Shown here: one piece after another, positions 1 through 64,000 of the stretch | Layout of the letters: the number at the start of each line of letters is the position of its first letter | Position numbering within the stretch: the first letter of the stretch is position 1 | Origin: a virus | Length of the DNA: 64,000 nucleotides | UHGV virus genome: UHGV-0300374 | Direction: 5' to 3' (one strand) | The notes under the pieces: generated by a model | What the model was told of the DNA's origin: nothing | Databases searched by the model: none | Seen by the model: the letters and a program-made list of their open reading frames with translations, nothing else | Position numbers and translations under genes: made by a program

Positions 1-319
1 TACGGCTGAACAAGCTGAACAGTATCTTCTTGCAGATGTTGAAAAATTCGTTGCAGCAGTTAACAAAGCTATCAAGGTTCCAACTTCTCAGAATGAGTTT
101 GATGCACTTGTAAGTGAAACATACAACATTGGTATCACGGCTATGCAGGACTCCACATTTATCAAGCGCCACAATGCTGGTAATAAGGTTGGTTGTGCAG
201 AAGCTATGCAGTGGTGGAACAAGGTCACAGTCAAAGGTAAGAAGGTCACTTCAAACGGCCTGAAAAACAGACGTAGAATGGAAGCTGACATTTATCTTGA
301 CAGTGTATATCCAAAGTAA
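1..319 (+). CDS. endolysin, GH24 phage lysozyme family, C-terminal part (5' end outside window)
   Basis: Frame-2 translation ...SQNEFDALVSETYNIGITAMQDSTFIKRHNAG...GLKNRRRMEADIYL matches the conserved C-terminal lobe of T4/P22-type lysozymes; stop TAA 317-319. The antisense track ORF 88-291 is rejected. Confidence 0.75.
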   Translation, partial: TAEQAEQYLLADVEKFVAAVNKAIKVPTSQNEFDALVSETYNIGITAMQDSTFIKRHNAGNKVGCAEAMQWWNKVTVKGKKVTSNGLKNRRRMEADIYLDSVYPK

Positions 320-328
320 TATCTTCAT

Positions 329-357
329 AGGCTCCTTCGGGAGCCTTTTTTATTTTC
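329..357 (+). terminator. rho-independent terminator after endolysin
   Basis: Hairpin AGGCTCC-TTCG-GGAGCCT followed by TTTTTTATTTT. Confidence 0.6.
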
Positions 358-370
358 TAAGGAGAAAACT

Positions 371-769
371 ATGAAACTTTGGGCTAGTGACTTTGGAACT
401 TTTAAGTACACTCGTAATGGCTCGCTTGTACGCATTGTCGGGAACAATGTGGTTTCAAGAGGTGACAAGGTATATACACGGTTTACTGTAGAGCTTGTTG
501 AGTTGTCACCTATTGAGTCTGTGAACAATGGCCTGTTCAAGTTTGAGACTTACAATGTCAACGAACATGGACAATTCAACCCTCTTGGTGAAAGTGGACT
601 TGATATTATTTCAGAGCACCCATTGACAAAAGAGCAACTTGCAGGTTACTATAAATCTGTTCTGGAAAGGCAGTTAGCAACACATGAACAAGAAGCTAAC
701 TACCATCTACAGCATTGCGAAACTTTAAGAGCAAAAATCGAACAAGCAGAGAGAGGTTTTTATGAATAA
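371..769 (+). CDS. hypothetical protein
   Basis: 132-aa ORF in a tightly packed same-strand array; no recognisable motif. Confidence 0.45.
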   Translation: MKLWASDFGTFKYTRNGSLVRIVGNNVVSRGDKVYTRFTVELVELSPIESVNNGLFKFETYNVNEHGQFNPLGESGLDIISEHPLTKEQLAGYYKSVLERQLATHEQEANYHLQHCETLRAKIEQAERGFYE

Positions 770-1169
770 AGATGTTAGAGATATTCAAGTAAAGGTTGAC
801 ACATTTGGTCATGATGGTCGAGAAGACATCGGTTTTGCCGACGCAGTAATATTCAAGTGCAACGGAGATTTATTCCTTCGTTTTACAGGGTCTGGAAGCA
901 CCCTTCATCGGGTGCGAGATGATGAAGATGGCTGCCCTGTATTTGGTTGGTTTAACACAGAGTTCCCTCTCTACGTAATCCACTATCCAGATGGTGGAGA
1001 AGACTGGACAACTCAATCAATCTTTGATGAGCTTAATGGTGTTCCAGTTGAGCAAGAAGAGCAAGAAGAGCAAGAACCTGTTGAACTCACCTTCACTTTT
1101 ATCAAAGAAGAGAAAGTGGGTGATTTGTCAGTAACTGAAGCAATTCAAGTCTCACAGGTTATTCGTTAA
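762..1169 (+). CDS. hypothetical protein (acidic, EEQEEQE tract)
   Basis: 135-aa ORF; start overlaps upstream stop. Confidence 0.45.
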   Translation: MNKDVRDIQVKVDTFGHDGREDIGFADAVIFKCNGDLFLRFTGSGSTLHRVRDDEDGCPVFGWFNTEFPLYVIHYPDGGEDWTTQSIFDELNGVPVEQEEQEEQEPVELTFTFIKEEKVGDLSVTEAIQVSQVIR

Positions 1170-1462
1170 TGAGTAAAGTACAGGTTGTTTTCCCTATTTG
1201 TGACTTCTCACTAGAGCGTGAACTAGACCTGTACGAAGAAATTACTGACGAAATTATCTGGTCTGTTGTAGAAGAGGCTATCAAGAAGCTGTATGGTGGC
1301 CTCTTAAACCCATCAAGTAAGAAGTTAAGCACTAAGCAAGTAGCTGACCCATATGTTTCATATGATGCCTACAACAAACCTTTTGAGAATACCTGCTTTG
1401 ACCTTATGGTAGGTAATAACAAAGTCAACTATTTCTTCGTCAGAGAGTTTAACGATGAGTAA
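1169..1462 (+). CDS. hypothetical protein
   Basis: 97-aa ORF; ATGA-type stop-start overlap with upstream ORF. Confidence 0.4.
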   Translation: MSKVQVVFPICDFSLERELDLYEEITDEIIWSVVEEAIKKLYGGLLNPSSKKLSTKQVADPYVSYDAYNKPFENTCFDLMVGNNKVNYFFVREFNDE

Positions 1463-1799
1463 GCTCCATGTCACAGTGTACAAAAACTTCTCAGATATCA
1501 AAGAGTCTTTAACAAATAAGCTTGACTTACAACGTAAAAGACTCTTTTTAATGTACGACATAGACAACTACAACCATCCTAAAGAGTTTAACTACAAAGA
1601 TGGTACAAAGGTCGTTGAATTTGAAGATTCTGTGACGGTGTATGTCAAGCATGACTTACCAGCAAAGTACATAGGGATGTTAGAGTACTACATATTCAAA
1701 CATACAGGTATGCGTGGTGAAGCTGTTAAGATATCTTCTATAGAAGTTTTTGAGAAACCTAACACACAACTTAAAAAGTATTTAATGAGGAAACTGTAA
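1455..1799 (+). CDS. hypothetical protein
   Basis: 114-aa ORF in operon packing. Confidence 0.4.
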   Translation: MSKLHVTVYKNFSDIKESLTNKLDLQRKRLFLMYDIDNYNHPKEFNYKDGTKVVEFEDSVTVYVKHDLPAKYIGMLEYYIFKHTGMRGEAVKISSIEVFEKPNTQLKKYLMRKL

Positions 1800-2380
1800 T
1801 GTCCGAAGAGCAACAGAATATTACCCCACAAGTAACATTAGTCCAACATTTTGGAAATATTGAAGGTTGTATTGCACTTTTTCAACCAAATATCAACTCT
1901 CCTGTAAAAGTTTGCAAGTTGACTATGAATGTCAACAATATCAGTGTTTGCCTTGTTGAAGAGGTTCAATATTTCAAGTTCAATGACAGAGAGGTTGATG
2001 CTGCACTATTGAAGTATCGAGCAAACCTCGAAAAAGATATTGACCACAAAGAACTAGTAACACTGTTTGGTGACCTTCACAAGCTTCTTGAAAAGGTTAT
2101 GAAGCGCACATATTACATGAACAACGGTTCAATCATCACCACTTTGATTTCACCATGTATTTCAGAGCCAATTTTAACTGATGACGGTGGATACTACGTG
2201 GTAGCATCAGCAGATTCTGATTGGTGGATGAAGAACACAGCACTTAAGACAGTGATTGAGGCTATCCGCGAACATATCCCTTCATTCAGCCCGTGGAAAG
2301 GTAAAAGTGATGATTTCATTGCACTATTGAGTGAAGAGAGTAACAAGCGCAGTGCATTACTGCCTAAAAAATACTCTTGA
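1799..2380 (+). CDS. hypothetical protein
   Basis: 193-aa ORF, start overlaps upstream stop. Confidence 0.45.
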   Translation: MSEEQQNITPQVTLVQHFGNIEGCIALFQPNINSPVKVCKLTMNVNNISVCLVEEVQYFKFNDREVDAALLKYRANLEKDIDHKELVTLFGDLHKLLEKVMKRTYYMNNGSIITTLISPCISEPILTDDGGYYVVASADSDWWMKNTALKTVIEAIREHIPSFSPWKGKSDDFIALLSEESNKRSALLPKKYS

Positions 2381-2452
2381 CCGAGTATACAATATTGCTT
2401 ATGATGGGAGCTATCGAGAGGTAGTTCCCTTTTTAGTTTCTGGAGAATAGAT

Positions 2453-2998
2453 ATGGCTAAAGTGAAAGAGCACGATAAAATTATTTTGTATGTTAAACAG
2501 AATCCTTCAAAGAGTGTTGAGGCTGTTGTAACATACATCTCACACAATGGTACAGTTTATTTCCGACCACTGAAGAACTTAGACTTTGACACAACACCAA
2601 ACCACACATTCACTACTTCTGCAAGACTGTGTGCAGGGACTGTATACTCAACTGCTGAGATTGAGTCCTTATCTTTCACAGGTGCTTACAAAAACTTTAT
2701 AGGGATTGCTCTAAAGGACTCTGAAGAATCTTTTAAATTTTTCATGGAGACTAATAAAGGTTGCTACGCACATGTTATGCCAGTCTATAAGAAAGTTGAC
2801 ACAGAGCTTACCAGTAAGTGCGAAGAGCTTAGTAGTGACCTGAAGGAGCGTAAAACAGCTACTCAGAATGCTATTTACATCATTGAGAGGAACCATTTAG
2901 AAGTTCTTTTCAGAGATATGCTAAAAGCAGGGTTTACTCCAAACGAAATTACAAGAGAAACACAACGCCAGTTCAGAAATGCTATGGTGAAAGAATGA
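2453..2998 (+). CDS. hypothetical protein
   Basis: 181-aa ORF. Confidence 0.45.
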   Translation: MAKVKEHDKIILYVKQNPSKSVEAVVTYISHNGTVYFRPLKNLDFDTTPNHTFTTSARLCAGTVYSTAEIESLSFTGAYKNFIGIALKDSEESFKFFMETNKGCYAHVMPVYKKVDTELTSKCEELSSDLKERKTATQNAIYIIERNHLEVLFRDMLKAGFTPNEITRETQRQFRNAMVKE

Positions 2999-3213
2999 AA
3001 AAGTTAACTACAGTTGAAGATTACTACAAACTATCCCTGTTAGAGCAGTATCGCAGAAGCCAGAATATCAGAAAATGCTATGGTAAACACGCTGAAGGTG
3101 ACTTTTACCGTTGTTACGATGCAGATTTAAAAGGTGTAACACCTAGAGGGAAAGTCCTGCAAAGACTTGTTGACCTTGAGTGGAACAAACGATTGAGAGG
3201 GTTTGGAAAATGA
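2995..3213 (+). CDS. hypothetical protein
   Basis: 72-aa ORF overlapping neighbours by 4 nt. Confidence 0.35.
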   Translation: MKKLTTVEDYYKLSLLEQYRRSQNIRKCYGKHAEGDFYRCYDADLKGVTPRGKVLQRLVDLEWNKRLRGFGK

Positions 3214-3713
3214 TTTACGAAGAAAGATACAAAATAGATTACCAGAAGACTGGTCATCATACTTCTCTTAGAGTAACCAAACCGAATGGAGATACCGGTA
3301 TCATAGCACATTTTGGTGGTGATTATTGGTACGGTACAGGTTGCTTTGAGGGCTACAGTCAAGAATACTTGAAAGCTTTCTACAGAGACTTTACAAACGA
3401 CTACAACAGGGTTGTTGACGAAAAGAACAAGTGCATTAAGCATGAATATCATGCCAGAGGCTGCCTAAATATTGTTATGATACTAGTGTTCTTCTTAGCA
3501 ACATTACTAGCTGTATCAGCAATCAGCTACATAGCTCAAGACTTGACAATTACACAGATTACTGCAAAGCTACATGATATCTGGTACTTGTATGTTGTTC
3601 CTTTAGCTGGTATCATCATCTCACTAATGAGGTTCAGAGTTCATAAGAAACGACTTAAGGATTCTGAGGTTAAACTTGAAGAGGTAAGTAAAGAATGCAA
3701 CCTACAATTATAG
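3210..3713 (+). CDS. hypothetical membrane protein (two predicted TM helices)
   Basis: ATG 3210 overlaps upstream TGA (ATGA); hydrophobic segments LNIVMILVFFLATLLAVSAISYI and YLYVVPLAGIIISLM. Confidence 0.4.
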   Translation: MIYEERYKIDYQKTGHHTSLRVTKPNGDTGIIAHFGGDYWYGTGCFEGYSQEYLKAFYRDFTNDYNRVVDEKNKCIKHEYHARGCLNIVMILVFFLATLLAVSAISYIAQDLTITQITAKLHDIWYLYVVPLAGIIISLMRFRVHKKRLKDSEVKLEEVSKECNLQL

Positions 3714-3789
3714 CTGTATGTGTTCGTTTTGCAATCGCTGAAATGATTAACAAGGCAATCTTAAAAGATGCCTATGGAGAGACTAAGTA

Positions 3790-4014
3790 ATGATTAAGAC
3801 ACCTGTACCAATTTTTGGATTTCCTTCTATAGAAGAGTTCAAAGTTTATCTTGACAAAAACTTCTACAACGAGCAGCCTGTTACTTTGCTGAAGAGTGAC
3901 TTATCAGAGCTTCTTGATATGGTTATTAAGGCAACTTCTGAGAAGGAGCCTGAACAGAAAGCTGAGAAGAAGACTAGTAAGAAATCCGATAAGAAGACTG
4001 AAAAGTCTGAGTAA
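3790..4014 (+). CDS. hypothetical protein (Lys/Glu-rich C-terminus)
   Basis: 74-aa ORF. Confidence 0.35.
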   Translation: MIKTPVPIFGFPSIEEFKVYLDKNFYNEQPVTLLKSDLSELLDMVIKATSEKEPEQKAEKKTSKKSDKKTEKSE

Positions 4015-4066
4015 TAACTTAGGGGTTACTTGATAGCCCCTTTGTAGAAACTTAGAAGGTAGCGAA

Positions 4067-4516
4067 ATGAAAGAGCTTATTGGTAAAAGATTGACAGTTT
4101 ACTGCTCTAAAACAAAGAAACCACTCACTTCTGTGAAGGTTTTTGATGTTGACACCACTGGTGTAGAGTACCCAATCCAATGCACAATAATTACTCCATT
4201 CAATGCAGATGATATGGACTTTAAAGAGTGTGAAGTGATATCTTTTAATGCTGATGGGTATTGGAGAGGTAAGTTAAACAAGCAATCAAAAGATTTTGAT
4301 ATGCAAATCCTTATCAATGAAGGCTATATCGGTGTAAAAGATATCCTCGTAGAAGCCTATGAAGAGGGTATAATAGATGTTGTGCATGATGTTGAAGAAG
4401 CTTTAAAGCTCATTATGCCACATTTAGAATCTGGAAAGCTGACTTTAGAAATGTTTAATAGGGTTATTCGGAGAGCTTATGAAAGTAAAAGAGATAGTGC
4501 AAAGAGCAATGCTTGA
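4067..4516 (+). CDS. hypothetical protein
   Basis: 149-aa ORF. Confidence 0.4.
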   Translation: MKELIGKRLTVYCSKTKKPLTSVKVFDVDTTGVEYPIQCTIITPFNADDMDFKECEVISFNADGYWRGKLNKQSKDFDMQILINEGYIGVKDILVEAYEEGIIDVVHDVEEALKLIMPHLESGKLTLEMFNRVIRRAYESKRDSAKSNA

Positions 4517-4943
4517 CAACTCAACTAAAGATGAGATGTACACAGAAATTTGTGATAAGTTGAACTGTTCAAGACATGCTGCTAAGGTTCTTGTACATTG
4601 TTTTATCTGGGAATGCTCAGAAGCTTATATGAAACACGTAGCTTTTGAGAGTTCTCATTTACTCGGTGATGCAAAAATAGGTGTAGCACTAAAAGAGCCT
4701 GAGATGAAAACAGTACCTAAAGTTGGTAATGTGTATAAACTAAAAAATTTTATTACAGGCGAGATTGTTGCAGAAGGTGAAGTGCAACAGGTTTATCATG
4801 ATGGTAAATATCTGTTTAAGATATTCGAGTATGATAGTCGTTACAGACACTTATGTGGTATTACATTTTTAGTTTCAGAGGATGACCTCATAAAGAACAA
4901 TAGTAATAAATTCGCAGTACCAGAATATCAAGTTTTACGATAA
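4479..4943 (+). CDS. hypothetical protein (start may be the ATG at 4509)
   Basis: 154-aa ORF overlapping upstream gene. Confidence 0.4.
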   Translation: MKVKEIVQRAMLDNSTKDEMYTEICDKLNCSRHAAKVLVHCFIWECSEAYMKHVAFESSHLLGDAKIGVALKEPEMKTVPKVGNVYKLKNFITGEIVAEGEVQQVYHDGKYLFKIFEYDSRYRHLCGITFLVSEDDLIKNNSNKFAVPEYQVLR

Positions 4944-4947
4944 TGGT

Positions 4948-5505
4948 GTGATAGATATGGAAAAAGATAACTTAAAAGATGTTGAAGGTAACTATCTAGT
5001 CCTTGACTGGAAGGATGTTCGGGAAGCACTCTCCGAAGAAAATCTTGACTGGTTCGAACAAATTATCTTTGCAGTACGGCATAACCGAGAAGTTGAAAAT
5101 GGTAAAGAGCCATTAGAAGGAATCTTTGTAGAGAGGTCTTATCCGTTCTATGAAGACACTTTGCAGAAAGTTAAGATGTACTTTAAACAGAAGAACCGTA
5201 AAGTGGTCACTATGGTATCTCTTGGTGGACAGAGTATGTCTGTGATGGAAGATATCAACCCTAAGAGACCGAGTAAAGGCGTTTGTATAAAAATCACAGG
5301 ACATGAAGAGTATATCTCAGTTGATGACTTTAGTGCATTCTGTAATGGCTCTTGTGTCTTTAATGGTTTTCACTATGATATCCGAGTGTACCCAATCAAG
5401 GGAGATGATATCATGATGCAGGTATTTGATAACAACAATGGCTTTACTCATTTTTATCAGACAACCAAGTCATCACTAAAAACAGTTCTGGAAACACTGA
5501 TTTAA
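4948..5505 (+). CDS. hypothetical protein
   Basis: 185-aa ORF, last gene of the plus-strand early block. Confidence 0.45.
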   Translation: MIDMEKDNLKDVEGNYLVLDWKDVREALSEENLDWFEQIIFAVRHNREVENGKEPLEGIFVERSYPFYEDTLQKVKMYFKQKNRKVVTMVSLGGQSMSVMEDINPKRPSKGVCIKITGHEEYISVDDFSAFCNGSCVFNGFHYDIRVYPIKGDDIMMQVFDNNNGFTHFYQTTKSSLKTVLETLI

Positions 5506-5514
5506 AATATCTTA

Positions 5515-5542
5515 AGAGCCTCCTTAATTGGGGGCTTTTTAT
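5515..5542 (+). terminator. probable rho-independent terminator
   Basis: Imperfect hairpin AGAGCCTCC-TTAATT-GGGGGCT followed by TTTTTATT. Confidence 0.4.
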
Positions 5543-5544
5543 TG

Positions 5545-7130
5545 AGTAAAATTTACGAAATTTATATTTTTATAAAATTTTATCGGTTGTCCCAACCTCT
5601 GGGTCACCATCATATGTGAACAAAATATCTACCCTTCTTAACAACCTTCTTAATCTTACTCTCTATATAGTTATATAGTACTATATAGTATCTTAGTAAC
5701 TATCTAGTGGTCTTAATAGCCCTCTGTATAGCCCTTCTAAATAGCCATCTAAACACTCTTCTAACAAGCCTTCTAAACAACCTATACAATCATCTTAACC
5801 ATCTCTCTACACACTCTTAGAAGCTCCTATACACCTCTTAATCTCTATGTAAGCTATGATACTCTCTATAGGTGTTCACTAGGTATTACTAAGCCTCTAT
5901 ATAGACTGTTTTAGCCAACTTAACAGGAATATCTTTACAGACCTTATCTCACAAGGTCTAACACGGTACTAACAAGGTATCTTATAAGCCTGTTTCTACC
6001 TGTATTTTAGAAAGACTGTATAGGTAATTATTCAGAATTTTAAAATTTTTATAAAATAGGACTATCAAGTCATTTTTTAGGGTCTTTGAAGGAACTGAAA
6101 AATATCTGATTAGGATGTATATCTGCTTGGTAGCCCTTAACAGCTCCCTTACAAGTACTTTGCAAAATTTTAAAATATCCTTAACAATCTCTTAACAGTT
6201 CTCACATCTTCTTAACAACTCTTCAAAGGTCTTAACAGATTCTTAACAAGTCTAACAAGGTTGTAACAGTTTTCTAACAAGACTTAATAGGGCTTTACAG
6301 AATCTTAACAGATGACTAACAAGAGCTAACAAGTTAATTTTAAAGAGTTATTTTGTTAAGATAATTAACAAGTTTCTAACAAGTGTTTAATCTTTTTAAC
6401 AAGCTATTAACATGGTCACTATCTCTTTCTTATCGTTCCCTTTCCCTTCTTAGTGATTCCTTAAACATACCTCTTAAAAGCTCTCTATAGCTCTCTATAG
6501 CTCTTTATAAGCCCCTTTAAGCCTCTTCCTAGTATTTACCCCCCAACTGTACAGATAGCTCTTTATAGGTCTTTACAGGAGCTTTTAAGGCTATGTCAAA
6601 GACTCTTACAAGGCTTTTACGTGGTCTTAACAGAGATTTAACAAGGGGCTAACAAGTTGCTAACAAGTGCCTTAAAAGCATAACTATGTAGGGTTTGTTA
6701 AGAAATTGTTAAGAAAATGTTAAGGGGGCTAGCATTTACGTAACTTTATAGCCTCTTTTACGTAACTTTGAAGTAACTTTATAGCCCCTATAACATGTTT
6801 TTTAGTGACTAGCAAGGGGGTTGTTTAACCATTCACAAGATACTAACCAGCCTATAAGCTTACACCCTTATAAGATTCTTTTAAGCCTCTATAAAGCCCT
6901 GTAAAGAGCTTTTTAAGATAGGTTAATGCAATCCCTTAAGTTAGGTTGATAAGGCTGTTATAGAGCTTTATAGAGCGTTTAAATGGGCCATCCCCTTTCT
7001 GGGGTTATTGGCTTTTATTTAAGTTGATTTGATAAAAGGTTATAGAGTAGACTATAGAGTTATTGCTTTTAAGGTCTGATAAGATTCTGGAAAGGAAAGG
7101 GAAAGGGATTGTATAAGGATTCGATAGACG
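5545..7130. repeat. ORF-free block of short degenerate direct repeats (YTAACAAG, CTNTATAG, CTTTTAAG units) at roughly 10-11 bp spacing
   Basis: No ORF of 60 aa or more on either strand across 1.6 kb; dense recurrence of cttaacaag / ctaacaag / ctctatag / ctttatag words. Confidence 0.6.
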
Positions 7131-7156
7131 TAAAAAAGCCCCTATTTAAAGGGGCT
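7131..7156 (-). terminator. rho-independent terminator ending the minus-strand small-gene array
   Basis: Minus-strand AGCCCCTTTAAATAGGGGCT hairpin followed by TTTTTTAC. Confidence 0.5.
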
Positions 7157-7194
7157 GTTCAGGTATCTGGGGCTATTTAGCCCCGCTGCGTCGA

Positions 7195-7443
7195 TTAGTT
7201 ATAATCTTGTTTGTTGTAGTACAGGGAGACGATTTTTTCTCCCCAATAGTGATAAGTATAACCATCCTTGAGAACTTCTTGTTTTGTTTCCTCCCAGAAC
7301 TCATCCGAAGGATTATAATCTTTGATGGTCTGACTGATAAGACCTTTCACCATTTCAAAGGCGTTATCAGTGCCTGCAATGTCAAATTTAACATCCAGAG
7401 AGGAAAAACCGAACTCGTTAACAGTAGCGCGGATAGTTGCCAT
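7195..7443 (-). CDS. hypothetical protein
   Basis: 82-aa ORF preceded by a repeat cassette with RBS. Confidence 0.4.
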   Translation of the reverse strand: MATIRATVNEFGFSSLDVKFDIAGTDNAFEMVKGLISQTIKDYNPSDEFWEETKQEVLKDGYTYHYWGEKIVSLYYNKQDYN

Positions 7444-7509
7444 TTTTGAATCTCCTAGTTTAAGGGTTTTATTTAATGGGGAGGTTATCGCCTCCCGTTG
7501 ATTAGTAAT

Positions 7510-7773
7510 TTACTGCATATTGGCGTATGTTGCAAGCCTTTTTTCGTTGTATTTTGTAAGAATCTCACAAGATAAAACATCATATTTTGTAACAGCTTTG
7601 CCTTTGTCGAGGTCAAAGAATCCAAATGATTTACCATCTTTGAATCCGACAACTTCGTAAGATTCTTTAATGATTTCACCATTGAACAAATCGCTTTCGA
7701 TACGGTGGAATAATGCTACATCCTCTTTGTCGGTTGCAATTTGTAAAAGAGTGGTCAGTTCGACGTGTTCCAT
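7510..7773 (-). CDS. hypothetical protein
   Basis: 87-aa ORF with upstream cassette. Confidence 0.4.
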   Translation of the reverse strand: MEHVELTTLLQIATDKEDVALFHRIESDLFNGEIIKESYEVVGFKDGKSFGFFDLDKGKAVTKYDVLSCEILTKYNEKRLATYANMQ

Positions 7774-7834
7774 TTTGAATCTCCAGTTTAGGATTTTATT
7801 TAGTGGGGGAGGTCATCCCCCGTTGATTGACAAT

Positions 7835-8365
7835 TTACAGACTTTTGATTGTCTCGTCAATATCTTTTTCAATTTCTCTTAAAGTTTTTTCTAAGTTCTT
7901 GATATTCAGCATTAACCCCTCTCCCAGTGTCTTAGCGTAACCATTTGGGCGATGGTCATAAAGCTCGATTTCTTCCACTTCGTAAAGGCTGACATTGAAG
8001 CCCCCTACCCCGTAGGCTGTGGATGAAGTGCCTTCCGGTGCTTTGTAGTACTTATTGAGATTCTTTAAAGAGCGCTCGTAAGCCATACGATAACCGTTTA
8101 ACACTGTTTTAGTGCAATCTCGTACACCTTCACACTGTACCGCATACTTTTCTAAGAACAGCGGGAGGAGTTCCGCTACCGCTTGCATGAAGTTCGATAC
8201 TACAACGGTAGAAACATTACGACGATGAACGTAATAAGCCCCGTTTTCTGATTTAGTGATAGTTGCGAAATGTTCACCATTGCAACGGAATTCATAGGTA
8301 TCTTTTACAGGCTTTGACATGACATGAATTGAACGGATGTAGTTGATAGCTTTGAACTTGTTCAT
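7835..8365 (-). CDS. hypothetical protein
   Basis: 176-aa ORF with upstream cassette. Confidence 0.45.
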   Translation of the reverse strand: MNKFKAINYIRSIHVMSKPVKDTYEFRCNGEHFATITKSENGAYYVHRRNVSTVVVSNFMQAVAELLPLFLEKYAVQCEGVRDCTKTVLNGYRMAYERSLKNLNKYYKAPEGTSSTAYGVGGFNVSLYEVEEIELYDHRPNGYAKTLGEGLMLNIKNLEKTLREIEKDIDETIKSL

Positions 8366-8589
8366 TTTAGAATCTCCTAGTTTAAGGGCTTTGTTTAGTG
8401 GGGAAGTTCATTCCCTCCCCGTTGATTAGTAATTTACTTGTTTTGATATCTGATTGCAAGCAATTTTTTAAGCTTATCTATAAAGAAATCTTTTAAGTGA
8501 ATCCCTTTTAGATAAACCCCCTCGAACAAAGTTACCAATGTCAATGGGTATTGTCAACACTTTTTTAAAAGTTTTTTATAAGTTATTGA

Positions 8590-8931
8590 TTAACTGATGA
8601 ATATTTTTTCAGGCTTTACATAGCTGATACGCTGACTTTTTAGCAGGTCATCCCAGATTAACGCGGCGATATGGGCATAACCGGATTCACGTAAAAGTTT
8701 CATTGTTTTACTTCTCGTTTCAAAACGGCTTGCATAGTACTCACTATTCAGTGTCGTTTTATTCCCTTCGTTGTCTACATGGATAATCTGCATCACTTGA
8801 AAGGGGCTTGTGTCCTCGCCTTTATTCCACTGTTCAAAGTATTTTAGGCACTGCATAGGTGACATCTTATCACTGACCTGAGTTGACCAAGATGCGCCAG
8901 CTTTATCGGTAATTACGGTTACATAAGCCAT
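8590..8931 (-). CDS. hypothetical protein
   Basis: 113-aa ORF with upstream cassette. Confidence 0.45.
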   Translation of the reverse strand: MAYVTVITDKAGASWSTQVSDKMSPMQCLKYFEQWNKGEDTSPFQVMQIIHVDNEGNKTTLNSEYYASRFETRSKTMKLLRESGYAHIAALIWDDLLKSQRISYVKPEKIFIS

Positions 8932-9021
8932 TTTTAGATTCTCCAGTTTAGGACTTTATTTAGTGGGGAAGGTCATTCCCTCCCCGTTGATTGACAATTT
9001 ACAGATTTTTATCAGGCTTGT

Positions 9022-9255
9022 CTAGTCTTTTTCAATGATAATTTCATACTGACCATCAACACTATCGAAATAGATTCCGTCGTCATCTTCTGTCTTAAAG
9101 TAACACTGAATATCATCACTTGCGGGGTAGTCTTGCCTTGCTATCTGGCAAACTTGAATAGCATTTTCTTTACTTCCTGTAAACTCTTCAAGCCCTTTAA
9201 AATCGCATGAATGACCGTTACAAATAGAAAGGATGAGGTAAACGGTTGTAAGCAT
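9022..9255 (-). CDS. hypothetical small protein with hydrophobic N-terminus
   Basis: 77-aa ORF; N-terminus MLTTVYLILSICNG; preceded by a different stem-loop (agccccttacaggggct) and RBS GGGAGG. Confidence 0.35.
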   Translation of the reverse strand: MLTTVYLILSICNGHSCDFKGLEEFTGSKENAIQVCQIARQDYPASDDIQCYFKTEDDDGIYFDSVDGQYEIIIEKD

Positions 9256-9321
9256 GATTTAAGCCTCCCAAAAGCCCCTGTAAGGGGCTAAATAGTGTTT
9301 ATAAGGTGATTGCATAGGTTT

Positions 9322-9864
9322 TTAGAAAAAGCTCTTTAAATCCTCTTCTGTGATGTTTCCTGTTAGTGTATCCATGATGTCACAAAAAACCTGAATACTG
9401 TCCGACTGTTGAACACTTTTAGCAAGAAGCTCCAGAGACTCATCAAGATAATTTAAATTTGGGTTATCCAATGAAGGAAGACAAAAAGGTGAAAACATGG
9501 CATTAAATTCAGTGATGTAAACCTTTTTAATCCAGCTTATATCAAAATACTCTGTAAAACTTGCCACGCTCGACATATTATCACAAGAATAATCATCATT
9601 CAACTCATCCTCTGGAATATCAAGTTCCAAGATAACAATATTTTGAGTTTTCATCTGAAAAGCTGCCGTTATAGTGGCATTGCCAAGAGCTTGCTGGATA
9701 CCTTCAGAGATTATTTCTTCCTCATCGTCGCCATAGATTTTATTTTCTGGATACACGTAAAAATTGCCGTCCATATCCGAACAATTCCATGCGCCTGATG
9801 GTTTATCACCGTTATTAATCAGGTTGAGGAAATTTTCTTGAGTAGTACCGTGAAAACATTTCAT
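9322..9864 (-). CDS. hypothetical acidic protein; possible minimal ADP-ribosyltransferase-like fold (weak)
   Basis: 180-aa ORF; N-terminal CFHGTTQENFLNLINNG then GNFYVYPENKIYGDDEEE, reminiscent of H-G-[ST] and aromatic motifs of H-Y-[ED] ADP-ribosyltransferases; unverified. Confidence 0.45.
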   Translation of the reverse strand: MKCFHGTTQENFLNLINNGDKPSGAWNCSDMDGNFYVYPENKIYGDDEEEIISEGIQQALGNATITAAFQMKTQNIVILELDIPEDELNDDYSCDNMSSVASFTEYFDISWIKKVYITEFNAMFSPFCLPSLDNPNLNYLDESLELLAKSVQQSDSIQVFCDIMDTLTGNITEEDLKSFF

Positions 9865-9949
9865 TTTTGAATCTCCAGTTTAGGATTTAGTGGTAAAGCT
9901 CTTTATCTGGGGCTTAAGATATCAACTTTTAAGCCCCTTGTAAAGTACT

Positions 9950-10153
9950 TTATTTGTTATTTTTGACAACTTTTAAAACTGCAAGATAACCTAAGCAATA
10001 AGAATCCCCGAAGAGAGTTCTACCCATGAAAGAGTCCTCTTTGATATCCTTTGCAGTGACAGTTTTTTCTACGCCGTGGGAAAGGACTACATCACCGACT
10101 TTAATATCTTTGATGTGTGCAGTCTCGATAGATACGCCGTTAATAATAGCCAT
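9950..10153 (-). CDS. hypothetical protein (starts MAII)
   Basis: 67-aa ORF with upstream cassette. Confidence 0.4.
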   Translation of the reverse strand: MAIINGVSIETAHIKDIKVGDVVLSHGVEKTVTAKDIKEDSFMGRTLFGDSYCLGYLAVLKVVKNNK

Positions 10154-10238
10154 TTTAGAATCTCCAGTTTAGGATTTAGTGGTAAAGCTCTTTATCTGGG
10201 GCTTAAGATATCAACTTTTAAGCCCCTTGTAAAGTACT

Positions 10239-10487
10239 TTATTGCGTCTTCTTCGTAAATATTAGTTTTACAGCGATTGTTGGAAGCTCTTCGATATTTG
10301 TAAATAGTGTTACTTTTTGAGTAGTAACCTTGTAACCGTTTTTTGCAGCGTAACCCGTAAAGCGGTTAACCGTGTAGCTATATGTTTTTGGTGTATTGTC
10401 TGGCATATGGTACAGGAAAGGTTTGCCTAAATTTTCTGGTTGCGTCAACAGTCGGCAAGTATCAGGGATATTTAAAAAATTCATCAT
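10239..10487 (-). CDS. hypothetical protein
   Basis: 82-aa ORF with upstream cassette. Confidence 0.4.
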   Translation of the reverse strand: MMNFLNIPDTCRLLTQPENLGKPFLYHMPDNTPKTYSYTVNRFTGYAAKNGYKVTTQKVTLFTNIEELPTIAVKLIFTKKTQ

Positions 10488-10550
10488 TTTAGAATCTCCA
10501 GTTTAGGACTTTATTTAGTGGGGAAGGTCATTCCCTCCCCGTTGATGTGT

Positions 10551-10579
10551 AATTTAATCTATCTAAAAATCAGTGTCAA
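10551..10579 (-). promoter_or_regulatory. sigma70-like promoter within cassette (minus strand TTGACA-N17-TAAATT)
   Basis: -35 TTGACA (10574-10579) and -10 TAAATT (10551-10556), 17-nt spacer, upstream of stem-loop and RBS for gene 10239-10487. Confidence 0.5.
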
Positions 10580-10588
10580 CAAAATTTT

Positions 10589-10993
10589 TTAAAGTTCTGC
10601 ATAAATTGCATCACAGATATTACGGAAGTCATGATTAGTCAAATTACGCTGCAACCAAGTGGCGAAAAAGTCAGCGATTGCAAAGTTAGCATCATACTCG
10701 ACAGATAGCCACACTTTAACAGCAAATCGGAACATTTTCAAATCTAACTCTTTATTCATTACCTTAGATTTGCCTAACATGTCGGACATTTCATATTGCG
10801 CACCGTCTAGCGTGATACCTGCTGCAACGTCAGCCAATGAATTTTTTACGTTTTCAACGTCTAAAATAACGCTTTGAATCTTCCCGATAATGTTGTGCAA
10901 TGTCTCATCAGGTGCTGATGACGTAATAACATTAATCCGGTTGACGGTCAAACGTGCTTTTAAAATTGATAATTCACGGTTATTAATAGCCAT
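10589..10993 (-). CDS. hypothetical protein (starts MAIN)
   Basis: 134-aa ORF with upstream cassette. Confidence 0.45.
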   Translation of the reverse strand: MAINNRELSILKARLTVNRINVITSSAPDETLHNIIGKIQSVILDVENVKNSLADVAAGITLDGAQYEMSDMLGKSKVMNKELDLKMFRFAVKVWLSVEYDANFAIADFFATWLQRNLTNHDFRNICDAIYAEL

Positions 10994-11078
10994 TTTAGAA
11001 TCTCCAATTTAGGATTTAGTGGTAAAGTTCTTTATCTGGGGCTTACTTTATCGAACTATAAGCCCCTTGTAAAGTACT

Positions 11079-11351
11079 TTATACTAAATGCAGCTTTTTA
11101 CCTTTTACTATAATGTAACTCGATGCGCTATTGCTTTGCACATCCTGATAAATTCTGCGCAAACGTCCTTCGTAGTATACTTTCCAACTGGTTGGAATCT
11201 TTTTCCCGTATCCTGTAGCAGTTTTTTGGAGTCCTGCAACTTGCCAATCCAAAATGTGCTGTTCAGCTTGTAAATCCTCGAAGTGCATTACACCGTTCAC
11301 ATAGTGGCGTAGGGTTACGTTTAAGGTGCGACCGTTGTTAGTAGTGTACAT
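11079..11351 (-). CDS. hypothetical protein
   Basis: Track ORF 11079-11393 trimmed to ATG at 11351, preceded by AGGAG RBS. Confidence 0.4.
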   Translation of the reverse strand: MYTTNNGRTLNVTLRHYVNGVMHFEDLQAEQHILDWQVAGLQKTATGYGKKIPTSWKVYYEGRLRRIYQDVQSNSASSYIIVKGKKLHLV

Positions 11352-11376
11352 TTTAAAAGCTCCTAGTTTAAGGGTT

Positions 11377-11535
11377 TTATTTTGACAGTTCACTAATTAA
11401 GACATCAAAGATTATATCATTATCTGCTACAGTTGCAACACCAGTGATATAATCAATTTCTAGGATAACAACAACTTTCGTACATAAACCGTCATCTATA
11501 TCATTCCAGACAACTTTATCACCTGCACAAAACAT
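11377..11535 (-). CDS. hypothetical small protein (52 aa), missed by the 60-aa ORF cut-off
   Basis: ATG immediately after a full variant-a cassette (RBS GGAGA); translation MFCAGDKVVWNDIDDGLCTKVVVILEIDYITGVATVADNDIIFDVLISELSK. Confidence 0.3.
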   Translation of the reverse strand: MFCAGDKVVWNDIDDGLCTKVVVILEIDYITGVATVADNDIIFDVLISELSK

Positions 11536-11599
11536 TTTCAGAATCTCCAGTTTAGGACTTTATTTAGTGGGGAAGGTCATTCCCTCCCCGTTGATGTGT

Positions 11600-11628
11600 A
11601 ATTTAACCTATCTAAAAACCAGTGTCAA
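11600..11628 (-). promoter_or_regulatory. sigma70-like promoter within cassette (minus strand TTGACA-N17-TAAATT)
   Basis: Same architecture as 10551-10579; -35 overlaps the stop codon of the upstream gene. Confidence 0.5.
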
Positions 11629-11957
11629 CAGTTTTGTTTTCGTTTGCTCAATTCTTGAACAATTACAGCATGATAGTCTTTTAAATCACTGATATTTAAA
11701 GCATTTATCAGAGAGTTATAATCATCGACTAACTGAAAATTATCTTTGAAGATGTCACTTATCTGATAGGTTTTCGCTTTATATCTGAAGCTCATCTCTA
11801 GCCGCTTTATTTGCTCATCACTGAGGCGCCCTAGAAAGCTTTCTACAAGGTTATTACTAACCTGCTGTGTGATTGACTTATTTGCTAGATTATAGGCTTT
11901 ATATGCCTTATATAGCGCGAAAATGGCAATGATTGCAGTGATACCAGTCATTAACAT
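11625..11957 (-). CDS. hypothetical membrane protein (N-terminal TM helix)
   Basis: 110-aa ORF; N-terminus MLMTGITAIIAIFALYKAYKAY. Confidence 0.4.
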   Translation of the reverse strand: MLMTGITAIIAIFALYKAYKAYNLANKSITQQVSNNLVESFLGRLSDEQIKRLEMSFRYKAKTYQISDIFKDNFQLVDDYNSLINALNISDLKDYHAVIVQELSKRKQNC

Positions 11958-12247
11958 GGTGTTTCCTCTTTACGTGATACTTTGCCATTTACAGTTATCT
12001 CATAGGATTCTAATAAATCGCTTTTAGACTTTACAGGACTTTTAAAAGTATCATCATAAATATTAACTTGCAATACAGGCTTTTTATATTCCCTACAACT
12101 ATTCCATAAGCAAATCACTACACGACGGCCTTTTATTTTGCCGTGTAACCATTCCATAACATCATGACTATTCCTTGATGTTTCAATGAAATCAATTTTG
12201 TTGAGTAATTTGCTTATACTTTCACGGACTCTATTTGATAATTTCAT
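11951..12247 (-). CDS. hypothetical protein
   Basis: 98-aa ORF with upstream cassette. Confidence 0.4.
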   Translation of the reverse strand: MKLSNRVRESISKLLNKIDFIETSRNSHDVMEWLHGKIKGRRVVICLWNSCREYKKPVLQVNIYDDTFKSPVKSKSDLLESYEITVNGKVSRKEETPC

Positions 12248-12337
12248 TTTGAATCTCCTAGTTTAAGGGTTATTTTGATAAATCTCTTTATCTGGGGCTA
12301 TCATATCAGCTTGTTAGCCCCGTGTAAAGAGGTCTAT

Positions 12338-12850
12338 TTAGTTCTTAAAGATATTCATCACTGAATCTTTTAATGCTTCCAAGCGTTCTAATACTTCAGT
12401 TTCTGCGTCTGAATTGTTCACCTCTTCTTTTAGTCTATCCTCTAAATCATCGCCGTCACTATAGCACCAATCAAAGGCATATCCTAGATAAAAACTCTCT
12501 AAAACCGTGTTGCCATTTGCATCGATAACTTTCGCGGCAAGGTTGTATTCTGAAGCCTCTAAATCTCTTTCTAGTTCTTTCTGTAAGCTGGTGTAAGCCT
12601 CTTTTGATGGGTTTTCCCGGCCTTGTTTTGCATAGTCACTTGAAAGCTGTTTAAGGCTGTAATGCAAAGGGATTGCATATTTAAAATCATTATGCTGACA
12701 GTTAGGATTTTTAACAGTCACACCGCCTTGATGGTCGTTTGTAAACTCCCAATTATCGAGATTATGGCTTGCTTCGTAGCAATTTACCGCTTCGTAGATG
12801 ATGGAAAATTTTTCTTTTACAACTTCAAAGGTAGCGTCTACAGTTTTCAT
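12338..12850 (-). CDS. hypothetical acidic protein
   Basis: 170-aa ORF with upstream cassette. Confidence 0.45.
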   Translation of the reverse strand: MKTVDATFEVVKEKFSIIYEAVNCYEASHNLDNWEFTNDHQGGVTVKNPNCQHNDFKYAIPLHYSLKQLSSDYAKQGRENPSKEAYTSLQKELERDLEASEYNLAAKVIDANGNTVLESFYLGYAFDWCYSDGDDLEDRLKEEVNNSDAETEVLERLEALKDSVMNIFKN

Positions 12851-12935
12851 TTTAGAATCTCCAGTTTAGGATTTAGTGGTAAAGCTCTTTATCTGGGGCT
12901 TAAGATATCAACTTTTAAGCCCCCTGTAAAGTACT

Positions 12936-13229
12936 TTATTTGTTAATTTTCAGCTTTGCATAACTTCTCATTGTACGAATGGGGGATGTTAATGCTACGC
13001 GTCTAATGTATGCCTTTTTCGTGTATACATTTGTCTTCCCGATAGTGTTTACACATGTAAAAAGGTTTATCGGTGAATTTTTTAACTTCAACTGTTTATC
13101 AACCTTCACGCCCCACCTTACAGCAGATTGTTTTCCGTTGTCAACCACTTTCCCGCATAACTTTTTAGCCATGATACGAGCGTCATCACGAGTCTTTGCG
13201 GTAATTACAACGTTTTTGATAATAGCCAT
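12936..13229 (-). CDS. hypothetical basic protein (starts MAII)
   Basis: Track ORF trimmed to the ATG that directly follows the cassette. Confidence 0.4.
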   Translation of the reverse strand: MAIIKNVVITAKTRDDARIMAKKLCGKVVDNGKQSAVRWGVKVDKQLKLKNSPINLFTCVNTIGKTNVYTKKAYIRRVALTSPIRTMRSYAKLKINK

Positions 13230-13315
13230 TTTTAAGTTCTCCAATTTAGGATTTAGTGTTAAAGCTCTTTATCTGGGGCTTACTTTATCGAACTATAAGC
13301 CCCTTGTAAAGTACT

Positions 13316-13699
13316 TTATTTGTTAATTTTGAAGATAGTTACATAACCATCGCTGCCGATGATTTGTGATGCTCCAGCTTTTTCTACTTGATAGCCCATA
13401 TTTTCAAGATGGTAAACAGCATCATCATAACCATATGCGCCGCCCTGATAACGTCTCTTATCACATCTTACTAATACCTTTCCACGTCCTGCCAGTGCAT
13501 TTAGTACGGCTTTTTCACTTGAAAGTGTACCATCTAACATGGTTGCCGTGTAATGGTTGATTCTATTCCCGTTTACATCATACTTAAAATTGAATGCGTG
13601 AACAACGATAATGTTACCTTTAAAATTTTCATCAAGTGACTTCTCCAGTGCGTTGCGAAAGTTGTCTTTGTTGATGAATTTAGGTGCACGATATGCCAT
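13316..13699 (-). CDS. hypothetical protein
   Basis: 127-aa ORF, first gene of the array. Confidence 0.45.
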   Translation of the reverse strand: MAYRAPKFINKDNFRNALEKSLDENFKGNIIVVHAFNFKYDVNGNRINHYTATMLDGTLSSEKAVLNALAGRGKVLVRCDKRRYQGGAYGYDDAVYHLENMGYQVEKAGASQIIGSDGYVTIFKINK

Positions 13700-13762
13700 T
13701 TTTGAATCTCCAGTTTAGGACTTTATTTAGTGGGGAAGGTCATTCCCTCCCCGTTGATGCAA

Positions 13763-13791
13763 ATACTAGATAACCACGTTCAAAGAGTCAA
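13763..13791 (-). promoter_or_regulatory. sigma70-like promoter (minus strand TTGACT-N17-TAGTAT) for the small-gene array
   Basis: -35 at 13786-13791, -10 at 13763-13768, 17-nt spacer, followed by cassette stem-loop and RBS. Confidence 0.45.
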
Positions 13792-13912
13792 GAAAAATTT
13801 TAAAAATATTTTTAGCAAAACTGTAATGAAACGGGCGCACACGACTACCACAAAACAGAACACAAATCAAGAATTATTTTTCAATCCGCTACAAATTTTT
13901 CTCTTGACTTTT

Positions 13913-13943
13913 GGGGAGAGGGGGAGTAAGAGGGGGAGAGGGG
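13913..13943 (+). other. 31-nt polypurine tract with G-quadruplex potential (GGGG AGA GGGGG AGTAAGA GGGGG AGA GGGG)
   Basis: Four G-runs of 4-5 separated by loops of 3, 7 and 3 nt in an AT-rich non-coding region. Confidence 0.5.
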
Positions 13944-13964
13944 TTGGTCTGGCTCTATATAAAA

Positions 13965-14155
13965 ACCTACCTGCACGATTCTAAAATGATTTTTCTTGCC
14001 CGACCTGAGCGGGGTCTGCACGTTTTGAAAATGAAAAAGCCCTTTGGAGATTACCTGCACAATTTGAAAATGAATTTTCTCTTTGGAGTTCAAAATTTTC
14101 TCTACAGATTTCTCTATAGAAATATACCTGCACAATTCTGAAATGAAAAAGCCCT
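13965..14155. repeat. four direct repeats, consensus ACCTGCACAATTYTGAAAATGA
   Basis: Copies near 13968, 14015, 14053 and 14125 in the non-coding region between the macro-domain gene and the small-gene array. Confidence 0.55.
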
Positions 14156-14219
14156 CCTTACCTGAAAAATTTACCAGATAAGAAAGGCTTAACCTATTGT
14201 GAATATTCTACAGAGTTTC

Positions 14220-15005
14220 TTAGTTCTTTGCGTCTAAGAAGGTAACTTCTGGTGAAGAGAAGATTGCCTCGATATCCTCATCAGTTCTTGCATAGATATA
14301 AGCTTCTGCATCACTACCAAATGTTACAGCAATTCTGTGATTGCTCTTTGACAGGTGGGTAACTAGAGCGTTACTTAGAGACATCTTTTCAACCGGAGGG
14401 TTACTTTGATGTATCTTACCTTTTCTTCGTCTGAAGAGGGTAACTGCATTATCCGTGAACACTGCTACACCTGCAAAGTATTCTGGTTCACAGTAGTTCT
14501 TCCAACCTGAGAGTAACTTGTGGTACATCTCTCCTTCATAGACATATAGATAAACATCTACACTCTTCATAACCTGATTGATGATAACTGTGACGGCTTG
14601 AGAGTCTAGTCCACCGATACCTGCACCAATCATAGGTAACCCAACTTTCTTCAACTGATTGACTTCACAGTATCTGTTAAGTTGTTTCAAAGATGACTCT
14701 AAAGCACTGTATCGGGCATCTTTACCAGTCTTAAGCTGAGTGTAAAGGTTAGCTATACGGCCTTGTTCTAAACGTGCTACAGAGAAATTACCCAGTAAAT
14801 TTTCACAGGGTTTGTGACCTATACCACCTGCATAGAGGTAAACTTCTGTATCGGTCTCATATGCTTTTGGGTAAAGTTTAGAAATCTTGTCAGCGATACC
14901 TGCACCCATTAAATTCATACAGTTGCAACCGTGACCAATAATATCAAACTTACCTTTATCAAATGCTGAGAAGATATCCCCATTGATGATTTTTACAATA
15001 CCCAT
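14220..15005 (-). CDS. macro-domain protein (TARG1/OARD1/DarG-like, ADP-ribose binding or hydrolase) with uncharacterised C-terminal domain of about 110 aa
   Basis: IINGDIF...DIIGHGCNCMNLMGAGIADKI and VGLPMIGAGIGGLD resemble the two glycine-rich ADP-ribose-binding loops of TARG1-type macrodomains. Confidence 0.6.
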   Translation of the reverse strand: MGIVKIINGDIFSAFDKGKFDIIGHGCNCMNLMGAGIADKISKLYPKAYETDTEVYLYAGGIGHKPCENLLGNFSVARLEQGRIANLYTQLKTGKDARYSALESSLKQLNRYCEVNQLKKVGLPMIGAGIGGLDSQAVTVIINQVMKSVDVYLYVYEGEMYHKLLSGWKNYCEPEYFAGVAVFTDNAVTLFRRRKGKIHQSNPPVEKMSLSNALVTHLSKSNHRIAVTFGSDAEAYIYARTDEDIEAIFSSPEVTFLDAKN

Positions 15006-15206
15006 TTAGCATCTCTCCCAAGATTCTTTATCTTCTGAAGGTTTTACACGTTGTCCTTCGTGGTCTACCCAGATACATCCACAACCTTCACAGATTACTG
15101 GCATTGCATAGCCAGCTTTAAAGTCATCTTCAGTGATAAGACCTTTTAAGTCACCTGTATCACGTCCGAACATTTCGATAGAACAGTCTTTGCAGAAGTC
15201 AGCCAT
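15006..15206 (-). CDS. hypothetical zinc-ribbon protein
   Basis: Trimmed to MADFCKDCSIEMFG (ATG at 15206, RBS AGAGG); CxxC...CEGCGC. Confidence 0.4.
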   Translation of the reverse strand: MADFCKDCSIEMFGRDTGDLKGLITEDDFKAGYAMPVICEGCGCIWVDHEGQRVKPSEDKESWERC

Positions 15207-15426
15207 GAATAATTGCCTCTTGAATGATGATACCTTTACCACAACGACTTTTAAAGTTTTCCAATGGTTCAGAGATGAAGCCACGTAAGCAGTCAGTGAA
15301 TACTAAGTTCTTCCTGTAAGCTATCACATCATTTGCTGTAAATGGGATGACCTCATTTCGTCCAATGAACACTGCTGACCTGATAAGTTTTCGTGTCTTT
15401 TTATCTCTGGCTAGTATTACTTTCAT
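15199..15426 (-). CDS. hypothetical protein
   Basis: 75-aa ORF in operon packing. Confidence 0.35.
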   Translation of the reverse strand: MKVILARDKKTRKLIRSAVFIGRNEVIPFTANDVIAYRKNLVFTDCLRGFISEPLENFKSRCGKGIIIQEAIIHG

Positions 15427-15727
15427 AGTTTACCTTCTCGGTTAGCTCATATAAATCAACATGCTCAATACTATCAATGTTGATATCAATCTTTTTGAAA
15501 CGCTCCTTCACTTCGTTGTCAGTCATCCATATCAGACACCAATGATTATGGATGGATTCTTCAAGAAGTTCAACACAATCTTTGAAAGTTTTTGTATCAC
15601 TTCTCGTTCCAACTACTGCGATTGTTCCATATAGCCACTTACCATTGCCATAAGACACTTGTGCTACGCCAACTTCTTTACCTTTCTCGTAGTAAACGGC
15701 TACAAAGTCTCTTCCATTAATCTGCAT
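15401..15727 (-). CDS. hypothetical protein
   Basis: 108-aa ORF. Confidence 0.4.
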   Translation of the reverse strand: MQINGRDFVAVYYEKGKEVGVAQVSYGNGKWLYGTIAVVGTRSDTKTFKDCVELLEESIHNHWCLIWMTDNEVKERFKKIDINIDSIEHVDLYELTEKVNYESNTSQR

Positions 15728-15729
15728 AG

Positions 15730-15999
15730 TTACTTCCTCGTTTTAAGAACTGCTAAGATTTCTTTAGAGTCTGGTAAGAACCATGTGTAGTGATTCTCTT
15801 TGATTTCTGGATGAGTGTCAACCTTTATTTTGCACTCTTTACCAACATGCTTAAGCTGTGCTGTGACACCTTGCATAAAGATATGGCACATCACATTATC
15901 CATAATGGTTGGTAAGAAATCAATTCGCATATAAGTTTCTTTTGGTCGTGGCAACAGTAAGTAACCTTCTACATAGAAAGTGTCTTGATTCTCTGTCAT
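15730..15999 (-). CDS. hypothetical protein
   Basis: 89-aa ORF. Confidence 0.4.
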   Translation of the reverse strand: MTENQDTFYVEGYLLLPRPKETYMRIDFLPTIMDNVMCHIFMQGVTAQLKHVGKECKIKVDTHPEIKENHYTWFLPDSKEILAVLKTRK

Positions 16000-16265
16000 T
16001 GCTGCTTATTCCCTAATAAAATCATGTCAATAAGGTTGTTAGCTTTGATTGTGCACTGGTAAAAGCCGTCACGATAGAACTCAAGGGCTGCTGCTACATC
16101 ACTGCCTGTGTTACCTTTGATGATATACCGTGATTCTTCTTGAGTGTACTTATCACTCTCACTTACTTGGGAGTTTTTGAATGTACTGCTCACTTTGTTC
16201 GTTGAACACCCTGACATAGTTATCAGTAACACAAACATTATAAAACTCTGGCTTAGTTTTTTCAT
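15996..16265 (-). CDS. outer-membrane lipoprotein, o-spanin (Rz1-like) candidate
   Basis: Signal peptide with lipobox-like ...LITMSGC; start lies inside the 3' end of the upstream i-spanin-like gene in another frame. Confidence 0.45.
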   Translation of the reverse strand: MKKLSQSFIMFVLLITMSGCSTNKVSSTFKNSQVSESDKYTQEESRYIIKGNTGSDVAAALEFYRDGFYQCTIKANNLIDMILLGNKQQ

Positions 16266-16506
16266 ATGTTAGTACCTCTTTTGTATGCTTATTCTTAGCA
16301 AGCACATCTTTCAAATCATTTTTGTAATTGGTGCTCAGTGTGACTAACCCTTCCTGATAAGCATCTTTAGCAACACTTATGAGCTTTTGATTGTTTAGCT
16401 CAGTTTCAGCAACTTGATAGTCTCTGTAAGAGTATCCTCCCCAGACACCTGCACCAACTAAGAAAACAATTATGAAAGTAGCTTGACAGAACTCTTTAAA
16501 TGTCAT
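16159..16506 (-). CDS. i-spanin (Rz-like) candidate
   Basis: N-terminal TM helix FIIVFLVGAGVWGGY followed by a predicted periplasmic helical domain; overlaps the lipoprotein gene. Confidence 0.45.
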   Translation of the reverse strand: MTFKEFCQATFIIVFLVGAGVWGGYSYRDYQVAETELNNQKLISVAKDAYQEGLVTLSTNYKNDLKDVLAKNKHTKEVLTYEKTKPEFYNVCVTDNYVRVFNEQSEQYIQKLPSK

Positions 16507-16520
16507 TTAACAATCTCCTG

Positions 16521-16547
16521 AAATGAAAAAGGCTCCCGAAGGAGCCT
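16521..16547 (-). terminator. rho-independent terminator or attenuator
   Basis: Minus-strand AGGCTCC-TTCG-GGAGCCT followed by TTTTTCATTT. Confidence 0.5.
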
Positions 16548-16558
16548 GTATCTTAACC

Positions 16559-17023
16559 TTAACCGAGGACTTTAGCAAGGACATTTGCAGCCATCGAAGA
16601 AGCTTTTGCAGCAGCAGCTACCCCAGCTTTGACAGTGCTATCCTTGATAGCAGATACCGTTGCAGCATCAGTAAAGAGATAAGTAGTTGTTTTAGAACCA
16701 CTTGTAAAGGAAAGCATAAGAGCAGTTTCCAGATTGAAAGAGCGATACGGAGCACCTTCTTTAACGATACCTTCAGCACCTAATTCTGAAGCCATCCCCA
16801 TATCATAGATAGTCATCAGGTTTTCTTTGTGTGCTGTGGTTGAGCCAGAACCCTTTACGTGTTTCTTAACATTCAAAAGAGCACGATACTCTCGGATGTT
16901 ACCGTCTGCTTTTACGTTGACAGCACGGAAGATTTTACCCTCAAAGTTGCTCTTGATAATGTTACGAACTACTTCAGATTTGTTTGCCGTAACGTCAAGT
17001 GCTACCGTAATGATATTGTTCAT
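16559..17023 (-). CDS. hypothetical protein (Ala-rich C-terminus)
   Basis: 154-aa ORF. Confidence 0.45.
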   Translation of the reverse strand: MNNIITVALDVTANKSEVVRNIIKSNFEGKIFRAVNVKADGNIREYRALLNVKKHVKGSGSTTAHKENLMTIYDMGMASELGAEGIVKEGAPYRSFNLETALMLSFTSGSKTTTYLFTDAATVSAIKDSTVKAGVAAAAKASSMAANVLAKVLG

Positions 17024-17033
17024 AAGTTTTCTC

Positions 17034-17729
17034 TCAATGTTTAACTAACATGGTTTTGATGTGTGGAAGGATTCTGTTCACCTTCTGCACATTCTTCTCT
17101 GTGTCTTCTATAAAACATACTATATTAAAGTAAGGCAGAATGCAAGACTGAATCATCCTCACTTTCAAACTTTCTGCACTTATAGAGTTAGTCCCAAAAC
17201 CACGCATAAAAAGCATGTAGTCATGCTCTGTGTTATGCCTTAAAAACATCTCAGTAGGTATTCTCTGAGATTCACCTCTCGCTGTCAAGAGTCCAACAGC
17301 AGCATGATTAGCAATTGCATCAATGATATTGAAAACATACGTTGGTTTTGCTCTTACAGAGTCAAGAAGATTAGTGTACTGCGAGAATGAACCGTCAGTC
17401 AATTCCGTTGAACAATCTTCGTGATTAAAATTTGTAAGAACACCATCAATATCTGCTAAGATGAGATTCCCTTTTTCTACAAGGTCTTTATTGACTATGA
17501 CTAAGCTATCACGACTTACACCTATAGTTTGTCCAGTCTCTTTATCTACAACATTCACAATTGGCTCTGATGTGTGAAACTCTTCTAGTGAACATACAAC
17601 TTCTCTTGCAGTGTCTTCAAAATCCCTACACTGTTCTGGAGTCCATACACAGGAATCAAGACCTAACTCATAAGGATGTAAGTCATAAGCGTGACACAGT
17701 ACTTCATCAGACTTTTTTAATTTTTTCAT
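17034..17729 (-). CDS. HAD-superfamily hydrolase, possibly NT5C-like 5'(3')-deoxyribonucleotidase, with N-terminal extension
   Basis: LILADIDGVLTNF (HAD motif I, DxDGV), GLLTARGES (motif II), CFIEDTEKN (motif IV-like). Confidence 0.5.
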   Translation of the reverse strand: MKKLKKSDEVLCHAYDLHPYELGLDSCVWTPEQCRDFEDTAREVVCSLEEFHTSEPIVNVVDKETGQTIGVSRDSLVIVNKDLVEKGNLILADIDGVLTNFNHEDCSTELTDGSFSQYTNLLDSVRAKPTYVFNIIDAIANHAAVGLLTARGESQRIPTEMFLRHNTEHDYMLFMRGFGTNSISAESLKVRMIQSCILPYFNIVCFIEDTEKNVQKVNRILPHIKTMLVKH

Positions 17730-18255
17730 GGTTTACCTTAGAAATGTTTGTTGCAAATTCACATTGAGCAATAACTTTCATGTTGTTATAGACATCTTGA
17801 GAATATTTCTTAGCTTTAGGGATTCTGTACGAATACCCAGCATTATATGATGCTAAAACTTTTTGTAAAGTCTTCTTTGACTTTGGCTGACCATGCACCT
17901 TTGTCCAAAACTCAAGCTCTTTGTGAGTTTCCTTCGCAGCATAATCAAAGTCTCTTAAGAGTTTCTTTTTAGCCACATTAGGGCTAATTTTGTTACGCTT
18001 TACAACAGTCTTCAAGTGATTCTGGAAAATACCATAATCATGTGTCTTTTTATTCTCTACCTTCAGACCTAACTCTGACTCTTGTAAGGCTATAGCAGCT
18101 AGAGTGATACCCCAACCTTTACCCATGTTATTCTCACCATACTGGTAAGCTTTTAACATGTTTACTTTTTGGCTAATTGATAGCTCTGGGCAGTTAACTG
18201 CATAAGATAAGTGTGCTGTAAACATTAAGCACAAACCTAGAATCAATTTCTTCAT
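17707..18255 (-). CDS. secreted lytic transglycosylase (SLT domain) with signal peptide
   Basis: N-terminal MKKLILGLCLMFTAHLSYA; SLT motifs ALQESELG (catalytic E-S), YGIFQN, LASYNAGYSY. Confidence 0.6.
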   Translation of the reverse strand: MKKLILGLCLMFTAHLSYAVNCPELSISQKVNMLKAYQYGENNMGKGWGITLAAIALQESELGLKVENKKTHDYGIFQNHLKTVVKRNKISPNVAKKKLLRDFDYAAKETHKELEFWTKVHGQPKSKKTLQKVLASYNAGYSYRIPKAKKYSQDVYNNMKVIAQCEFATNISKVNHEKIKKV

Positions 18256-18312
18256 TGGTTCTCCTGTTTAGTTTATCGTGACAACAATTATACAGTACTC
18301 TGCACAAAACAC

Positions 18313-18340
18313 AAATAAAAAAGGCCGCCGAAGCAGCCTT
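18313..18340 (-). terminator. rho-independent terminator after rIIB-like gene
   Basis: Minus-strand AAGGCTGC-TTCG-GCGGCCTT followed by TTTTTTATTT. Confidence 0.5.
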
Positions 18341-18355
18341 TTAAGAAATTACTTA

Positions 18356-19465
18356 TTAGATTTCACGTTTACGTTGGGAGATAAGTTCTCCAGCAGTACC
18401 AACGATGACATGTAAAGCTTCAGTCTTGCCATCCCATGCTTTCAGCACTTTACGTTGATTATCAACGATTGCTGCAACTTCATAACGAGACGAGCGCATC
18501 TTCATATCGTTGTAATCAGTTGGTACGGATACAACGTCTCGTGGATGGACACGAACCTTCAGAATTGTATCACCTGAGAAACAACGAACATAATCCCAAG
18601 CACCAACATGAAGACCTTGAGAGCAAGTCACGTTACGGTTATTATCAACCATCCAACGTGGCATTTCTACAATGTTACCCAAATCATTAGGTACTCTGTA
18701 GGTGTGGGAGTCAACCAGCTTGCCTTCACGAGTAGATACTTTCTTCCAACCAATGATGTAGCCTTCTTCATCAATTTCAACATCAAGGTGAGATACGAAG
18801 CCCCAAAGTTGTTCTACGGAATCTTTAGATGGGTTTTCCATCAGTTTTTCGAAGAACATCACAAGACGTTCGAAACCTTTATCTCCAGTCTTCATCATGT
18901 GAAGAATACGGTCAACCAGAGTAGAACGCATCTCAACAGCACCGTAGAATAACTTGTCACCTTTGATTGTGATAGCACCCTGAGTGAAGTTTTCGATAGA
19001 CTTACGAATGTTCATCAGTTCAAAGGCTTTCTTGAACTCACCTTTCACAACATGAACTACAATCTCTTGATAGTTCGGATGAGTAGACTCAACAATTTCA
19101 GACTCTGAACCGTAAGTCATAATTACAGAGTCACCAGTAATCATGTACTCAATCTTGTCATCTTTCTGCATAGCTTCATGCAGTTTATTTACTGGAGCTT
19201 TCTGTACAGCATCTTTAACAACCTTTTCAACTGGTTTGCCAGCTTTCTTTTTAAAAGTCTTAGCAACTTGCTTCAAAGTCTTCGTAGCTGGTGTAGAAGT
19301 CGCCTTCTTCTTCCCTTTTAAGGTTGCTTCATGACGCTCTACAGCACGACCAACTGAACGGGTTGAAGTATTGAACTTCTGTGCAATAGCTGTTTTAGTC
19401 AGCTTACCTTCTTTAACCAGTTTGTAAATTTCTGCGTCAATCTGTGCTTTAGTTTTAGTAGTCAT
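18356..19465 (-). CDS. rIIB: rIIB-like protein (assigned by position downstream of rIIA; weak)
   Basis: 369-aa ORF immediately downstream of the rIIA-like gene, same strand. Confidence 0.45.
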   Translation of the reverse strand: MTTKTKAQIDAEIYKLVKEGKLTKTAIAQKFNTSTRSVGRAVERHEATLKGKKKATSTPATKTLKQVAKTFKKKAGKPVEKVVKDAVQKAPVNKLHEAMQKDDKIEYMITGDSVIMTYGSESEIVESTHPNYQEIVVHVVKGEFKKAFELMNIRKSIENFTQGAITIKGDKLFYGAVEMRSTLVDRILHMMKTGDKGFERLVMFFEKLMENPSKDSVEQLWGFVSHLDVEIDEEGYIIGWKKVSTREGKLVDSHTYRVPNDLGNIVEMPRWMVDNNRNVTCSQGLHVGAWDYVRCFSGDTILKVRVHPRDVVSVPTDYNDMKMRSSRYEVAAIVDNQRKVLKAWDGKTEALHVIVGTAGELISQRKREI

Positions 19466-19544
19466 CTTATTACTCTCTCTTGTTAGTTAATAAATCATTT
19501 TGTAAGGCTATTCTAAGGGGCTTCAAAGCCCCTTGTCAAACACT

Positions 19545-21911
19545 TTAATCGTAAATTGTAGTCCCTTCTGGAACACACTTCACATCAAAGCCTAAGAACT
19601 TACTCACTTCGATGGGTGACACTTTATTCCAATCTAAATGAGAAAGCAAGAAGTTTTCTTGTTTTCTTTTTGAAAGGTAGTTTGTCACCTTAATGACCAT
19701 GCGGTCACCAGCTTTCTTAATTTTCTTGTACAGCTTTGTATCATTGTCAAGGCAGTCTTTCAAAGTTTGCAACCTACTAATAGTGTAAGTATATGCAAAC
19801 GGTGCAGCAACGTATTGGATTTTACCAAACATTGCCTCTACAGCATCTTCATTACCTTCTAAGAAGATAGTTTTGTTTGTATCCCGTGAATAACAATAGC
19901 CACGAGAAATCTTCCTGTTATTGAACGTAAAGTTTCTGGCAATAATCCAACTGCTTGTAAGGTCGAGGACACCATTCATATAGATACGTGTCATATACCT
20001 GTTATGATTAATCCAATGAACATCAGTTAAGCTGTCGTTCAAGAGTTTCTCATCTACTTCAATCCAGTCTTCTGGTATCTTTTTCCAATTTGCTTTTCGG
20101 AAAACATAGACTGTCTTACCTGTAACATTAGCAACTGACTTAGCTACATCTTCTGGAGATGAGCAAAAACATTCACCATCAACTGTGTCACCGACTGCCT
20201 TAATGTAAAGCTGAGGTTCTTCAATTGTGTCAAAGTCCTCTGAAACCTCTTTATAGGAAGCTACACCTTCTGCTGGAACAGCTTTCCAGAGTTTTACAAC
20301 ACCTCTTACAGCTTCTTTACGCTGATAGTGATGTTCCTTATCAGACATCTTCACAATCTTTAACAAGCTTTTATCAAGTTTGTGTAGATTGATTAGGTCG
20401 TCTAACTCTTTTTCAGTCGAGAATACAAACACAATACCATTATATCTGTGAAACAGACTTGACTCACTGGCGTAGTCTCGACATGCACCACGCAGAATCT
20501 GATTGCGGCCTACAGTCTTTTCAGTACCGTTTTTATTGCGACGGTCATTAATCACGAACAAAAACTGTTCAATTTGGCTTTTACGCATTGCACCAAAGAT
20601 ATTGAACATGCTCGCCTCTTGAGTGTAGGAAAGTGCTGTTGCACGAATCTTACTCTCTAAAGAGTTGAACTTAACATAAGCAACTGGATTGTATAGGTAG
20701 TCCACTTTAGGAATGTTGTTTCCTTTACTGTCAACCTTAATATTACCTTTGCCGTCACGTTCATAGATGACTGAGCCGTCCTCTGCGTAGATAATTCCAC
20801 GACGAATGTTTAGTAATTCTTCTTCCAGAGAATCAAGCTTAACACCTCCCCACTCTAGCTTTGGACACACAACATTAAACATCTCTCGTGAGTTCAAGCG
20901 TAACTCAGCATAAGCCTGTGCAGCATCCATGAGTGTAGGTTGACTATTAACTTTCTTGATAACATCCTTTGTAATTGCTTCAGTTATCTTTTTAGTAGCC
21001 TCGATGATAACATTTTTTGTCGTGTCATTCATCTGCAATGCTTCACGAGAAGCTGCAATAGCAACTGAACCAATAGGCATGTAGATGTTTACAAGGTCTA
21101 TGCTCCTGCGGAAAAATTCTGGTAATACTTTGAAGAAATCATCACCAAGTAATGCCTCCATATTAACTGGGTAGGCAATATTACCCATAACCACGTTAAA
21201 CTCTGTTCTATTGCTGCTTGAACGCCAGCTATGCTTATGAGTCATGGCATCATAGACACCTTCTTCACGAGCAATCACATCCATATCCGCTAATATATCA
21301 TTATACTCCACATTACTCTCTGGTTTTACAGCAAAGTATGAGTATACATTACCAGCCTCTTCAAAGAACTTTGAAATACGGTGGTCAGCAACTGCCACAC
21401 GTACAGCTAAACCATTAGGTTCTTTTGTTGGGTTAGTGGTCAGTTTAGTTACTTGAGGGATACCATTCTCAAGATAAACAGAGTACTTATTAACAACACC
21501 GTCAACATAGCTAGACACTGTGAATGACTGAGCAATTGCAAATGGTGATTTTGAGCCGATACCCATTGCACCAATGTAGTCATTAGAGTCATTCTTCGTA
21601 GAAGCCCCATAGTTTAGGTACAAACTCATAACTTTATCATGAGTTAATCCAGTTCCAAAATCACGAACTTCAAAGTAAGGCTCAAAACGAGTAGGCAAAT
21701 GCACATGGAACGGGATGTTCTCTTTTCCAGCCTCTTTCTGAGCATCTACTGCGTTACATGACAGTTCACGAATCACTGCCCTTTCTTTAAAGGTATATAC
21801 ACCAGAACTCAAAAGGCTGAACATTTCAGGTGTCATTGTAATCTGTGCTTGAGACGTCTCTAAAGAAGTTGAACTCTTAATCACTTCTGCGTGGTCGTTT
21901 ACCATGCGCAT
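19545..21911 (-). CDS. rIIA: rIIA-like protein with N-terminal GHKL/Bergerat-fold ATPase domain
   Basis: 788 aa; N-box RELSCNAVDA, G1 RDFGTGLT, G2 GAMGIGSKS; size and pairing with downstream gene fit rIIA/rIIB. Confidence 0.6.
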   Translation of the reverse strand: MRMVNDHAEVIKSSTSLETSQAQITMTPEMFSLLSSGVYTFKERAVIRELSCNAVDAQKEAGKENIPFHVHLPTRFEPYFEVRDFGTGLTHDKVMSLYLNYGASTKNDSNDYIGAMGIGSKSPFAIAQSFTVSSYVDGVVNKYSVYLENGIPQVTKLTTNPTKEPNGLAVRVAVADHRISKFFEEAGNVYSYFAVKPESNVEYNDILADMDVIAREEGVYDAMTHKHSWRSSSNRTEFNVVMGNIAYPVNMEALLGDDFFKVLPEFFRRSIDLVNIYMPIGSVAIAASREALQMNDTTKNVIIEATKKITEAITKDVIKKVNSQPTLMDAAQAYAELRLNSREMFNVVCPKLEWGGVKLDSLEEELLNIRRGIIYAEDGSVIYERDGKGNIKVDSKGNNIPKVDYLYNPVAYVKFNSLESKIRATALSYTQEASMFNIFGAMRKSQIEQFLFVINDRRNKNGTEKTVGRNQILRGACRDYASESSLFHRYNGIVFVFSTEKELDDLINLHKLDKSLLKIVKMSDKEHHYQRKEAVRGVVKLWKAVPAEGVASYKEVSEDFDTIEEPQLYIKAVGDTVDGECFCSSPEDVAKSVANVTGKTVYVFRKANWKKIPEDWIEVDEKLLNDSLTDVHWINHNRYMTRIYMNGVLDLTSSWIIARNFTFNNRKISRGYCYSRDTNKTIFLEGNEDAVEAMFGKIQYVAAPFAYTYTISRLQTLKDCLDNDTKLYKKIKKAGDRMVIKVTNYLSKRKQENFLLSHLDWNKVSPIEVSKFLGFDVKCVPEGTTIYD

Positions 21912-21939
21912 AATACTTTCCTCTCAGTTTACTGTTAAA

Positions 21940-22116
21940 TTACTTATTAAACATTTTACCAGAACCACCACACATAGGGCAACATCCTGCCCTTATGTAC
22001 CCCTCTCCATTACAGTAGTCACATTTTTTGTGCTCTGCAAAGTACTTACAAAGGAGGTAAACAAATACTGCTACACTACCAAGTGACAGTAAAATTTCTA
22101 TCCAATATGCTTGCAT
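21940..22116 (-). CDS. hypothetical small membrane zinc-ribbon protein (58 aa)
   Basis: Below the track cut-off; MQAYWIEILLSLGSVAVFVYLL... then CDYC...CPMCGG; RBS GAGG upstream. Confidence 0.3.
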   Translation of the reverse strand: MQAYWIEILLSLGSVAVFVYLLCKYFAEHKKCDYCNGEGYIRAGCCPMCGGSGKMFNK

Positions 22117-22433
22117 GACTCACCTCTCATATTCTTGTAAAGGATAAAGCTTCTGTCATGGACAATACTTGTAGACACTGCAAAGTTACTTTCAAGCATC
22201 TGTTTGTTTGGATTGTAGAAGCTTTCTTTAAACTCGTCAAGTGCAAATTGGTGGTTGTCTGGAAGACCTTTTACACAAACCTTTATTGTGATTGCTGCTG
22301 CAACCTTACCAGTCAGTTCTTCTTTAGCTGCTACTAAAATTTTGTTAAGAAACTTTTTACCATCTTCAGGTTTCTTAATGTTTTCCCAACGTTCTTCTAG
22401 GACAATGTTAATGTTCATCTCTTTGATTTTCAT
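22098..22433 (-). CDS. hypothetical protein
   Basis: 111-aa ORF downstream of the Nampt-like gene. Confidence 0.4.
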   Translation of the reverse strand: MKIKEMNINIVLEERWENIKKPEDGKKFLNKILVAAKEELTGKVAAAITIKVCVKGLPDNHQFALDEFKESFYNPNKQMLESNFAVSTSIVHDRSFILYKNMRGESCKHIG

Positions 22434-22446
22434 AGTCTTCTCCAGA

Positions 22447-22473
22447 AATTAAAAAAGGCTCCCGTAGGAGCCT
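22447..22473 (-). terminator. rho-independent terminator after Nampt-like gene
   Basis: Minus-strand AGGCTCC-TACG-GGAGCCT followed by TTTTTTAATTT. Confidence 0.55.
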
Positions 22474-22487
22474 CTTATCATATACTT

Positions 22488-24269
22488 TTAAAGCTGCTTG
22501 TCAATATTATTTCGAATATCACCAAGAGTTGTGTAGCCGAACTGCTCAGAGTCACTAAAGACTAGACGTAAAGCACAAGCTGGGTGTTCAAGTGCATCTG
22601 CAAAGCTCTGGAACCCATAGCCATCTACAGCTTTCAGCTTATCACCATCCCACATAGGCGCTACACCACCAAAGGCAGATTTCTTAACACCACTATCTGT
22701 TTTAGGGTCTTTTGCAAGCATAATCTCTTTACCACCAATGCTTGCAAGAGTTGCTTTGACAGCAAATGCAAAGGTGTCACGAGTCATGTACTGGTAAGTG
22801 TAAGAGCCTACACCAAACACTACGTTAGAGCTTGCAAAACCCATTTCATACAGACGCTTCAGGATTTCGTTTGCACGTTCCAGCGTGATAGAGTCGCCAT
22901 AAATAAGTCCAATATGCTCATCCAGTACTTTAAAGCCTTTAGAGTTAATAGTTCCCCCAAAGATGTTGTACAGTGTCTTAATAGCTCCATCAATCTCAGC
23001 TACAGGACGTGTTACAACGTTTGCAGAACCAACCATATAAGCATTTTTCAACATCACTGTATCAGCAACTTCAAAGTCTTCTCTGTCAACAACCATCTCG
23101 TAGCCTTCTGACAGTAGCCATCCAGCAATACCATAGTTGATGTTCTCAAGCTTCATGTTCAGAACAGCATTCAACATTGTGTCACTGGCTTCCAGCTTGC
23201 TTAGGTGCTCGTAATAAGCCTTCTTAGCACATTCTAAGTGGATTGCTTTATAACCTGTGACAATATGTACAGGGTCTCCAGAGTCAGGACGAATTACCAG
23301 TTTGCCATCACGTTCCATAATTTCTTTACGGAGTGCTGGTAAAATTTCTGACACAGTTCTCCAGAAGTTATAAGTGTCTGAAACAACACTTGCAATACCA
23401 GTTGGGTAAGTTTCTGTTAAGAAACGACGGAAGGTTTGTAACTCACCTTTAAAGCGTCTTTCTTCTTCAATCAACTCATTACCACCTTCCCAAGCAATGT
23501 TTGCACACATTACAGAGTGTTCAGTGGCTGGTACAGAACTACCAATATCAGAGATTGGGTAAGACTGTCCATAGATGCGTTTAGCCGTGTATACAGCAGG
23601 GAAGCTATCGGTTCCTTTAAAGCTGGTTAAGTGACCTACAGCGTTAAATGCGTCATCAGTAAAGCCGGACATACCACGCATAGCAAAGTCGTGACACTGA
23701 TAAGGTAAATGTAGGTCGTTGTCACAAGTAAGGTCAGCCCACTTCTTACATATACGTTTGTAGTGCAATGCAATAGTCGCAATGGTGCAAGCCTTCCAAA
23801 TCTCAGCAGAGAAAGCATCTTCCAGATAACCTGCTACCCAATGGAAGCCTGAAACAGTGTTCTGGAAGACAATCATTGGGACACGCATCGGGACAACTGT
23901 ACCTTCTTCTACAGCATATACTTCAACTGGTAGATAACCTAAATCGTGGAGTGCTTCCCAATGCTCTCGACCGATAGCATCTTTGCCCAGAACACCATTC
24001 ATGACTTCTAAGATTTCGTCAATTGCTTCTTTTTTGTCACGTTCAAAGAACGTAGCATTCCAGTGGTCTATCAAGTAATCTTTAACAAAACGTTGAATAC
24101 CAAAAGCGACTACACCATCAATTGCTAATGGACTGTTAAACCATTTGTTGCTACGTGGTGTCAGGTTGAACATCAAATATTCTGTTGCACTAGGGTACTG
24201 GTAAACATGACCAGATTTGTAAGCATCTGCGTTTAAACCTGCTGGTACTGCATAAAGTGATTTAGTCAT
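22488..24269 (-). CDS. nicotinamide phosphoribosyltransferase family protein (Nampt/NadV-like; candidate Namat of NAD+ reconstitution pathway 1)
   Basis: 593 aa; N-terminus ...NADAYKSGHVYQYPSATEYLMFNLTPRS typical of the NAMPT family; adjacent to a Prs-like gene. Confidence 0.85.
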   Translation of the reverse strand: MTKSLYAVPAGLNADAYKSGHVYQYPSATEYLMFNLTPRSNKWFNSPLAIDGVVAFGIQRFVKDYLIDHWNATFFERDKKEAIDEILEVMNGVLGKDAIGREHWEALHDLGYLPVEVYAVEEGTVVPMRVPMIVFQNTVSGFHWVAGYLEDAFSAEIWKACTIATIALHYKRICKKWADLTCDNDLHLPYQCHDFAMRGMSGFTDDAFNAVGHLTSFKGTDSFPAVYTAKRIYGQSYPISDIGSSVPATEHSVMCANIAWEGGNELIEEERRFKGELQTFRRFLTETYPTGIASVVSDTYNFWRTVSEILPALRKEIMERDGKLVIRPDSGDPVHIVTGYKAIHLECAKKAYYEHLSKLEASDTMLNAVLNMKLENINYGIAGWLLSEGYEMVVDREDFEVADTVMLKNAYMVGSANVVTRPVAEIDGAIKTLYNIFGGTINSKGFKVLDEHIGLIYGDSITLERANEILKRLYEMGFASSNVVFGVGSYTYQYMTRDTFAFAVKATLASIGGKEIMLAKDPKTDSGVKKSAFGGVAPMWDGDKLKAVDGYGFQSFADALEHPACALRLVFSDSEQFGYTTLGDIRNNIDKQL

Positions 24270-24314
24270 CTTTTAATCTCTCTCAAAATGGGGCTTTCAA
24301 GCCCCTATAAACTT

Positions 24315-25196
24315 TCAATCAAGGTTTGCTACAGTAACTTGACCATAATGTGTTAAGCCACGGTCTTTAGCTTCGCCTAAAGAGTTTGTAGTGTAAATAT
24401 GGTCGATACCATTGTCAAGAAGGTTTTCAACACCTTTAGAGAAGATACCATGTGTTACATAAAGCTCAACACGTTTTGCACCTGCTTCACGAAGATGTTT
24501 AGCTGCTTCTATGAAGGTTCGACCACCATCACAGATATCATCAAGAATCATAACAGTTTTATCTGTCAAATCAACATCATCAAGGATTCGCATACCAGTA
24601 ATTTCTCCAGTCTTAAGATTTCGCACCTTAGACATTGTGATATATGGTTTATCCACCTCTTTAGCAGTCTCTGCAATCTTCTTAGAAGCACCTGCATCTG
24701 GGGCTACTAAGTAATCAACCAGTGGGTCATTTGCATAGTGGACTGCAATTTCCTTTTGAGGAATACTCTGGAAGCAGTTAAACAGGTTATCTGGTGCATA
24801 ACTGTGAGGGTCAACTGCACAGACTGCACCAAACCCCATTGCATTGACCTGTTTAGCAAAAACCTTTAAAGCTGCTGCATCACCTTTAAACATGTGACGG
24901 TCGTATCGTGCATTTGGCAAGTAGTAAAAAATGACAGTCTTCAGGGCATAATCATGAGGAACTAAATCGTCAATTGCTTCTTTAGCCAGTGCCACAGCAA
25001 ACAGTGTGTCTTTGTCATAACCCTTTACAATCATAACCACATTGTTAATAGATGATGCTGCATAAGCAGTAAAATCAACAAGCTCTTGTGAAAAGTGGCC
25101 ACCAATCTCACCAGAAGGGAATTGGATGATGTTAAACTCTTCTTCATGAGTTCCTTTAGTCGGTGAATGAATTGTGACACGGATAGATGTTTTCAT
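24315..25196 (-). CDS. ribose-phosphate pyrophosphokinase family protein (Prs-like; candidate Adps of NAD+ reconstitution pathway 1)
   Basis: FPSGEIGG near the N-terminus and PRTase loop VMILDDICDGGRT; start trimmed to ATG 25196 (RBS AGAGGAAA), the track start being a TTG. Confidence 0.8.
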   Translation of the reverse strand: MKTSIRVTIHSPTKGTHEEEFNIIQFPSGEIGGHFSQELVDFTAYAASSINNVVMIVKGYDKDTLFAVALAKEAIDDLVPHDYALKTVIFYYLPNARYDRHMFKGDAAALKVFAKQVNAMGFGAVCAVDPHSYAPDNLFNCFQSIPQKEIAVHYANDPLVDYLVAPDAGASKKIAETAKEVDKPYITMSKVRNLKTGEITGMRILDDVDLTDKTVMILDDICDGGRTFIEAAKHLREAGAKRVELYVTHGIFSKGVENLLDNGIDHIYTTNSLGEAKDRGLTHYGQVTVANLD

Positions 25197-25207
25197 AGTT
25201 TCCTCTC

Positions 25208-25486
25208 TCAATCAAAAGTTACGTTTGTTACTGCCATTGCAGATTTGCATTTTACAGGGTCTACAACGTGGTAAAGTACACTACAGTTACCTGTGCTGTC
25301 TGGTACAGGCTTTACCCATTGCTGCTTTATAGTTGGCTCTCCTAAGTCTTTGTAAGAACCATCTGTAAAGTTGTTTACCATCTCAAGTGCAATTGGTTCT
25401 GGAACATGACCACGTATCATGTACATCTCACAACCATTACCTCCTTCACTGACTAATGGTAAAATCTCCCACTTTTCTTTAGCCAT
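25208..25486 (-). CDS. hypothetical protein
   Basis: 92-aa ORF directly upstream of the Prs-like gene. Confidence 0.4.
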   Translation of the reverse strand: MAKEKWEILPLVSEGGNGCEMYMIRGHVPEPIALEMVNNFTDGSYKDLGEPTIKQQWVKPVPDSTGNCSVLYHVVDPVKCKSAMAVTNVTFD

Positions 25487-25994
25487 TATAAGTTGCCCTA
25501 TAAACTGTCTCGAACTTCAACAGGAGAGATATTGCCAAATCTGTATAGTTGTTGTCAAGCACATCTGGCATATTATTTTTGATATATTTCTCTTGCTCTT
25601 CATAGGTCATCTTAGGGATGCTTAGAAGGATATCTCCTTGCTTCTGGTTATCAGCTTTAGTTTGGATAAACCAGTTCGCACAGTGATGTTCACCACCTTT
25701 TGTAACAGGCTTGTGGTGGCCTAGTGTAAATGTTTGCTTACCCGTATACCTGCAAAGATTGTTCAGTGTTGCAATGGTGTTCTTCACAACACACCATTCA
25801 TACAGGTTATCTATTGTGTAGTATGGGTAATAACGGACAAGTGCTCTTTCACGGAAGTTATCATGATTCCAAAGAACCATGTGATTAGAATTTGAAGGGT
25901 CATATTTGTGGGAGTCTATAAACTCTTGACGCTCATCAAAGCTGAGTCTTAGAACTGACATTGCAACCGAACGTTTCAGGTTTGACAGGTACAT
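25479..25994 (-). CDS. HNH nuclease-domain protein (possible homing endonuclease)
   Basis: LGHHKPVTKGGEHHCANWFIQTKADNQKQG fits the HNH core pattern HH-x-P-x-KGG-...-N-...-N-x-x-K. Confidence 0.45.
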   Translation of the reverse strand: MYLSNLKRSVAMSVLRLSFDERQEFIDSHKYDPSNSNHMVLWNHDNFRERALVRYYPYYTIDNLYEWCVVKNTIATLNNLCRYTGKQTFTLGHHKPVTKGGEHHCANWFIQTKADNQKQGDILLSIPKMTYEEQEKYIKNNMPDVLDNNYTDLAISLLLKFETVYRATYNG

Positions 25995-26045
25995 TTTACC
26001 TCCAAAATAAAAAGGGAACCTTTACAGTTCCCCTATAGTATCTGT

Positions 26046-26366
26046 TTACTGAGCTACTTTCAAGATGCTTGTGAATGAAATCTCACTCTCATCCATAAAC
26101 TCTTTTGCTTCTCCAGTAACTTTCACAAAGTTATCTAGGCAGATAATCTTCTTATCTTTCTTGCTGTAGGTTAGCTTAACCTTTTCAATATCTTTCTTAG
26201 AGCTTTTCTCTTCATTAAAGAGCTTCACAGCTTCTTTAAATGGTAGGTATGAACCATCATCGTCGCTAATAAAACCTGTGCCGCAATAGTAGAAGTTATA
26301 TTCTTTAGCCATAAACTGGCACAGTACGAAAATCTGTAATTTGCGAGTGTTATAAACTTTGCTCAT
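26046..26366 (-). CDS. hypothetical protein
   Basis: 106-aa ORF. Confidence 0.4.
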   Translation of the reverse strand: MSKVYNTRKLQIFVLCQFMAKEYNFYYCGTGFISDDDGSYLPFKEAVKLFNEEKSSKKDIEKVKLTYSKKDKKIICLDNFVKVTGEAKEFMDESEISFTSILKVAQ

Positions 26367-26368
26367 GA

Positions 26369-26626
26369 TTATTTAGCCTTCTTATTACGTTTACGGTTAC
26401 GAGCTTTCTTAGCTGCTCGTTTAATAGCTGCTGCACCAGACGGACGGTGGGCTTGTTTCTTACCACCTTTACCACGGCCTACATAGATACTTTTCATAAT
26501 CTCATTAGCCAGCTTCTCATCCATCTTGAAGTTCTGCATAAGGTGAGTCACATCAACACCAGTGAGCATACCTAATGAAGCTAGTGCGGCTTTTACTTTT
26601 GATTTAAAACTATTCCAGAGTCCCAT
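26369..26626 (-). CDS. hypothetical small basic protein (Lys/Arg-rich C-terminus)
   Basis: 85-aa ORF ending KRAAKKARNRKRNKKAK. Confidence 0.4.
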   Translation of the reverse strand: MGLWNSFKSKVKAALASLGMLTGVDVTHLMQNFKMDEKLANEIMKSIYVGRGKGGKKQAHRPSGAAAIKRAAKKARNRKRNKKAK

Positions 26627-26750
26627 TTCATATCTCTCTCAATCTTTTCACAAAATGTTTTAAGTTCTTTTTCAGTGACACAAACGGTTAAGTTTGTTCT
26701 GTAGAACATTGTAAAGTGCCCTTTACCAATAACCTACTTTACGACGAGAC

Positions 26751-27236
26751 TTACTCGGCTCTCCATTGACAATCGCCTTGCCACCCATACTCTTTTCTCC
26801 AGAGGTTTTGGTTATCAGAACCACGATATGGTTTAACTGTTGGTTTAGATGAATCATACTTACCATCAATCACCACGTCAACATATTTCATTACATCTAG
26901 GTGAATTTTTTCGTGTAACTGAAAACCTGTCCAGAGCCAGATAGATTTTTCTGGGTAAACGGTTTTAATACGTTTGCATATGTTGGTAACCTCTTGAATG
27001 TTTCTATCATCCAGAGGTTCTCCACCAAGTATTGACAGCCCACTGATGGCATTATCATCCATTAACTTAATGATGCCATAAAGGTTTGCATAAGTGAACT
27101 CTTTACCAGCATTAAACTTCCAAGATTCCTTATTAAAGCAACCTTCACAGTGATGCTTACAACCAGCTACGAAGAGGCTTACACGAACCCCTTCACCATT
27201 AGCTGTGTCAAATGGTCGAATCTCCATGTAATTCAT
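26751..27236 (-). CDS. nrdG: anaerobic ribonucleotide reductase activating protein (radical SAM)
   Basis: CKHHCEGC radical-SAM cysteine cluster near the N-terminus; size and location beside nrdD. Confidence 0.8.
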   Translation of the reverse strand: MNYMEIRPFDTANGEGVRVSLFVAGCKHHCEGCFNKESWKFNAGKEFTYANLYGIIKLMDDNAISGLSILGGEPLDDRNIQEVTNICKRIKTVYPEKSIWLWTGFQLHEKIHLDVMKYVDVVIDGKYDSSKPTVKPYRGSDNQNLWRKEYGWQGDCQWRAE

Positions 27237-27245
27237 CTAGTTACC

Positions 27246-27545
27246 TCACCAATACATATAAGTGTTCTTAGCGGATTTCTTTGGAGACTTGCTATCAATA
27301 TCAAAATCTTCATCTAAGAAGGATGTCTTAGAAAGCTGCCTTATTTGTGTTCTTGTAAGACGTTTAGTGGCCTTCTTAATCTCTCTACAAGGCTGGCTTG
27401 TGAAGTCGTAAGAGCCACCTTTTCTGGACATCATATCAGAATGGAAGTAGACATCTGAAGCATTTTCTCTGTTACGTACCTCATTTCTCCACTCATAGAG
27501 TCCATGAACGTTCTTTAAACCTTTTCTTCGAATTGTTTTACTCAT
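27246..27545 (-). CDS. hypothetical protein
   Basis: 99-aa ORF. Confidence 0.4.
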   Translation of the reverse strand: MSKTIRRKGLKNVHGLYEWRNEVRNRENASDVYFHSDMMSRKGGSYDFTSQPCREIKKATKRLTRTQIRQLSKTSFLDEDFDIDSKSPKKSAKNTYMYW

Positions 27546-27937
27546 TCAAACACCACCTGACAAGGAACCTGTTTAGTAATAAATTCTTCACAGTGCTCTT
27601 TAATGAAGTTTTGTAATGGTACACAATCTTGTGCGCAAGTCATTAACATAATGTACTCTGGATTCATGATGTTTTCAAGACTGTAGAAGACAACATCATC
27701 AGATAGTTCGTGACCATCTTCTTCAGACCAAGTTCCAGTGACTACAGCTAATTTGTCAAGCAATTCATTAGGCAATGCTACACCATCTTCTACAGAATCA
27801 CTTAGAACATTGTCGCCGATATACAATGTGAAGACCGTGTGGAATGTTGAGTATCTTACGTGATTCTTTTCACAAGAGCCACACTCTGAGGCATAATCTT
27901 TAATCCACTCTAACTGTTTTTGGCTCAACTTAATCAT
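27542..27937 (-). CDS. hypothetical protein
   Basis: 131-aa ORF. Confidence 0.4.
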   Translation of the reverse strand: MIKLSQKQLEWIKDYASECGSCEKNHVRYSTFHTVFTLYIGDNVLSDSVEDGVALPNELLDKLAVVTGTWSEEDGHELSDDVVFYSLENIMNPEYIMLMTCAQDCVPLQNFIKEHCEEFITKQVPCQVVFE

Positions 27938-28134
27938 AATTTCACCTTAGTTGGTAATGCACTGAATGCTATGACTAACCCTAAAAATGGTTTGAAGCAT
28001 GACCATAAATCCATCTGACCATGATATGAGAAACTCCATTGTGGGTCTGAAAAACCCCATACCATAACACTAACCCCAAAGAAGAAGACTAGAATATGGA
28101 GTATGTATATCAACGCTTTTGATATCTTAAACAT
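27934..28134 (-). CDS. hypothetical small membrane protein
   Basis: 66-aa ORF with hydrophobic segments. Confidence 0.3.
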   Translation of the reverse strand: MFKISKALIYILHILVFFFGVSVMVWGFSDPQWSFSYHGQMDLWSCFKPFLGLVIAFSALPTKVKL

Positions 28135-28287
28135 TTTAACTTACCTTTCAATTCACAATAAGAGAGTCCTAAAAAGAACCCTAGTAAGACAGAACCTATG
28201 AACAACCCAATAATACTCTCTGCCATATCTAACATCCAATAAAAAGGTGATGTAAGCCTATCAAGACTCACACCACCATGTCAAGTT

Positions 28288-30432
28288 TTACATAGAAACT
28301 CTGTCACGAATCTCAGCGATTTTTGCATCGTTCATTCGGGATTCACCTTTAATCTTAGTCCATCCAAGATACCCACACACCCTGTTAATCACAGAGATAT
28401 CATGTGAGTGACAAACTTCACATTCTTCAACATCAGCCTTTGGCCTGTTACCACAATGTTCACAGATTGCTAAGTCAAAGTTAAGTCCCTGATAGAAACC
28501 TTTCAACATTCCTCTTGTAATACAGCTCTTAAGTGCTGATAAGTTTTCTGGGTTAGCTACTCTTACATACTGGATTCTACCGCCTCTACAGATATGGAAG
28601 AATGGCTCTTCTAAGTCCTGCTTCTCAAATGGTGAGATGTCTGCTGCAACATTCATATGGAAACTGTTTGTAAAGTATTCCTTATCGGAAACACCTTTGA
28701 TAACCCCAAACATATCTCTGAACTGTTTTAGCTGAGTCCCACATAGTGATTCTGCTGGAGTACCATAGACGGCATATAAGAAGCCATCTTCATTTTTAAA
28801 CTCTTCGGTTTTCATGTTAATGTATGCCAGAACATCATATGCAAAACTATAGCTTCCAACTTCATGAAGTCGTTTACCTTCAGCAAGAACAGACAACTCA
28901 TCAAGCGCAGTAACACCAAAAGAAGCTGTGAAGGACTTCACAATATCCCAACCAACCTTGTCAGTAGGTTTCTTAGTTCCTTTGTACAGACCACCTTGTG
29001 TGAACGCAAGAGGGTTAGAACTTGCTGGCATATTAGCAATCATTTCGTAGCGTTTCTTGTGGAAGTTGCGAATCATCTCTAGGTACTTATCAAGCTCTTT
29101 CCAGAAATCTAAACCATTCTCTTTAGAATACTGGTAAATCATTGGTAAGTTCAAAGATACAGCACCAATATTAGCACGACCAACGTAGAACTCTTCTCCA
29201 TTCTCGTTAAGATATGGGGATAAGAAAGCTCTGCAACCCATCGGTGAAATTACCTTGCCAGAACGCTCAAAAGCTTCTGCTACAGCACCATGACCAGATA
29301 CACTTAAGAAATCTGGATACATCGCTTTAGAGCAACACTCAATAGCTTTGCTGTACAGTTGGCCTTGACAGATATTCTCATCGTGTCTCTTCTGGTCATG
29401 AATATAAACCAGTTTAGGGAATACAACAGGCTTCTTACTCTTACCTTGTCCATTCATGCGAACATCAAGAATGGTGTTTGCAATCATGTATTGCAGTCGG
29501 TTGTCTTCATTAGACATATCTGAGTCAAGTAATCCAAATGTCAAAGTTGTAAATGCAAAATCACCACGGCTACAAGGTACAGTATTTAGTTTCATTTCGA
29601 GTGACTGGAAACCCTGAGTTAATTCAAGCTGTAGCTGCTCCATGACATAATTGTGGTAATGTTCTTTAGGAATACCATAAGATGCTGCTTTCTCAGCATG
29701 ATAGCGTAGAGACTTCTTAGCATACGGCACAAGTACCTTATCAATCTCTGCTAAAGTAAAACCACCAAATTGCTGTGCAGTTGCTGAAAGAACTACGTCA
29801 CCAATAACCTGTAAGGCCGACAGCACAGACTTCGGTTCACAATATTCGATGCCAGACATTTCAAAGCCACCTTTCAGGACTTTACCAATGTCAAACAGGC
29901 AACAGTTGATACCACCAAAAATTAGGTCTCTTAAATCATGGATATAGATAAACCCTTTTTCAATGGCTTCAAGTTCCTCTGGTGTTAAATGGTACTGTTT
30001 AAAGATTTCTTTAGTCAGATAACCACGAATAATTGAACCTTTTGTAGAAATTAAACTGCTGTCAAAGTTAGCATTCTCTCTGTCACCTAAGAAGAGTGTA
30101 TCTCTGGTCTTCTGGTAGAGTTCATCCCAATTTTGAGCAACTTCTTTACGGTAATTTCTATATGTTGAGTAAGACTCATAGATTTCGTGATTGACTTCTG
30201 CCAAAGCACCCTCAACAATACTGTGAATATCATTTACCGAAATTAGCAAATTATTCTGCTTAGTGGACTTTACCAGAATCCTCATAAATGCTGACTCAAG
30301 AGCTTGAGTAACATCTGGTGGAAGCTCTTTATAACCAACTCTGTTAGCTGACTTTGTGACTGCTGCTAAAACTTTTTTGATATCAGGTTCTTCAAGTGAG
30401 CCATTCTTTTTAATAATCTGTACTTTGTTCAT
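28288..30432 (-). CDS. nrdD: anaerobic ribonucleoside-triphosphate reductase (class III)
   Basis: 714 aa; C-terminal Zn-ribbon CEHCG...CEVCHSH and glycyl-radical motif RVCGYLG. Confidence 0.9.
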   Translation of the reverse strand: MNKVQIIKKNGSLEEPDIKKVLAAVTKSANRVGYKELPPDVTQALESAFMRILVKSTKQNNLLISVNDIHSIVEGALAEVNHEIYESYSTYRNYRKEVAQNWDELYQKTRDTLFLGDRENANFDSSLISTKGSIIRGYLTKEIFKQYHLTPEELEAIEKGFIYIHDLRDLIFGGINCCLFDIGKVLKGGFEMSGIEYCEPKSVLSALQVIGDVVLSATAQQFGGFTLAEIDKVLVPYAKKSLRYHAEKAASYGIPKEHYHNYVMEQLQLELTQGFQSLEMKLNTVPCSRGDFAFTTLTFGLLDSDMSNEDNRLQYMIANTILDVRMNGQGKSKKPVVFPKLVYIHDQKRHDENICQGQLYSKAIECCSKAMYPDFLSVSGHGAVAEAFERSGKVISPMGCRAFLSPYLNENGEEFYVGRANIGAVSLNLPMIYQYSKENGLDFWKELDKYLEMIRNFHKKRYEMIANMPASSNPLAFTQGGLYKGTKKPTDKVGWDIVKSFTASFGVTALDELSVLAEGKRLHEVGSYSFAYDVLAYINMKTEEFKNEDGFLYAVYGTPAESLCGTQLKQFRDMFGVIKGVSDKEYFTNSFHMNVAADISPFEKQDLEEPFFHICRGGRIQYVRVANPENLSALKSCITRGMLKGFYQGLNFDLAICEHCGNRPKADVEECEVCHSHDISVINRVCGYLGWTKIKGESRMNDAKIAEIRDRVSM

Positions 30433-30450
30433 TATTGCCCCTTTACATGC

Positions 30451-30472
30451 TAAAAAGGTCTCCGAAGAGACC
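30451..30472 (-). terminator. rho-independent terminator
   Basis: Minus-strand GGTCTC-TTCG-GAGACC followed by TTTTTA. Confidence 0.5.
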
Positions 30473-30480
30473 CTTTCATT

Positions 30481-30687
30481 TTAAATCTTTTTAGAAAACT
30501 TTGAAACGAGTTTTCTTAGTTTTTCAGTGATGCCTAGCTGTATCTCTAATATTTCAAAGATAACCCATAGTAACATGGCTCCAAACAATGAACCTTGTTC
30601 AAAATCAGTAAATAGGTTAACAACAAGCATACCAATCACAATAGCTGGTGCATCAACAACCAAACCTTCCCAAAGGCGTTTAAGCAT
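30481..30687 (-). CDS. hypothetical small membrane protein
   Basis: 68-aa hydrophobic ORF. Confidence 0.35.
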   Translation of the reverse strand: MLKRLWEGLVVDAPAIVIGMLVVNLFTDFEQGSLFGAMLLWVIFEILEIQLGITEKLRKLVSKFSKKI

Positions 30688-30922
30688 TATTCACCTCTGC
30701 CATAAAATTCTGTAGCGTTCCAACAGGTTTTAGGTTTTGACCGTCAGTTTTCATGATGAATGGCATCTGACGAACTGGCATCTGTGCAATATCCATCAGG
30801 TCTGGCAGTTCATAATCCTGCCCTAACATTCTCACAACATGGTCAATACCACGAGCTTTCGCAAAATTCTTTGCAGTCTCACACTGAGGGCATCCAGTTT
30901 TGGAGTAAATTACATAAGTCAT
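30680..30922 (-). CDS. nrdC: glutaredoxin/NrdH-like redoxin (thioredoxin fold)
   Basis: 80 aa with CPQC active-site motif near the N-terminus, adjacent to nrdB. Confidence 0.6.
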   Translation of the reverse strand: MTYVIYSKTGCPQCETAKNFAKARGIDHVVRMLGQDYELPDLMDIAQMPVRQMPFIMKTDGQNLKPVGTLQNFMAEVNNA

Positions 30923-32055
30923 TAAGGAACCTCTAAAAATCCACTATTCAAATCATCTACAACAGTATTCAATAAATACGCACCGTTCTGTTGCTCCTGA
31001 TTAGCATTCTGCTCTTTATCAATTTCCATCTTCTTAATCATATACTTCAAAGGTGGTTCTTTAGGAGCTACAAAATCTCTGGGAATGCCAAACATATCAT
31101 ACAGTGGGGCAGCATTATAGTAAACCCACTCATGAAGAAGCTTTGTATTTAACCCAACTACAGCACGTCCTTCGGAGAAGATATAATACGACCATTTCTC
31201 TTCACTTTCAACTACTTCATCTAAGATTACTTTAATCTCTGGAAGAATTTGTTGGAAAGCTTTTTGCCACTCATCATCTCTTAAAGTTTCTTTTAAAACT
31301 TCAATATCAATTTTAGTGTGAAGGATTTCGTCAAGCATAATTTTCTGGACAGCTTGAGCAATACCCTGAAATTTATCTTGAGCATCAAGTGCAAAAGTAC
31401 ATGCAAAGGATGCCATAAAAGATATACCTTCAAGTGCAGTCACTGCAAACAACCCTTTTAGAATCACTTTATGGAAGTGTAAAGGGTCTTTGTCCAGAAG
31501 TGAGTCACGCACATAACTCAGACGATAGTTTATACCTTCATCCAGTAATTCTTCAAGAACACGATTCACAGTTTTTAATCGGTCTTGCACAGCAACATTC
31601 TGGTTAATCTCATCTAAGATTGTTTCAGGGTTTTTAATACATTGTCTTACAATCTCTGAGTAAGTAAGAGCATGTAGGTTTTCAATCTCAGATTGCTTCA
31701 TAATTGCAGTTGCATAGATGTCATCAGAGATAAAGGGTGCAAAGGCAAATGCCAAGCTCTTAGCAACTTGAGTGTCTGCTTCCCATTGCCACTTAAGAAT
31801 CTCAAGCATTACACCTGACATTGATGCTGGGACACTCTCAAAATCAAGACGTGATTGTTCAAAAGGGAACTCATCTTCTGACCAGTCTTGTGCTTTTTGT
31901 TGTTTATAAAGTTCAAAGATTTTTGGGTAGTGCTTATTGAGTGAGTCAAAAGTTTTTCTCTCACCACCTAAAAAGATTGGGTGCTGGTTAATCATAGCGT
32001 GATTTCTCCTTTCTTTATCATTTCTAAGGCTTGTTTTCTGTCTAAAACTTCCCAA
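30922..32055 (-). CDS. nrdB: ribonucleotide reductase small subunit (class I)
   Basis: 377 aa; R2-type helical ferritin-like protein by length and local similarity; sits directly beside nrdA. Confidence 0.8.
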   Translation of the reverse strand: MGSFRQKTSLRNDKERRNHAMINQHPIFLGGERKTFDSLNKHYPKIFELYKQQKAQDWSEDEFPFEQSRLDFESVPASMSGVMLEILKWQWEADTQVAKSLAFAFAPFISDDIYATAIMKQSEIENLHALTYSEIVRQCIKNPETILDEINQNVAVQDRLKTVNRVLEELLDEGINYRLSYVRDSLLDKDPLHFHKVILKGLFAVTALEGISFMASFACTFALDAQDKFQGIAQAVQKIMLDEILHTKIDIEVLKETLRDDEWQKAFQQILPEIKVILDEVVESEEKWSYYIFSEGRAVVGLNTKLLHEWVYYNAAPLYDMFGIPRDFVAPKEPPLKYMIKKMEIDKEQNANQEQQNGAYLLNTVVDDLNSGFLEVP

Positions 32056-32251
32056 TTCTCTTTGTTAAACATCTCATAAGGTCTTGCGTAGATTTTACCA
32101 TCTGATGTAGAGATGTAAGAGGCTCCAGTGACCCATAAGTCATCATTCTGCTTTATCATGATACCTGTGCTGCTCACATAGTATAATGTTTTGCGGGGTT
32201 TGTAGAGCAAGTATATTGGTCGCTCATGTTTTTCTATTAAATCTTTCATGG
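31992..32251 (-). CDS. hypothetical protein between nrdA and nrdB
   Basis: Trimmed to ATG 32251 (RBS GGAGAG); 86 aa; no nuclease motif recognised. Confidence 0.35.
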
Positions 32252-32304
32252 TCTCTCCAAAGTTATTTTTAGAGGGTCTTTTACGACCCTCATAGTTATT
32301 AAAA

Positions 32305-34539
32305 CTAAACACCACAACCCTCGCAATAAGCATCTTGCAGTGCAGATTTACCTACACCAATGCGACTGTTAAGGTAGTACATGGTTTTCATACCTACCGA
32401 GTTGGCATAAATCATGTACTTCAAAGCTTGAGCCAATGATACCTTCTTAGCTTTTGCGTAGTCAACATAGAAATCTGAAGAGATAGCTTGACCAGTGAAC
32501 TTTTGAACAATTGCATAACAATCAATCAGGTCAAAGGTGTCAATACCCCAAGCAATTTCATATACATACTTCAACTCTTCATAATCTGGAACAATAAACA
32601 GCACGTTACCAGTTGCAGACTTTTTAGTTAAAATAAAGTCACGAATTGGGTACAAGCCATTTGTCGTATTAGTTGCCAGTGAAGAACTCTCATTAGGCAT
32701 GTAAGCTTCTAATACAGAGTTTCGGATTCCACCATTTTCTTTGATACGTTGTGCTAAGTCATCCCAATCATATCGTAGTTTTGCATCATGCTTTTCATCA
32801 ATCTTCTTGTTAGCTGTCTTTGGAGGAACCCAGCCTTCAGGATACTTAGTGAACTTCATGTACTCTGGAACGCCACGCTCTTTAGCAAGTCTCAGAGAGG
32901 CTTCATGCAGATAGTAAGAGTGCATCTCTGCCAGTTCATGAAGTTTCGTTTTACCTGCTCGTGAAGAGTAGTTCACGTAGTTCTTCGCAAGGTAATGAGC
33001 CACATTTGTAAGGCCAATCCCAACAGAACGACGCTTCTGAACATGGTTGCGCATCGATGGATACGGATAATCCATAAGGTCAATAACGGAGTCAACCATT
33101 GCAAGAGCATAATAAGCAACGTCAGCGTATTCATCTTCTGAAATTCTCCCTGCAACCAAACTAGCTAGGAAGCAAAGAGCCACCTCACCATCCTCTTTCA
33201 CAGCATCGTCTCTGTAAAGGTCTGTCTCTTTCTCAAAACCATACACTGGCAACACAATTTCCATACAAAGATTTGACATCTTCAATGGTTCTTTAAATGG
33301 TGTATGTGTGTTTGCGTTGTTAGTGAAGAATGGATACACACGACCTGTAGCATAACGCTGTTGAATAAACAGCTTAGCAATTTCACGAGCCTTGACTCGT
33401 CTGTGCTTAACTCCTGAATGTACTGCGTGACCAACTGCCATAGCAAACTCATCAGCAGATGCTGTGTAGAACATGTCATAGAGTTTTGGTGCATCTTTGT
33501 AAGAGAATAGCAACCAATCTGTATCATACTGAACACACTGCCAGAAATAATCGTTTGTGCCGAATGAGTAGTCCATCTCATTAATACGTTTAGAAGGAAC
33601 CGTTGTAGGGTGCTTCAAACGCAGTAAATCTTCAATCTGCGGGTCTAGAGCAGTGTAGAAGTTATTAGCTGAACCACCACGACTCTTCTGTTTGTTTGCC
33701 TCTACAGATGAACGTACAAGCTTGTAATAAGGCAGTTTACCCATGTGTTCGATAGTGTTTTGACGGATACCATCACCAATAGTGCGAGTCTCCATCAGCA
33801 TACCGATACCAGCTTGCTTTGTAGTCATATCATAAGCAACCTTTGCAGCAATACCAAGTGATTCAGCAGTATCGTTTGCCTTAATCAAGCAGCATGACGC
33901 ATAACCTGATTTAGTTGCCCTCAAACCGTTTAAATAAGGCGTAGGAGCGTTAATCTTCAGGTCAGATAGGTAAGTGTACAGCTTGATAACATCTTGCAGT
34001 CTACGGTGCTTTGGTTGCTTCTCAAAGGCTTTCATAGCCATACCCATAAACATAAATTGTGGTGACTCAAAAAGTCTTCCCGTTTTAATATCACGGATAC
34101 CATACTTGTCTCTGAACTGTTTCAAGACTGCATAACCGTAAGAGATATCTTTTGAGTGCACGATGTAACCTTGCAGGTATTCAAGTTCTTCCTGTGAGTA
34201 ATCCATCTTCTCCCAAAGTCCTGCTCTCTCCATATTTTTAACGAAGGTAATCAGCGTAGGAACCTTAGTAAAGCCTCCAAAGGCTTCTTTGTAGATAATA
34301 CCCAAAAGCAGTCGTCCAGCCATATCTGAGTACTCTTGAGTTTGTTTATCAACACAAACATCAATCATGGCTTGGTGCATCTCTTTTGTAGTGCAACCCT
34401 CATAGACACGTTTCATAGCTTCCATAGTGACTTCTGACCAGATAATTCCACGTTTATCTGCCCATGATGCCCACTTATTCAGTCTTTCTGGGTCAAAGCT
34501 TACTACTGTACCATTTGATTTTTTAATTGTCTTAATCAT
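32305..34539 (-). CDS. nrdA: ribonucleotide reductase large subunit (class I)
   Basis: 744 aa; N-terminal ATP-cone-like region and C-terminal CEGCGV thiol pair; conserved RNR core segment ...NLCMEIVLP... Confidence 0.9.
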   Translation of the reverse strand: MIKTIKKSNGTVVSFDPERLNKWASWADKRGIIWSEVTMEAMKRVYEGCTTKEMHQAMIDVCVDKQTQEYSDMAGRLLLGIIYKEAFGGFTKVPTLITFVKNMERAGLWEKMDYSQEELEYLQGYIVHSKDISYGYAVLKQFRDKYGIRDIKTGRLFESPQFMFMGMAMKAFEKQPKHRRLQDVIKLYTYLSDLKINAPTPYLNGLRATKSGYASCCLIKANDTAESLGIAAKVAYDMTTKQAGIGMLMETRTIGDGIRQNTIEHMGKLPYYKLVRSSVEANKQKSRGGSANNFYTALDPQIEDLLRLKHPTTVPSKRINEMDYSFGTNDYFWQCVQYDTDWLLFSYKDAPKLYDMFYTASADEFAMAVGHAVHSGVKHRRVKAREIAKLFIQQRYATGRVYPFFTNNANTHTPFKEPLKMSNLCMEIVLPVYGFEKETDLYRDDAVKEDGEVALCFLASLVAGRISEDEYADVAYYALAMVDSVIDLMDYPYPSMRNHVQKRRSVGIGLTNVAHYLAKNYVNYSSRAGKTKLHELAEMHSYYLHEASLRLAKERGVPEYMKFTKYPEGWVPPKTANKKIDEKHDAKLRYDWDDLAQRIKENGGIRNSVLEAYMPNESSSLATNTTNGLYPIRDFILTKKSATGNVLFIVPDYEELKYVYEIAWGIDTFDLIDCYAIVQKFTGQAISSDFYVDYAKAKKVSLAQALKYMIYANSVGMKTMYYLNSRIGVGKSALQDAYCEGCGV

Positions 34540-34554
34540 TTTTGAATCCTACAG

Positions 34555-34579
34555 ATGAAAAGAGCCTCCGAAGAGGCTC
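34555..34579 (-). terminator. rho-independent terminator upstream of nrdA
   Basis: Minus-strand GAGCCTC-TTCG-GAGGCTC followed by TTTTCATCT. Confidence 0.5.
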
Positions 34580-34584
34580 CTAGT

Positions 34585-34920
34585 TTAAATCTTGAAAATT
34601 TGCTCATTCTGCCACATATCGTAAAACTTATCACTTACTTTTGTGACTGAAGAAGTGTGCATACAATTCAGGAGCCATGATGATGTATTATCATCCATAA
34701 TTGTTTCAAGTTTTTGTGTAACGTTCACATCCATGTCTGCAACAACGTAATTACCTCGCATCTTGCAAACAATCCTTCCAAACAAGATTGCACTTCTTCC
34801 TCTTCGGTCATCACAGTACATGACTGTGTCTCCGTGCTTGATATCTTGTCCGATACTGTCAACACCTAACTTAGCACCTGAGATAATGTCATCATAAGAT
34901 AGCTTTTTTGTTTTAGACAC
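34585..34920 (-). CDS. hypothetical protein
   Basis: 111-aa ORF. Confidence 0.4.
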   Translation of the reverse strand: MSKTKKLSYDDIISGAKLGVDSIGQDIKHGDTVMYCDDRRGRSAILFGRIVCKMRGNYVVADMDVNVTQKLETIMDDNTSSWLLNCMHTSSVTKVSDKFYDMWQNEQIFKI

Positions 34921-35245
34921 GGTATTTCTCCAAGTTTCTTTTTAGATATAACCAACCATAGTCAGTCCTTTCTACACCCATGAAGAGTGGAGCCATTACA
35001 ACTTTCCCAAAAGTATTTCTGTGTTGGCAGATTTCAAAAGAATACTCTTTCTCAATATCAATCCCATATTTGTACAGGACTGCTTTTAAAACTTGTTCAT
35101 TGTCCAGAAGTGTATCTGGAGTCTCACCATATTTTTCTAGTAACGGGTCATTCATAAACACCGTCATAGAAATATTGTAGTTTGAGAAGTGGCTCTTCTG
35201 AGCCACACCCTCTTTATTAATGTTCTGTGAATCCATTATAACCAA
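34913..35245 (-). CDS. hypothetical protein
   Basis: 110-aa ORF. Confidence 0.4.
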   Translation of the reverse strand: MVIMDSQNINKEGVAQKSHFSNYNISMTVFMNDPLLEKYGETPDTLLDNEQVLKAVLYKYGIDIEKEYSFEICQHRNTFGKVVMAPLFMGVERTDYGWLYLKRNLEKYRV

Positions 35246-35972
35246 CCCCTTTTAACCAGCACTTCAGGTTATTAGCATCATAATTCAGTTTCGGGTATGA
35301 GGTTACATGGAACTGCTCACCATCATAGTAGACAATATCTGCAATCCATAGTCCATTCTCTTTACAGAAATCTTTATCTGCTTTAGAGGTAATTGGATTA
35401 ACTTCTACAAAACCATCTACACCCAAATCCTTTAAGCTACCTACAATACCTTTGCAGATAACGCATGTCTCAGATACTACCACAAAAAGTTCTTGGCTTT
35501 CAAGCTCTACAATGTATTCACCAAGCTGCACTTTAGGGAGATTTGATTGCTTCATAATCTTCCCATCGGCTGCACGGACAATCGCATACCACTCTTTACC
35601 ATCAACCACTGACATTCTGATGATACACTCTTGACCAGTACGCTTCTCAACATCTGCAAGACGCTTTAAAGCTTCTTCATAGTCATCTGTGTACTTCAGG
35701 TCATTATTATGGCAAACAGCTTTCATAGCACCGTTATGGTCATGTTGTGACAGATAAATCAGACCATCAAGAACATATTGCAAATCTGCCTGAGCATCCA
35801 GTGTCTCAATGGGGTCTTTCTCTTCAATTGCTTTTACAAGCTCTTTTGCTTCTTCAAGCATACACAGAGACTGGGATTTTAAAGATTCCCAATACTCATC
35901 ACTGTAAGGTTGCTTTTGAGTGTTTCCACAACGAAGATTCCAGTTTTTTACTGCTTCTCTTGAGTTAAACAT
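35217..35972 (-). CDS. hypothetical protein (possible MazG-like all-alpha NTP pyrophosphohydrolase N-terminal domain; weak)
   Basis: 251 aa; EEAKELVKAIEEKD...LDAQADLQYVLDGL loosely resembles the MazG EExxE/D motifs. Confidence 0.4.
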   Translation of the reverse strand: MFNSREAVKNWNLRCGNTQKQPYSDEYWESLKSQSLCMLEEAKELVKAIEEKDPIETLDAQADLQYVLDGLIYLSQHDHNGAMKAVCHNNDLKYTDDYEEALKRLADVEKRTGQECIIRMSVVDGKEWYAIVRAADGKIMKQSNLPKVQLGEYIVELESQELFVVVSETCVICKGIVGSLKDLGVDGFVEVNPITSKADKDFCKENGLWIADIVYYDGEQFHVTSYPKLNYDANNLKCWLKGVGYNGFTEH

Positions 35973-36210
35973 TTGGACTCCTTAAAAATCTGTTAACCTT
36001 TAGCTCTCGTGTTTCAATATATTCCAGATGCTCACGTAACTCTTGACGTTTAAGCATTAGGTGTTGCATTTGAGATTCAACAGCTTCAACTTCTTTAATT
36101 ATTGACTCTCTGGCATTTGCAAGAATGCGCTCAAGTTCTTCAATCTTGCTGTCAACCTTTGCTACATGACTCACAGCTTTACTTTTGTTAAACATTTTAT
36201 TCTCTCTCAA
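35965..36210 (-). CDS. hypothetical coiled-coil protein
   Basis: 81-aa ORF. Confidence 0.35.
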   Translation of the reverse strand: MRENKMFNKSKAVSHVAKVDSKIEELERILANARESIIKEVEAVESQMQHLMLKRQELREHLEYIETRELKVNRFLRSPNV

Positions 36211-36216
36211 TAGTTA

Positions 36217-36714
36217 TCAAGCACAATTCGCTTTCATTACCTTATGGATTCTTTTTTCAGCATCTTCATAAGTTTCTTTAGTGATAAACTTAATTGCTGC
36301 AATGTTGGCATTGTAGAAGAGTCTGAGCTTAGAGTCAATCCTTTTTGTCATTACATCAAATTTATGTTGGAGGTTTGCTTCACCATAAACTAGGCCACCT
36401 TTCGTGTAGTAGGTTTGGATAATGTAAAAGTCAAAAAATTCTTTTCCAAAGCTCTCAATATCTTTTTTAATATACTCAGAAGAAGTCTCATAAGTCATCC
36501 AATCACTTTCCTTAGTGACTACCTTCTTCCGAGTCTTGCCAGCAACTTTTCTTTTGGTCACACTATTAAGCTGTTTCTTTCCGATATAATATTGTCCGGT
36601 TTTCTTACAGTATACTAAATAGACAAAGCCAAAATGTTTAGTGGGGTCAACTTCCCCACATAAAGATACCCAATGACCATAGGTAGGGCAATTGCCAAAT
36701 CCTTTAATCTTCAT
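36217..36714 (-). CDS. GIY-YIG nuclease-domain protein (possible homing endonuclease)
   Basis: FGFVYLVYCKKTGQYYIGKKQ matches the GIY-(10-11)-YIG motif. Confidence 0.5.
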   Translation of the reverse strand: MKIKGFGNCPTYGHWVSLCGEVDPTKHFGFVYLVYCKKTGQYYIGKKQLNSVTKRKVAGKTRKKVVTKESDWMTYETSSEYIKKDIESFGKEFFDFYIIQTYYTKGGLVYGEANLQHKFDVMTKRIDSKLRLFYNANIAAIKFITKETYEDAEKRIHKVMKANCA

Positions 36715-37744
36715 TCATACACGGCTCCCAATTATATTTCTTAAAAGAGAAATTATCTTTTGGATTTCTCTCTTGATAAGCTAGGAAAAAATGCTGTTCC
36801 ATTAACTCTAACGGTGTCTTTGTAATAGTCTGTCCATCCCATGACACATAGGTATAAGAGTCTTTTTTAGCATAAAGTTCATAGATAGCATCAAGACACT
36901 CTTTGTAGGTCTCTTTACCATCTAAAGCATTCATCACAGCTACTTTACCAGCACCTTTAAGGCCAAAGTAGTTGTCTGCATTATCTCCAGCAACAGCCTG
37001 ATAACACAAAAATTTAAAACCTACACCAACTGTTTTTGCAGCTTTTGGTTTTGATTTGATAGGACAATCCCAGATATCACCAACATTATTATCAGCAATA
37101 AAAATTAGTGGTGACTTTTCATAAGTCATATCAATACAATAAGTCCCTTCAGCTTGTCGAAGGTCTTTGTCAATACTCATAAGAGCAGCCTTCTTACCCA
37201 TCTTTTCAGCTTTAGCAATTACGATGGAATCGGCTTCGAAGCCTCCCTTTAAGAGCTTGAACTCTGGTCTTGACAGAAGATATTCACGACAAGCAACTAA
37301 GTGTGTTGGTGTGACAGCATCTTTACGGTTACCTTGATATTGGTGCTCAAGACCTTTAATGTCTTTATGTTTATGTACACCCTTCTCTGTTAAGTAGCCT
37401 ACCCAAGTTCTTTCTTTACCAACAACCTTAAGCCATTCCTGAAGAACCTGCTGAGTAGCCATGATAGCTTCTTTTTCACTCTTAGCTTCTTTCCAAGTCT
37501 GTCTTTCCCATTCATCTTCATCAAATGTCAGGCCAAGCTCTTCCACAAGGATTCTCTGGTCTGCTAACCATCTTGCAGCATCTTTTGCATTATCAAATGG
37601 TTCAGATTCTTCTGCTGTGAGTTTATTGACATATTTATATTTTGCTTTCTCAACTACACAAGCACCTTTATAGGCAATGCTATCAGAGTCAATAAAGACA
37701 TGTGTAACTGAATCGGGAAGTTTTGTTAGTGTATACTTCTCCAT
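36704..37744 (-). CDS. 5'-3' exonuclease / flap endonuclease (T7 gp6-like)
   Basis: 346 aa; VFIDSDSIAYKGA N-terminal acidic cluster, SIDKDLRQ and IWDCPIKS resembling T7 exonuclease segments CDKDFKT and LWDC. Confidence 0.6.
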   Translation of the reverse strand: MEKYTLTKLPDSVTHVFIDSDSIAYKGACVVEKAKYKYVNKLTAEESEPFDNAKDAARWLADQRILVEELGLTFDEDEWERQTWKEAKSEKEAIMATQQVLQEWLKVVGKERTWVGYLTEKGVHKHKDIKGLEHQYQGNRKDAVTPTHLVACREYLLSRPEFKLLKGGFEADSIVIAKAEKMGKKAALMSIDKDLRQAEGTYCIDMTYEKSPLIFIADNNVGDIWDCPIKSKPKAAKTVGVGFKFLCYQAVAGDNADNYFGLKGAGKVAVMNALDGKETYKECLDAIYELYAKKDSYTYVSWDGQTITKTPLELMEQHFFLAYQERNPKDNFSFKKYNWEPCMNED

Positions 37745-37806
37745 TGTGACTCTCCATATGAAAAAGCCCCATACTAAGTACAGGGCTTTAAAGTAACTTT
37801 TAGAGA

Positions 37807-38664
37807 TTAGTCTTCTGTATCGAAGTCTTCATCTTCTTCGTCATCTGGGTCTGGCAAGTCTTCATCGTCACCATCATCAGAATTGTTCGAAGGTTTGTGG
37901 TCTGTTGCGTCTTCTTCAGTGATTTCACCATTATCTTCAACACCATCAAGACCAAGCATAGCCAGTTCGTCTTCATCCAGTTCAGGTTCACCGTTAGCAC
38001 CGTTACCACCAGTGTAAGGTACAAGAGTATCAATGATAAACTGTTCCTGAATAGGTTTTGTCAGAACATTGTTCTCAAAAGTGTAGAAGTGAGTAGAAAG
38101 AATCACACTACCAAAAGAACCGTTACCAACTGCAATATCTGGATGAATTACATCATAGTTCTTGTCATCTTCATGCTTATCGGATGCTTGAGCTTTGATT
38201 TTCTTCATCGGCTGTTTAACAGCTACACGCTTACCATTTACTTCTTCAATCAGCATTACAGGGAATGACTGTTTAGCTGTCCACACAGCACCATCTTTAT
38301 AAGCTGCTGCACGACTTACTTTCAAGATGTAGTAAGTGTCTGCTTCAAATGGTGGTTTGCAACCAAACTTCTCTTCGAAGTCATCTGCATCAACTGCTTC
38401 AGTAGTAACTTTATCCCAACCTTCTGGGTTTTTCTTAGACTTAGTAAACTCTTTAAACAGCTTGTTACCATCTTCTGCCAGAATTGAAACACTGTAGTTG
38501 CAGTCTTTGCCTGGGAATTTCTTATCAATGGATTTACCTTTTCCCGGACGTGGTGAAGTGTTCAGGTAATAAAACCAAACATCTTTCAGAAGGTAACGCA
38601 GAGTTTGACGTTCAGTACCATTGTACTTCTCTACCGGAGCTTTCATTTTAACAACTTTAGACAT
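37807..38664 (-). CDS. single-stranded DNA-binding protein candidate (T7 gp2.5-like, acidic C-terminal tail)
   Basis: 285 aa ending in a highly acidic tail ...DDEDLPDPDDEEDEDFDTED; located in the replication module. Confidence 0.45.
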   Translation of the reverse strand: MSKVVKMKAPVEKYNGTERQTLRYLLKDVWFYYLNTSPRPGKGKSIDKKFPGKDCNYSVSILAEDGNKLFKEFTKSKKNPEGWDKVTTEAVDADDFEEKFGCKPPFEADTYYILKVSRAAAYKDGAVWTAKQSFPVMLIEEVNGKRVAVKQPMKKIKAQASDKHEDDKNYDVIHPDIAVGNGSFGSVILSTHFYTFENNVLTKPIQEQFIIDTLVPYTGGNGANGEPELDEDELAMLGLDGVEDNGEITEEDATDHKPSNNSDDGDDEDLPDPDDEEDEDFDTED

Positions 38665-38882
38665 TATTTAAACCTCTATCTCAATTTATGAAGAGTACCA
38701 ATTCTAATTTGTTGATACTCTATTGTCAAACATTAATTACTGGAAGTTGTGCTTATCTTTAGAAGCTGCTTTACGTGCAGTTTTTCCAGTTCTTACACGC
38801 TTCTCTTCATAGTATTTTGCTGGTTTACCAGCAGTGGCTTTTAAGGAATCCCCAAAAACTTGTTCAAATGCTTTAGAGTGTT

Positions 38883-39176
38883 TCATGATATTCTCCGATA
38901 TACTTGATATTCAAACACATTTTCTTTAATTATAAACAGCCAACCAATATTATGTCGAGGTATAGTAATAGTGACTGTTATCATACTGTGATGGAACTTT
39001 TCTTCTACCTCAACGCCTCCATCACATTTCATGTAGAGCATTCTATAGAACCTATCAACCTTTGTCAAACACTCTTCCTGAAATTCATTTAAACTTTTTT
39101 CTTCAAAGAAGGGTATGAACCCCTCTCTTTTGTAACTATCACTCAGTTTCAAACGGGCAGTCATCTGCATCCTCAC
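38883..39176 (-). CDS. hypothetical protein
   Basis: 97-aa ORF. Confidence 0.35.
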   Translation of the reverse strand: MRMQMTARLKLSDSYKREGFIPFFEEKSLNEFQEECLTKVDRFYRMLYMKCDGGVEVEEKFHHSMITVTITIPRHNIGWLFIIKENVFEYQVYRRIS

Positions 39177-41130
39177 TTAATACAGGTGGAATCGTTGAGC
39201 TTTGACGCTGTTCTTCAGTATAGACTTCACCAGTCTCACGGTCAAACACTTCATCCTCATAATGAGGTAAAGAGTCGTCATAATGGTCTTCAGCTTCACC
39301 AATACCAAACTGTTGACGAATATTTTCTGCTGCACCATCAATGTCAACACCACATCCAGAAGCTTTGATAAGACGTCCTGTGTCTGGATTGTACCAAGTA
39401 TGACCAGCAATACCTGTTGACTTACCATGACGACGACACTTAGTTAACTTGATTTTTGTCAAGTTTTTCTTAACAGGGTCTGGGTCAACCTTGTTACGCA
39501 TTAACAGAATGTTGTTCATGGAAATCTGGAAATACGCACCAGAACCCTTAATATCCTCTTCAGAGATATCTCCACCTTCAGAGTTAGCTTTCTGACCACC
39601 TGCACTCTTACGAACGTGACAAACGTTTACCTGTGCATACTGGTAGCGTTTGCAACGACGTAATAGTTCAGACAAGACTTCCTCTTCATCCGTATCAGAA
39701 CGTGACAGAGCCAATGTAATAGGGTCAAGAATAATAATCTTACAGTCTAAACTGTTAACAAGATAGTCAACAAACTCCAGCAGGTTATCTTGGTCAATCG
39801 CCCCTTGATGGTCAACGATATGGATGCGACGACCTTTTGAAAGCTCTGCGTGTGCTCCCTTTAATTCATCCCAATCCCGTTCATCATAAGGAATCTCAGA
39901 AATCTGTTTGCTCAGGTGGATTGCACAGAGCATTTCCATCAACTCTTCATAGGTATCTTCTACAGGAATTACACCGATATTATAATCAGTTTCTTTCCAA
40001 GCTGAATAAATCATCTCACGAGTGTAAGCTGACTTACCTACTGAAGATGGTGCTGCAATAGTCGTAATCTCACCTAAACCGTAACCACCGTAAGTTAGCC
40101 TGTTCAAGTCTCCGAAAGATTCTGGAAAAGGAATCAATGGAATCTGACCACGATTCTTCATTGCCTCAAAACCGTCTGCAAAGTTCTTGATACCAGCAGG
40201 GCAGTAACGAGGTGCATTGTAGATACGCTGCTTAAACCCTTCCAGAACTGTATCTTTCTCTTTATAGAACTTTGTCCACCATTCATTAAGGTCTTTTACA
40301 CCTTCTGGATACTGGAATAAACGAACCTTCTCAATAGGTAGGATGCCAGCAGCCTCTTTTGTTGCTTTAGCACCTGCTTCATCGTTATCAAAGCACAAGT
40401 AAATCTCATCAAATGATGTAATGTACTGATAGTTGTCTTTGATAGACTTAATGTTTGCACCTGATGGAACAGATACGTGACAGTAGTTCTTACGACGAGA
40501 CTTATCTTTAATTGCCAGAGAAGTCATGTAGATTGCCGTAGCACATTCCATCTCACCTTCCCAGATGAATAGACGGTTGCCACCTTCTGGAGCAATCCAT
40601 GAACCGAACATTGCCAGTTCACCTTTAATGTCTCCAACACCACCTGAAAAGTCTTTTAGCTTACCACGTAGGTGTTCTTTTGGATGGTCCTCTGGGTAAC
40701 GGTGACGAACACGGTAGCCAACATGTTCTAGTTTGCCATCTTCATTACGTTTGTAAGTCGGATAGAAATGTGCATCAATTTCACCATCACTGTCAATGTC
40801 AACCTTGATACCTAAGCGTTCAAGAACTTTTGCAGGAATCTTCCTGTCTTTCAAGTCCATTGCTTCAAGGTTTTCTTTTACATCGTCTAAATCCATTCCA
40901 CGGAAAGTACGGTTTTTATTATCTGAACCAGTAGAATAAGTGCTCACAATTTGTCCTTTATCAAAATCCCACTCTGGGAAACCTTTATTACAACTAAAGC
41001 AAGTCATTGAATAAGAATCATCGTCGTGATGGTAGATTGAGCCAGCATCTGATGAACCACAACGTGGACATGCACAATGACCAACAAACTGACCAGCCTC
41101 TTTCAATTTACGACCTTTAGACATTAGCAC
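39139..41130 (-). CDS. bifunctional DNA primase-helicase (T7 gp4-like)
   Basis: 663 aa; N-terminal Zn-ribbon CACPRCGSSDAGS...CFSCNKGF, then C-terminal DnaB-type helicase domain with Walker A GLGEITTIAAPSSVGKSAY. Confidence 0.85.
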   Translation of the reverse strand: MLMSKGRKLKEAGQFVGHCACPRCGSSDAGSIYHHDDDSYSMTCFSCNKGFPEWDFDKGQIVSTYSTGSDNKNRTFRGMDLDDVKENLEAMDLKDRKIPAKVLERLGIKVDIDSDGEIDAHFYPTYKRNEDGKLEHVGYRVRHRYPEDHPKEHLRGKLKDFSGGVGDIKGELAMFGSWIAPEGGNRLFIWEGEMECATAIYMTSLAIKDKSRRKNYCHVSVPSGANIKSIKDNYQYITSFDEIYLCFDNDEAGAKATKEAAGILPIEKVRLFQYPEGVKDLNEWWTKFYKEKDTVLEGFKQRIYNAPRYCPAGIKNFADGFEAMKNRGQIPLIPFPESFGDLNRLTYGGYGLGEITTIAAPSSVGKSAYTREMIYSAWKETDYNIGVIPVEDTYEELMEMLCAIHLSKQISEIPYDERDWDELKGAHAELSKGRRIHIVDHQGAIDQDNLLEFVDYLVNSLDCKIIILDPITLALSRSDTDEEEVLSELLRRCKRYQYAQVNVCHVRKSAGGQKANSEGGDISEEDIKGSGAYFQISMNNILLMRNKVDPDPVKKNLTKIKLTKCRRHGKSTGIAGHTWYNPDTGRLIKASGCGVDIDGAAENIRQQFGIGEAEDHYDDSLPHYEDEVFDRETGEVYTEEQRQSSTIPPVLSEDADDCPFETE

Positions 41131-41317
41131 CTCTTCGTTGTAGTTCTGCCTTCAATCCATTTTCAATCTTGTCCAGTTCATGAATCTCATCTGCAATCTC
41201 TTTCCTTCGTGATTCAACTCTCTTAAGACGTTCAATCATTACCTCATTGGAAAGAGATGAGAGTTCCACTAAACGATGGTCAATAACTTTAAAATTATCT
41301 TTTACTCTCATCTTCAT
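41117..41317 (-). CDS. hypothetical coiled-coil protein
   Basis: 66-aa ORF. Confidence 0.35.
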   Translation of the reverse strand: MKMRVKDNFKVIDHRLVELSSLSNEVMIERLKRVESRRKEIADEIHELDKIENGLKAELQRRGANV

Positions 41318-41325
41318 TCTCTCTT

Positions 41326-42069
41326 TTAAATTTTCAGGATAGCTCTTAACTTGCTTTCAAGGTCTGCAAGAGTACCATTATTATGAATAATGTCACGCGC
41401 ATATTTGGTAGAAATCCCATTTTCTGAAACATGTGACGAAACCTTATCCACATTGTCTCTTTTTACTTCAATAGTTTGGTGTGCAAATCTGCTCAGCCAC
41501 TCAGCTTCAGAGTCAAACCTTAAGTCACTGATTAAAACAACACCGTCCTGATTCTTAAGTGAGCAAACGTCAAAGAAATTTACCATTCGTTTTTCGAGGT
41601 CTTTAGCCCAGAATTTGTCACCCATAACTTTACGGATAACTTCAGTACCCCAAATCTGTTGAACCTGTCTTGATGAAAATTTATACTTTTTACTAAATCC
41701 CAGACGTGTTAATAGAGTCGGTTTAGCAACCTTCTTTAGTTCCATAATTAATCGTCCGGTTAACTCTGACATGAGTTTGAAGTCCGTATGATAACGTTCG
41801 CCTCTGAAGGTAAACTCCATAGCTTCTGTGACCTTGAACATCAGTTCAGAGTATGATAAATCAAAAACCTGTGGAGTCTCTTTAGTTTCACCGTACAGGT
41901 CATTCCAAGTCAAGTCAAATATCCTTGATGCAGAGAGTTTAAGGTTGTCTGCATAGGCCATTACTGCAACATTGTAGCCATACTCATCTTCTAGGATATT
42001 CTTAACAATAGAACATGAGGTGTCTTTTCCAGAACGTGCCTTTCCAGTAAATGCGATAATATTACTCAT
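41326..42069 (-). CDS. deoxynucleoside monophosphate kinase (T4 gp1-like)
   Basis: N-terminal P-loop IIAFTGKARSGKDT similar to T4 dNMP kinase LSGVKRSGKDT. Confidence 0.6.
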   Translation of the reverse strand: MSNIIAFTGKARSGKDTSCSIVKNILEDEYGYNVAVMAYADNLKLSASRIFDLTWNDLYGETKETPQVFDLSYSELMFKVTEAMEFTFRGERYHTDFKLMSELTGRLIMELKKVAKPTLLTRLGFSKKYKFSSRQVQQIWGTEVIRKVMGDKFWAKDLEKRMVNFFDVCSLKNQDGVVLISDLRFDSEAEWLSRFAHQTIEVKRDNVDKVSSHVSENGISTKYARDIIHNNGTLADLESKLRAILKI

Positions 42070-42130
42070 TCTATCTCCATTAATTACTAAAAAGCCCCCA
42101 ACTAAGGAGGCTTGTAAGGTTTATAAAGAC

Positions 42131-42943
42131 TTAGTGCAGTTGGTCAGTATTAGTCTGTGAATACTCTTTTTCAGCCATAGCTGAGATTTGCTTCACAAAA
42201 TCATCACCAAAGTTAATGCGCAGCTTCTCTTCAATGATTGAAGCACCAATGCTCACCAGAACATCATTGATTGCTTGCATACTCACACCACCAGTCATAC
42301 TCTCAATGAACTCAATGCTTGTGCCCATCATCTGTGAAAGCTGGATTAGTGCAACGATATTCATCATCGTGGAGATGGCTGGAATCATCAATGCAACTTT
42401 CACCTGAAGTGGCTCTATGTCAGCTACAGAATCATTTTTTACAGCTTCTTCCAAAGAATCTTTGGTTTGCTGGATAATCTCTTTGATTCGTGGGTTTAAT
42501 TCCTCTACACCCCAATCAAGTTTTTCATATCGTGACAGCTTCTCTTCCATGCGCTTCTCAAGAGCAGCCATAACAGCACTCGTTGACGAAATTAATAGGT
42601 TAACTAGCTCATCATAACCTAAGAGCAGTAGCGAGTCTTTTTCTTCAGAGGTCATGGCAATATAGTCATTTTTCTGCATCTCATAAAAAATGAACTCTGC
42701 AAGAGCATCAACACCTACAACAATAGATGCTAAAGCAAGTGTTTTGTCACACAGCATCATATTAACCTGTTCTGCAAAAGCACCGTTATCAGACTTGTCT
42801 TTAGGCAGGTTATAGCTTGCAGGCATAAACTGTTCTGTATAGTTGTTTCCACGAAGAATCATAGCCATGCTTTCTACGGCATTGATTAAGAATGCTTCGT
42901 CAATACCTTTTTCTTCAAGCATTTGTTCTACATTGATATTCAT
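42131..42943 (-). CDS. hypothetical protein
   Basis: 270-aa ORF. Confidence 0.4.
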   Translation of the reverse strand: MNINVEQMLEEKGIDEAFLINAVESMAMILRGNNYTEQFMPASYNLPKDKSDNGAFAEQVNMMLCDKTLALASIVVGVDALAEFIFYEMQKNDYIAMTSEEKDSLLLLGYDELVNLLISSTSAVMAALEKRMEEKLSRYEKLDWGVEELNPRIKEIIQQTKDSLEEAVKNDSVADIEPLQVKVALMIPAISTMMNIVALIQLSQMMGTSIEFIESMTGGVSMQAINDVLVSIGASIIEEKLRINFGDDFVKQISAMAEKEYSQTNTDQLH

Positions 42944-42944
42944 A

Positions 42945-43367
42945 TTATTTCTCTCTCAGTTGGTTAAGTTTCTTTCTAGAACATTTTAAGTTTTCGGATG
43001 AAGAAAAGTCAAGTGTCTTTTCAGAACGTGGATAGTAATGTCTATCCCAAGAAGTTTCAACATCATTAATCAGTGACGCTAGATTACACAGGTCTGTACC
43101 ACTTTGCAACCTCTTTTTAAGAGAATCTAGTAAAGCAACTGTGTCTTTAGCTTTACGTCTAGCTGTAGCAACATCTTTCATATGCTCAAATACAGAGCAT
43201 TTTAAGTCATCTTCATAGTTTTCAGACAACTCTATTTCATGTTGTATATCAACCATTCTCCTGTGATGGTGAGCATATTCCCGTTGAGCAGCAATGTCAA
43301 GTTCTTCCAACTTCTGCAAAGCTCTAACAAAGTCAGCTATGTCTGGGTGAACAAACATTTTCTGCAT
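42945..43367 (-). CDS. hypothetical protein
   Basis: 140-aa ORF; first gene of the minus-strand block, divergent from DNA polymerase. Confidence 0.4.
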   Translation of the reverse strand: MQKMFVHPDIADFVRALQKLEELDIAAQREYAHHHRRMVDIQHEIELSENYEDDLKCSVFEHMKDVATARRKAKDTVALLDSLKKRLQSGTDLCNLASLINDVETSWDRHYYPRSEKTLDFSSSENLKCSRKKLNQLREK

Positions 43368-43624
43368 GTAAGCCTCTTTTAAGTAACTATTAAGTTTTAA
43401 TCTTTTATCTTAACGTATTCTATACGTTATACTTTAAAGCTTTTTAAAAGCTATTAAATAATCTTTTAAGAGTTTTAAAGTATCTGTATAGTTAAACTGT
43501 TAAGTAACCTTTTAAGTAAAAACCCACTTCGCAAAGATTAACACCTTGTCAAGTGCATTGTCAACTTGCTTTTTATAATTTTTTGCAGTAATGTATGAGG
43601 TTAATGATTTTAGAGGGAGTAAAA

Positions 43625-46324
43625 ATGGAAAACATAGATTTTAAAAACTTACATTTAGTTGGTGATACAGAAACTGATGGTTTACTCCTTGAGTTCACTA
43701 AAGTGCACGTAATGGCTTTCGCAGACTATAAATCTGATGATGAAGAGCCACCTGTATGGGTCTTTACAGATGAGCCTATCCTCGGTCACAAGTATACCAA
43801 GTACATCAAGGGTGGCTTACGTGAAGGTATTGAGTTTGCGTTAAAGGCAAAACGTCTTTGCATCCACAACGGTCTCGGTTATGACTGGTGGGTTTTCAAT
43901 CACATTGCACCTGATTTATGGAACTTTGATAATCCAAAGTGTAAACCGTGGAGTAATTTCTTTCAGGATTCTCTTATCCAGTCTCGTGTTCAGTGGATGG
44001 ATAGACCAACTCCAAAGGGCTATAAAGGTGCTCATGGTTTGGCTGCATGGGGTGCTCGTGTTGGTGTTCGTAAACCAGAGATTGAGCATTGGGGTGTGTG
44101 GAATGCAGAAATCTTCACTCGTGTTGTAGAAGATATACGTATTAACGCCAAAACTAAACGGGCACTTGATAACGAGTATCTCAAGCTTAAGAAGTGTGGT
44201 ATAGACACTTATGAAACTTACATGCGAGCTAAAGAAACATCTTTCTGGATGAGTCAACAAGCTATCAATGGTTGGAAAGCTGATAAAGAGCTTATGGAGT
44301 TCCATGTAAAGGAGCTTGACAAGTTGACTAATGAGCTTGCTTCAGAAGTTGAACCACATCTTCCTCCAACTATTAAGACTAAAGGTAAAGTCACTGGAGA
44401 AGAGTTTGCAAAAGCTTGGAATGAGTATGTTGAAGCATTCGGTCATACAGATGGACTGAAGAGAATCACCAAGTACCCTAAGACGAAGTACCGTCAGCAG
44501 GTACGTAACGGTGAGATGCAAACATATGAAATCAAGCCATTTGGTAAGCCAACTACAAAGATTTTTAACATTGAAAAGAGAAATTGCTATACACCAACCA
44601 ACTCTGTAACTGGTGAAGAGTACAAGGAAGGTTTTGTAGCAATGAGGGATGCTCGTGCAATTTGCAATGAGTTGAACGCAAAGATTGGTAAGAAATGCAA
44701 AGACTGGAAGCCAGTAAAAACAGTCAAAACTGTGAAGTACTATAACAGCCACGTTGTTAACCACTTTGAACTTGAGTCAAGTCGCTACACAGGTTTGATT
44801 GATGCACCATATACACCAATTGAGTTTGAAGTTTCTCGTATGACTCAGGTAGCAGTTGTTAAAGACTACTTGAAATCAGTTGGTTGGATTCCAGATGACT
44901 GGAACTACAAGAAAGACTCAGACGGTCGCCCTGTCAAAGTTTGTCGTTTCAAAGACAATAAAAAGATGATTACAAAACATCCTAAGTGGCAGGAAATGGT
45001 GGAACGATGTGGTTTAAGTTATGTTGAACATGAAGGTGTCCAGTACATTGAGCATAACTGGTCTGTGAAGAAATACACAGATTTGCTTGAGCCTTGCTTA
45101 ATCCGTACTTCACCAAAACTTACTGAATCATCTTATGATACGATTGAAGGTGAGCTTGGACAGAAGATTGCTAAATACTATACTTTGATGCACCGACGCA
45201 GAACTATTGAGAACTCAAAGGATGATGAGAAAGGTTGGCTAAACCAGATTCGTCCAGATGGTCGCCTTAGTGCTGGTGCAATGGTATTTGGTACTTCAAC
45301 TGGACGTATGACACAGTATGGTATTGTAAACGTACCGTCTGGTGCTGCTGTCTACGGGGAACCAATGAGGGCAGTGTGGATTTGTGAAGAAGGTACTAAC
45401 GTTGTCTCTGTAGACATGAACTCAGCCCAGCTAGTTCTCCTTTGCAACTTTATGGGTGACAAAGACTTCACCAAAGCTGTAACGCAAGGTAAAGAAGAGA
45501 TTGAGTTTATTCGTCAAGAAGATGGACGCTATTACTGCAAACACTTTGATGAGTATCTCAATCCAGAGATTGATAAGTACCTTCGCTATGACTCTGAGAA
45601 TGACCTTTACGTTGTCTACTCAGGGACTGATGCACACACACTGAACAGTATTTACTTTAACTTGAATGATGAGCAGGATATCTTGACTTGCCGAGCTACT
45701 CAGGATGAGAATCTTCTTCATGAGATTAGCAAGGGTCGTAAGAAAGCTAAGAATGGTATCTATGCACTGCTGTTCGGTGCAGGTGATGAGAAGTTTGCTA
45801 AGACAATTAAAGCTGCAACTACTCAGGAAGGTGCACTGACTAAACAGACTTACTTTATTCGTTTGCCTAAAATTAAGAAGCTGCTTGATGACTTGGAAGC
45901 TGACTACAAAGCAACTAAAAAGGCACTTGAAGAGGTGTTTGGTAAGACTGCTGCAATCTCTAAAGGGGGTTTTGTAAAGGTTGCTGGAGCTTGGTTGTGG
46001 TGTAAATCCCCACACAAACTGTTGAACTATCTTTTGATGGGTTCAGAGGCTCAGATTCAAAATGAGGCAATTAACCTTGCTTGTCGTCGTATGATTGACG
46101 AAGGTTTGATGAAGTTAAATGGTCGTCAACCAGCTATTGGTGCTCGTTTGCTCTGCGCATATCACGATGAGACGAGTTGGGAATGTCCAGAGAGCATGAC
46201 GACAGATGTGAAAGCAGTCACTGACTGGTATTATGGACAAGCTTCTAAAAACTTAGGTCTTAAGAAAGAAACACTTGTCACAGGTACTGGTAAGGTTGGT
46301 AAAAGCTGGCTTGAGGTACACTAA
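43625..46324 (+). CDS. DNA polymerase, family A (Pol I / T7 gp5-like) with 3'-5' exonuclease domain
   Basis: Start trimmed to ATG 43625 (RBS GAGGGAG); Exo I LVGDTETDGL; motif A VVSVDMNSAQL; motif B RKKAKNGIYALLFGAG; motif C CAYHDE; C-terminal His. Confidence 0.85.
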   Translation: MENIDFKNLHLVGDTETDGLLLEFTKVHVMAFADYKSDDEEPPVWVFTDEPILGHKYTKYIKGGLREGIEFALKAKRLCIHNGLGYDWWVFNHIAPDLWNFDNPKCKPWSNFFQDSLIQSRVQWMDRPTPKGYKGAHGLAAWGARVGVRKPEIEHWGVWNAEIFTRVVEDIRINAKTKRALDNEYLKLKKCGIDTYETYMRAKETSFWMSQQAINGWKADKELMEFHVKELDKLTNELASEVEPHLPPTIKTKGKVTGEEFAKAWNEYVEAFGHTDGLKRITKYPKTKYRQQVRNGEMQTYEIKPFGKPTTKIFNIEKRNCYTPTNSVTGEEYKEGFVAMRDARAICNELNAKIGKKCKDWKPVKTVKTVKYYNSHVVNHFELESSRYTGLIDAPYTPIEFEVSRMTQVAVVKDYLKSVGWIPDDWNYKKDSDGRPVKVCRFKDNKKMITKHPKWQEMVERCGLSYVEHEGVQYIEHNWSVKKYTDLLEPCLIRTSPKLTESSYDTIEGELGQKIAKYYTLMHRRRTIENSKDDEKGWLNQIRPDGRLSAGAMVFGTSTGRMTQYGIVNVPSGAAVYGEPMRAVWICEEGTNVVSVDMNSAQLVLLCNFMGDKDFTKAVTQGKEEIEFIRQEDGRYYCKHFDEYLNPEIDKYLRYDSENDLYVVYSGTDAHTLNSIYFNLNDEQDILTCRATQDENLLHEISKGRKKAKNGIYALLFGAGDEKFAKTIKAATTQEGALTKQTYFIRLPKIKKLLDDLEADYKATKKALEEVFGKTAAISKGGFVKVAGAWLWCKSPHKLLNYLLMGSEAQIQNEAINLACRRMIDEGLMKLNGRQPAIGARLLCAYHDETSWECPESMTTDVKAVTDWYYGQASKNLGLKKETLVTGTGKVGKSWLEVH

Positions 46325-46385
46325 TTAGTATTGACAAGGTGCTCATGGAAGAGTACCTTATACAATATCTTATATAGGAGGGCTT

Positions 46386-46595
46386 ATGAGCCACCGTGGA
46401 AGAACCCATGCAGCAATGATGAAAGGTGCTTCAAAGGAAACTATCAAAAATCGTAAGCAGAAGTTGTTTGAGAGAATGAACAGGTTAATTGACAATTCAT
46501 CTCTTTCAGGTTCTGAGAAGGTTTTCTTGAAAGGTAATCTGAAAAGTATTGCACAAGAACTTATTGACATTGAGTATTGGAGACATCAAAAATGA
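46386..46595 (+). CDS. hypothetical protein
   Basis: 69-aa ORF with AGGAGGG RBS. Confidence 0.4.
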   Translation: MSHRGRTHAAMMKGASKETIKNRKQKLFERMNRLIDNSSLSGSEKVFLKGNLKSIAQELIDIEYWRHQK

Positions 46596-46810
46596 CACTT
46601 GCAGACGTTATTCAGCAACTTCATGATAACTGCTACACTCCAGATTTAATTCAGGAGATGTCCATTGTAGTCATGCCTAGCAAGTTCGTAAAAACCTTTA
46701 ACAACGACGCTTTAAGGTCTACACACATCCTTATCGTTGACGGTAAGATTGCAAAAGACCGTACTGGAGTACTCAAAGGTGAACGTATTGATATTCTGGA
46801 GTTGCTATGA
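46592..46810 (+). CDS. hypothetical protein
   Basis: ATGA overlap with upstream stop. Confidence 0.4.
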   Translation: MTLADVIQQLHDNCYTPDLIQEMSIVVMPSKFVKTFNNDALRSTHILIVDGKIAKDRTGVLKGERIDILELL

Positions 46811-46953
46811 AGAAAATGTACAGTCTCTGGGGAAGGGTTGGTAAAGGTTTTGACTGGACACTTCTTCGTTCAAACGTTAAACGTAGTGAATTGCCAGAAC
46901 TCATCACTCACTATTTAAAAACATACAGAGAGGTAGACTATCGTGAACAATAA
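46807..46953 (+). CDS. hypothetical small protein (48 aa)
   Basis: ATGA overlap with upstream stop; below the track cut-off. Confidence 0.3.
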   Translation: MKKMYSLWGRVGKGFDWTLLRSNVKRSELPELITHYLKTYREVDYREQ

Positions 46954-47200
46954 GGTTAAGAGTTGTGTGAAAACAATGGTTGCACTTGGAGTAATTTTTC
47001 TGGCTGGCTGCAACCCTTCTTATGAAGATAAAAATGCTTCTTACAGCCTCCCACCAGAGATGCAAGATTGCAGAGTATACAAGTTACATGGTGATGCTAT
47101 AAGTAGGGATATTGTTGTGGTCAGATGTCCAAACTCTCAAACAACAACATCTTATAGCTATGGCAAAAATGGTCAATCACATACCACGGTTATTGAGTGA
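46943..47200 (+). CDS. small lipoprotein
   Basis: Signal peptide with lipobox VIFLAGC followed by a short mature domain. Confidence 0.45.
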   Translation: MNNKVKSCVKTMVALGVIFLAGCNPSYEDKNASYSLPPEMQDCRVYKLHGDAISRDIVVVRCPNSQTTTSYSYGKNGQSHTTVIE

Positions 47201-47210
47201 GGTTTTCACG

Positions 47211-47417
47211 ATGGAAGTATTAGTAAACTACATCTATCGTTATGATGTCGTTCACTCCACTACAACTGTAGCTCAACGCAATCCAATAGTTCCACGAGAA
47301 GGTGAGCTTGTTCGCATTGATGGTTGGACTTACACTGTGGAAAGCATCATTCATAAGTTTGATGTTGCTGGTGATGTTCAAGTTATCGACGTGGAAATTG
47401 GTGGTAAGAGAAAATGA
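47211..47417 (+). CDS. hypothetical protein
   Basis: Track ORF trimmed to the ATG following the lipoprotein stop. Confidence 0.35.
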   Translation: MEVLVNYIYRYDVVHSTTTVAQRNPIVPREGELVRIDGWTYTVESIIHKFDVAGDVQVIDVEIGGKRK

Positions 47418-47581
47418 AATCTAAGCAAACAATGACAGATGCAATCTTCACAGTACACAGTTTCGAAAGGTTGCACATTAAAGATGTAAAAAATACACCA
47501 AAATGCGTTGTACATTTCATTAAAAGACGTAGTGAGAGGTCTTATATAAAATCTGACACAGGCGAGAGTACAAATGGGTAA
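47414..47581 (+). CDS. hypothetical small protein (55 aa)
   Basis: ATGA overlap with upstream stop; below the track cut-off. Confidence 0.3.
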   Translation: MKSKQTMTDAIFTVHSFERLHIKDVKNTPKCVVHFIKRRSERSYIKSDTGESTNG

Positions 47582-47792
47582 AGATAATAAATTTCAGAAC
47601 GCAGTTCTTACAGAAGATGGTGAGCTTGAAACATTCATTCTTCGTGTTGATGGTAAGTTATTCCGGTGTCGTTGTGGGTCAAACTGTTTCCATAAACCAG
47701 ATAAAAACGACTTAGAGCTTTACGCATGTAATGCCTGCAACACTTGGTATCACTCAGAGGTTAAAAATGACAATTCTGTACAAACAAAATAA
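47574..47792 (+). CDS. hypothetical Cys-rich (zinc-finger-like) protein
   Basis: CRCGSNCFH...CNACNTWYH. Confidence 0.4.
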   Translation: MGKDNKFQNAVLTEDGELETFILRVDGKLFRCRCGSNCFHKPDKNDLELYACNACNTWYHSEVKNDNSVQTK

Positions 47793-48870
47793 AGATGGTT
47801 CCTTCAACGTCTGGTCATGTGTTGCTGTAGGTGACAAAGTTATCACAACCTATGGTAAAGAAAATGGCAAGATGATGTTTGAAGAGTACACAGCAGAGCC
47901 TAAGAACATCGGTAAAAAGAATGAGCGTAATGCTGAACAGCAAGCTCTCTTTGAAGTTGCTGCTAAGTATAAAAAGCAAGTTGACCGTAAAGGTTATGCT
48001 TACACAAAAGAGTCTGCACAGAATACTGAGAAGGTAGGTGTACAGCTTGCTCATGATGCTGCAAAGGTTAGTCATGCAAAGTATCTGAAGTTCCCTGCTG
48101 ATGCTCAACCAAAACTTGATGGTGTCCGTTGTAGAATTTCAAGACACTTAAGCATTGGTAGTGTATTCACAGCATACTCTCGTGAGAATACTGTTTATAA
48201 AATCCCTACTGAACTAATACCCGACATTATGGCAATGTTAAGGCTCCACAAAGATGTTGATGAATTTGATGGAGAGATTTATGCCCATGGGTGGGACTTA
48301 GAAGATATTGTCTCCATGATTAAAAATGAAGACAATCCTGACAGACACCTGCTCAAGTTTTACTGGTATGATATTTGTGACAGCACTAAGACGTGGCCTG
48401 AGCGTAGAGATATTATTGAGACTTCACCATTGAATGACTTTAGAGATGGCTGTAGGGTTGTTCCTGTTAAGTCTCGTCGTGTAAATTCTTGGGAAGAGTT
48501 TGATGAAGCTCATGATAAGTGGGTTGAAGCTAAGTTTGAAGGTGCAATGTACCGTTCAATCTCTGAAGAATCTTTCTACGAGTGTTGTCACCGTTCATAC
48601 TTCTTGATTAAGCACAAGAAGATGCACACTGAAGAGTTTAAAGTGACTGGTGTAAAGACTGATAAGCGTGGTCATGGTAAGTTCGTTGTAGAGACTCTTC
48701 CTAACGTCTTTGTAGATGTTTCATGGAAAACTACTCATGAGAAGAAACAGTATCTTGCTGAGCATCCTGAAGAATTTATCGGGAAACCTTTAACGGTTCA
48801 GTTCCAGAAGATGACTCGTAAAGGTTCTTTACAGTTTCCTGTAGGGCTAGTTATTAGGGATTATGAGTAA
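47767..48870 (+). CDS. ATP-dependent DNA ligase
   Basis: Motif I KLDGVRC (KxDGxR adenylation lysine); start chosen at ATG 47767, uncertain. Confidence 0.7.
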   Translation: MTILYKQNKDGSFNVWSCVAVGDKVITTYGKENGKMMFEEYTAEPKNIGKKNERNAEQQALFEVAAKYKKQVDRKGYAYTKESAQNTEKVGVQLAHDAAKVSHAKYLKFPADAQPKLDGVRCRISRHLSIGSVFTAYSRENTVYKIPTELIPDIMAMLRLHKDVDEFDGEIYAHGWDLEDIVSMIKNEDNPDRHLLKFYWYDICDSTKTWPERRDIIETSPLNDFRDGCRVVPVKSRRVNSWEEFDEAHDKWVEAKFEGAMYRSISEESFYECCHRSYFLIKHKKMHTEEFKVTGVKTDKRGHGKFVVETLPNVFVDVSWKTTHEKKQYLAEHPEEFIGKPLTVQFQKMTRKGSLQFPVGLVIRDYE

Positions 48871-48873
48871 ACT

Positions 48874-49020
48874 ATGTTCAGTACAGTCATTCTATTTATA
48901 CTGGTTGTCTTTGTATTGTCATACGTTGCAAGTAAGCTTTTGGACACATCTTTTGCAATGGGTGTCTTGTTTACAATCTTTTGTTTCGTGACGCATATAG
49001 CTATCAGAACTTTTTTATAA
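48874..49020 (+). CDS. hypothetical small hydrophobic membrane protein (48 aa)
   Basis: MFSTVILFILVVFVLSYVASKLL...MGVLFTIFCFVTHIAI; two hydrophobic segments; below the track cut-off. Confidence 0.3.
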   Translation: MFSTVILFILVVFVLSYVASKLLDTSFAMGVLFTIFCFVTHIAIRTFL

Positions 49021-49026
49021 AAGTTG

Positions 49027-49054
49027 TTGACATAGAAAATTTGGTGAGTATACT
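49027..49054 (+). promoter_or_regulatory. sigma70-type promoter (TTGACA-N16-TATACT)
   Basis: Perfect -35 at 49027-49032 and -10 TATACT at 49049-49054. Confidence 0.55.
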
Positions 49055-49087
49055 GAGCATCATAAACCAACGGGTACTCACCAGCAT

Positions 49088-49330
49088 CACTTAAGAGTCT
49101 TTGAAAAGGGTTTTTAAGTGATGTAATGCGTGGCTCGGTGCAGTGAAGTATGGTGGGGTAGGGTATAATATGGTGCGGTAATGTATGGGTAGTTAGTCTC
49201 AGCTACATTAAAATGAGACTTACCTTTTTAAAAGGTCTTTGGAGAGGGTCTTTTAATAAGGTCTGGTGTAGTAGGGTTGGGCATGGTACGGTCCGGTGTG
49301 GTGTGGCACGGTATGGGTGGATGGTAGTAG
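49088..49330 (+). repeat. GT-rich repeat unit copy 1 (hairpins plus degenerate GGTNN pentamer blocks)
   Basis: cacttaagagtctttgaaaagggtttttaagtg hairpin, GT-rich block, gggtagttagtctcagctacattaaaatgagact hairpin, aaaaggtcttt...gggtcttttaataagg, second GT-rich block; recurs at 50480-50865. Confidence 0.6.
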
Positions 49331-49406
49331 CCACGTTAAAAATCTACCAAGTTTCTAAAGAGTCTTCTGTTGAGGGTTCTTTACAAACAACTTAACAATC
49401 AACTAA

Positions 49407-50012
<606 letters not shown>

Positions 50013-50014
50013 TT

Positions 50015-50455
50015 ATGAATACAAAAGCATTAGCAGCAAAGTTTAGTTACGGTGACACTGTATCACATTCTGAGATGGATACCTTCTTAGGTATTGTGAA
50101 ACCAACTTATCAAGGTGACATTGTTAAGTACGAAGATGAAATGAAGGCTTATGCGCTTACACGTCTAAACCGACTTGAGAAGTTTATTGAGAAGCTTCTT
50201 AAAGAAGAGAAGATTTATCTGGTTGCTTCAATGGGTGTTGGTTATCGTGTGGTTGAACCTAAGCATCAAGCAACTATTGCAAAACGTAAAATGTCTGGTA
50301 AGATTGGTCGCGCTTTAAAGCAAGCCACTCAAGCGATTGAGAATGTGAACACTATGGCACTTAGCCATCAAGAACGTTCACGACTAATTGAACAGCAAAA
50401 CCATTTAGCTGCTATGAAAGCTAACATTAACAAGCAACGTAGAAAACCTTTCTAA
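50015..50455 (+). CDS. hypothetical protein
   Basis: 146-aa ORF. Confidence 0.45.
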   Translation: MNTKALAAKFSYGDTVSHSEMDTFLGIVKPTYQGDIVKYEDEMKAYALTRLNRLEKFIEKLLKEEKIYLVASMGVGYRVVEPKHQATIAKRKMSGKIGRALKQATQAIENVNTMALSHQERSRLIEQQNHLAAMKANINKQRRKPF

Positions 50456-50466
50456 GTTGACTAGGT

Positions 50467-50490
50467 AGCCTCTTCGGAGGCTCCTTTTTA
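50467..50490 (+). terminator. rho-independent terminator
   Basis: AGCCTC-TTCG-GAGGCT followed by CCTTTTTA. Confidence 0.6.
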
Positions 50491-50865
50491 AAAGGTCTTT
50501 AAACAGGGTCTTTTAATAAGGTTTAGCTAGGTGGGGTCAGGTCAGGTTAGGTGCGGTATGGTATGGGTAGTTAATCGGAGCTACATTAAAATTCGATTAC
50601 ATCACTTAAGAGTCTTTTAAAAGGGTTTTTAAGTGAGGTGTGGTAAGGCGCGGTTAGGTATGGCGCGGTCAGGTCAGGTGAGGTTTGGTGAGGGTAGTTA
50701 GTCTCAACTACATTAAAATGAGACTCACCTTTTTAAAAGGTCTTTAAAGAGGGTCTTTTAATAAGGCGGGGTACGGCTCGGTCTGGTTGTGTGATGTTCG
50801 GCTTGGTTAGGTAATGTATGGAAGGATGGCAGTAGCCTTATAAAAAATCTGCCAAATAAGCTATA
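50480..50865 (+). repeat. GT-rich repeat unit copies 2 and 3
   Basis: Same conserved hairpin/spacer words as 49088-49330, with sequence-divergent but compositionally similar GGTNN blocks. Confidence 0.6.
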
Positions 50866-50872
50866 AAATCTG

Positions 50873-50901
50873 TTGACAAGTCAGGTGTTATAGCTTATTT
50901 T
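50873..50901 (+). promoter_or_regulatory. possible sigma70-type promoter (TTGACA-N17-TATTTT)
   Basis: -35 TTGACA at 50873-50878; weak -10. Confidence 0.35.
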
Positions 50902-50945
50902 TATACTCAATGTAATACAAAATTCAATATAACTTTGAGGTCATT

Positions 50946-51329
50946 ATGAAAAAGATTTTATTAGCTGCTGCAATGGTTATGGCAATGAATTTACCAGTCA
51001 ATGCAACAGAACTCCCAAATGTGGACTTGTCAGGTGTTCCAGAAGATACTTGCCAGATTGTAAAAGGTGTTGCTCTAGCTAATGGTGAGCTACTGAAACC
51101 AATCTCTGAAGAGTCTTTGACAGAGATGACTGATAAGGTGACTGACTATCAATATCGCGTTCTTGCAGAGTATTTCCTGCAATCTGCAAATATTAAAGAG
51201 AAACACCATGATGATATTGATGTACAGGCGATGCTCAATCATCGTATCCAGTTTAAAGAAGATTTGATGCAAAAAGCTATGTACGGTGTTGAGTATTTCT
51301 TAGAAAACAGAAGCTGCACAGGTATTTGA
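50946..51329 (+). CDS. hypothetical secreted/periplasmic protein (signal peptide)
   Basis: N-terminal MKKILLAAAMVMAMNLPVNA. Confidence 0.45.
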   Translation: MKKILLAAAMVMAMNLPVNATELPNVDLSGVPEDTCQIVKGVALANGELLKPISEESLTEMTDKVTDYQYRVLAEYFLQSANIKEKHHDDIDVQAMLNHRIQFKEDLMQKAMYGVEYFLENRSCTGI

Positions 51330-51330
51330 T

Positions 51331-51543
51331 ATGGCTCTTAAAAAGTTACATCCCAGAAGCGGTTATGGTAAGATAATTGACGATACAGACGGCTTTACAG
51401 TCTTTACAGTTATCTGTCAAGATGATTCACAGATTGAAAAGGCTCTTGATGATTATCTTAACGATGAACGTGAAAAGGTTAGGGCTACAAACATAGATTC
51501 ATTGATTGACACTTCACGCAAACGGAAGAAGAAAGATGAATGA
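51331..51543 (+). CDS. hypothetical protein
   Basis: 70-aa ORF. Confidence 0.35.
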   Translation: MALKKLHPRSGYGKIIDDTDGFTVFTVICQDDSQIEKALDDYLNDEREKVRATNIDSLIDTSRKRKKKDE

Positions 51544-51835
51544 AGCTTTTAACCCTTATGCTCCACAAGATGATTGGGAGGCTGATAGAGAGGCTGAAAT
51601 GGAGAGTTATATTTGTCCAATGGATGTAGACGAAATGAGAGACTTCGTTGCACATCGTTTTAAGAGAGAGATTAAATCCAGAGGTCTTTCTCAAGAGCAA
51701 GTTGCTAAAATTTGTGGCATCTCTCAAGCTCGTGTATCCAACATAATCCACCTCACTGGTAATGTTTCCCTTGAGTATATGTTGGAAGTATGTGAAAAAT
51801 TTGGTGTTAATTTTAATTTAAGGTTGGCAGATTAA
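51536..51835 (+). CDS. hypothetical helix-turn-helix DNA-binding protein
   Basis: LSQEQVAKICGISQARVSNIIH HTH-like segment; start trimmed to ATG 51536. Confidence 0.4.
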   Translation: MNEAFNPYAPQDDWEADREAEMESYICPMDVDEMRDFVAHRFKREIKSRGLSQEQVAKICGISQARVSNIIHLTGNVSLEYMLEVCEKFGVNFNLRLAD

Positions 51836-51836
51836 T

Positions 51837-52196
51837 ATGAAACGTGAAAACATTATCCACTCTGAAAACTTCGCATTAGGCTTTTATGGTGTCCCTACTC
51901 ACCTTGAAAAGTATTATGGTGTGAAGATTCTCTCCAATCTCATTATGGCTTACAAAGATGGTAAGATTAAGCATACTGAGAAGAAACGTGTCATGGGCTA
52001 TATGGCTGTTGGTTCAGCAATCTCGAACATTAAGTTGGAAACAACTAGCAGTCAGATTGTAAAAGACCACTTCATCAAAGAGCTTTACCAAAATCTTGAT
52101 GGTGTAGATGTTCAGGCTGTTTGGCTAGATGTTGATGGTCACAACTACACAAGTTTCGTTTTCAAAAACGATGACATTAAGTGTCTGTTCCCATAA
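51837..52196 (+). CDS. hypothetical protein
   Basis: 119-aa ORF. Confidence 0.4.
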   Translation: MKRENIIHSENFALGFYGVPTHLEKYYGVKILSNLIMAYKDGKIKHTEKKRVMGYMAVGSAISNIKLETTSSQIVKDHFIKELYQNLDGVDVQAVWLDVDGHNYTSFVFKNDDIKCLFP

Positions 52197-52209
52197 TAGG
52201 TGATTAACG

Positions 52210-52725
52210 ATGATTGATATCTACTTACAAGATGCTCATGCAGATTTCCTTAAAGAGATGCTTAAAAAGTTTATGGCTTCACAGTATGAGAATGAAGCAT
52301 CTTTTAAAATAGTTACATGTGGTGACGAAGCTGGTTTTGTTGAGATTGAACATGAAGGTACTGGAAAGACTGTTTGTAAGCTACCTGATAGCATGTTCTC
52401 TAAAACGTTCTTAACAAAGACTAGTATAAATGTTAAGCTTGTTCCTCAGATTGAAACATACTCTGGTACAGATTACCCTAAAGGCTTCAAGTCACTGATG
52501 AAACACTTCTTAGATGACTTTGTGAGTAATCTTCTAAGTGAGGTAACAGAAAGCCGTACAATATTAACTGTAGAGAATATAGGGAACACTATCAGGGTTA
52601 CTTCTGACCGATATTCTATGAGCCTCTTCGACTTTGTACCTAAGAACTTTGATGGTATTCTGGATGAAGAAGATGACTGTGTAGACTTTATATTGGTTCT
52701 TGAACCAGTTTTTGAGGTTAAATAG
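52210..52725 (+). CDS. hypothetical protein
   Basis: 171-aa ORF. Confidence 0.4.
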   Translation: MIDIYLQDAHADFLKEMLKKFMASQYENEASFKIVTCGDEAGFVEIEHEGTGKTVCKLPDSMFSKTFLTKTSINVKLVPQIETYSGTDYPKGFKSLMKHFLDDFVSNLLSEVTESRTILTVENIGNTIRVTSDRYSMSLFDFVPKNFDGILDEEDDCVDFILVLEPVFEVK

Positions 52726-52986
52726 ATGAAAATTGAACACTGCTATGAGTCTGATGGAACACCTATCCGATGTCCACATTGTGGGTGTACAGACTTACAA
52801 GGTGAGGTAAGTGAAATAGTCAACGGTCATATTGCTGAAGAGAGTACAAGGTGTACAGGATGTAATGAAATCATTGCTTTCTGGGCTTATGGTTCATACC
52901 AACCTACACCACACTTAATCTACCATAGCAATAAAGCTGTGAAGAGTGTTATCAACTGGTTCATTAAGAAAGGATTTACAAAATGA
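52726..52986 (+). CDS. hypothetical zinc-ribbon protein
   Basis: CPHCGC...CTGCNE. Confidence 0.4.
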   Translation: MKIEHCYESDGTPIRCPHCGCTDLQGEVSEIVNGHIAEESTRCTGCNEIIAFWAYGSYQPTPHLIYHSNKAVKSVINWFIKKGFTK

Positions 52987-53528
52987 TTAAATTAATCTTT
53001 GCAAGTGGTGAAAATGGGGAGTTTGGTACTCCAACTGGTATGCCGTGGCCTCGACATAAACAGGATATGCAAGAGTTTAAGAGACTCACTAAAGATAACT
53101 TAGTAGTAATGGGTAATGAGACTTTTAAGACTCTGGGTAGCAAACCATTACCAGAACGTACAAACCTCGTCTTAACGAACTCTGTTCCATATTTGGGTAT
53201 AGACTTTGACAAAGATGATGTAATGTATGCTAAGGCCAGTAAAGAATCCTTTGGAGCATTTTTGAAGTATCTTGATAGCTCTATTGATGAAGATGTCTTT
53301 GTAATTGGTGGCGCAGGTGTCCTTGTCAATGCTTTACCATATGCTGATGTAGTGTTCCATACTGTTTTCCATAAAGTTACTGAAGAGGTCACTGTACATT
53401 TACCTTTTGAAAACTTCTTTGAGAAGCTGTATGATAACCGTGTATTTGCAAAGGTGCAGTCAAGACCCTCAGATGATGGTAAAGCAACCTTTGAGATTTA
53501 TGTTCCACAAGTAAAAGGACACTTTTGA
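52983..53528 (+). CDS. frd: dihydrofolate reductase
   Basis: N-terminus MIKLIFASGENGEFGTPTGMPWP typical of DHFR; precedes thymidylate synthase as in T-even phages. Confidence 0.8.
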   Translation: MIKLIFASGENGEFGTPTGMPWPRHKQDMQEFKRLTKDNLVVMGNETFKTLGSKPLPERTNLVLTNSVPYLGIDFDKDDVMYAKASKESFGAFLKYLDSSIDEDVFVIGGAGVLVNALPYADVVFHTVFHKVTEEVTVHLPFENFFEKLYDNRVFAKVQSRPSDDGKATFEIYVPQVKGHF

Positions 53529-53529
53529 T

Positions 53530-54429
53530 ATGTCACAAGCTGATTTGAGTTACAAAAATATCCTGAACCATGTTTTATCCGTTGGTGAACTGCGTACTAC
53601 ACGAACTGGGGATGTTATCTCTGCATTTGCTCCACCACAGTTTCGTTTTGATATGAGAACTGGTTTCCCACTCTTAACATCTAAACAGGTGTTTACACGG
53701 CAAGTTATTGGGGAAGCTTTATGGTTCCTGAATGGTGAGAATAAACTTGGTGAACTCCGTTATCGCACTTGGGGTGAAAATGATGGAGAACGTTGGACTA
53801 TCTGGTCAGATGATTTTAAACGTTGGTTAAGCTCTAACTATTCTTCTGAGCAAGACTGGTTAGAAGATGCAGGTGGGAGAATCTACGGGGTTCAGTGGAG
53901 AAACTTTGAAGGTCATAATGGTTGTGTTGTAGACCAGTTAGAAACCTTAGTAACGAAGATGAAAGGTGATATCACAGACCGTTACATGCTTGTTAATGCT
54001 TGGAATGCAGCAGATATTGCAGCTAACTCAATGGCTTTAGCACCTTGTCATGTGCTGTTTCAGATTTATATCACTAACGAAGGTGAAGTTGACTTGCAAT
54101 GGTATCAACGTTCTGTAGACACCTTTTTAGGACTTCCGTTTAACATTGCATCTTATGGTTTTATTCTGGAAGTTCTTTGTAAGATGACTGGATACACTCC
54201 ACGGTACTTGATAGGTGTCTTTGGGGATACTCAGATTTATCAGAACCATATGAAGCAGGTTTATGAACTGATAAACAATGAAGAGTTCCATGCACCTACT
54301 TTTGAGATTGGTGTGCAGCTTAACACTTTAAGTGACTTAAAACATCTTACTGCAAGTGATTTTATTGGTGGCATTAACAACTACCAACATGCAGGGAAGA
54401 TTGAAGCACCTCTGTCAGTAGGCAAGTAA
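53530..54429 (+). CDS. thyA: thymidylate synthase
   Basis: RTGDVISAFAPPQFRFDMRTGFPLLTSK and catalytic LAPCHVLFQ segments. Confidence 0.9.
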   Translation: MSQADLSYKNILNHVLSVGELRTTRTGDVISAFAPPQFRFDMRTGFPLLTSKQVFTRQVIGEALWFLNGENKLGELRYRTWGENDGERWTIWSDDFKRWLSSNYSSEQDWLEDAGGRIYGVQWRNFEGHNGCVVDQLETLVTKMKGDITDRYMLVNAWNAADIAANSMALAPCHVLFQIYITNEGEVDLQWYQRSVDTFLGLPFNIASYGFILEVLCKMTGYTPRYLIGVFGDTQIYQNHMKQVYELINNEEFHAPTFEIGVQLNTLSDLKHLTASDFIGGINNYQHAGKIEAPLSVGK

Positions 54430-54436
54430 AACAAAA

Positions 54437-54460
54437 AAGGCTCCCGTAAAAAGGAGCCTT
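54437..54460. terminator. bidirectional rho-independent terminator between convergent genes
   Basis: AAGGCTCC-CGTAAAA-AGGAGCCTT flanked by A-run and T-run. Confidence 0.6.
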
Positions 54461-54465
54461 AAACT

Positions 54466-54837
54466 TTATTTTTCAGTATTCTTTGTGTTCTTTTCAGTAA
54501 TAGCTTGGAGGGCTGATACTGATTGAGCCAGATTGTTCACACTGTCAGAGAATTTATCAAGAGTTTTGGTAAGTTTTGCGTTTTCACCCTTAACATTCTC
54601 TAACTGAACTTTCTGGTTCTCCATCCCTAGCTGAATCAGTCTCATGTCAGACTGTAAATCACGAATAGCTGAATAGTTACTTTTGGAATAATTACCTAGC
54701 TGCTGTAACTTTGTTGTGACAGACACTTCTTGTTTACCACTTGAAACCTGCATCGTGGTATACATCCCAATAACACTAAAAATACCAACTACAATTGCAC
54801 CAATATTATTTTTAAAAGCTTCCTCTAGCCACTTCAT
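54466..54837 (-). CDS. hypothetical membrane-anchored coiled-coil protein
   Basis: N-terminal TM IGAIVVGIFSVIGMY then a heptad-like helical region. Confidence 0.4.
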   Translation of the reverse strand: MKWLEEAFKNNIGAIVVGIFSVIGMYTTMQVSSGKQEVSVTTKLQQLGNYSKSNYSAIRDLQSDMRLIQLGMENQKVQLENVKGENAKLTKTLDKFSDSVNNLAQSVSALQAITEKNTKNTEK

Positions 54838-55031
54838 TTATTCTCCCCCTTAAAAGCTTTTTCTAAGTTATCTACGAACTCATCATCAATAGGTGTGTCT
54901 GTTTTACTCGCAAGGTATCTTGCAAGCCTAAAGAACACTTTCTCAATCATGTATTCACTTAGAAGGGATAAAATGAGTTTCCAGAAGAAGCTACCTAGAT
55001 TTTTTAGAAGAATTGCTAGGATTGTAGGCAT
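54834..55031 (-). CDS. hypothetical small membrane protein
   Basis: 65-aa ORF with hydrophobic N-terminus. Confidence 0.35.
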   Translation of the reverse strand: MPTILAILLKNLGSFFWKLILSLLSEYMIEKVFFRLARYLASKTDTPIDDEFVDNLEKAFKGENK

Positions 55032-55110
55032 TTAATCACCTCATCAGCCAAGATGGTGAGAATACCCATAAAGAATATTAACACCATCTTAACAATCAGT
55101 CAACAATGGA

Positions 55111-57645
55111 TTAAGCAGTTCTTACCCAAGCCATTAACTTGTAGAACTGGTTAGTAACACTAAATGCTGAACCAGAGCCTGTACCACCAGTATTACCCCT
55201 AACTGTGTGACTGTGAGCACCAATACCTACAGAGTGAGCGTGCCCCCCAGCAGATGCAGCAGTACCGCTAACTGAGTGGGTGTGAGCACCATCATTTTCA
55301 GTCCAGCCAACATGGGTCTGAGCAGAGTTCGAAGATGCAACTCTACCTGATGGAACGTTAGCGTTGTCACCCTGTGAAATTCTGTGTGCGTGTTGCCCAG
55401 CAGATGCAGCAGTACCACTAACTGAGTGGGTGTGAGCGCCAGTACTATTAGTATTCTTCGTACCATAATCAAAAGATGAAGTGGTAGCAGAGAAGCTATG
55501 GGTGTGCGATGGTAAGTTGCCAACAGCTAACGTCACAGAATCTGAACCACCAGTTGTAGCAACATCTGAACCGTTTGCTGCTGCAATTCTGATAGTTCTA
55601 CCAACACCATTGTTCAGGTACGTCCAAGTTAACCCAGGAAGTGCAGTATTAGGGTTAACATTACTATTAAACCACGTTACAATACCTACTGGATAGATTT
55701 TATTAAGGTCTGTAGAGTCACTAATTGCTGTTGCAATCTTCTGGTCAGTTTCAGCTTTAGTGTATGCACCAATATCTGAAGGAGTTGGCTTCAAAATGCT
55801 AGTGTAGTAGTGAGCAATTGTCCCAGCAACATAGCCAGATGGAGCACTGTCAGATGTCTCTGGAGTCTCAAACAACTGCACTGTTGCATTAGATGATGAC
55901 TGAACCCTAGAGGTCGTAGCATTTTGATAGCCACCAACATTACAATAAATGTCATAATTATCACCAGAAGTGTTAACGTAACCAACTTGGTCTACAACAC
56001 CATTAGGTGAGTTCTTCCATGCAACAACATTTAAACCTTTTGGATTATTATTCCCTGTTCTAAGAACAATTTCCGTCTTACAGGCTTGGTCAGCAGAACC
56101 ATAGTTGAAACCAGACCCACCAAATAGTTCAATCACTGCTGTTGATGTTGATTGCGGCATAGTGACAGTAGCAATCTTAGCCCATTTGCCGCCATTACCA
56201 TTGTTAAACCCAGTACTTCTTACTCTCAGATACCTATTGTCGGCAGATGATTTGTTATAGTATCGACCATCAATATTAGTCCAGTCTTGCGGTTGGACCT
56301 GTCCATTAATATACAGGTTCTTATTCACACTAACCAATGTTGGCTCTAGAGAAATTTGAGTGCCTGAAAAGCTGTTATTCAAGGTTACCACGTTAGAACT
56401 AGCACCCCCTACACCTAGCCACCATCTAGAAACGTTCGCAGCATCAACACCACGAAGATATAGTGGCTGCCCCTGTGTCAAATTCCTTAATACCAAACCC
56501 TCATTGTTAGATACAATAGTTTGCACATTCGTGAATGTGTTAGACACATCAAGTTTAGCAAGATTACTTAAAGTCCCTGCTGGGATATATCTAGAGTCGA
56601 TATTAGCCCAATCAGAAGGTTGAACTTGACCATTGATTCTGAAATTCTTGTTTGCTAGGATAAAACCATTATCTAATCTAATATTTGAGCTATATACATA
56701 GTTGTGTAGCAATACAGCGCCTGTGTCATTACCGTTCCCTACATACCATCTGTTGATATTCTGAGAATCAACTCCCTGAATAAATAGTGAGCTGGATGTT
56801 GCATTTTTCAACCTTAAAGCGGCACTGTCACTGATAATGGTTAGTTTTCTGCTAAACGTGTTAGTGCCAGTAAAATTATTGTTAGCAGCTAACTTCGCAA
56901 ATCTCTGATTAGCCGCTGTCTGGGTAAAATATCTAGCATCTAAGTTAGCAAAACTTGAAGGCTGAACTTGACCAGCAATTTGAAGAGTTCTGTTGACTGT
57001 CACCAAATTTTCTAAAATAGCAATTGAAACGTCAGATTTTACATTCTTCAATACAAGATTATTTGTACCATTATTATCATTACCTAGATACCATCTGTTA
57101 GTACCATCTGCATCTTGACCACGCAGATAGAGAGGCATTCCTTGCGTGATATTTTTAATAATAAGGGCTTCATTATCAGAGAGGATAGCTTGAGTACCTC
57201 TAAAGGTATTATTCACAGCCAACCTTGCATATCTTGCATCATTCTCTTCATTAGTTCTCATCCCAAGCTCATTAGGACTTGGCTTATTCAGAGTATGATA
57301 AACAGTTGCCGACCTTGAAGAATCTGCAATAGTTAGTCTAAGGCCGTTTGCGTTGATTTTAAAAGTCTTTAAAACATCCCCAATATTAATCTCAGAAGAG
57401 CCTGTTGGGTCAAATACTGCCTTACCACCGTAAAGTAACTTGACAATTCCTAAGTCACCAGTCATAGTGCTACCAGCAATCTGAACAAATCTTTCAAGTT
57501 TAAAAGATGCTAAGAAGTCTTGATAGGTCATTCGACGGTCTTCATCACCCAGCATTTCAGGTCTCTTTTTAACTCTGACATGAAGAAGGTCGTCTGAACG
57601 GATTGTATCAATTGAGTTTAACTCACTCAACTTGTAATCTGCCAT
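55111..57645 (-). CDS. tail fibre protein with C-terminal His-x-His repeat motifs
   Basis: 844 aa; internal repeats NGQVQPxDWxNIDxRY; C-terminal HTHS...HAH...HSH boxes typical of fibre tips. Confidence 0.6.
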   Translation of the reverse strand: MADYKLSELNSIDTIRSDDLLHVRVKKRPEMLGDEDRRMTYQDFLASFKLERFVQIAGSTMTGDLGIVKLLYGGKAVFDPTGSSEINIGDVLKTFKINANGLRLTIADSSRSATVYHTLNKPSPNELGMRTNEENDARYARLAVNNTFRGTQAILSDNEALIIKNITQGMPLYLRGQDADGTNRWYLGNDNNGTNNLVLKNVKSDVSIAILENLVTVNRTLQIAGQVQPSSFANLDARYFTQTAANQRFAKLAANNNFTGTNTFSRKLTIISDSAALRLKNATSSSLFIQGVDSQNINRWYVGNGNDTGAVLLHNYVYSSNIRLDNGFILANKNFRINGQVQPSDWANIDSRYIPAGTLSNLAKLDVSNTFTNVQTIVSNNEGLVLRNLTQGQPLYLRGVDAANVSRWWLGVGGASSNVVTLNNSFSGTQISLEPTLVSVNKNLYINGQVQPQDWTNIDGRYYNKSSADNRYLRVRSTGFNNGNGGKWAKIATVTMPQSTSTAVIELFGGSGFNYGSADQACKTEIVLRTGNNNPKGLNVVAWKNSPNGVVDQVGYVNTSGDNYDIYCNVGGYQNATTSRVQSSSNATVQLFETPETSDSAPSGYVAGTIAHYYTSILKPTPSDIGAYTKAETDQKIATAISDSTDLNKIYPVGIVTWFNSNVNPNTALPGLTWTYLNNGVGRTIRIAAANGSDVATTGGSDSVTLAVGNLPSHTHSFSATTSSFDYGTKNTNSTGAHTHSVSGTAASAGQHAHRISQGDNANVPSGRVASSNSAQTHVGWTENDGAHTHSVSGTAASAGGHAHSVGIGAHSHTVRGNTGGTGSGSAFSVTNQFYKLMAWVRTA

Positions 57646-57691
57646 TATAAATTTTCCTCTTAAAAGGGGCTATAAAGCCCCTGTAAAGAAA

Positions 57692-58864
57692 TTAAGCTGT
57701 TCTCTGCCATACATACAGTACGAAGGATGGCTGTTCAATATTGAAAGCCTGTCCACTACCAACACTATTTGTGTTCCCACTATGTGTATGCTCAGAAGAA
57801 GAAACTGCCACAGTACCATTGTGTGTATGTGAGCCAATACCAACAGCATGACTGTGAGCACCAATACCAACCGTATGGCTGTGGTTACCAGATGCACCAG
57901 ATGTAACGCTAAAACTGTGTGAGTGTGCACCGTCACTAGATGTCCTTGATGTCCTTCTTGCACCACCACCATCAGAGTCAGCTACAGCATTACCAGTGCC
58001 ATCATTTTCTCTAGGGTACACATCATGGTCATGAGTACCATTTGTACTTGTGTTCCCTGACACACTATGTGTATGATTACCAGTCGTGTTAGTGGTCTTT
58101 GTTCCATAGTCAAAAGAGTTGGTAGTCTTAGTTCCATAATCAAAAGCTGAAATTGACACAGTTGCATTATGAGTGTGACCACCACCACTAAGAGACACAG
58201 AGTGAGAGTGTTGTGGCATGTTATTAACTGACAAAGTGACAGTTGAAGCACCAAATACAGAACCTACTGGTCTTGTATCAGAGTCATAACCAACCAATGC
58301 TCTACCTTTTGAAACTAACTCCCAAGTTCCTCCACAAATTAAATATGTAGAAGGGTTTGCAGAGTTCATGGAAAGATGGATAGTACCTACTGGATAGGAA
58401 GCCTGAACAGCCTTGTACAAGTTATTTACTGCTCTTGCTGTAGCATACTTATCTGCATCTTCGTTATAAAGGTTAGATGTTGTCCAGTTCTGAACATTAC
58501 TCAATCCTACCTGTGCCTTAGTTGTATTATGTGGGTTGCTCTTGTCCTGAATATGCTGTTGAACAAGATTGTTAACCTCTTCTGAAGACATAATCTGTAG
58601 ATTTGCTCTTGCCTGAGCTACATTAGTAACGTCTGATAAGTTATTTGCAGCAACTAACTGAAGAGCATTGATAACGTTATCTAAACCAATTTGTGTTTTA
58701 GTAACACCATGAGGGTTATTTCTTAGGCTTGAGTGTGGAGCAAGTAATTGCTCAAGAGTGCATCTCTTATCCTCAATACCCTGTTTAAGATGGAAGATAT
58801 CACTAAGGTCAATTGGTAAGGCTGCTTGAGGCAAGGCACTAATTTGAATTTCACCTACTGCCAT
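57692..58864 (-). CDS. tail fibre protein (second), with C-terminal His-x-His motifs
   Basis: 390 aa; GNHTHSVSG...HSHSFS...HSHTVGIGAHSHAVGIGSHTHNG. Confidence 0.55.
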   Translation of the reverse strand: MAVGEIQISALPQAALPIDLSDIFHLKQGIEDKRCTLEQLLAPHSSLRNNPHGVTKTQIGLDNVINALQLVAANNLSDVTNVAQARANLQIMSSEEVNNLVQQHIQDKSNPHNTTKAQVGLSNVQNWTTSNLYNEDADKYATARAVNNLYKAVQASYPVGTIHLSMNSANPSTYLICGGTWELVSKGRALVGYDSDTRPVGSVFGASTVTLSVNNMPQHSHSVSLSGGGHTHNATVSISAFDYGTKTTNSFDYGTKTTNTTGNHTHSVSGNTSTNGTHDHDVYPRENDGTGNAVADSDGGGARRTSRTSSDGAHSHSFSVTSGASGNHSHTVGIGAHSHAVGIGSHTHNGTVAVSSSEHTHSGNTNSVGSGQAFNIEQPSFVLYVWQRTA

Positions 58865-58866
58865 TA

Positions 58867-64000
<5,134 letters not shown>

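Follow-up and report, generated by a model that had tools for sequence, protein, structure and literature searches.

A conserved array of phased short words at the probable terminal repeat and concatemer junction of a Felix O1-type phage genome

The 1.65-kb block at positions 5541-7194 of the viral genome UHGV-0300374 (64,000 nucleotides were analysed, referred to below as the window) very probably represents the concatemer junction, or terminal region, of a Felix O1-type myovirus that packages its DNA with exact ends that are not permuted and carry short direct terminal repeats. The confidence that we place in this whole explanation rests on the identity of the region as its core claim. We found that the window corresponds to a Felixounavirus genome assembled with a single, collapsed copy of the terminal repeat; this match also disposed of our first guess, a T5-like phage with an injection-stop region. 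Alignment to relatives indicates that 6129-6729 (edges ±2-3 nt) is almost certainly the terminal-repeat region, with its edges near 6129 and 6729, and places 5541-6128 and 6730-7194 as the unique non-coding arms adjoining it. By homology (85-93% identity), the virion DNA is predicted to carry a copy of the repeat at each end, whereas the window holds only one, and no second copy was found elsewhere in the window. The proposed junction is made up as follows.

5541..6128: unique non-coding arm A of the putative concatemer junction; maps to Pr103Blw 582-1212, directly after the annotated left terminal repeat
6129..6729: predicted direct terminal repeat, 601 bp, placed by homology to mapped relatives (PMC4837284, PMC8303462, PMC6454146)
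6730..7136: unique non-coding arm B of the putative concatemer junction; maps to Pr103Blw 87384-87840, directly before the right terminal repeat

The placement of the repeat was deduced from the ends of the relatives' records. Record start and record end are identical over 581 bp in Pr103Blw, 580 bp in E9, 613 bp in Ro111lw and 628 bp in NBEco004, and all eight record ends of these phages map exactly to 6129 or 6729; the records of ZX4221, I14.1, pEP20 and GE_vB_7A open at the same base. The termini of the first four came from PhageTerm analyses (PMC8303462, PMC6454146, PMC11737134), by which fixed physical ends were shown for Ro111lw, Pr103Blw and E9. The repeat of UAB_Phi87 was determined experimentally by Bal31 digestion, which gave discrete ends, and run-off sequencing, and its restriction pattern was unchanged by heating (PMC4837284). 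The published UAB_Phi87 repeat sequence maps to 6127-6721 and the 'DTR' feature of UAB_69 to 6127-6731, the spread of the edges between methods amounting to 2-8 nt (6129/6729 by PhageTerm; 6127 and 6721 or 6731 by run-off sequencing). The large terminases of Felix O1-like phages form a terminal-repeat group (PMC4837284); the large terminase gene sits outside the window. Taken together, an exact short direct terminal repeat of the T7 type is present in four close relatives and, on homology, also here.

The sequence-only reading had offered a replication origin, a protein-binding array and the genome ends as options for this block, and had held that sequence cannot tell which one applies. Comparison with relatives does decide, in favour of a terminal repeat and concatemer junction: the terminal and packaging option is borne out by the mapped ends, whereas the origin option gained no positive support. 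Other kinds of genome end were also considered. Headful (pac) packaging with permuted ends is at odds with the first and last base shared by the records of several laboratories and with the discrete Bal31 ends, and a cohesive-end (cos) site is incompatible with a 600-bp duplication at both record ends. A T5-type long terminal repeat would span ~10 kb with pre-early genes, versus 601 bp without genes here.

Converging genes flank the block, with the plus-strand genes stopping at 5505 and the minus-strand genes at 7195. The longest ORF inside it is 37 aa, no ORF of at least 40 aa lies between 5505 and 7173, and a hairpin followed by a T-run was identified at each edge, in agreement with the earlier description of a 1.65-kb ORF-free block with terminators at both ends. 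Both terminators are annotated in the record of phage AYO145A too.

5520..5544, plus strand: Rho-independent terminator closing the plus-strand gene block; hairpin 5520-5534, then a T-run; homologue annotated in AYO145A
7137..7156, minus strand: Rho-independent terminator closing the minus-strand gene block; hairpin 7156-7137, then a T-run

The stretch 5531-5550, which overlaps the plus-strand terminator, is invariant across three genera. The GC content of the block is 0.30-0.34, with AT-rich patches at 5560-5580, 6037-6059, 6160-6180 and 6330-6365. Hidden coding was rejected in view of the short ORFs and of the indels among relatives, which are of 11 and 33 nt, with the 11-nt unit present in 2-5 copies; such indels would be tolerable for an array of sites and are incompatible with coding sequence. 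Because the ORFs are short and the indels are of these lengths, we treated the small CDSs called here in some GenBank records as spurious. A structured non-coding RNA or tRNA locus was also rejected: no Rfam match over the whole window reached its gathering score, a search of the block by E-value returned only two chance-level matches (at 5484-5590), and ARAGORN found no tRNA. The nine flanking proteins matched only PHROGs families of unknown function and no Pfam domain, and the flanking genes were dropped as a clue to a word-binding protein.

Inside the block, degenerate 8-nt words (CTTAACAAG, CTCTATAG, CTTTTAAG) are densely spaced at 10-11 bp. The word type YTWWHWAG, 8 nt in units of 10-11 nt, occurs in about 60 copies over 1.65 kb, and its conserved positions include specific C and G bases (CT....AG). 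Compared with expectations from the rest of the window, TAACAAG (13 versus 0.2 expected, one strand always), CTAACA (10 versus 0.4) and TATAG (16 versus 1.1) are clearly enriched, and word density reaches 9-19 per 500 nt, whereas any other bin of the 64 kb holds at most 3. Base autocorrelation, measured against 147 background windows, was raised at lags 10-11 (z = 8.0 and 8.8), 21-22 (z = 4.6 and 6.8) and 31-32 (z = 5.2 and 5.9), and 49% of successive AG-to-AG spacings are of 9-12 nt, whereas in the background the mean is 22% and the highest value 31%. The Fourier peaks of the block are modest and clearly above background only in 6129-6729; as they spread over 10.1-11.6 bp, we rejected strict long-range phase coherence at 10.5 bp. 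Word phasing is local, not global. The repeat run quoted in the sequence-only reading is indeed present (text tcttaacagattcttaacaagtctaacaaggttgtaacagttttctaacaag at ~6230-6281), and its claim of degenerate words at near-helical spacing is upheld by the enrichment and autocorrelation, with coherence that is local only. The main word arrays and related elements are listed below.

5660..5687, plus strand: 28-nt block TCTCTATATAGTTATATAGTACTATATA, invariant across three genera
6137..6414, plus strand: array of ~16 YTAACAR words in one orientation, 9-11, 20 or 31 nt apart
6353..6371: palindrome TTGTTAA-GATAA-TTAACAA, inside a 26-nt run (6347-6372) invariant across genera
6479..6579, plus strand: 10-bp tandem words of the AGCTCTCTAT and CTTTATAG type
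6627..6669, plus strand: 11-bp tandem TAACAAG words, consensus TAACAAGTGGC; TRF reports 2.8 copies at 6639-6669
6695..6729, minus strand: inverted 11-bp TGTTAAGAAAw tandem, abutting the second repeat edge and ending in TGTTAAGGGGGC

The YTAACAR array contains one inverted copy only, at 6354. In the 11-bp tandem, TAACA starts at 6628, 6639, 6650 and 6661, and the inverted tandem comprises three TGTTAAG copies, the terminal TGTTAAGGGGGC included, versus 2-5 in relatives. Arm A, which in virion DNA would lie just inside the end whose repeat copy starts GCCCCCTTAACA, carries phased C/T-rich words (CTCTATATAG, CTTCTAAAC, CTAACAAG) and has a mean cross-genus conservation of 0.75. Arm B carries CTTTATAG, CTTTTAAG, CTGTAAAG and GGAAAG, and in one relative a 33-nt unit in this arm is expanded. 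Intrinsic curvature was rejected as the main property of the block: a wedge model, to be given little weight, showed a slight excess (mean 7.7 versus 6.8 degrees per turn) and predicted no curvature for the TAACA array. Among host-factor sites, the block has no exact IHF match and no Chi-like site.

Far from being absent from closely related phages, which the sequence-only reading had named as an observation that would count against it, the region was found in 256 phage records and is conserved above its neighbouring genes. Cross-genus identity is 81-85% in the block versus 63-74% in adjacent genes, and 24 runs of 10-28 nt within it are invariant over three genera. To judge from these alignments, the block is under stronger constraint than the neighbouring genes. 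Conservation at TTAACA positions was 0.94 versus 0.72 over the remainder of the block (p about 0.001 by circular shift), a contrast between words and spacers that the alignment of repeated words may inflate; on this comparison, constraint falls on the 8-nt words, with more freedom in the spacers.

Both edges of the repeat are marked by short conserved motifs.

6116..6137: boundary motif TGTATATCTGCTT^GGTAGCCCT spanning the first repeat edge; probable cut between 6126 and 6129
6722..6731: boundary motif AAGGGGGC^TA at the second repeat edge; record ends map to 6729 and the UAB_69 annotation to 6731

At the first edge, 6129 is the mapped record end in Pr103Blw, E9, Ro111lw and NBEco004, and the repeats of UAB_Phi87 and UAB_69 map to 6127. 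The motif there is invariant in 21 Felixounavirus sequences and also across Suspvirus and Mooglevirus. The motif at the second edge is kept in 21 Felixounavirus sequences, with one substitution in one of them (L009, GGGGGT), and is invariant across three genera; both predicted cut sites lie in conserved sequence. Read inward on the opposite strand, the second motif is TAGCCCCCTTAACA, the mirror of TAGCCCTTAACA at the first edge, and both edge motifs, each read inward, give one word, TAGCCC(CC)TTAACA, at 6131-6142 and 6718-6731. The terminal repeat of Erwinia phage M7 (Kolesnikvirus) is exact and 444 bp long, and its two junctions align to those of the window with identities of 55/78 and 52/77 and with cuts within 2-3 nt. 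The first motif aligns to the right junction of M7, GGCCACTAA^GTAGATATACA, and the second to its left junction; on these alignments, the boundary motifs are recognisable in this fourth genus. The M7 repeat also holds 16 TTAACA/TGTTAA words versus 3 across the 4.1 kb of coding DNA beside it, keeping the same word class in a sequence that is otherwise barely alignable.

The junction is likely to be where the terminase, acting on a phased complex of protein and DNA, recognises and cuts the concatemer, in a manner close to that of T7. During packaging, the terminase would recognise the junction and cut or nick within the mirrored motif at each boundary, and the 601 bp in between would be duplicated by strand-displacement synthesis, the mechanism put forward for T7, so that every genome would receive a full repeat. 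At intervals of 10-11 bp, the words would all face the same side of the helix. As candidate sites they could be bound by a recognition protein, such as a host bending protein or a phage protein akin to a small terminase, which would build a wrapped complex marking the junction; it is possible, if not quite probable, that packaging recognition works through binding at these phased words. The two terminators would keep converging transcription out of such a complex, and after infection the repeats would supply homology for concatemer formation. A bolder version, which we regard as doubtful, takes the whole 1.65-kb block as one large cis-acting 'telomere organiser', in which a putative phage protein wraps the junction on the ~60 YTWWHWAG words into a particle for terminase docking, possibly with end protection or replication initiation as well. 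If true, it would explain why the block is conserved above flanking genes across at least three genera, and why similar word arrays occur in unrelated terminal-repeat phages such as T7. We know of no established function for the T7 word arrays.

It has to be considered whether the block is, or also contains, a replication origin, with the words as initiator iterons and the AT-rich patches as unwinding elements. The low GC content, the direct, phased words in one orientation and an AT-rich palindromic run at 6041-6059 that is invariant across genera would suit such a role, and conservation of the arms beyond the repeat seems higher than the cutting reaction by itself would demand. In T7, moreover, the secondary origins phiOL and phiOR adjoin the terminal repeats, and the phiOL and phiOR promoters are visible beside the repeats in the T7 record. 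However, no DnaA boxes were found in the block, and no recognisable initiator, helicase-loader or DNA-binding domain among the adjacent genes. Some 60 degenerate words of 8 nt, distributed through 1.65 kb, make a different pattern from a handful of 17-22-bp iterons next to a single unwinding element. Many phage origins are transcription-activated, whereas flanking terminators insulate this region, and sigma-70-like promoter sites are not enriched in the block (8 found versus 6.8 expected), a count on which we also rejected a promoter array. The terminal repeat already accounts for every positional fact. An origin here, alone or as a second function, appears improbable.

The words might instead be sites for IHF, H-NS, Fis or a phage end-binding protein, acting in protection of the ends from exonuclease or in ejection control rather than packaging recognition. 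Sites with one mismatch to IHF number 9 versus 3.8 expected, nucleoid proteins typically target phased AT-rich DNA, and the words take up the outermost parts of the virion DNA. The 11-bp-spaced TAACAA tandem words create TAACAAnnnnTTA, one mismatch from the IHF core WATCAANNNNTTR. Against this reading stand the lack of an exact IHF site in the block and the conserved C and G in the words, which amount to more than AT-richness. For ejection control, the model cited is the injection-stop region of the T5 terminal repeat; the repeat here is 0.6 kb without genes, versus 10 kb in T5, and two-step DNA entry is not known for this genus. We judge this exclusive role to be improbable, and binding of this kind could coexist with packaging recognition. 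Copy-number variation among relatives (the 11-nt unit in 2-5 copies, the 33-nt unit expanded) and the many TRF-type short tandem arrays in the block might even suggest that it has no specific function beyond the two cut sites, being low-complexity filler or decayed genes expanded by slippage. Such a reading is scarcely credible, and comparative sequence data already disfavour it: the block is conserved above flanking coding genes in three genera, with its 24 invariant runs and words more conserved than spacers, and the M7 repeat retains the word class although its sequence otherwise hardly aligns.

A packaging-related terminal repeat remains the preferred reading, and such repeats have been reported before in this genus. 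Papers on these relatives give the repeat and its length; in the searchable papers on these repeats we found no account of word phasing, of mirrored motifs at the boundaries or of how strongly the arms are conserved, and the Felix O1 genome paper, the Felixounavirus comparative paper and the Bas63 PhageMaP study hold no functional data on the region. What appears to be new to the literature is limited to the architecture of the words and the high degree of conservation. The region is ordinary given its mapped close relatives and opens no new kind of biology. For annotation, the true genome ends of this phage would be ~6129 and ~6729 and the sequence a collapsed assembly; the genome should be opened here, a second ~601-bp copy of the repeat added and the small ORFs called inside the block dropped. 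The two mirrored boundary motifs and the phased word arrays make up compact, very well conserved candidate packaging signals that are directly testable and that matter for engineering and rebooting Felix O1-type therapeutic phages.

The closest counterparts are the repeats of other Felixounavirus and Ounavirinae phages (UAB_Phi87 608 bp, UAB_69 618 bp, Ro111lw 613 bp, Pr103Blw 581 bp, M7 444 bp), which share 83-93% identity, the same converging genes, the boundary motifs and the word content. Nothing essential differs from the Felixounavirus repeats, the 601-bp length departing from theirs only through the copy number of the 11-nt unit. The T7 concatemer junction likewise has an exact short repeat, of 160 bp, with degenerate 7-8-nt words (CCTAAAG, CATAAAG, CTTAAAG) in the repeat and both non-coding arms. 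The flanking short-repeat arrays of T7, SRL and SRR, were reportedly described by Dunn and Studier (1983), and its packaging signals by Chung and Hinkle (1990). There is no sequence homology between the two junctions, and the words recur at ~13 nt in T7 (lag-13 autocorrelation 0.54) versus 10-11 nt here. The T7 arms carry inward-pointing promoters (A0-A3, phiOL, phiOR), whereas the gene blocks here are transcribed towards the junction and terminated before it, and the block is about three times longer than that of T7. Concatemer packaging with repeat duplication is known for T7 and would apply here by inference.

Lambda cosB consists of R1-R3 and an IHF site, and SPP1 has pacL and pacR; in both, several helically phased short sites lie beside the terminase cleavage site, the same mechanism as proposed here. 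Those phages have cohesive or headful, permuted ends and far fewer sites, unlike the exact terminal repeats here, and binding of the small terminase subunit has been shown for them, whereas for the words here such binding is a proposal. The long terminal repeats of Twort-like and SPO1-like myoviruses are, reportedly in Lobocka et al. 2012, bracketed by short inverted repeats; there, as here, the edges are marked by one short motif in inverted orientation, whereas those repeats span several kb with genes and have no homology to the block. Iteron origins share with the block one-orientation direct repeats, helical spacing and AT-rich DNA. Compared with them, the words here are shorter, far more numerous and degenerate, the initiator gene and DnaA boxes are lacking, and the position of the block coincides with the mapped genome ends.

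The block at 5541-7194 matched 256 phage records, with coverage of 80% or more in 198. Felixounavirus phages (Felix O1-like myoviruses) of Escherichia, Salmonella, Shigella and Citrobacter make up nearly all of these matches, at 73-94% identity. The Escherichia phage vB_EcoM-Pr103Blw record annotates, at both its start and its close, a 581-bp 'short direct terminal repeat region', which had been located with PhageTerm (PMC8303462). Its first base corresponds to window position 6729 and its last to 6129, the window being oriented opposite to the record. Record start and record end are also identical in E9 (580 bp), Ro111lw (613 bp) and NBEco004 (628 bp), whose ends map to 6129 and 6729 to the base; papers on this group report PhageTerm terminal repeats (PMC11737134; PMC6454146). 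The records of ZX4221, I14.1, pEP20 and GE_vB_7A begin or finish on the same base or at most 2 nt away. In UAB_Phi87, two SpeI fragments were the first to disappear under Bal31 digestion, and the repeat measured 608 bp by run-off sequencing (PMC4837284). The repeat sequence in the supplement of that paper falls on window 6127-6721, and the 618-bp 'DTR' annotated in the UAB_69 record, from the laboratory of UAB_Phi87, equals window 6127-6731. Since the ends of these mapped relatives fall there, the alignments show that 6129-6729 (601 bp, with edges uncertain by 2-8 nt) is the terminal repeat, present here as one collapsed copy. The stretches 5541-6128 (arm A) and 6730-7194 (arm B) are the unique non-coding arms adjoining it in the concatemer, and in virion orientation the DNA would start 5'-GCCCCCTTAACATTTTCTTAACAA and end GTTAAGGGCTACC-3'.

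Two further records were observed. L014, an 81.6-kb metagenomic contig (IMG/VR UViG_3300045988_004931), ends within the terminal repeat, near window 6714, and its tip bears a small duplicated segment; this contig end looks like an assembly break due to the repeat. GU169904.1 (Staphylococcus phage SA1, 147 kb) contains the whole terminal block at 135357-137043 (87.8% identity, 100% coverage); this is probably a misassembly or a mixture of two phages in one record.

The block is flanked by converging gene blocks, the + strand ORFs ending at 5505 and the - strand ORFs at 7195, and in every annotated relative it has the same neighbours, small converging genes of unknown function. No ORF of at least 40 aa lies between the flanking genes, the longest being 37 aa, and no RNA genes were detected in the block. 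Its GC content is 30-34%; C strongly exceeds G in the left part of the + strand (GC skew -0.35), and the skew flips sign at the right. CDSs of 25-50 codons are annotated within it in OL656108, PP886229 and OQ845957 (loci L005, L027 and L038), with up to six of them in phage pEC-M719-6WT.1; these are probably over-predictions because of 11-nt indels and the lack of a conserved frame. The sequence-only reading had placed terminators at both ends, and hairpins followed by T-runs are indeed present, both being annotated likewise in the phage AYO145A record.

Terminators and TAACA words (window positions)
5520-5534, + strand: hairpin, then T-run; terminator of the + strand gene block
6138-6408: TAACA word array, about 16 copies in one orientation and one inverted copy, at 6354
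6628-6661: four TAACA words in an 11-nt tandem
6696, 6707 and 6718: three inverted TAACA copies, reaching the right repeat edge
7156-7137, - strand: hairpin, then T-run; terminator of the - strand gene block

The description of the block as ORF-free and made of phased short repeats was likewise borne out. TAACAAG occurs 13 times, on the + strand only, where the remainder of the window predicts 0.2, and on the same basis CTAACA (10 versus 0.4), TATAG (16 versus 1.1) and CTTAAC (11 versus 0.6) are enriched. All words combined, the three bins of the block have densities of 9, 19 and 12 per 500 nt, and all other bins of the 64 kb at most 3. Base autocorrelation has maxima at lags 10-11 (z = 8.0 and 8.8, relative to 147 background windows) and also at 21-22 and 31-32. 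Spacings of 9-12 nt make up 49% of those from one AG to the next, compared with a background mean of 22%. The profile from 59 well-formed units is R-G-n-n-Y-T-W-W-H-A-A-G, the unit being an 8-nt word CT....AG with a 2-4 nt spacer. Tandem Repeats Finder and the repeat finder reported arrays of 10, 11, 12, 22 and 31 nt. Fourier peaks at 10.1-11.6 bp stand clearly above background only in 6129-6729, and the phase coherence of the words is local. The terminal repeat holds 20 of the 27 TAACA words, and the inverted copy at 6354 yields the palindrome TTGTTAA-GATAA-TTAACAA. In arm B, GGAAAGGAAAGGGAAAGGGA (7089-7108), with its GGAAAG tandem, is the reverse complement of TCCCTTTCCCTTC (6437-6450, in the repeat, about 650 nt away).

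Both repeat ends, read inward, share a motif, GGTAGCCCTTAACA at 6129 and TAGCCCCCTTAACA at 6731 on the other strand. This mirroring, listed by the repeat finder as inverted pair I8, arises because the inverted TAACA copies run into the right edge. Just inside that edge (6695-6729), the 11-nt unit TGTTAAGAAAw varies from 2 to 5 copies among 21 relatives; outside it (6730-6790), the 33-nt unit TTTACGTTACTTTGAAGTAACTTnnTAGCCCC is expanded in one relative, L023. These changes account for the spread in repeat length of 580-628 bp and are incompatible with coding sequence, and both arrays are slippage hot spots (variation at loci L008, L009, L010, L019 and L023). Three relatives (L017, L022 and L025) carry a 24-nt insertion, TTGATTCGGTAGAATCTACCTCAT, between 6113 and 6114, which includes a small hairpin, GGTAGAATCTACC, and is placed outside the repeat, 15 nt from its conserved left boundary.

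Among 21 Felixounavirus sequences, both edges are invariant or nearly so: GATGTATATCTGCTTGGTAGCCCTTAACA varies by one substitution at its second base in 2 of the 21, and TGTTAAGGGGGCTAGCATTTACGTAAC by single substitutions in a few. A cross-genus alignment of the block, with Suspvirus SUSP2, Mooglevirus Sf17 and Mordin, and phage pEC-M719-6WT.1, contains 24 invariant runs of at least 10 nt, including the following.

Invariant runs in the cross-genus alignment (window positions)
5660-5687: 28-nt run
6116-6137: run across the left repeat edge
6347-6372: run with the palindrome
6722-6731: run across the right repeat edge

Cross-genus identity is 81-85% in the block versus 63-74% in the adjacent parts of the flanking genes. 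Conservation is 0.94 at TTAACA/TGTTAA positions (circular-shift p ~0.001) and 0.89 at TATAG/CTATA positions, against 0.72 elsewhere, although repeated words may inflate both contrasts through the aligner. Erwinia phage M7 (Kolesnikvirus), whose BLAST match to the block is just 85 nt, has an exact terminal repeat of 444 bp in its record, with 16 TTAACA/TGTTAA words versus 3 in 4.1 kb of coding DNA on its flanks, and 11 TTCTAA words in its right arm. Its junctions align to the inferred ones at 55/78 and 52/77 identity, with ends at most 2-3 nt apart. This fourth genus agrees with the edge and word pattern of the block. Taken together, the comparisons show edges, words and arms to be under purifying selection, and the conservation of the block, its invariant runs and its words contradicts a reading of it as functionless, slippage-prone filler.

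Of the functions proposed in the sequence-only reading, the terminal or packaging region is the right one, given the mapped ends of relatives. An origin is conceivable but unlikely as a second function, given the high AT content of the block, its iteron-like words and its AT-rich palindromes that are invariant. Nothing positive supports it: the block lacks DnaA boxes, the flanking proteins have no recognisable function, and classical iterons are longer, fewer and less dispersed than these words. The words could also serve a host nucleoid protein or end protection, the sole hint being one-mismatch IHF-like sites formed by tandem TAACAA words (9 versus 3.8 expected). In a wedge model, predicted intrinsic curvature is raised only slightly and the TAACA array comes out as uncurved, a weak indication of protein-induced rather than intrinsic bending.

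Short exact terminal repeats at this position in Felix O1-like phages are already established, and our finding is a correct rediscovery, since the repeat is known from the UAB_Phi87 experiment, from PhageTerm in several others and from GenBank annotation. The architecture of phased words, the mirroring of the boundary motif and the conservation of the block above neighbouring genes were not found in the Felix O1 genome, UAB_Phi87, Felixounavirus comparative or Bas63 essentiality papers, and are modest, testable additions. Across the 64-kb window we also observed no GATC site against ~224-229 expected, and depletion of CCGG (13 versus 33 expected) and GGCC (25 versus 53). The absence of GATC, on which the Felix O1 genome paper is silent, points to strong selection against recognition of the Dam/MutH or DpnII/MboI type.

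In a terminal and packaging region of this kind, terminase would recognise the junction and cut or nick at the two mirrored motifs, and the 601 bp between them would be copied, leaving a full repeat on every packaged genome. Such copying of the repeat at packaging is the scheme proposed for T7. Words lying on one helix face may bind a protein that recognises or bends the DNA, a role for which lambda cosB and SPP1 pacL/pacR are analogues. Like the block, the T7 record has a terminal repeat (160 bp) with words, of CCTAAAG type, inside it and in both adjacent arms. The T7 words are spaced ~13 nt, and the T7 arms have inward-pointing promoters, whereas the block has converging transcription terminated on both sides and no enrichment of promoter-like sites. 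The T7 end words CCTAAAG, CATAAAG and CTTAAAG (NC_001604 1-400 and 39600-39937; loci L039 and L040) resemble the CT....AG words CTTTTAAG, CTGTAAAG and CTCTATAAAG of the block, and this likeness between unrelated phages may reflect coincidence or a shared host-factor preference.

Follow-up and report, generated by a model that had tools for sequence, protein, structure and literature searches.

Repeated promoter-hairpin cassettes in a plastic small-gene array of a Felix O1-like phage, a candidate PeSL-like system

Known systems that resemble the array

The PeSL elements of T4-type phages are intergenic repeats of ~60–100 nt that combine a sigma70-like promoter and an AT-rich upstream stretch with a poly-G/poly-C stem-loop and a Shine-Dalgarno (SD) sequence plus ATG, a composition shared by the cassettes described here (Arbiol et al. 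2010, PMC2839356; Comeau et al. 2014, PMC4122927). Their stem-loop lies between the -35 and -10 hexamers, overlaps the -10 (as it does in our type-b cassettes), or is placed elsewhere. Like our cassettes, PeSLs are concentrated in hyperplastic regions, where they flank ORFans, and an indel between relatives leaves a single chimeric element (PMC2839356, PMC4122927). Promoter, terminator and mini-circle activities have been demonstrated experimentally for PeSLs (PMC2839356, PMC4122927).

The genome carrying the array is a Felixounavirus (Felix O1-like, Ounavirinae), not a T4-type phage. The first-pass annotation had likened the array to PeSLs, and at the level of sequence the likeness holds: every cassette joins a sigma70-like promoter to a GC-rich stem-loop and an SD/ATG. 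The array differs from PeSLs in its lineage, in forming one block at the genome end rather than occupying several regions, in having two fixed architectures, and in type a, whose transcript is predicted to open with the hairpin at its 5′ end. BLAST with the cassettes returned no T4-type phage record, making the array an analogue of PeSLs rather than a homologue.

The same sequences have been recorded before, as the ‘direct repeats’ of Felix O1 (Whichard et al. 2010, PMC3185647) and as repeat_region DR_1 to DR_9 in the wV8 GenBank record; the 57-bp repeat corresponds to type b and the 39-bp repeat to the promoter segment of type a. They were reported as repeats only, with no promoter, hairpin or recombination role proposed, and are absent from the promoters predicted in that study (PMC3185647).

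Integron gene cassettes, with their attC hairpin sites, likewise form one-directional arrays in which structured repeats separate small, exchangeable genes, most of them of unknown function; however, the window has neither integrase nor attC, each array cassette carries its own candidate promoter, and the exchange resembles ordinary homologous recombination between direct repeats. The intercistronic RNase III sites in the early mRNA of T7 and the REP-type stabiliser hairpins of 3′ ends are also intergenic hairpins without a U-tract, just past stop codons of a multi-gene early region. They carry no promoter within the hairpin, unlike type b, whose stem is ~19 bp with internal loops. In E. coli, a stem-loop at the 5′ terminus shields mRNA against 5′-end-dependent decay, the ompA 5′ UTR being an example. 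The predicted type-a transcript shares this layout of a stable hairpin a few nt from the 5′ end, an unstructured leader and an SD, although its transcription start is a predicted one.

Array layout and the two cassette types

The window is the whole stretch of DNA analysed, 64,000 nt. The array forms the final gene block ahead of the direct terminal repeat, at the right genome end (Table 1). About 16 small minus-strand genes had been noted here, and 16 were found, at 7195–13699. The first-pass annotation had also assigned each gene its own cassette; this was true of 13 of the 16, which are preceded by full cassettes of type a (n = 7) or type b (n = 6). The exceptions are gene 5, which overlaps gene 4, gene 7, with a 25-nt leader only, and gene 12, with a terminator-like hairpin and an SD. 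The wV8 record annotates a terminator at the site of this last hairpin, and the terminator closing the array (7156–7137) is t23 of Felix O1 (PMC3185647 Table 2). As the annotation had stated, the encoded proteins lack known motifs: no known domain was found among the 16, and gene 11 gave a weak ADP-ribosyltransferase-fold signal.

Table 1. Coordinates of the array, its genes, cassettes and other junctions, in the direction of transcription
Feature	Position	Strand	Details
Intrinsic terminator upstream of array	14149..14190	-	t13 of Felix O1; ends preceding cassette-free operon
Whole array	7195..13791	-	16 small genes and 13 cassettes
Type-a cassette, gene 1	13700..13791	-	array's first promoter; -35 TTGACT 13791-13786, -10 TAGTAT 13768-13763, hairpin 13752-13732, GGAG 13711-13708
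Gene 1	13316..13699	-	127 aa, phrog_4495, unknown function
Type-b cassette, gene 2	13230..13315	-	-35 TTTACA 13310-13305, -10 TAAAGT 13287-13282, inner hairpin 13303-13275
Gene 2	12936..13229	-	97 aa, phrog_5089
Type-b cassette, gene 3	12851..12935	-	TTTACA 12930-12925, TATCTT 12907-12902, hairpin 12924-12895
Gene 3	12338..12850	-	170 aa, phrog_4190
Type-b cassette, gene 4	12248..12337	-	outer stem longer; TTTACA 12328-12323, TATGAT 12305-12300, hairpin 12321-12294
Gene 4	11951..12247	-	98 aa, phrog_4401
Gene 5	11625..11957	-	110 aa, phrog_4375; 7-nt overlap with gene 4; no cassette
Type-a cassette, gene 6	11536..11628	-	TTGACA 11628-11623, TAAATT 11605-11600, hairpin 11589-11569
Gene 6	11377..11535	-	52 aa, no PHROG
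Leader-only junction, gene 7	11352..11376	-	25 nt, AACCCTTAAACTAGGAGCTTTTAAA
Gene 7	11079..11351	-	90 aa, phrog_3436
Type-b cassette, gene 8	10994..11078	-	TTTACA 11073-11068, TAAAGT 11050-11045, hairpin 11066-11038
Gene 8	10589..10993	-	134 aa, phrog_4327
Type-a cassette, gene 9	10488..10579	-	TTGACA 10579-10574, TAAATT 10556-10551, hairpin 10540-10520, predicted +1 ~10543-10542
Gene 9	10239..10487	-	82 aa, phrog_9030
Type-b cassette, gene 10	10154..10238	-	TTTACA 10233-10228, TATCTT 10210-10205, hairpin 10226-10198, predicted +1 ~10197
Gene 10	9950..10153	-	67 aa, phrog_3623
Type-b cassette, gene 11	9865..9949	-	TTTACA 9944-9939, TATCTT 9921-9916, hairpin 9937-9909
Gene 11	9322..9864	-	180 aa, phrog_3303
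Cassette-free junction	9256..9321	-	terminator-like hairpin GCCCCTTACAGGGGC 9288-9274, TTTT, then gene 12 SD
Gene 12	9022..9255	-	77 aa, phrog_4640
Type-a cassette, gene 13	8932..9024	-	-35 TAGACA 9024-9019 overlapping gene 12 stop codon, TAAATT 9001-8996, hairpin 8985-8965
Gene 13	8590..8931	-	113 aa, phrog_4318
Type-a cassette, gene 14	8366..8459	-	TTGCAA 8459-8454, TAAATT 8436-8431, hairpin 8420-8400
Gene 14	7835..8365	-	176 aa, phrog_4725
Type-a cassette, gene 15	7774..7860	-	-35 TTGACG 7860-7855 inside gene 14 3′ end, TAAATT 7837-7832, hairpin 7821-7805
Gene 15	7510..7773	-	87 aa, phrog_7022
Type-a cassette, gene 16	7444..7535	-	TTGCAA 7535-7530, TAAATT 7512-7507 overlapping gene 15 stop codon, hairpin 7496-7478
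Gene 16	7195..7443	-	82 aa, phrog_4559
Array end	7137..7184	-	short b-like hairpin GGGGCTAAATAGCCCC 7184-7169, then canonical intrinsic terminator 7156-7137

The repetition of the cassettes is far above chance. Searched with profiles, the complete 64 kb yielded 13 full copies, seven of type a (E 1e-17 to 1e-22) and six of type b (E 1e-16 to 1e-21). All 13 lie on the minus strand within 7445–13791, none outside the array. The 16-nt leader gave nine matches at ≤3 mismatches, all in 7777–13719, against 0.63 expected, a count reached in none of 100 shuffles. When aligned, the intergenic elements fall into two conserved types with a fixed 17-nt spacing.

Type a consists of a -35, N17 and TAAATT, then, after exactly 10 nt, a GC hairpin, followed by the conserved leader, GGAG and ATG. 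Hexamers followed by a hairpin is the order that the first-pass annotation had described, and its quoted hexamers are exact (TTGACA-N17-TAAATT at 10579–10551 and 11628–11600, TTGACT-N17-TAGTAT at 13791–13763); its quoted leader and the hairpins of both variants are present too. Among 69 copies the -35 varies (TTGACA, TTGCAA, TAGACA, TTGACG, TTGACT, TTGATT), the -35/-10 spacing is always 17, and the hairpin starts 10 nt past the -10 throughout, or 11 nt in one first-promoter variant. The stems differ in sequence but fold in every copy (mean dG -13 kcal/mol), and the predicted 5′ end of the mRNA is 2–3 nt away.

The described order does not hold for type b, for which no promoter had been named. 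Here an invariant TTTACA, N17 and TAnnnT (in the array TATCTT, TAAAGT or TATGAT) lie inside a ~19-bp hairpin, which begins at the stop codon of the upstream gene. CTTTACA does not vary among 43 distinct copies from three genera, even at a C and an A that the hairpin leaves unpaired; T34, A35 and T39 of TAnnnT and the extended -10 G are at least 90% conserved or invariant, and the spacing is 17 in every copy. Stem cells are paired in 94.9% of cases, compared with 32–56% when the partners are slid, and two stem positions show compensatory GC to UA changes.

Most type-b copies also have a perfect 12-nt palindrome overlapping the -35. The palindrome columns are highly conserved. This palindrome (TAAAGTACTTTA, spanning the stop codon and the -35) and a second one past the hairpin (AAAGAGCTTT) could be operators through which a phage-encoded regulator turns the whole array off or on as a unit. 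Such a role could coexist with the explanation favoured below; we nevertheless rate it as highly improbable. The palindrome bases also build the outer stem of the hairpin, and this accounts for the symmetry. Within that stem one pair covaries from GC to UA, the behaviour of paired RNA, and no candidate regulator was identified.

An independent promoter scan detected -35/N17/-10 in 6/6 type-b and 5/7 type-a cassettes, the two that it missed being TTGCAA-N17-TAAATT, and the 20 nt preceding the -35 are 77% A+T compared with 61% window-wide. Among hairpin stem cells, 59 G.U stand against 5 A.C, an excess that favours folding of the sense strand; sense and antisense free energies did not differ. 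No U-tract follows the cassette hairpins, indicating that they are not canonical intrinsic terminators.

The region as a whole held 30 promoter-like sites against 22 ± 3.7 in shuffles, which is no clear excess and would suit an array without internal promoters. In that case the hairpins would be the points at which a single long transcript from the first promoter (13791–13763) is cleaved or stabilised; RNase III could act on the ~19-bp stem of type b, for instance, or RNase E within the A/U-rich leader, and the -35/-10 likeness would be incidental. The type-b hairpin is long and interrupted, resembling phage RNase III sites, and the G.U excess indicates RNA structure. Yet C14, A15 and A35, unpaired in the hairpin, are invariant in three genera and fall exactly on -35/-10 consensus positions at the fixed 17-nt spacing, while the type-a -35 hexamers vary and still keep a consensus-like form and spacing. 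In addition, if genes 13–16 had no promoters of their own, the terminator-like site after gene 11 would leave them short of transcript. We therefore consider a single transcript very unlikely.

RT-PCR on Felix O1 showed array ORFs 16, 20, 21 and 22 peaking 5 min post-infection and some array genes at 25 min instead (PMC3185647). No maps of transcription starts or 3′ ends for the Felix O1-type phage group were found in the literature searched.

Gene gain and loss among relatives

Both cassette types recur across genera in about 250–290 Ounavirinae genomes, with compensatory stem changes. The flanks of the array are collinear with 169/256 and 174/278 records and the array with 0/256, the sole non-collinear stretch among about 256 relatives and the one in which all cassette copies lie, in line with the accessory region that the first-pass annotation had proposed. 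The array holds 9 to 19 genes depending on the genome, and only 4 of the 16 families are universal. Presence and absence vary and gene order is kept, which limits ‘shuffling’ to gain and loss, with crossovers inside cassettes and no free reordering.

Gene 6 is carried by 6/13 Felixounavirus/Mooglevirus genomes (window included), gene 9 is rare (83 phage records), its insertion flanked by a 24-nt identical leader, and gene 15 is missing in 5/12 relatives of these genera, where a chimeric cassette is left behind. The type of cassette before one and the same gene changes with its neighbour. In 7/8 indel comparisons, whose events are phylogenetically non-independent, the surviving cassette is a chimera with its crossover in shared cassette sequence. 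Chimeras occur at four indels (genes 6, 9, 15 and the gene 10–12 block), with two distinct crossover points at the gene-15 indel, and at a fifth (gene 3) in one of two comparisons (wV8); in the other, against VpaE1, the upstream flank is unlike either parent, so that a simple two-parent crossover cannot be read. Ends of homology blocks fall strictly within junctions in 44/73 cases, compared with 22% expected (p = 3e-12), and ≤5 nt from a junction in 66/73 (positions read by hand). Indel ends at gene boundaries are also predicted by selection for intact genes.

The cassettes might be regulatory only, with promoter and translation initiation region kept alike because strong, uniform expression is selected for. 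Genes would then be gained and lost by unrelated or illegitimate recombination, other junctions being lethal or disruptive. The conserved gene order agrees with this, as does the finding that about half of the cassettes are nearest to the same-position cassette of another genome, and purifying selection predicts junction-biased breakpoints. It is an unlikely account, however, given that surviving cassettes are clean two-parent chimeras whose parent switches in shared sequence, that one gene loss has two different crossover points, and that a 24-nt identical leader bounds the gene-9 insertion. Furthermore, the repeat unit extends into the last ~5 and first ~4 codons of unrelated genes, and 20/67 type-b copies have as nearest relative a copy at another position of their own genome.

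Cassettes as expression units and recombination sites

We consider it probable that the array consists of self-contained early-expression cassettes that double as recombination sites. The sequences themselves show the repeats and how they are built, the conserved promoter positions and pairing, the varying gene content and the crossovers within cassettes. Promoter activity, early timing and the roles of the hairpins and of the cargo, for which the first-pass annotation had pointed to anti-defence and host takeover, are what we infer here. Each cassette would provide a host sigma70-type promoter, a GC-rich hairpin folding in the sense-strand RNA, and a standardised, unstructured, A-rich leader with GGAG 7–9 nt ahead of the ATG. 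The type-a transcript would carry its stem-loop 2–3 nt from the 5′ end. The type-b hairpin would be contained only in read-through RNA of the upstream gene, where it may act as a 3′ barrier, attenuator or processing signal, and the cassette's own transcript would begin just beyond it.

The cassettes have 24–100 nt of near-identical sequence in common, in direct orientation. Homologous recombination between them could delete, insert or swap the intervening gene, each event leaving one functional chimeric cassette, and a hyperplastic region at the right genome end would be the outcome. Gene gain and loss by crossovers within cassettes had earlier been described for T4-type phages only; with this array, a second phage lineage would have a system like the PeSLs.

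Genomic setting and layout of the array

By megablast, the region and both of its flanks matched about 256–278 phage records at 85–96% identity. Nearly all of these were Felixounavirus (Ounavirinae), with Escherichia, Salmonella, Shigella and Citrobacter as hosts, and the window phage is therefore not T4-type. The array of small minus-strand genes is the counterpart of Felix O1 ORFs 14–23, which run from terminator t13 to terminator t23 (PMC3185647). The right terminal repeat was placed by homology to phage Pr103Blw, the reference in which a 581-bp direct terminal repeat is annotated; thus, the window spans the genome-end junction, and no further gene block separates the array from the right end.

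Two classes of cassette, type a and type b, precede most of the genes. Profile HMMs run over the 64 kb found seven full copies of type a and six of type b, all within 7445–13791 and none in the other ~57 kb. The cassette leader occurs nine times against 0.63 expected, and GGAG lies 7–9 nt ahead of the ATG in 13/13 cassettes. The first-pass annotation had placed such an element in nearly every gap; this stands for 13 of the 16 genes, while genes 5, 7 and 12 lack a full cassette. Its hexamer coordinates were exact in the promoter scan. Its statement that none of the encoded proteins has a known motif is borne out as well, as no array protein reached the Pfam gathering threshold and the PHROGs families matched have no assigned function. 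The junction (the stretch between neighbouring array genes) from gene 13 to gene 14 is unusually long at 224 nt and carries an extra promoter-like TTGACAATACCCATTGACATTGGTAACTTT upstream of the gene-14 type-a cassette; SP2 and Sl26 have an additional small ORF annotated there.

The conserved gene directly upstream of the array matched the Pfam Macro domain (31.4 bits, cutoff 22), and is labelled ‘phosphatase’ in many records despite this ADP-ribose-binding/hydrolase domain. Conserved genes near it in relatives include a nicotinamide phosphoribosyltransferase, which suggests an NAD/ADP-ribose theme. Between t13 and the first array promoter are four copies of a ~22-nt motif, TCATTTYmrAAwyGTGCAGGTA, accompanied by the C/T-rich tract CCAACCCCTCTCCCCCTCTTACTCCCCCTCTCCCC. 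Across Felixounavirus and Mooglevirus, GTGCAG recurs at nearly fixed offsets of about 87, 160, 199 and 244 nt past the stop of the Macro-domain gene, with one copy missing in a few genomes; phiEa21-4 lacks the motif. Some records call a ~50-aa ORF here, and the region may serve as a set of binding sites for a regulator or encode a small RNA.

Among the array proteins, gene 11 was modelled with a mean pLDDT of 60.6, and a phage DarT ranked fourth when the model was compared with BFVD, a weak match (E = 0.1). Neither Foldseek against the PDB nor an HMM search of PDB sequences returned anything for this protein. In its family alignment Y36, Y38 and E80 do not vary and H5 hardly does; the fold sought, that of the ADP-ribosyltransferases, has an H-Y-E-type triad. 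Separately, a RegB-like nuclease was considered on account of a note in the Mordin record that a nearby gene is ‘similar to T4 RegB’, an activity that would suit uniform GGAG leaders. The idea was dropped, since the window homologue of that gene gave only a weak, below-threshold lysozyme-like SLT match and no match to RegB.

Features of the array and its surroundings (window positions)
Feature	Position	Strand	Description
Array genes 1–16	7195–13699	minus	52–180 aa each
Type-a cassettes	before genes 1, 6, 9, 13, 14, 15, 16	minus	-35, 17 nt, TAAATT (gene 1: TAGTAT), 10 nt ending CAAC, GC hairpin mostly GGGGAGGGAATGACCTTCCCC, ACTAAATAAAGTCCTAAACTGGAGATTC, ATG
Type-b cassettes	before genes 2, 3, 4, 8, 10, 11	minus	stop codon within TAAAGTACTTTACA, hairpin GGGGCTTA...TAAGCCCC, AGATAAAGAGCTTTACCACTAAATCCTAAACTGGAGATTC, ATG
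Genes without full cassette	genes 5, 7, 12		genes 4 and 5 overlap; only a 25-nt leader precedes gene 7; a terminator-like hairpin precedes gene 12
Type-b repeat unit, 120 nt	9845–9964, 10134–10253, 10974–11093, 12831–12950, 13211–13330		
Gene 13–gene 14 junction	8366–8589		
Macro-domain gene	14220–15005	minus	
GTGCAG-motif region	13915–14150	minus	
Terminator t13	14190–14149	minus	canonical
Terminator t23	7156–7137	minus	canonical
Terminator-like site	9288–9270		weaker
Right terminal repeat	about 6149–6729		
Stretch without convincing ORF	~5450–7190		about 1.7 kb
Rejected RegB-like candidate	17707–18255		

Predicted promoters, hairpins and transcripts

A neutral consensus scan found TTTACA-N17-TATCTT/TAAAGT/TATGAT in 6/6 type-b cassettes and a -35/N17/-10 pair in 5/7 of type a; the other two carry TTGCAA-N17-TAAATT, so that each of the 13 cassettes has such a pair. 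Promoter-like sites in the region (30, versus 22 ± 3.7 in shuffles) were not clearly in excess, and the argument for promoters therefore stands on position and conservation, not on count. To assess conservation, 72 cassettes of type b and 69 of type a were gathered from the window and 13 relatives, among them Citrobacter phage Mordin (Mooglevirus) and Erwinia phage phiEa21-4 (Kolesnikvirus); the collection spans three genera. The type-b set holds 43 distinct sequences, and none of them departs from CTTTACA, even at the C and the A that the hairpin leaves unpaired. After a further 17 nt the hexamer reads TAnnnT, with the first T at least 90% conserved and the A and final T invariant, and the extended -10 G two bases upstream of this hexamer is also at least 90% conserved. 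In the 69 type-a copies the -35 differs with the upstream gene (TTGACA, TTGCAA, TAGACA, TTGACG, TTGACT or TTGATT), the spacing to the -10 is 17 throughout, and the hairpin starts 10 nt past the -10, or 11 nt in one first-promoter variant. A+T content is 77% in the 20 nt preceding the -35, compared with 61% for the window. From these features the cassette promoters are predicted to be sigma70-like. RT-PCR in Felix O1 showed ORFs 16, 20, 21 and 22 of the array peaking at 5 min and ORFs 14, 17, 19 and 23 at 25 min (PMC3185647), which supports early expression only in part; no transcriptome of a Felix O1-like phage was found in the literature searched.

The stem-loops of the cassettes fold at -11 to -24 kcal/mol. 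That of type b consists of an inner stem of 8–9 bp, a 3 × 3 internal loop and an outer stem, giving ~19 pairs from the upstream stop codon. In the type-b alignment, 94.9% of cells pair, versus 32–56% with slid partners, and two column pairs, 19/44 (Erwinia phage, GGTG...CACC) and 6/57, show compensatory GC to UA changes. G.U cells number 59 and A.C cells five, a wobble-pair asymmetry that favours folding of the sense strand, i.e., as RNA, and disfavours a DNA cruciform or replication-origin role for the hairpins. The overall folding energies of sense and antisense strands did not differ, so the strand evidence supports folding as RNA without settling it. Type-a stems vary (GGGGAGGG/CCTTCCCC, GGGAGG/CCTCCC, GGGGGA/TCCCCC, GGGC/GCCC) and all fold, at a mean dG of -13 kcal/mol. 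By the canonical criterion the cassette hairpins are not intrinsic terminators: no U-tract follows any of them, the next bases being ACTAAATAAAG or AGATAAAGAG, and the only canonical minus-strand terminators in the scan were t13 and t23. A search of 5000–14500 against Rfam 15 gave a single chance-level match (mir-980, E = 0.26).

The geometry of the two classes predicts different transcripts. A type-a start 7–8 nt past the -10, which for gene 9 falls near 10543, would give an mRNA that opens with (A)AC and passes directly into the hairpin. Such a 5′-terminal stem-loop is the layout that stabilises E. coli mRNAs. Type-b mRNA would instead start at the base immediately past the inner hairpin, near 10197 for gene 10; the hairpin would therefore be present only in RNA reading through from the upstream gene, where it may block 3′ exonucleases, attenuate transcription or direct processing.

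Gene turnover and recombination at the cassettes

Comparison with relatives bears out the earlier description of the region as hyperplastic: content varies, within a gene order that is kept. Taking collinear to mean at least 80% in one piece, the left flank was collinear in 169/256 records and the right flank in 174/278, whereas the array was so in 0/256, its best matches covering 67–69% in 9–11 pieces. Protein-family maps of 14 genomes showed a conserved order with between nine (Felix O1) and 19 (Mordin) array genes, and only four of the window’s 16 families are common to all 13 Felixounavirus and Mooglevirus genomes. Nearly all 13 also have the block of overlapping genes, free of cassettes, that lies upstream of the array. 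Gene 9 is confined to 83 phage records, which are scattered across several host groups. In MET-P1-301 the gene-8 and gene-13 families are each represented by two adjacent ORFs, which may reflect gene splitting, frameshifts or partial duplication in tandem.

The cassette type ahead of a given gene depends on which neighbour is present. Gene 7 has only a leader in the window and a full type-a cassette where gene 6 is missing; gene 10 is preceded by type b in the window and by type a where gene 9 is missing. Three-way alignments revealed that the cassette remaining after an indel is a chimera of two parent cassettes, with the switch inside shared sequence. For the loss of gene 15, the switch lies at the -10 (TAAATT) in Felix O1 and in the leader in VpaE1 and NBEco004, and the gene-9 insertion of the window is flanked by a 24-nt identical leader. 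Chimeras were found at four indels (genes 6, 9 and 15 and the gene 10–12 block). At a fifth, gene 3, one of two comparisons gave a chimera (wV8); in VpaE1 the flank upstream of the junction resembles neither parent.

Breakpoints are also concentrated between genes: long homology blocks have 73 internal ends, of which 44 fall strictly within junctions, against a junction share of 22% of the sequence (p = 3e-12), and 66/73 lie within 5 nt of a junction when positions are read by hand. The chimeras are the stronger evidence, because the counted events share ancestry and selection for intact genes would act likewise.

Two more findings agree with recombination. Of 67 type-b copies, 20 are most similar to a copy elsewhere in their own genome, a sign of homogenisation or recent duplication. 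The other is the length of the type-b repeat unit, which at 120 nt reaches coding sequence at both ends. Genes 1, 2 and 10, although unrelated, share the ending K-(I/N)-N-K-stop, and genes 2, 8 and 10 share the start M-A-I-(I/N); gene termini thus appear to have been rewritten by cassette exchange. A MITE- or REP-like selfish element was rejected as the source of the repeats, as all copies point in the same direction, include the SD and ATG of the gene that follows, and are without terminal inverted repeats.

Relationship to PeSLs and wider significance

The promoter-early stem-loop cassettes (PeSLs), with which the first-pass annotation identified these elements, were defined in T4-like phages only, where promoter, terminator and mini-circle activities were demonstrated by experiment (Arbiol et al., 2010, PMC2839356; Comeau et al., 2014, PMC4122927). 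At sequence level, a PeSL-type interpretation stands. The cassettes combine a sigma70-like promoter with AT-rich upstream sequence (13/13), a stable GC-rich stem-loop beside or over it, and, at the 3′ end, the SD and start codon of the gene that follows; they cluster in a hyperplastic region around ORFans, and indels bounded by them leave one chimera. However, the window is from a Felixounavirus genome and the cassettes have no detectable sequence kinship with T4-type elements. Sensitive BLAST with one query per cassette found type b in 288 records (1379 places), Erwinia phages included, and type a in 253 (1163 places); the records from both searches were Ounavirinae, with no T4-type phage among them. 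The feature is real, and the array is best regarded as a second phage lineage's analogue of the PeSL system.

The repeats themselves had been seen before. The Felix O1 genome paper gives 57-bp and 39-bp sequences as direct repeats only, and none of its five named promoters corresponds to either (PMC3185647). The wV8 GenBank record annotates DR_1 to DR_9, which are absent from the discussion in the wV8 paper. No link between PeSLs and Felix O1-like phages was found in the literature searched; the phiEa21-4 genome paper (PMC2663227) may discuss the repeats.

A broader reading, which we offer as speculative and rather unlikely to be right in full, is that a standardised platform into which accessory genes can be plugged arose independently in the Ounavirinae, at the end of the genome. 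The invariant 24–33-nt leader would be both translation initiation region and crossover site, an integrase-free counterpart of the integron. Type a would provide a 5′-terminal protective hairpin and type b a promoter buried in a read-through-blocking hairpin, with host-modifying effectors among the cargo, one example being gene 11, a candidate ADP-ribosyltransferase downstream of the Macro-domain gene.

Repeats left uninterpreted in earlier genome papers now have an explanation, and the exact transcription starts predicted from it can be checked. The Felix O1-like group is much used in typing, biocontrol and therapy of Salmonella and E. coli, and the cassettes could serve as compact, portable expression units for phage engineering. 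The 16 putatively early, dispensable genes, most of them variable, are candidates for host-takeover or anti-defence screens. With about 250–290 sequenced relatives carrying both cassette types, the array is a well-sampled natural system, usable to measure rates of accessory-gene gain and loss and the positions of crossovers in phages. The array extends the PeSL idea, that regulatory cassettes also drive the turnover of accessory genes, past the T4-type phages.

Follow-up and report, generated by a model that had tools for sequence, protein, structure and literature searches.

The minus-strand open reading frame (ORF) at 9322..9864 of the window (the whole 64,000-nucleotide stretch of virus genome UHGV-0300374 analyzed here) is a real, selected gene and not a chance ORF. 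Judged from its predicted structure and its sequence, the protein is probably a stand-alone, phage-restricted and minimal member of the Arr/Tpt1-like ADP-ribosyltransferase (ART) superfamily, with a putative H-Y-D pocket and candidate transferase activity. The near-invariant residues of its family fall on elements of the ART NAD+ site, namely H5-G6-T7, a loop carrying W26 and S29, Y36, and D91. On the basis of the model and the alignments, we classify the family as a new, unannotated one within the known ART superfamily and as a candidate enzyme.

Known phage ARTs act on host transcription and translation, which T4 Alt/Mod reprogram, or switch off immunity, as AcrIF11 does. The Felix O1 genome paper remarked that T4-like modifiers of RNA polymerase are apparently absent from that phage. 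FelixO1-like phages and Pakpunaviruses are used in typing, biocontrol and clinical trials, and a function has been assigned to only a minority of their small non-structural genes. Placing the dark-matter family phrog_3303 in the ART superfamily, with a putative active site of H5, Y36 and D91, gives a testable enzyme hypothesis and a candidate host-modifying or counter-defence enzyme in therapy phages. With its strong acidity, lack of arginine and unique acceptor loop, such an H-Y-D family could also reveal a new target or acceptor chemistry. In the literature searched, nothing linked phrog_3303, Felixounavirus/Felix O1 or Pakpunavirus to ADP-ribosylation. The main text of a survey of viral ARTs (PMC9503650) covers N4-like, PARP, ORF28, p0068-like, Alt/VIP2, Mod, HYD2 and KptA enzymes and makes no mention of FelixO1-like phages or Pakpunaviruses; an earlier, purely computational listing is possible.

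The Gene and Its Expression Signals

The window belongs to a Felixounavirus (FelixO1-like myovirus): the 2.5 kb around the gene match many Felixounavirus genomes of Escherichia, Salmonella and Shigella phages at 91-95% identity, and the protein is 100% identical to one of Felixounavirus LF82P2. The ORF has an ATG start and encodes 180 residues beginning MKCFHGTTQENFLNLINNG, with the opening stretch MKCFHGTTQENFLNLINNGDKPSGAWNCSDMDGNFYVYPENKIYGDDEEE, followed by GNFYVYPENKIYGDDEEE and later by IVILELDIPEDELNDDYSCDNM; the acidic 180-residue ORF and the three strings quoted for it in a preliminary description of this DNA are all present, on the minus strand. The protein has a pI of 4.05, with 32 Asp/Glu and 8 Lys residues and no Arg, and the whole family is acidic (median pI 4.2).

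A Shine-Dalgarno sequence, GGAG, can be read 8 nt before the ATG (9873..9876, minus). Farther out, 45 nt upstream of the ATG, a consensus scan found a promoter-like 36-nt element (TTTACA-17-TG-TATCTT; 9909..9944, minus) with the sequence TTTACAAGGGGCTTAAAAGTTGATATCTTAAGCCCC, which combines σ70-like −35 and extended −10 hexamers with a 9-bp inverted repeat, GGGGCTTAA/TTAAGCCCC. An identical copy lies at 10198-10233 and one with a single mismatch at 12895-12930, all on the minus strand and each of the three upstream of a small ORF (chance expectation, 0). Possibly the phage uses this element as a repeated promoter into which a hairpin or operator is built, and, from its position and likeness to a promoter, the gene would be transcribed from a σ70-like promoter of its own. 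On the other side, between the stop codon and the Shine-Dalgarno sequence of the next gene, the stem-loop AGCCCCTTACAGGGGCT followed by TTT (9273..9289, minus) was read from the sequence as a short GC hairpin, possibly a weak terminator-like element; the terminator scan did not call it because its T-run is short.

A Phage Protein Family without Annotation

Homologues were found by tblastn in 371 of 50,697 phage records, at identities down to about 30%. The carriers are Felixounavirus and other Ounavirinae, Erwinia Kolesnikvirus, Vibrio phages of ~136-141 kb and Pseudomonas Pakpunavirus, and every annotated homologue record listed calls the protein "hypothetical" or "phage protein". An exhaustive profile HMM search of 1.84 billion cluster representatives, metagenomes included, returned 277 clusters (50% identity) at E<=1e-3 and 116 at E<=1e-10. 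In these clusters, the members are nearly all stand-alone proteins of 170-200 residues without fused domains, and of 228 family sequences retrieved, 204 have the HGT motif within their N-terminal 45 residues. The family corresponds to phrog_3303, "unknown function" (E 5.9e-91). A search with the single motif pattern DD[YWF]SC[DEP]NM found no cellular homologue in 185,579 bacterial and archaeal species genomes.

Searches of Pfam, NCBIfam, PADLOC and the PDB (phmmer/hmmsearch), made with the single protein, 54 diverse members and their profile, assigned no family. Sub-threshold matches to PDDEXK_4, DMP12, UPF0223 and VapC6 were rejected as noise.

The Predicted Fold

The protein very probably has an ADP-ribosyltransferase fold, as judged from an AlphaFold2 model built on an input alignment of 54 sequences (27-94% identity). 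The model reaches a mean pLDDT of 85.3 and a pTM of 0.82, and pLDDT falls below 50 in residues 27-31 only. It runs β(2-8), α(9-16), a long loop, β(35-39), α(48-70), β(74-82), a loop, β(102-104) and β(112-120), and ends in C-terminal helices; the split β-sheet of the ART fold is present. Foldseek matches in the PDB are weak (best E 0.047), and the top ones are ARTs too. The structure prediction that the preliminary description had proposed as a check gave a confident model of the ART fold.

The model also bears on the idea that the protein is a PD-(D/E)XK nuclease, for which the Pfam PDDEXK_4 match of one query speaks (E 0.044, 14.2 bits). That score lies below the cutoff of 22.3 bits, only 2 of the 54 members match PDDEXK_4 at all, and the fold search, with no nuclease among the best structural matches, refutes the idea, the probability of which we regard as negligible.

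A Predicted Conserved Pocket at the ART NAD+ Site

Conservation was scored over 184 divergent family members. The codons for H5-G6-T7-T8 (9841..9852, minus) specify the predicted NAD+-binding "HGT" motif at the end of strand β1, where H5 is conserved in 98%, G6 in 96%, T7 in 91% and T8 in 78% of the members. H5 and G6 lie on the strand formed by residues 2-8 of the model, which places a His-Gly at the β1 end as the ART fold requires, and H5-G6-T7 aligns with the "HGT" of Tpt1 (P 6.4e-5) and with H19-G20-T21 of Arr. W26-N-C-S29 (9778..9789, minus) sits in the flexible, low-pLDDT loop between helix 1 and strand 2, with W26 conserved in 99% and S29 in 97%. By analogy, the model predicts that this loop takes the position of the flexible NAD+-binding loop of Arr, a long loop with a conserved SN[YF] motif that contributes to the NAD+ site (PMC6092378). 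Y36 (9757..9759, minus), the predicted nicotinamide-site tyrosine, is 99% conserved, lies on strand β2 (residues 35-39) and pairs with ARR-2 Y52, which is Arr-ms Y49. After β3 comes the signature loop of the family, D90-D91-Y-S93-C94-D-N96-M97 (9574..9597, minus), in which D91 (99%) precedes a family-specific S-C-x-N-M segment (S93 99%, C94 89%, N96 90%, M97 96%). D91 pairs with ARR-2 D91, equivalent to the catalytic D84 of Arr-ms, in an alignment that is marginal (P about 0.02), and is predicted from sequence to be the candidate catalytic acid.

H5, Y36 and D91 stand opposite ARR-2 H22, Y52 and D91 (Arr-ms H19, Y49 and D84) in the same order and register, in one hhalign alignment that is statistically weak. 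For these comparisons ARR-2 was represented by 9iba_A, checked against the PDB, Arr-ms numbering (H19, Y49, D84) was taken from a printed alignment, and the printed alignments of 7kw8 and 6e3a supplied the NAD+ lobes of Tpt1. In Arr, the catalytic residues were established by mutation as the HGT ending β1 (H19-G20-T21), Y49 and D84 (PMC6092378). The preliminary description had pointed to the same kind of motifs in the phage protein, an H-G-T, an aromatic tyrosine and a late acidic residue; the first two hold at 91-99% in the 184 members, and its acid has to be moved, since the acidic run containing E80 and D82 (ILELDIPEDE) is not conserved in the family and the conserved acid is D91, nine residues on.

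This pattern weighs against the protein being an acidic protein or DNA mimic, that is, a charge-based stoichiometric inhibitor of a DNA-binding host protein in which the ART likeness is a scaffold only. Such a role would suit the low pI, the 32 Asp/Glu residues, the missing arginine and the acidity of the family, and two family members give sub-threshold matches to the DMP12 "DNA-mimic protein" (E 0.026). However, the invariant residues are not an array of acids: they comprise H, G, T, W, S, Y, D, S, C, N and M, and they occupy ART pocket positions. Members differ in the length and sequence of the acidic linker (residues about 43-55), and the DMP12 matches stay below threshold. We consider a mimic improbable.

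For the preferred reading, an active transferase, a sequence of steps can be proposed. The protein would bind NAD+ through H5 and Y36, which would hold its ribose and nicotinamide, and the W26/S29 loop would close over the dinucleotide. D91 would then promote transfer of ADP-ribose to an acceptor held in the conserved D-x-S-C-x-N-M loop. The target may be a host component conserved among Gammaproteobacteria, modified in the course of host takeover or counter-defence, and the acceptor would have to be common to enterobacteria, Erwinia, Vibrio and Pseudomonas. Because the pI is about 4, the protein lacks arginine and the family is acidic, a protein (probably basic) or small-molecule acceptor is favored over DNA or RNA: a basic host protein or a small molecule appears more plausible, and a DarT-like or Tpt1-like nucleic acid acceptor unlikely.

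Comparison with Known ADP-Ribosyltransferases

Among known enzymes, the protein would work most like Arr, with which it has the minimal architecture and, by prediction, the triad in common, and looks most like the NAD+ lobe of Tpt1. The putative H-Y-D triad corresponds to that of Arr-ms (2HW2) and ARR-2 (9IBA), the Arr proteins of PF12120, with the profile match being marginal (P about 0.02). PF12120 itself matches neither the window protein nor any of the 54 members at E<=1, whereas true Arr proteins do match it. The phage protein is ~35 residues longer than Arr, carries a 3-residue S-C-x insertion in the substrate loop as well as the acidic linker, exceeds Arr by far in acidity, and occurs in phages only. 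The D-P-N-[VL] motif of Arr becomes D-Y-S-C-x-N-M here, and nothing points to rifamycin as a substrate.

The likeness to Tpt1/KptA raises the idea of an RNA 2′-phosphotransferase that works in tRNA repair with the phage polynucleotide kinase. The match is confined to the NAD+ lobe, there is no Tpt1 Pfam match, and the strongly acidic surface, acidic where Tpt1 is basic, is unsuited to RNA. The HGT motif starts at residue 5, and the N-terminal RNA-binding lobe is therefore absent. The catalytic tetrad of Tpt1 is Arg-His-Arg-Arg, which cannot be present in a protein without arginine. Conversely, where the phage protein has its Tyr and Asp, the three aligned Tpt1 sequences read V-H-L-S on that strand, and we know of no acid in Tpt1 equivalent to D91. 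The sequence thus largely refutes this reading, which we regard as highly improbable.

The R-S-E signature of ART toxins (Arg on β1, S-T-S on β2 and (Q/E)-x-E, as in cholera, pertussis and LT toxins, Alt and Mod) was not found in the protein. T4 Alt, ModA and ModB, which belong to the R-S-E clade, and AcrIF11 are nevertheless functional precedents, being phage-encoded, NAD+-dependent modifiers of host or defence proteins. DarT differs as well: neither Pfam nor PADLOC gives a DarT match, and the acidic surface is unsuited to ssDNA. The family is not a member of PF12120, Tpt1, DarT or the R-S-E toxins.

Another very small, phage-encoded, Arr-like candidate is a T-even mini-ART that overlaps dmd and starts F-Y-H-G-S. 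In Escherichia phage mogra (Mosigvirus; locus L009, 1678-1995), this is a 105-aa basic ORF, MKTIDCKAEFKIFYHGSSS...RVFFTED...RLYRVISP, with a 4-nt overlap at the start codon of dmd, an arrangement like that of toxin-antitoxin genes; the corresponding position in T4 (locus L007) is without such an ORF. This mini-ART with its dmd probably represents the "p0068-like ART + Dmd" system of Escherichia, Shigella and Salmonella phages predicted by Iyer et al. (2022) (PMC9503650). The mini-ART differs from the window protein in being basic, in being paired with the antitoxin-like Dmd and in lacking the D-x-S-C-x-N-M block. Compared through this candidate ORF next to dmd, an identity of the phrog_3303 family with the p0068 + Dmd ART was rejected: the hhalign alignment of the two (E 0.059) covers the HG motif only, Dmd is confined to T4-like phages with genomes of about 165-175 kb, and no Dmd-like neighbor lies beside the window gene.

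Genomic Context and the NAD+ Genes

Small genes form a long minus-strand block around the gene, with rIIA/B and the nucleotide-metabolism genes encoded on that strand too, and the ORFs flanking the gene in the window have no Pfam domains. In Bas63/JohannRWettstein, a phage of E. coli K-12 whose protein (Bas63_0107, QXV81798) is 96.7% identical, small hypothetical genes surround the homologue, and the same strand carries, ~4-15 kb on, a "putative phosphatase", spanins, polynucleotide kinase, rIIB/rIIA, nicotinamide phosphoribosyltransferase and PRPP synthetase. Outside the related Ounavirinae, carriers have no neighbor in common within ±3.5 kb, and no partner or immunity gene is common to the Ounavirinae, Vibrio, Pakpunavirus and marine loci over that distance. 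The gene has therefore been retained amid turnover, without a cognate partner, and the label "accessory region" given to it earlier is doubtful because it is kept across Ounavirinae, Pakpunavirus and the 136-kb Vibrio phages while its neighbors turn over. Directly downstream (9022-9255, minus) is a 77-aa ORF, acidic and Cys-rich, that has a weak homologue in Erwinia Kolesnikvirus (30% identity, E 7e-7); this homologue sits at a different relative position, so the 77-aa ORF and the ART-like gene do not form a fixed pair.

A macro-domain protein of the DarG or T4 Tk.4-AdfM type is encoded at 14220..15005 (minus; Pfam Macro E 2e-7, above cutoff). It matches NCBIfam antitoxin_DarG (1.1e-12) and PADLOC DarG (4e-13) and is homologous to T4 Tk.4, as tk.4 annotations among the tblastn matches indicate. 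T4 Tk.4 is AdfM, an anti-DarTG2 factor according to a 2025 preprint (10.1101/2025.11.20.689424). Farther along on the same strand, an NAD+ salvage/reconstitution module spans 22488..25211 (minus) and comprises a nicotinamide phosphoribosyltransferase (Nampt; 22488-24269, minus; 98.7% identical to the annotated Bas63 gene) and a ribose-phosphate pyrophosphokinase (24315-25211, minus; 77% identical to the annotated Bas63 gene).

The preliminary description had joined the ORF with the macro-domain protein and the NAD+ genes into a set of ADP-ribose writer, eraser and supply. This set was not established, the macro gene being neither specific nor adjacent to the ART-like gene. It occurs in 2855 phage records, ~8 times as many as the ART-like gene, including T4-like phages without an ART-like gene. 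In the window, 4.4 kb with several ORFs and another copy of the promoter-like element separate the two, and the distance exceeds 10 kb in a Vibrio phage and in JG004, unlike the arrangement in DarTG. A distance of 7.5 kb separates the macro gene from Nampt in the window. In Vibrio phage 184E37-2 (locus L011, 33815-36756), Nampt and PRPP synthetase flank the macro gene, and the ART-like gene is 12 kb away; in Pakpunavirus JG004 (locus L013, 7013-10533) the macro, Nampt-family and PRPP-synthetase-family genes cluster at 7-10.5 kb with the ART-like gene (gp163, ADF58283) at 87.9 kb; the Pakpunavirus module is NAD+ reconstitution pathway 1 plus the macro protein (PMC12846349). The macro gene, in both of these distant relatives in or beside the NAD+ genes yet far from the ART-like gene, therefore tracks the NAD+ module, which suggests that its product works with NAD+ reconstitution. 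By sequence, the macro protein resembles an orphan counter-defence enzyme of the DarG/AdfM type tied to that module. The ADP-ribosyltransferase reading as first put forward is supported in part: the fold and the H and Y motifs stand, with D91 as the candidate in place of the proposed acid.

All carrier lineages checked have a Nampt-family module, which is present in only 2025 of 50,697 phage records (4%), and this co-occurrence fits an NAD+-related role of the ART-like gene. FelixO1-like phages and Pakpunaviruses are distant relatives ("Felixounavirinae"), and Nampt is typical of the group (PMC5587285). We have down-weighted the co-occurrence because of this relationship, as it may simply be inherited.

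The context has to be weighed in three further readings. The protein could be a non-catalytic sponge or decoy, the ART-fold pocket of which sequesters NAD+, ADP-ribose or an immune signal (e.g., Thoeris-type gcADPR) or mimics a host ART. Pocket residues would be conserved in a binder as well; the protein is small, stand-alone, phage-only and encoded in a block of small genes, resembling phage sponges, of which Tad1 and Tad2 are known examples; no partner or immunity gene lies near; and the co-occurring NAD+-reconstitution and macro genes counter NAD+/ADPr-based immunity. The retained set nevertheless aligns with the catalytic-type H-Y-D of Arr, including the acid needed for Arr catalysis, and to our knowledge ART folds are not established as pure sponges, so that we consider a sponge unlikely, with some weight left to it.

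Still less weight falls on an NAD+ glycohydrolase, or generator of soluble ADP-ribose derivatives, that does not modify macromolecules. Its nearest structural and motif relatives, Tpt1 and Arr, belong to a clade that the main text of the ART survey associates with RNA repair, small-molecule modification and soluble ADPr derivatives (PMC9503650), and the acidic surface disfavors nucleic acid targets. Against this, the strongly conserved D-x-S-C-x-N-M loop suggests a specific acceptor, and a free-running NADase is unlikely because the phage invests in NAD+ reconstitution (Nampt and PRPP synthetase). We give a similarly small chance, by analogy with Arr, to a counter-defence enzyme that would ADP-ribosylate a hydroxyl of a diffusible host molecule and so inactivate it. 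It would target, for example, an antiphage metabolite or an immune second messenger derived from a nucleotide or from ADP-ribose, with NAD+ drawn from the phage's own module. This proposal draws on the closest motif-level relative being a modifier of a small molecule, on the acidic and Arg-free protein, on the acceptor loop conserved across phages of diverse hosts, and on the NAD+-rebuilding carrier genomes (lineages checked). If true, it would be a mode of immune-signal neutralization so far undescribed.

Three further features of the region were observed. The macro protein (261 aa; "putative phosphatase" in Bas63) has its domain only in about residues 25-160, followed by a C-terminal extension of ~100 aa without an assigned domain. 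Two overlapping ORFs lie at 17034-17729 and 17707-18255 (both minus). The one that is 99% identical to the Bas63 "polynucleotide kinase" has no Pfam match at E<=0.01, and the ORF that overlaps it downstream gives a sub-threshold match to SLT transglycosylase (E 8e-4).

Follow-up and report, generated by a model that had tools for sequence, protein, structure and literature searches.

Promoter-early stem-loop (PeSL) cassettes have been described in the T4-like phages RB49/phi1, PST and nt-1 (Arbiol et al. 2010, PMC2839356; Comeau et al. 2014, PMC4122927), and crossovers in RB49 were mapped between the -10 box or the Shine-Dalgarno (SD) sequence and the ATG (PMC2839356). The authors compared these cassettes with integron gene cassettes (attC) and with phage morons (PMC2839356). 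For bacteria, Fletcher et al. describe promoter-coupled terminators, in which the stem-loop of the upstream unit overlaps the next promoter and couples the units (10.64898/2026.08.19.745784). In phage Felix O1, direct repeats were listed by Whichard et al. (2010), who stated that the mode of transcription in this region was unknown (PMC3185647).

We analyzed a window of 64,000 nucleotides, the whole stretch taken from virus genome UHGV-0300374, which derives from a Felix O1-like myovirus (Felixounavirus) with phage finno as its closest match (94%). An earlier note on this DNA had described near-identical repeats between positions 9865 and 13315 and had proposed that the recombining unit reaches into the downstream reading frames. 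Our results suggest, with a probability that we put at about 0.7, that the repeats are promoter-hairpin-ribosome-site units ahead of nearly every small early gene and at the same time recombination joints for gene gain, loss and reordering, and that the Met-Ala-Ile start found behind some of them is borne by the genes and not by the repeat.

Layout of the cluster and design of the units

The repeats lie in a cluster of 16 small minus-strand ORFans between two true terminators (at 14190 and 7137), a region matched by 249 Ounavirinae records. A regulatory unit was found ahead of 14 of the 16 genes at 7.4-13.8 kb and nowhere else in the window. Of the ten cluster proteins that were scanned, none matched a Pfam family, and the PHROGs that they matched have no assigned function. 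The features are listed in Table 1.

Table 1. Units, genes and terminators of the cassette cluster (positions in the window)
Feature	Position	Strand	Remarks
Canonical intrinsic terminator, downstream edge of cluster	7137..7156	-	Terminator scan; corresponds to Felix O1 t23
Type-B b1 unit, MKCF gene	9865..9949	-	Fills the gap between the preceding gene's stop and the ATG; identity with the 10154 copy 89/90; promoter scan: -35 TTTACA 9944-9939, predicted -10 TATCTT 9921-9916; SD GGAG 9876-9873; hairpin 9909-9937; fold -23.8 kcal/mol, z = -3.8
ORFan MAIING..., 67 aa, PHROG 3623	9950..10153	-	Between two direct B repeats
Type-B b1 unit, MAIING gene	10154..10238	-	Rare, derived copy; type A usual in relatives
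Mobile cassette gene MMNF, 82 aa	10239..10487	-	Gene order in relatives
Type-A unit	10488..10588	-	TTGACA-17-TAAATT; hairpin GGGGAGGGAATGACCTTCCCC in predicted 5' UTR; leader and SD as in type B
ORFan MAINN..., 134 aa, PHROG 4327	10589..10993	-	
Type-B b2-hairpin unit, MAINN gene	10994..11078	-	Predicted -10 TAAAGT; promoter scan, fold
Diverged type-B unit, MKLS gene	12248..12337	-	TTTACA-17-TATGAT; hairpin GGGGCTAACAAGCTGATATGATAGCCCC
Type-B b1 unit, MKTV gene	12851..12935	-	88-89/90 identical to the other b1 copies; promoter scan
ORFan MAIIK..., 97 aa counted from the ATG at 13229, PHROG 5089	12936..13229	-	
Type-B b2-hairpin unit, MAIIK gene	13230..13315	-	Leader variant GGAGAACTTAAAAATG
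Canonical intrinsic terminator, upstream edge of cluster	14149..14190	-	Terminator scan; 17-bp stem and T-run; corresponds to Felix O1 t13

Two types of unit were distinguished. Five 85-nt intergenic units of type B lie on the minus strand, which is the gene-sense strand, three with the hairpin haplotype b1 and two with b2, and a sixth, more diverged copy precedes the MKLS gene. All six, like the type-A units, are exactly intergenic and run on the minus strand from a stop codon to the next ATG. The order of parts in type B is an A/T-rich tract, TTTACA, a 17-nt spacer, TAnnnT, a leader of about 45 nt, GGAG, 8 nt and the ATG. The A/T-rich tract (AAAATTAACAAATAAAG), upstream of the -35 box, takes in the final codons of the preceding reading frame, stop codon included. 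All 66 distinct unit variants carry TTTACA; exactly 17 nt past it, TAnnnT occurs in 64 of them as 10 different hexamers, while any other tested offset gave at most one occurrence. GGAG followed after 8-9 nt by ATG was found in every unit copy.

A GGGG...CCCC hairpin spans the spacer and the -10 box of type B, and flanking arms lengthen its stem to about 20 bp. The computed folds reach -23 to -24 kcal/mol (z = -3.8 to -4.5), and 97.5% of the cells in the alignment are paired, a share that falls to 28-56% on shifting the 3' partners by 1-3 positions. Four pairs show compensatory changes, and many T-G wobbles are seen in the sense strand. Type A shares the leader with type B, whereas its hairpin lies just past the -10 box; further type-A copies precede the gene starts at 7443, 7773, 8365, 8931, 11535 and 13699.

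In the GenBank record of phage ASO1A, the type-A unit of Table 1 is annotated with a promoter and a terminator. A terminator role of the unit hairpins is doubtful since they carry no U tract, and their identification as intrinsic terminators was rejected: none is followed by a T-run, and the scan called no sites other than the two at the cluster edges. Membership in a known Rfam family was also rejected, as the sole match (mir-980, E = 0.23) lay below the gathering score and is attributed to chance. The promoter and hairpin functions are predicted from consensus and covariation only, and a search of the literature found no transcription-start, termination or recombination experiments on these phages. 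Host sigma-70 RNA polymerase would initiate at each unit, and the hairpin would work in the sense-strand RNA of transcripts that come in from upstream, where it would either attenuate transcription or stabilise the 3' end.

Compatible with this design is a reading in which two 12-bp palindromes of type B, TAAAGTACTTTA over the stop codon and the -35 box and TAAAGAGCTTTA just past the -10 box, 47 bp apart, are putative sites of a phage or host regulator that silences the type-B promoters, the outer stem being a by-product. Both 12-mers are near-perfect palindromes that bracket the core promoter and are kept in Felixounavirus and Mooglevirus, and bacterial palindromic terminator stems are reported to double as transcription-factor sites (10.64898/2026.08.19.745784). 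However, six distinct variants carry a G-C to T-A double change with one base in the left half of the first site and its partner in the right half of the other, which leaves each palindrome asymmetric and the long stem intact. Likewise, the MKLS copy has its first palindrome replaced and maintains the outer stem with different bases, and Kolesnikvirus units keep the hairpin within the promoter without these 12-mers. Such an operator function is unlikely.

Near-identical copies and the Met-Ala-Ile start

The near-identity of the copies noted earlier was confirmed at the same places, with the correction that the second b2 unit starts at 13230 and not at 13245, which omits its leader with a 1-nt insertion. 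The three b1 units, which are exact intergenic intervals, are 88-89/90 identical pairwise over the 90 nt preceding the ATG (79-80/81 in a gapped alignment). The two b2 units have the hairpin GGGGCTTATAGTTCGATAAAGTAAGCCCC in common and are about 93% identical, as estimated by reading the sequences. A 32-nt core pattern with up to 3 mismatches matched exactly the five b1/b2 places, and no match was obtained in 100 shuffles. Three upstream ORFs share in this likeness at their 3' ends (9950-9966, 12936-12952 and 13316-13332), where AAAA(A/T)TAACAAATAA encodes K-(N/I)-N-K-stop.

The three genes with a Met-Ala-Ile start also proved to be as described. They begin with ATGGCTATTATTAAC (MAIIN, 10153), ATGGCTATTAATAAC (MAINN, 10993) and ATGGCTATTATCAAA (MAIIK, 13229), with 10 nt in common and 14/15 agreement between the MAIIN and MAINN starts, so that ATGGCTATTA is common to three ORFans behind type-B units. 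Their products are mutually unrelated (blastp E ≥ 0.76; three different PHROGs). In a post hoc test on a rough gene call of the window, the start ATGGCTATT was found in 3 of 16 cluster genes and in none of the 79 others (Fisher p = 0.004), with an expectation of about 0.17 and P(3 or more) of about 0.0007.

The earlier note had proposed that the recombining unit reaches into the start of the reading frame and that gene bodies may be exchanged behind a constant promoter, leader and first three codons. In such a model, leader, ATG and the first three codons would form the recombining unit, the exchange would be in frame and conversion tracts would cross the start codon. Besides the confinement of ATGGCTATT to these unrelated genes, such a unit would account for the leader variant GGAG-AACTTAAAA-ATG, which occurs exclusively before ATGGC-start genes (26/26 cases at four loci; locus-level Fisher p = 0.029) and lies 0-9 nt from the ATG, so that its transfer needs downstream homology. 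It would also suit the MAIIK and MAINN units, the most frequent near-identical locus pair (7 genomes), and a distant homologue of the MAIING protein that starts with MKTLEV, 8 residues shorter at that end.

The relatives nevertheless point the other way. In the comparison set of about 24 related genomes (30 loci), the MAIING gene starts with ATGGCTATTAT(T/C)AA in 20 of 20 loci, 18 of which have a type-A unit upstream, and neither a swapped body behind Met-Ala-Ile nor a chimeric gene was seen at any of the 30. Near-identical B units also precede the MKCF, MKTV and MKLS genes, and the mapped junction of the MMNF cassette stops at the ATG. Nor is the start fixed across relatives: the Mooglevirus orthologues begin with MATIKN and MTTVNH, and the MKTLEV homologue differs as well. 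An apparently linked ATT-to-ATC change in locus L005 was assigned to allelic variation because it is also found behind type-A leaders (L025, L029). We thus regard a recombining unit that includes the first three codons as improbable; the AACTTAAAA leader and the MAIIK-MAINN near-identity remain as a residual hint in its favor.

Three unrelated genes have the Met-Ala-Ile start as a feature of their own, and it moves with the gene, whatever unit lies upstream. Most likely, it would result from selection acting on the region of translation initiation, where GCU or AAA would be preferred as the second codon: 9 of the 16 cluster genes have AAA or GCT/GCA as codon 2, and in the MAYRA gene this codon is GCA or AAA depending on the genome. 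This selection alone does not explain why the third codon is always ATT and position 10 always A (P about 0.0007), nor why the AACTTAAAA leader is restricted to ATGGC-start genes. Possibly, the 5' ends are of old common descent. The common start gives about 10 nt of extra homology and may bias exchange among those cassettes. Tentatively, and with a low probability, ATGGCTATTA could be part of the recombination substrate, with short non-allelic conversion tracts that extend from the leader past the start codon and keep leader, ATG and first codons of unrelated ORFans in concert. If true, this would be a DNA-level process homogenising the N-termini of unrelated proteins, and there would be cassette sub-networks, ATGGC-start and ATGAAA-start, with preferential exchange.

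Recombination at the unit borders

In a gene-order table of 26 loci, insertions and deletions of gene cassettes as well as one permutation occurred only at unit borders. In one case eight genes are deleted and a single B unit remains, and a novel gene in phage EC106 is accompanied by a unit 81/81 identical to that of the MKCF gene in the same genome. The MMNF gene is missing in most relatives. In ASO1A and L008 it has changed sides relative to the MAIING gene, and Mooglevirus has it but lacks the MAIING gene. Its insertion or deletion between the window and finno, the sole junction mapped, falls in a 23-bp exact leader+ATG repeat (CCTAAACTGGAGATTCTAAAATG) and ends at the ATG.

Sequence exchange among the units themselves was also apparent. 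The b1 and b2 haplotypes, whose loops differ at about 8 positions, each occur at at least five different loci, several of which are polymorphic for both, and recombinant loops exist. Among within-genome copy pairs, 17 of 273 reach at least 96% identity, with different locus pairs in different genomes. Paralogous units within a genus are 85-87% identical as opposed to 82% for orthologues between genera, and the Mooglevirus paralogues (87%) have genus-specific substitutions in common. Between strains, identity is higher for orthologous units (90.7%) than for paralogous ones (84.9%), and homogenisation is therefore occasional and not continuous. A B unit ahead of the MAIING gene was found in the window and L005 only, and no contiguous B-leader/MAIING junction was found in the GenBank phage collection. 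Taken together, these data support recent duplication or ongoing gene conversion, as had been suggested.

The comparison of genomes thus shows the units to be substrates for homologous, non-allelic recombination, which keeps the copies alike and also deletes, inserts and permutes gene cassettes. The swapped order of MMNF and MAIING fits a B x B excision of a circle, which may have been followed by re-insertion via the common leader; the B repeats around the MAIING gene are direct, 289 bp apart and 89/90 identical. Purifying selection alone, under which the units would not be recombination sites and cassettes would differ through ordinary allelic exchange or through illegitimate recombination, would explain the invariant TTTACA, TAnnnT, stem and SD, which do indicate strong constraint, and the excess of orthologous over paralogous identity within a genus, but it is very improbable in view of the spread and recombination of unconstrained loop haplotypes, the indel and permutation ends within units, the genus-specific substitutions common to paralogues and the identical unit beside a novel gene.

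Comparison with known systems

The repeats of Felix O1 are the same elements: its 57-bp repeat CTTTACATGGGGCTTAAAAGTCTGTAAAGTAAGCCCCAGATAAAGAGCTTTACCACT is the type-B unit and its 39-bp repeat TTGACACTGG...ATCAAC is type A, and the annotation of wV8 lists them as DR_1-DR_9, that of Citrobacter phage Mordin as repeat_region. These records give repeats only, without a promoter, structure or recombination role. For Felix O1-like phages, our analysis provides candidate early promoters and a layout of transcription in this region, which the original genome paper had left unexplained. Felix O1-like phages are used in Salmonella typing, biocontrol and therapy. Phage stocks are predicted to be prone to deletion at the 89/90-identical repeats around the MAIING gene, and the type-A and type-B units may offer natural landing pads for engineering.

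With promoter-coupled terminators, the units have in common a stem-loop that overlaps the promoter of the next unit. Those elements are chromosomal and their terminator sequence aids the promoter, whereas the phage units are repeated, have no U tract and are marked mainly by their role in recombination. As in integrons, single genes are mobile as units between structured sites; in contrast to integron cassettes, each phage cassette has its own predicted promoter, which argues against the integron class, and exchange at the units appears to be driven by homology. A promoter and terminator of their own are also carried by morons, from which the phage units differ in that their flanks are conserved repeats.

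PeSL cassettes are the closest counterpart. They have the same order of parts (a stop in an A/T-rich tract, sigma-70-type boxes, a GGGG...CCCC stem-loop, SD and ATG), with a stem-loop that either lies between the boxes or covers the -10 box, as in type B, or follows it, as in type A. They are likewise about 85-100 bp long and numerous, they are grouped in a plastic region rich in ORFans, and insertions, deletions and replacements among close relatives terminate in them. The position of the RB49 crossovers agrees with the 23-bp leader+ATG junction in the Felix O1-like phage. The units described here occur in Ounavirinae and not in T4-like phages, and a unit query showed no blastn-level similarity to PeSL, matching Ounavirinae-type records only. 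Because of the Felixounavirus host and this lack of blastn similarity, we classify the type-B unit as an analogue of PeSL and not as a homologue. Further differences are the two discrete sequence families with one common leader module, the stem of about 20 bp that includes the stop codon and the -35 flank, and the likeness that spills a few codons into both neighboring ORFs. For RB49, promoter and terminator activity and mini-circles were demonstrated by experiment, whereas the promoters of the Felix O1-like units are predicted ones. Repeat-mediated shuffling of single-gene cassettes in the style of PeSL is not limited to T4-like phages: with unrelated sequence, the design recurs in a second myovirus subfamily (Felixounavirus and Mooglevirus, with the same design in Kolesnikvirus), and this recurrence argues for a general solution to accessory-gene turnover.

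Predicted promoter-hairpin units of the early gene cluster

The window was assigned to a Felix O1-like myovirus, Escherichia phage finno being the best match at 94% identity. The cluster region, a run of small genes on the minus strand, was matched by 249 phage records, which by name are nearly all Felix O1-like (Escherichia, Salmonella, Shigella, Citrobacter). The cluster comprises 16 ORFans and is flanked by the sole two canonical terminators of the region. A Pfam scan of ten cluster proteins gave no match, and in PHROGs the ten scanned proteins matched only families of unknown function.

The near-identical repeats described in an earlier note on this DNA were confirmed. On the gene strand, each of the intervals listed there represents an entire intergenic spacer. 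These spacers are type-B units, one of two families of promoter-hairpin-leader units preceding small early genes, and carry one of two hairpin haplotypes (b1 and b2) that differ at about 8 loop positions. All five b1 and b2 sites were matched by a 32-nt core pattern, which gave 0 matches in 100 shuffles. Seven other cluster genes are preceded by type-A units, which have another promoter and hairpin and a leader as in type B. The MLTT gene (cluster genes are named by their first residues) is an exception, since its upstream spacer contains neither unit.

Features of the cluster and other repeats in the window
Feature	Position	Strand	Remarks
Type-B units, b1	9865-9949, 10154-10238, 12851-12935	minus	mutual identity 88-89/90
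Type-B units, b2	10994-11078, 13230-13315	minus	hairpin loop common to both, unlike b1
Diverged sixth type-B copy	12248-12337	minus	
Canonical terminators	14190-14149, 7156-7137		flanking the cluster
K-(N/I)-N-K-stop ends of three unrelated ORFs, AAAA(A/T)TAACAAATAA	9950-9966, 12936-12952, 13316-13332		upstream side of the repeat
MLTT gene	9022-9255		
Spacer upstream of MLTT	9256-9321		terminator-like hairpin GCCCCTTACAGGGGCTTTT immediately ahead of a GGGAGG ribosome site
Four copies of a ~30-nt motif, TCATTT(T)CA(A/G)AAnnGTGCAGGTA	13985-14150	minus	just 3' of the 14190 terminator and 5' of the first cassette; C-rich CCCCTCTCCCCCTCTTACTCCCCCTCTCCCC comes next
TTGACA-17-TATACT site	~49028		strong; precedes the D4/D5/D7 blocks
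Repeat families D4, D5 and D7 (units of 85-130 nt), in two blocks	49085-49400, 50483-50811		flanking two genes (49425-50455)

On the gene strand, the type-B unit reads ...AAAATTAACAAA-TAA(stop)-AGTAC-TTTACA-A-GGGGCTTAA-aagttga-TATCTT-AAGCCCC-AGATAAAGAGCTTTACCACTAAATCCTAAACT-GGAG-ATTCTAAA-ATG. All 66 distinct type-B variants (31 loci) have TTTACA. In 64 of them TAnnnT, in 10 hexamer forms, lies exactly 17 nt 3' of it; at any other offset tested it occurred at most once. A promoter scan called every type-B copy, and from this consensus we infer that the units act as promoters. A 9-bp GC stem covers the spacer and the -10 box, and the arms TAAAGT.ACTTTA and TAAAG.AGCTTTA lengthen it to about 20 bp (fold energy -23 to -24 kcal/mol; z = -3.8 to -4.5). 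The stem is supported by covariation, with 97.5% of cells paired vs 28-56% when the 3' partners were slid, and by compensatory double changes at four stem pairs. Since T-G wobbles are common on the sense strand, a role of the hairpin in the sense RNA is indicated.

The type-A unit consists of TTGACA-17-TAAATT followed by a hairpin, whose predicted position is the extreme 5' end of the transcript. In GenBank, the entry for phage ASO1A lists a promoter and a terminator at the type-A site. A terminator scan found no T-run after the hairpin of any unit, ruling out that the unit hairpins are canonical terminators, and an Rfam scan of 6.5-15 kb gave no match. On the upstream side, three unrelated ORFs share the same end, and the repeat thus overlaps their last codons too. 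In relatives, these tails are variable (KIN-stop-stop and others) and A/T-rich throughout.

Two other sets of repeats were observed in the window. The array next to the 14190 terminator stands at the head of the cluster and may have a regulatory or promoter role. The D4/D5/D7 blocks, whose hairpins include CATCACTTAAGAG...CTTAAGTGATG and CCTTTTTAAAAGG and which also carry GGT-rich runs repeating about every 8 nt, show no relation to the cassettes.

Recombination and homogenisation at the units

The claim of the earlier note that the cassettes recombine is supported by indels at unit borders, a 23-bp junction repeat and shared hairpin haplotypes. In a comparison of 30 related loci (IMG/VR and GenBank), gene order was collinear and cassettes were gained or lost at unit borders only. 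The window and the related locus L005 have the order [A]MMNF [B]MAIING [B]MKCF, thirteen loci have [A]MAIING [B]MKCF, and Mooglevirus has [A]MMNF [B]MKCF. The MMNF indel between the window and finno is bounded by a 23-bp exact repeat, CCTAAACTGGAGATTCTAAAATG. Phage LF82P5 lacks eight genes and has a single B unit at the junction, and MAIIK, MKTV, MAYRA or MFCA is missing from other genomes. A novel gene of phage EC106 is preceded by a unit that matches this genome's own MKCF unit at 81/81 positions. Upstream of MAIING in L006 (IMG/VR contig 2706796742), a cassette leader and ATG are joined directly to the type-A promoter spacer, leaving a 7-codon mini-ORF (MFGFKSK); this fusion resembles a scar left by the deletion of a gene between two units.

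In ASO1A and locus L008, MMNF and MAIING have exchanged places and the units still follow in the order A-B-B ([A]MAIING [B]MMNY [B]MKCF). Such a swap would result if a B x B exchange excised a circle that then re-inserted via the shared leader of an A unit. This scheme, suggested by comparative genomics, corresponds to the mini-circle model of the promoter early stem-loops (PeSLs). A B unit before MAIING was found in the window and L005 only, and no contiguous B-MAIING junction was present in the GenBank phage collection. The C-terminal half of the MAIING protein is frameshifted or truncated in several genomes (P0021, P0023-P0027; EC106, SWJM-02 and others; 44-64 aa vs 67), which suggests that in some lineages this gene is not required and is undergoing decay.

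The haplotypes b1 and b2 each occur at at least 5 loci, and recombinant loops are present. Between Felixounavirus genomes, orthologous type-B units have a mean identity of 90.7%, and paralogous units within a genome one of 84.9% (87.2% in Mooglevirus). Continuous homogenisation within genomes at the strain level is ruled out, since the Felixounavirus paralogues are less similar than the orthologues. Between genera, the mean identity is 82.1% for units upstream of the same gene and 81.1% for units upstream of different genes. These levels indicate concerted evolution on the time-scale of genera, with homogenisation among strains only occasional. An identity of at least 96% was reached by 17 of 273 within-genome pairs, and the loci involved differ between genomes. 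The b1 trio of the window is one recent event of near-identity.

Origin of the Met-Ala-Ile starts

The earlier note further proposed that gene bodies are exchanged behind a fixed Met-Ala-Ile (MAI) start, a model that is not supported. The MAIING gene starts with ATGGCTATTAT(T/C)AA in 20/20 loci, including 18 where the upstream unit is of type A, and near-identical B units also precede the MKCF, MKTV and MKLS genes. Mooglevirus orthologues start with MATIKN and MTTVNH. In an unrelated phage context, a distant MAIING homologue starts with MKTLEV and is 8 residues shorter. The MAI start is a property of the gene, not of the B unit.

In E. coli, expression is generally favoured most by AAA or GCU as second codon. 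Of the 16 cluster genes, 9 have AAA or GCT/GCA at this position, and MAYRA has GCA/GCT or AAA depending on the genome. In some Felixounavirus genomes and in Mooglevirus (L011, L012, L019, L031), MAYRA starts with ATGAAATA... (MKYRA), and elsewhere (position 13699 of the window) with ATGGC(A/T)TA..., a two-base switch between the dominant second codons of the cluster. Given this preference, we consider selection acting on the initiation region the principal cause of the MAI starts; the 5' ends of these genes may also go back to an ancient shared origin.

There is a weak hint that the recombining unit extends past the ATG into the shared MAI codons. The leader GGAG-AACTTAAAA-ATG precedes ATGGC-start genes in 26/26 cases at four loci (locus-level Fisher p = 0.029) and is absent before MK genes and from type-A units, and the units of MAIIK and MAINN form the commonest near-identical pair. 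When IMG/VR was scanned with a 17-mer for the AACTTAAAA leader, most matches were chance ones in unrelated contigs; contigs carrying an upstream type-B unit were the only ones kept. About 10 nt of extra homology may bias exchange among MAI cassettes. No conversion tract across the ATG was demonstrated, and two candidate cases are explained by allelic variation. L005 was rejected as proof of such a tract, since its linked codon-4 change from ATT to ATC also occurs behind type-A leaders (L025 and L029). A micro-conversion of MAYRA codon 2 from GCA to AAA by an MK cassette was not accepted, since the first 30 nt in L012 are identical to those of Mooglevirus Mordin and allelic exchange thus explains the change. 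The ATT-versus-ACT state of codon 3, one site only, is common to two between-genera orthologue pairs.

Chance was ruled out as the cause, as the ATGGCTATT start is found in 3/16 cluster genes vs 0/79 others (Fisher p = 0.004; Poisson P ~0.0007), and so was paralogy of the three MAI proteins (pairwise blastp E ≥ 0.76; PHROGs 3623, 4327 and 5089).

Comparison with promoter early stem-loops

Copies of 57 and 39 bp have already been recorded in Felix O1 as bare direct repeats (PMC3185647), and the elements are annotated as DR_1-DR_9 in the wV8 record and as repeat_region features in that of Mordin. A literature search found no paper interpreting the Felix O1-like repeats or tying such phages to PeSLs, and no mapping of transcription starts for Felix O1-like phages. 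The type-B unit is present in 289 phage records, nearly all Felix O1-type by name (hosts Escherichia, Salmonella, Shigella, Citrobacter, Erwinia and Hafnia), with 1-9 copies per record among the matches listed. No match to it was found in T4-like phages in a search of phage records. Kolesnikvirus (Hafnia phage SPARTY and Erwinia phage M7; loci L032 and L033) keeps the hairpin-in-promoter design in a different sequence. Its repeated early-gene units contain TTGCAA or TTTACA followed by the hairpin GGGGTTACGG...TATAACCCC, with the -10 box in the 3' arm, and have neither flanking 12-bp palindromes nor MAI starts.

PeSLs of the T4-like phages RB49 and phi1 are about 100 bp long, lie in clusters with ORFans and bring about the shuffling of modules (PMC2839356; PMC4122927). 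They consist of an upstream stop in an A/T-rich tract, sigma-70 boxes, a GGGG...CCCC stem-loop, a Shine-Dalgarno sequence and the ATG, the stem-loop lying between the boxes, over the -10 box or after it (PMC2839356; PMC4122927). The units of the window agree with this description, and their A/T-rich upstream ORF tails are consistent with the UP-like A/T-rich tract that PeSLs are described as having. Judged by consensus, covariation and comparative genomics, the system represents an analogue of the PeSLs in a second subfamily of phages.
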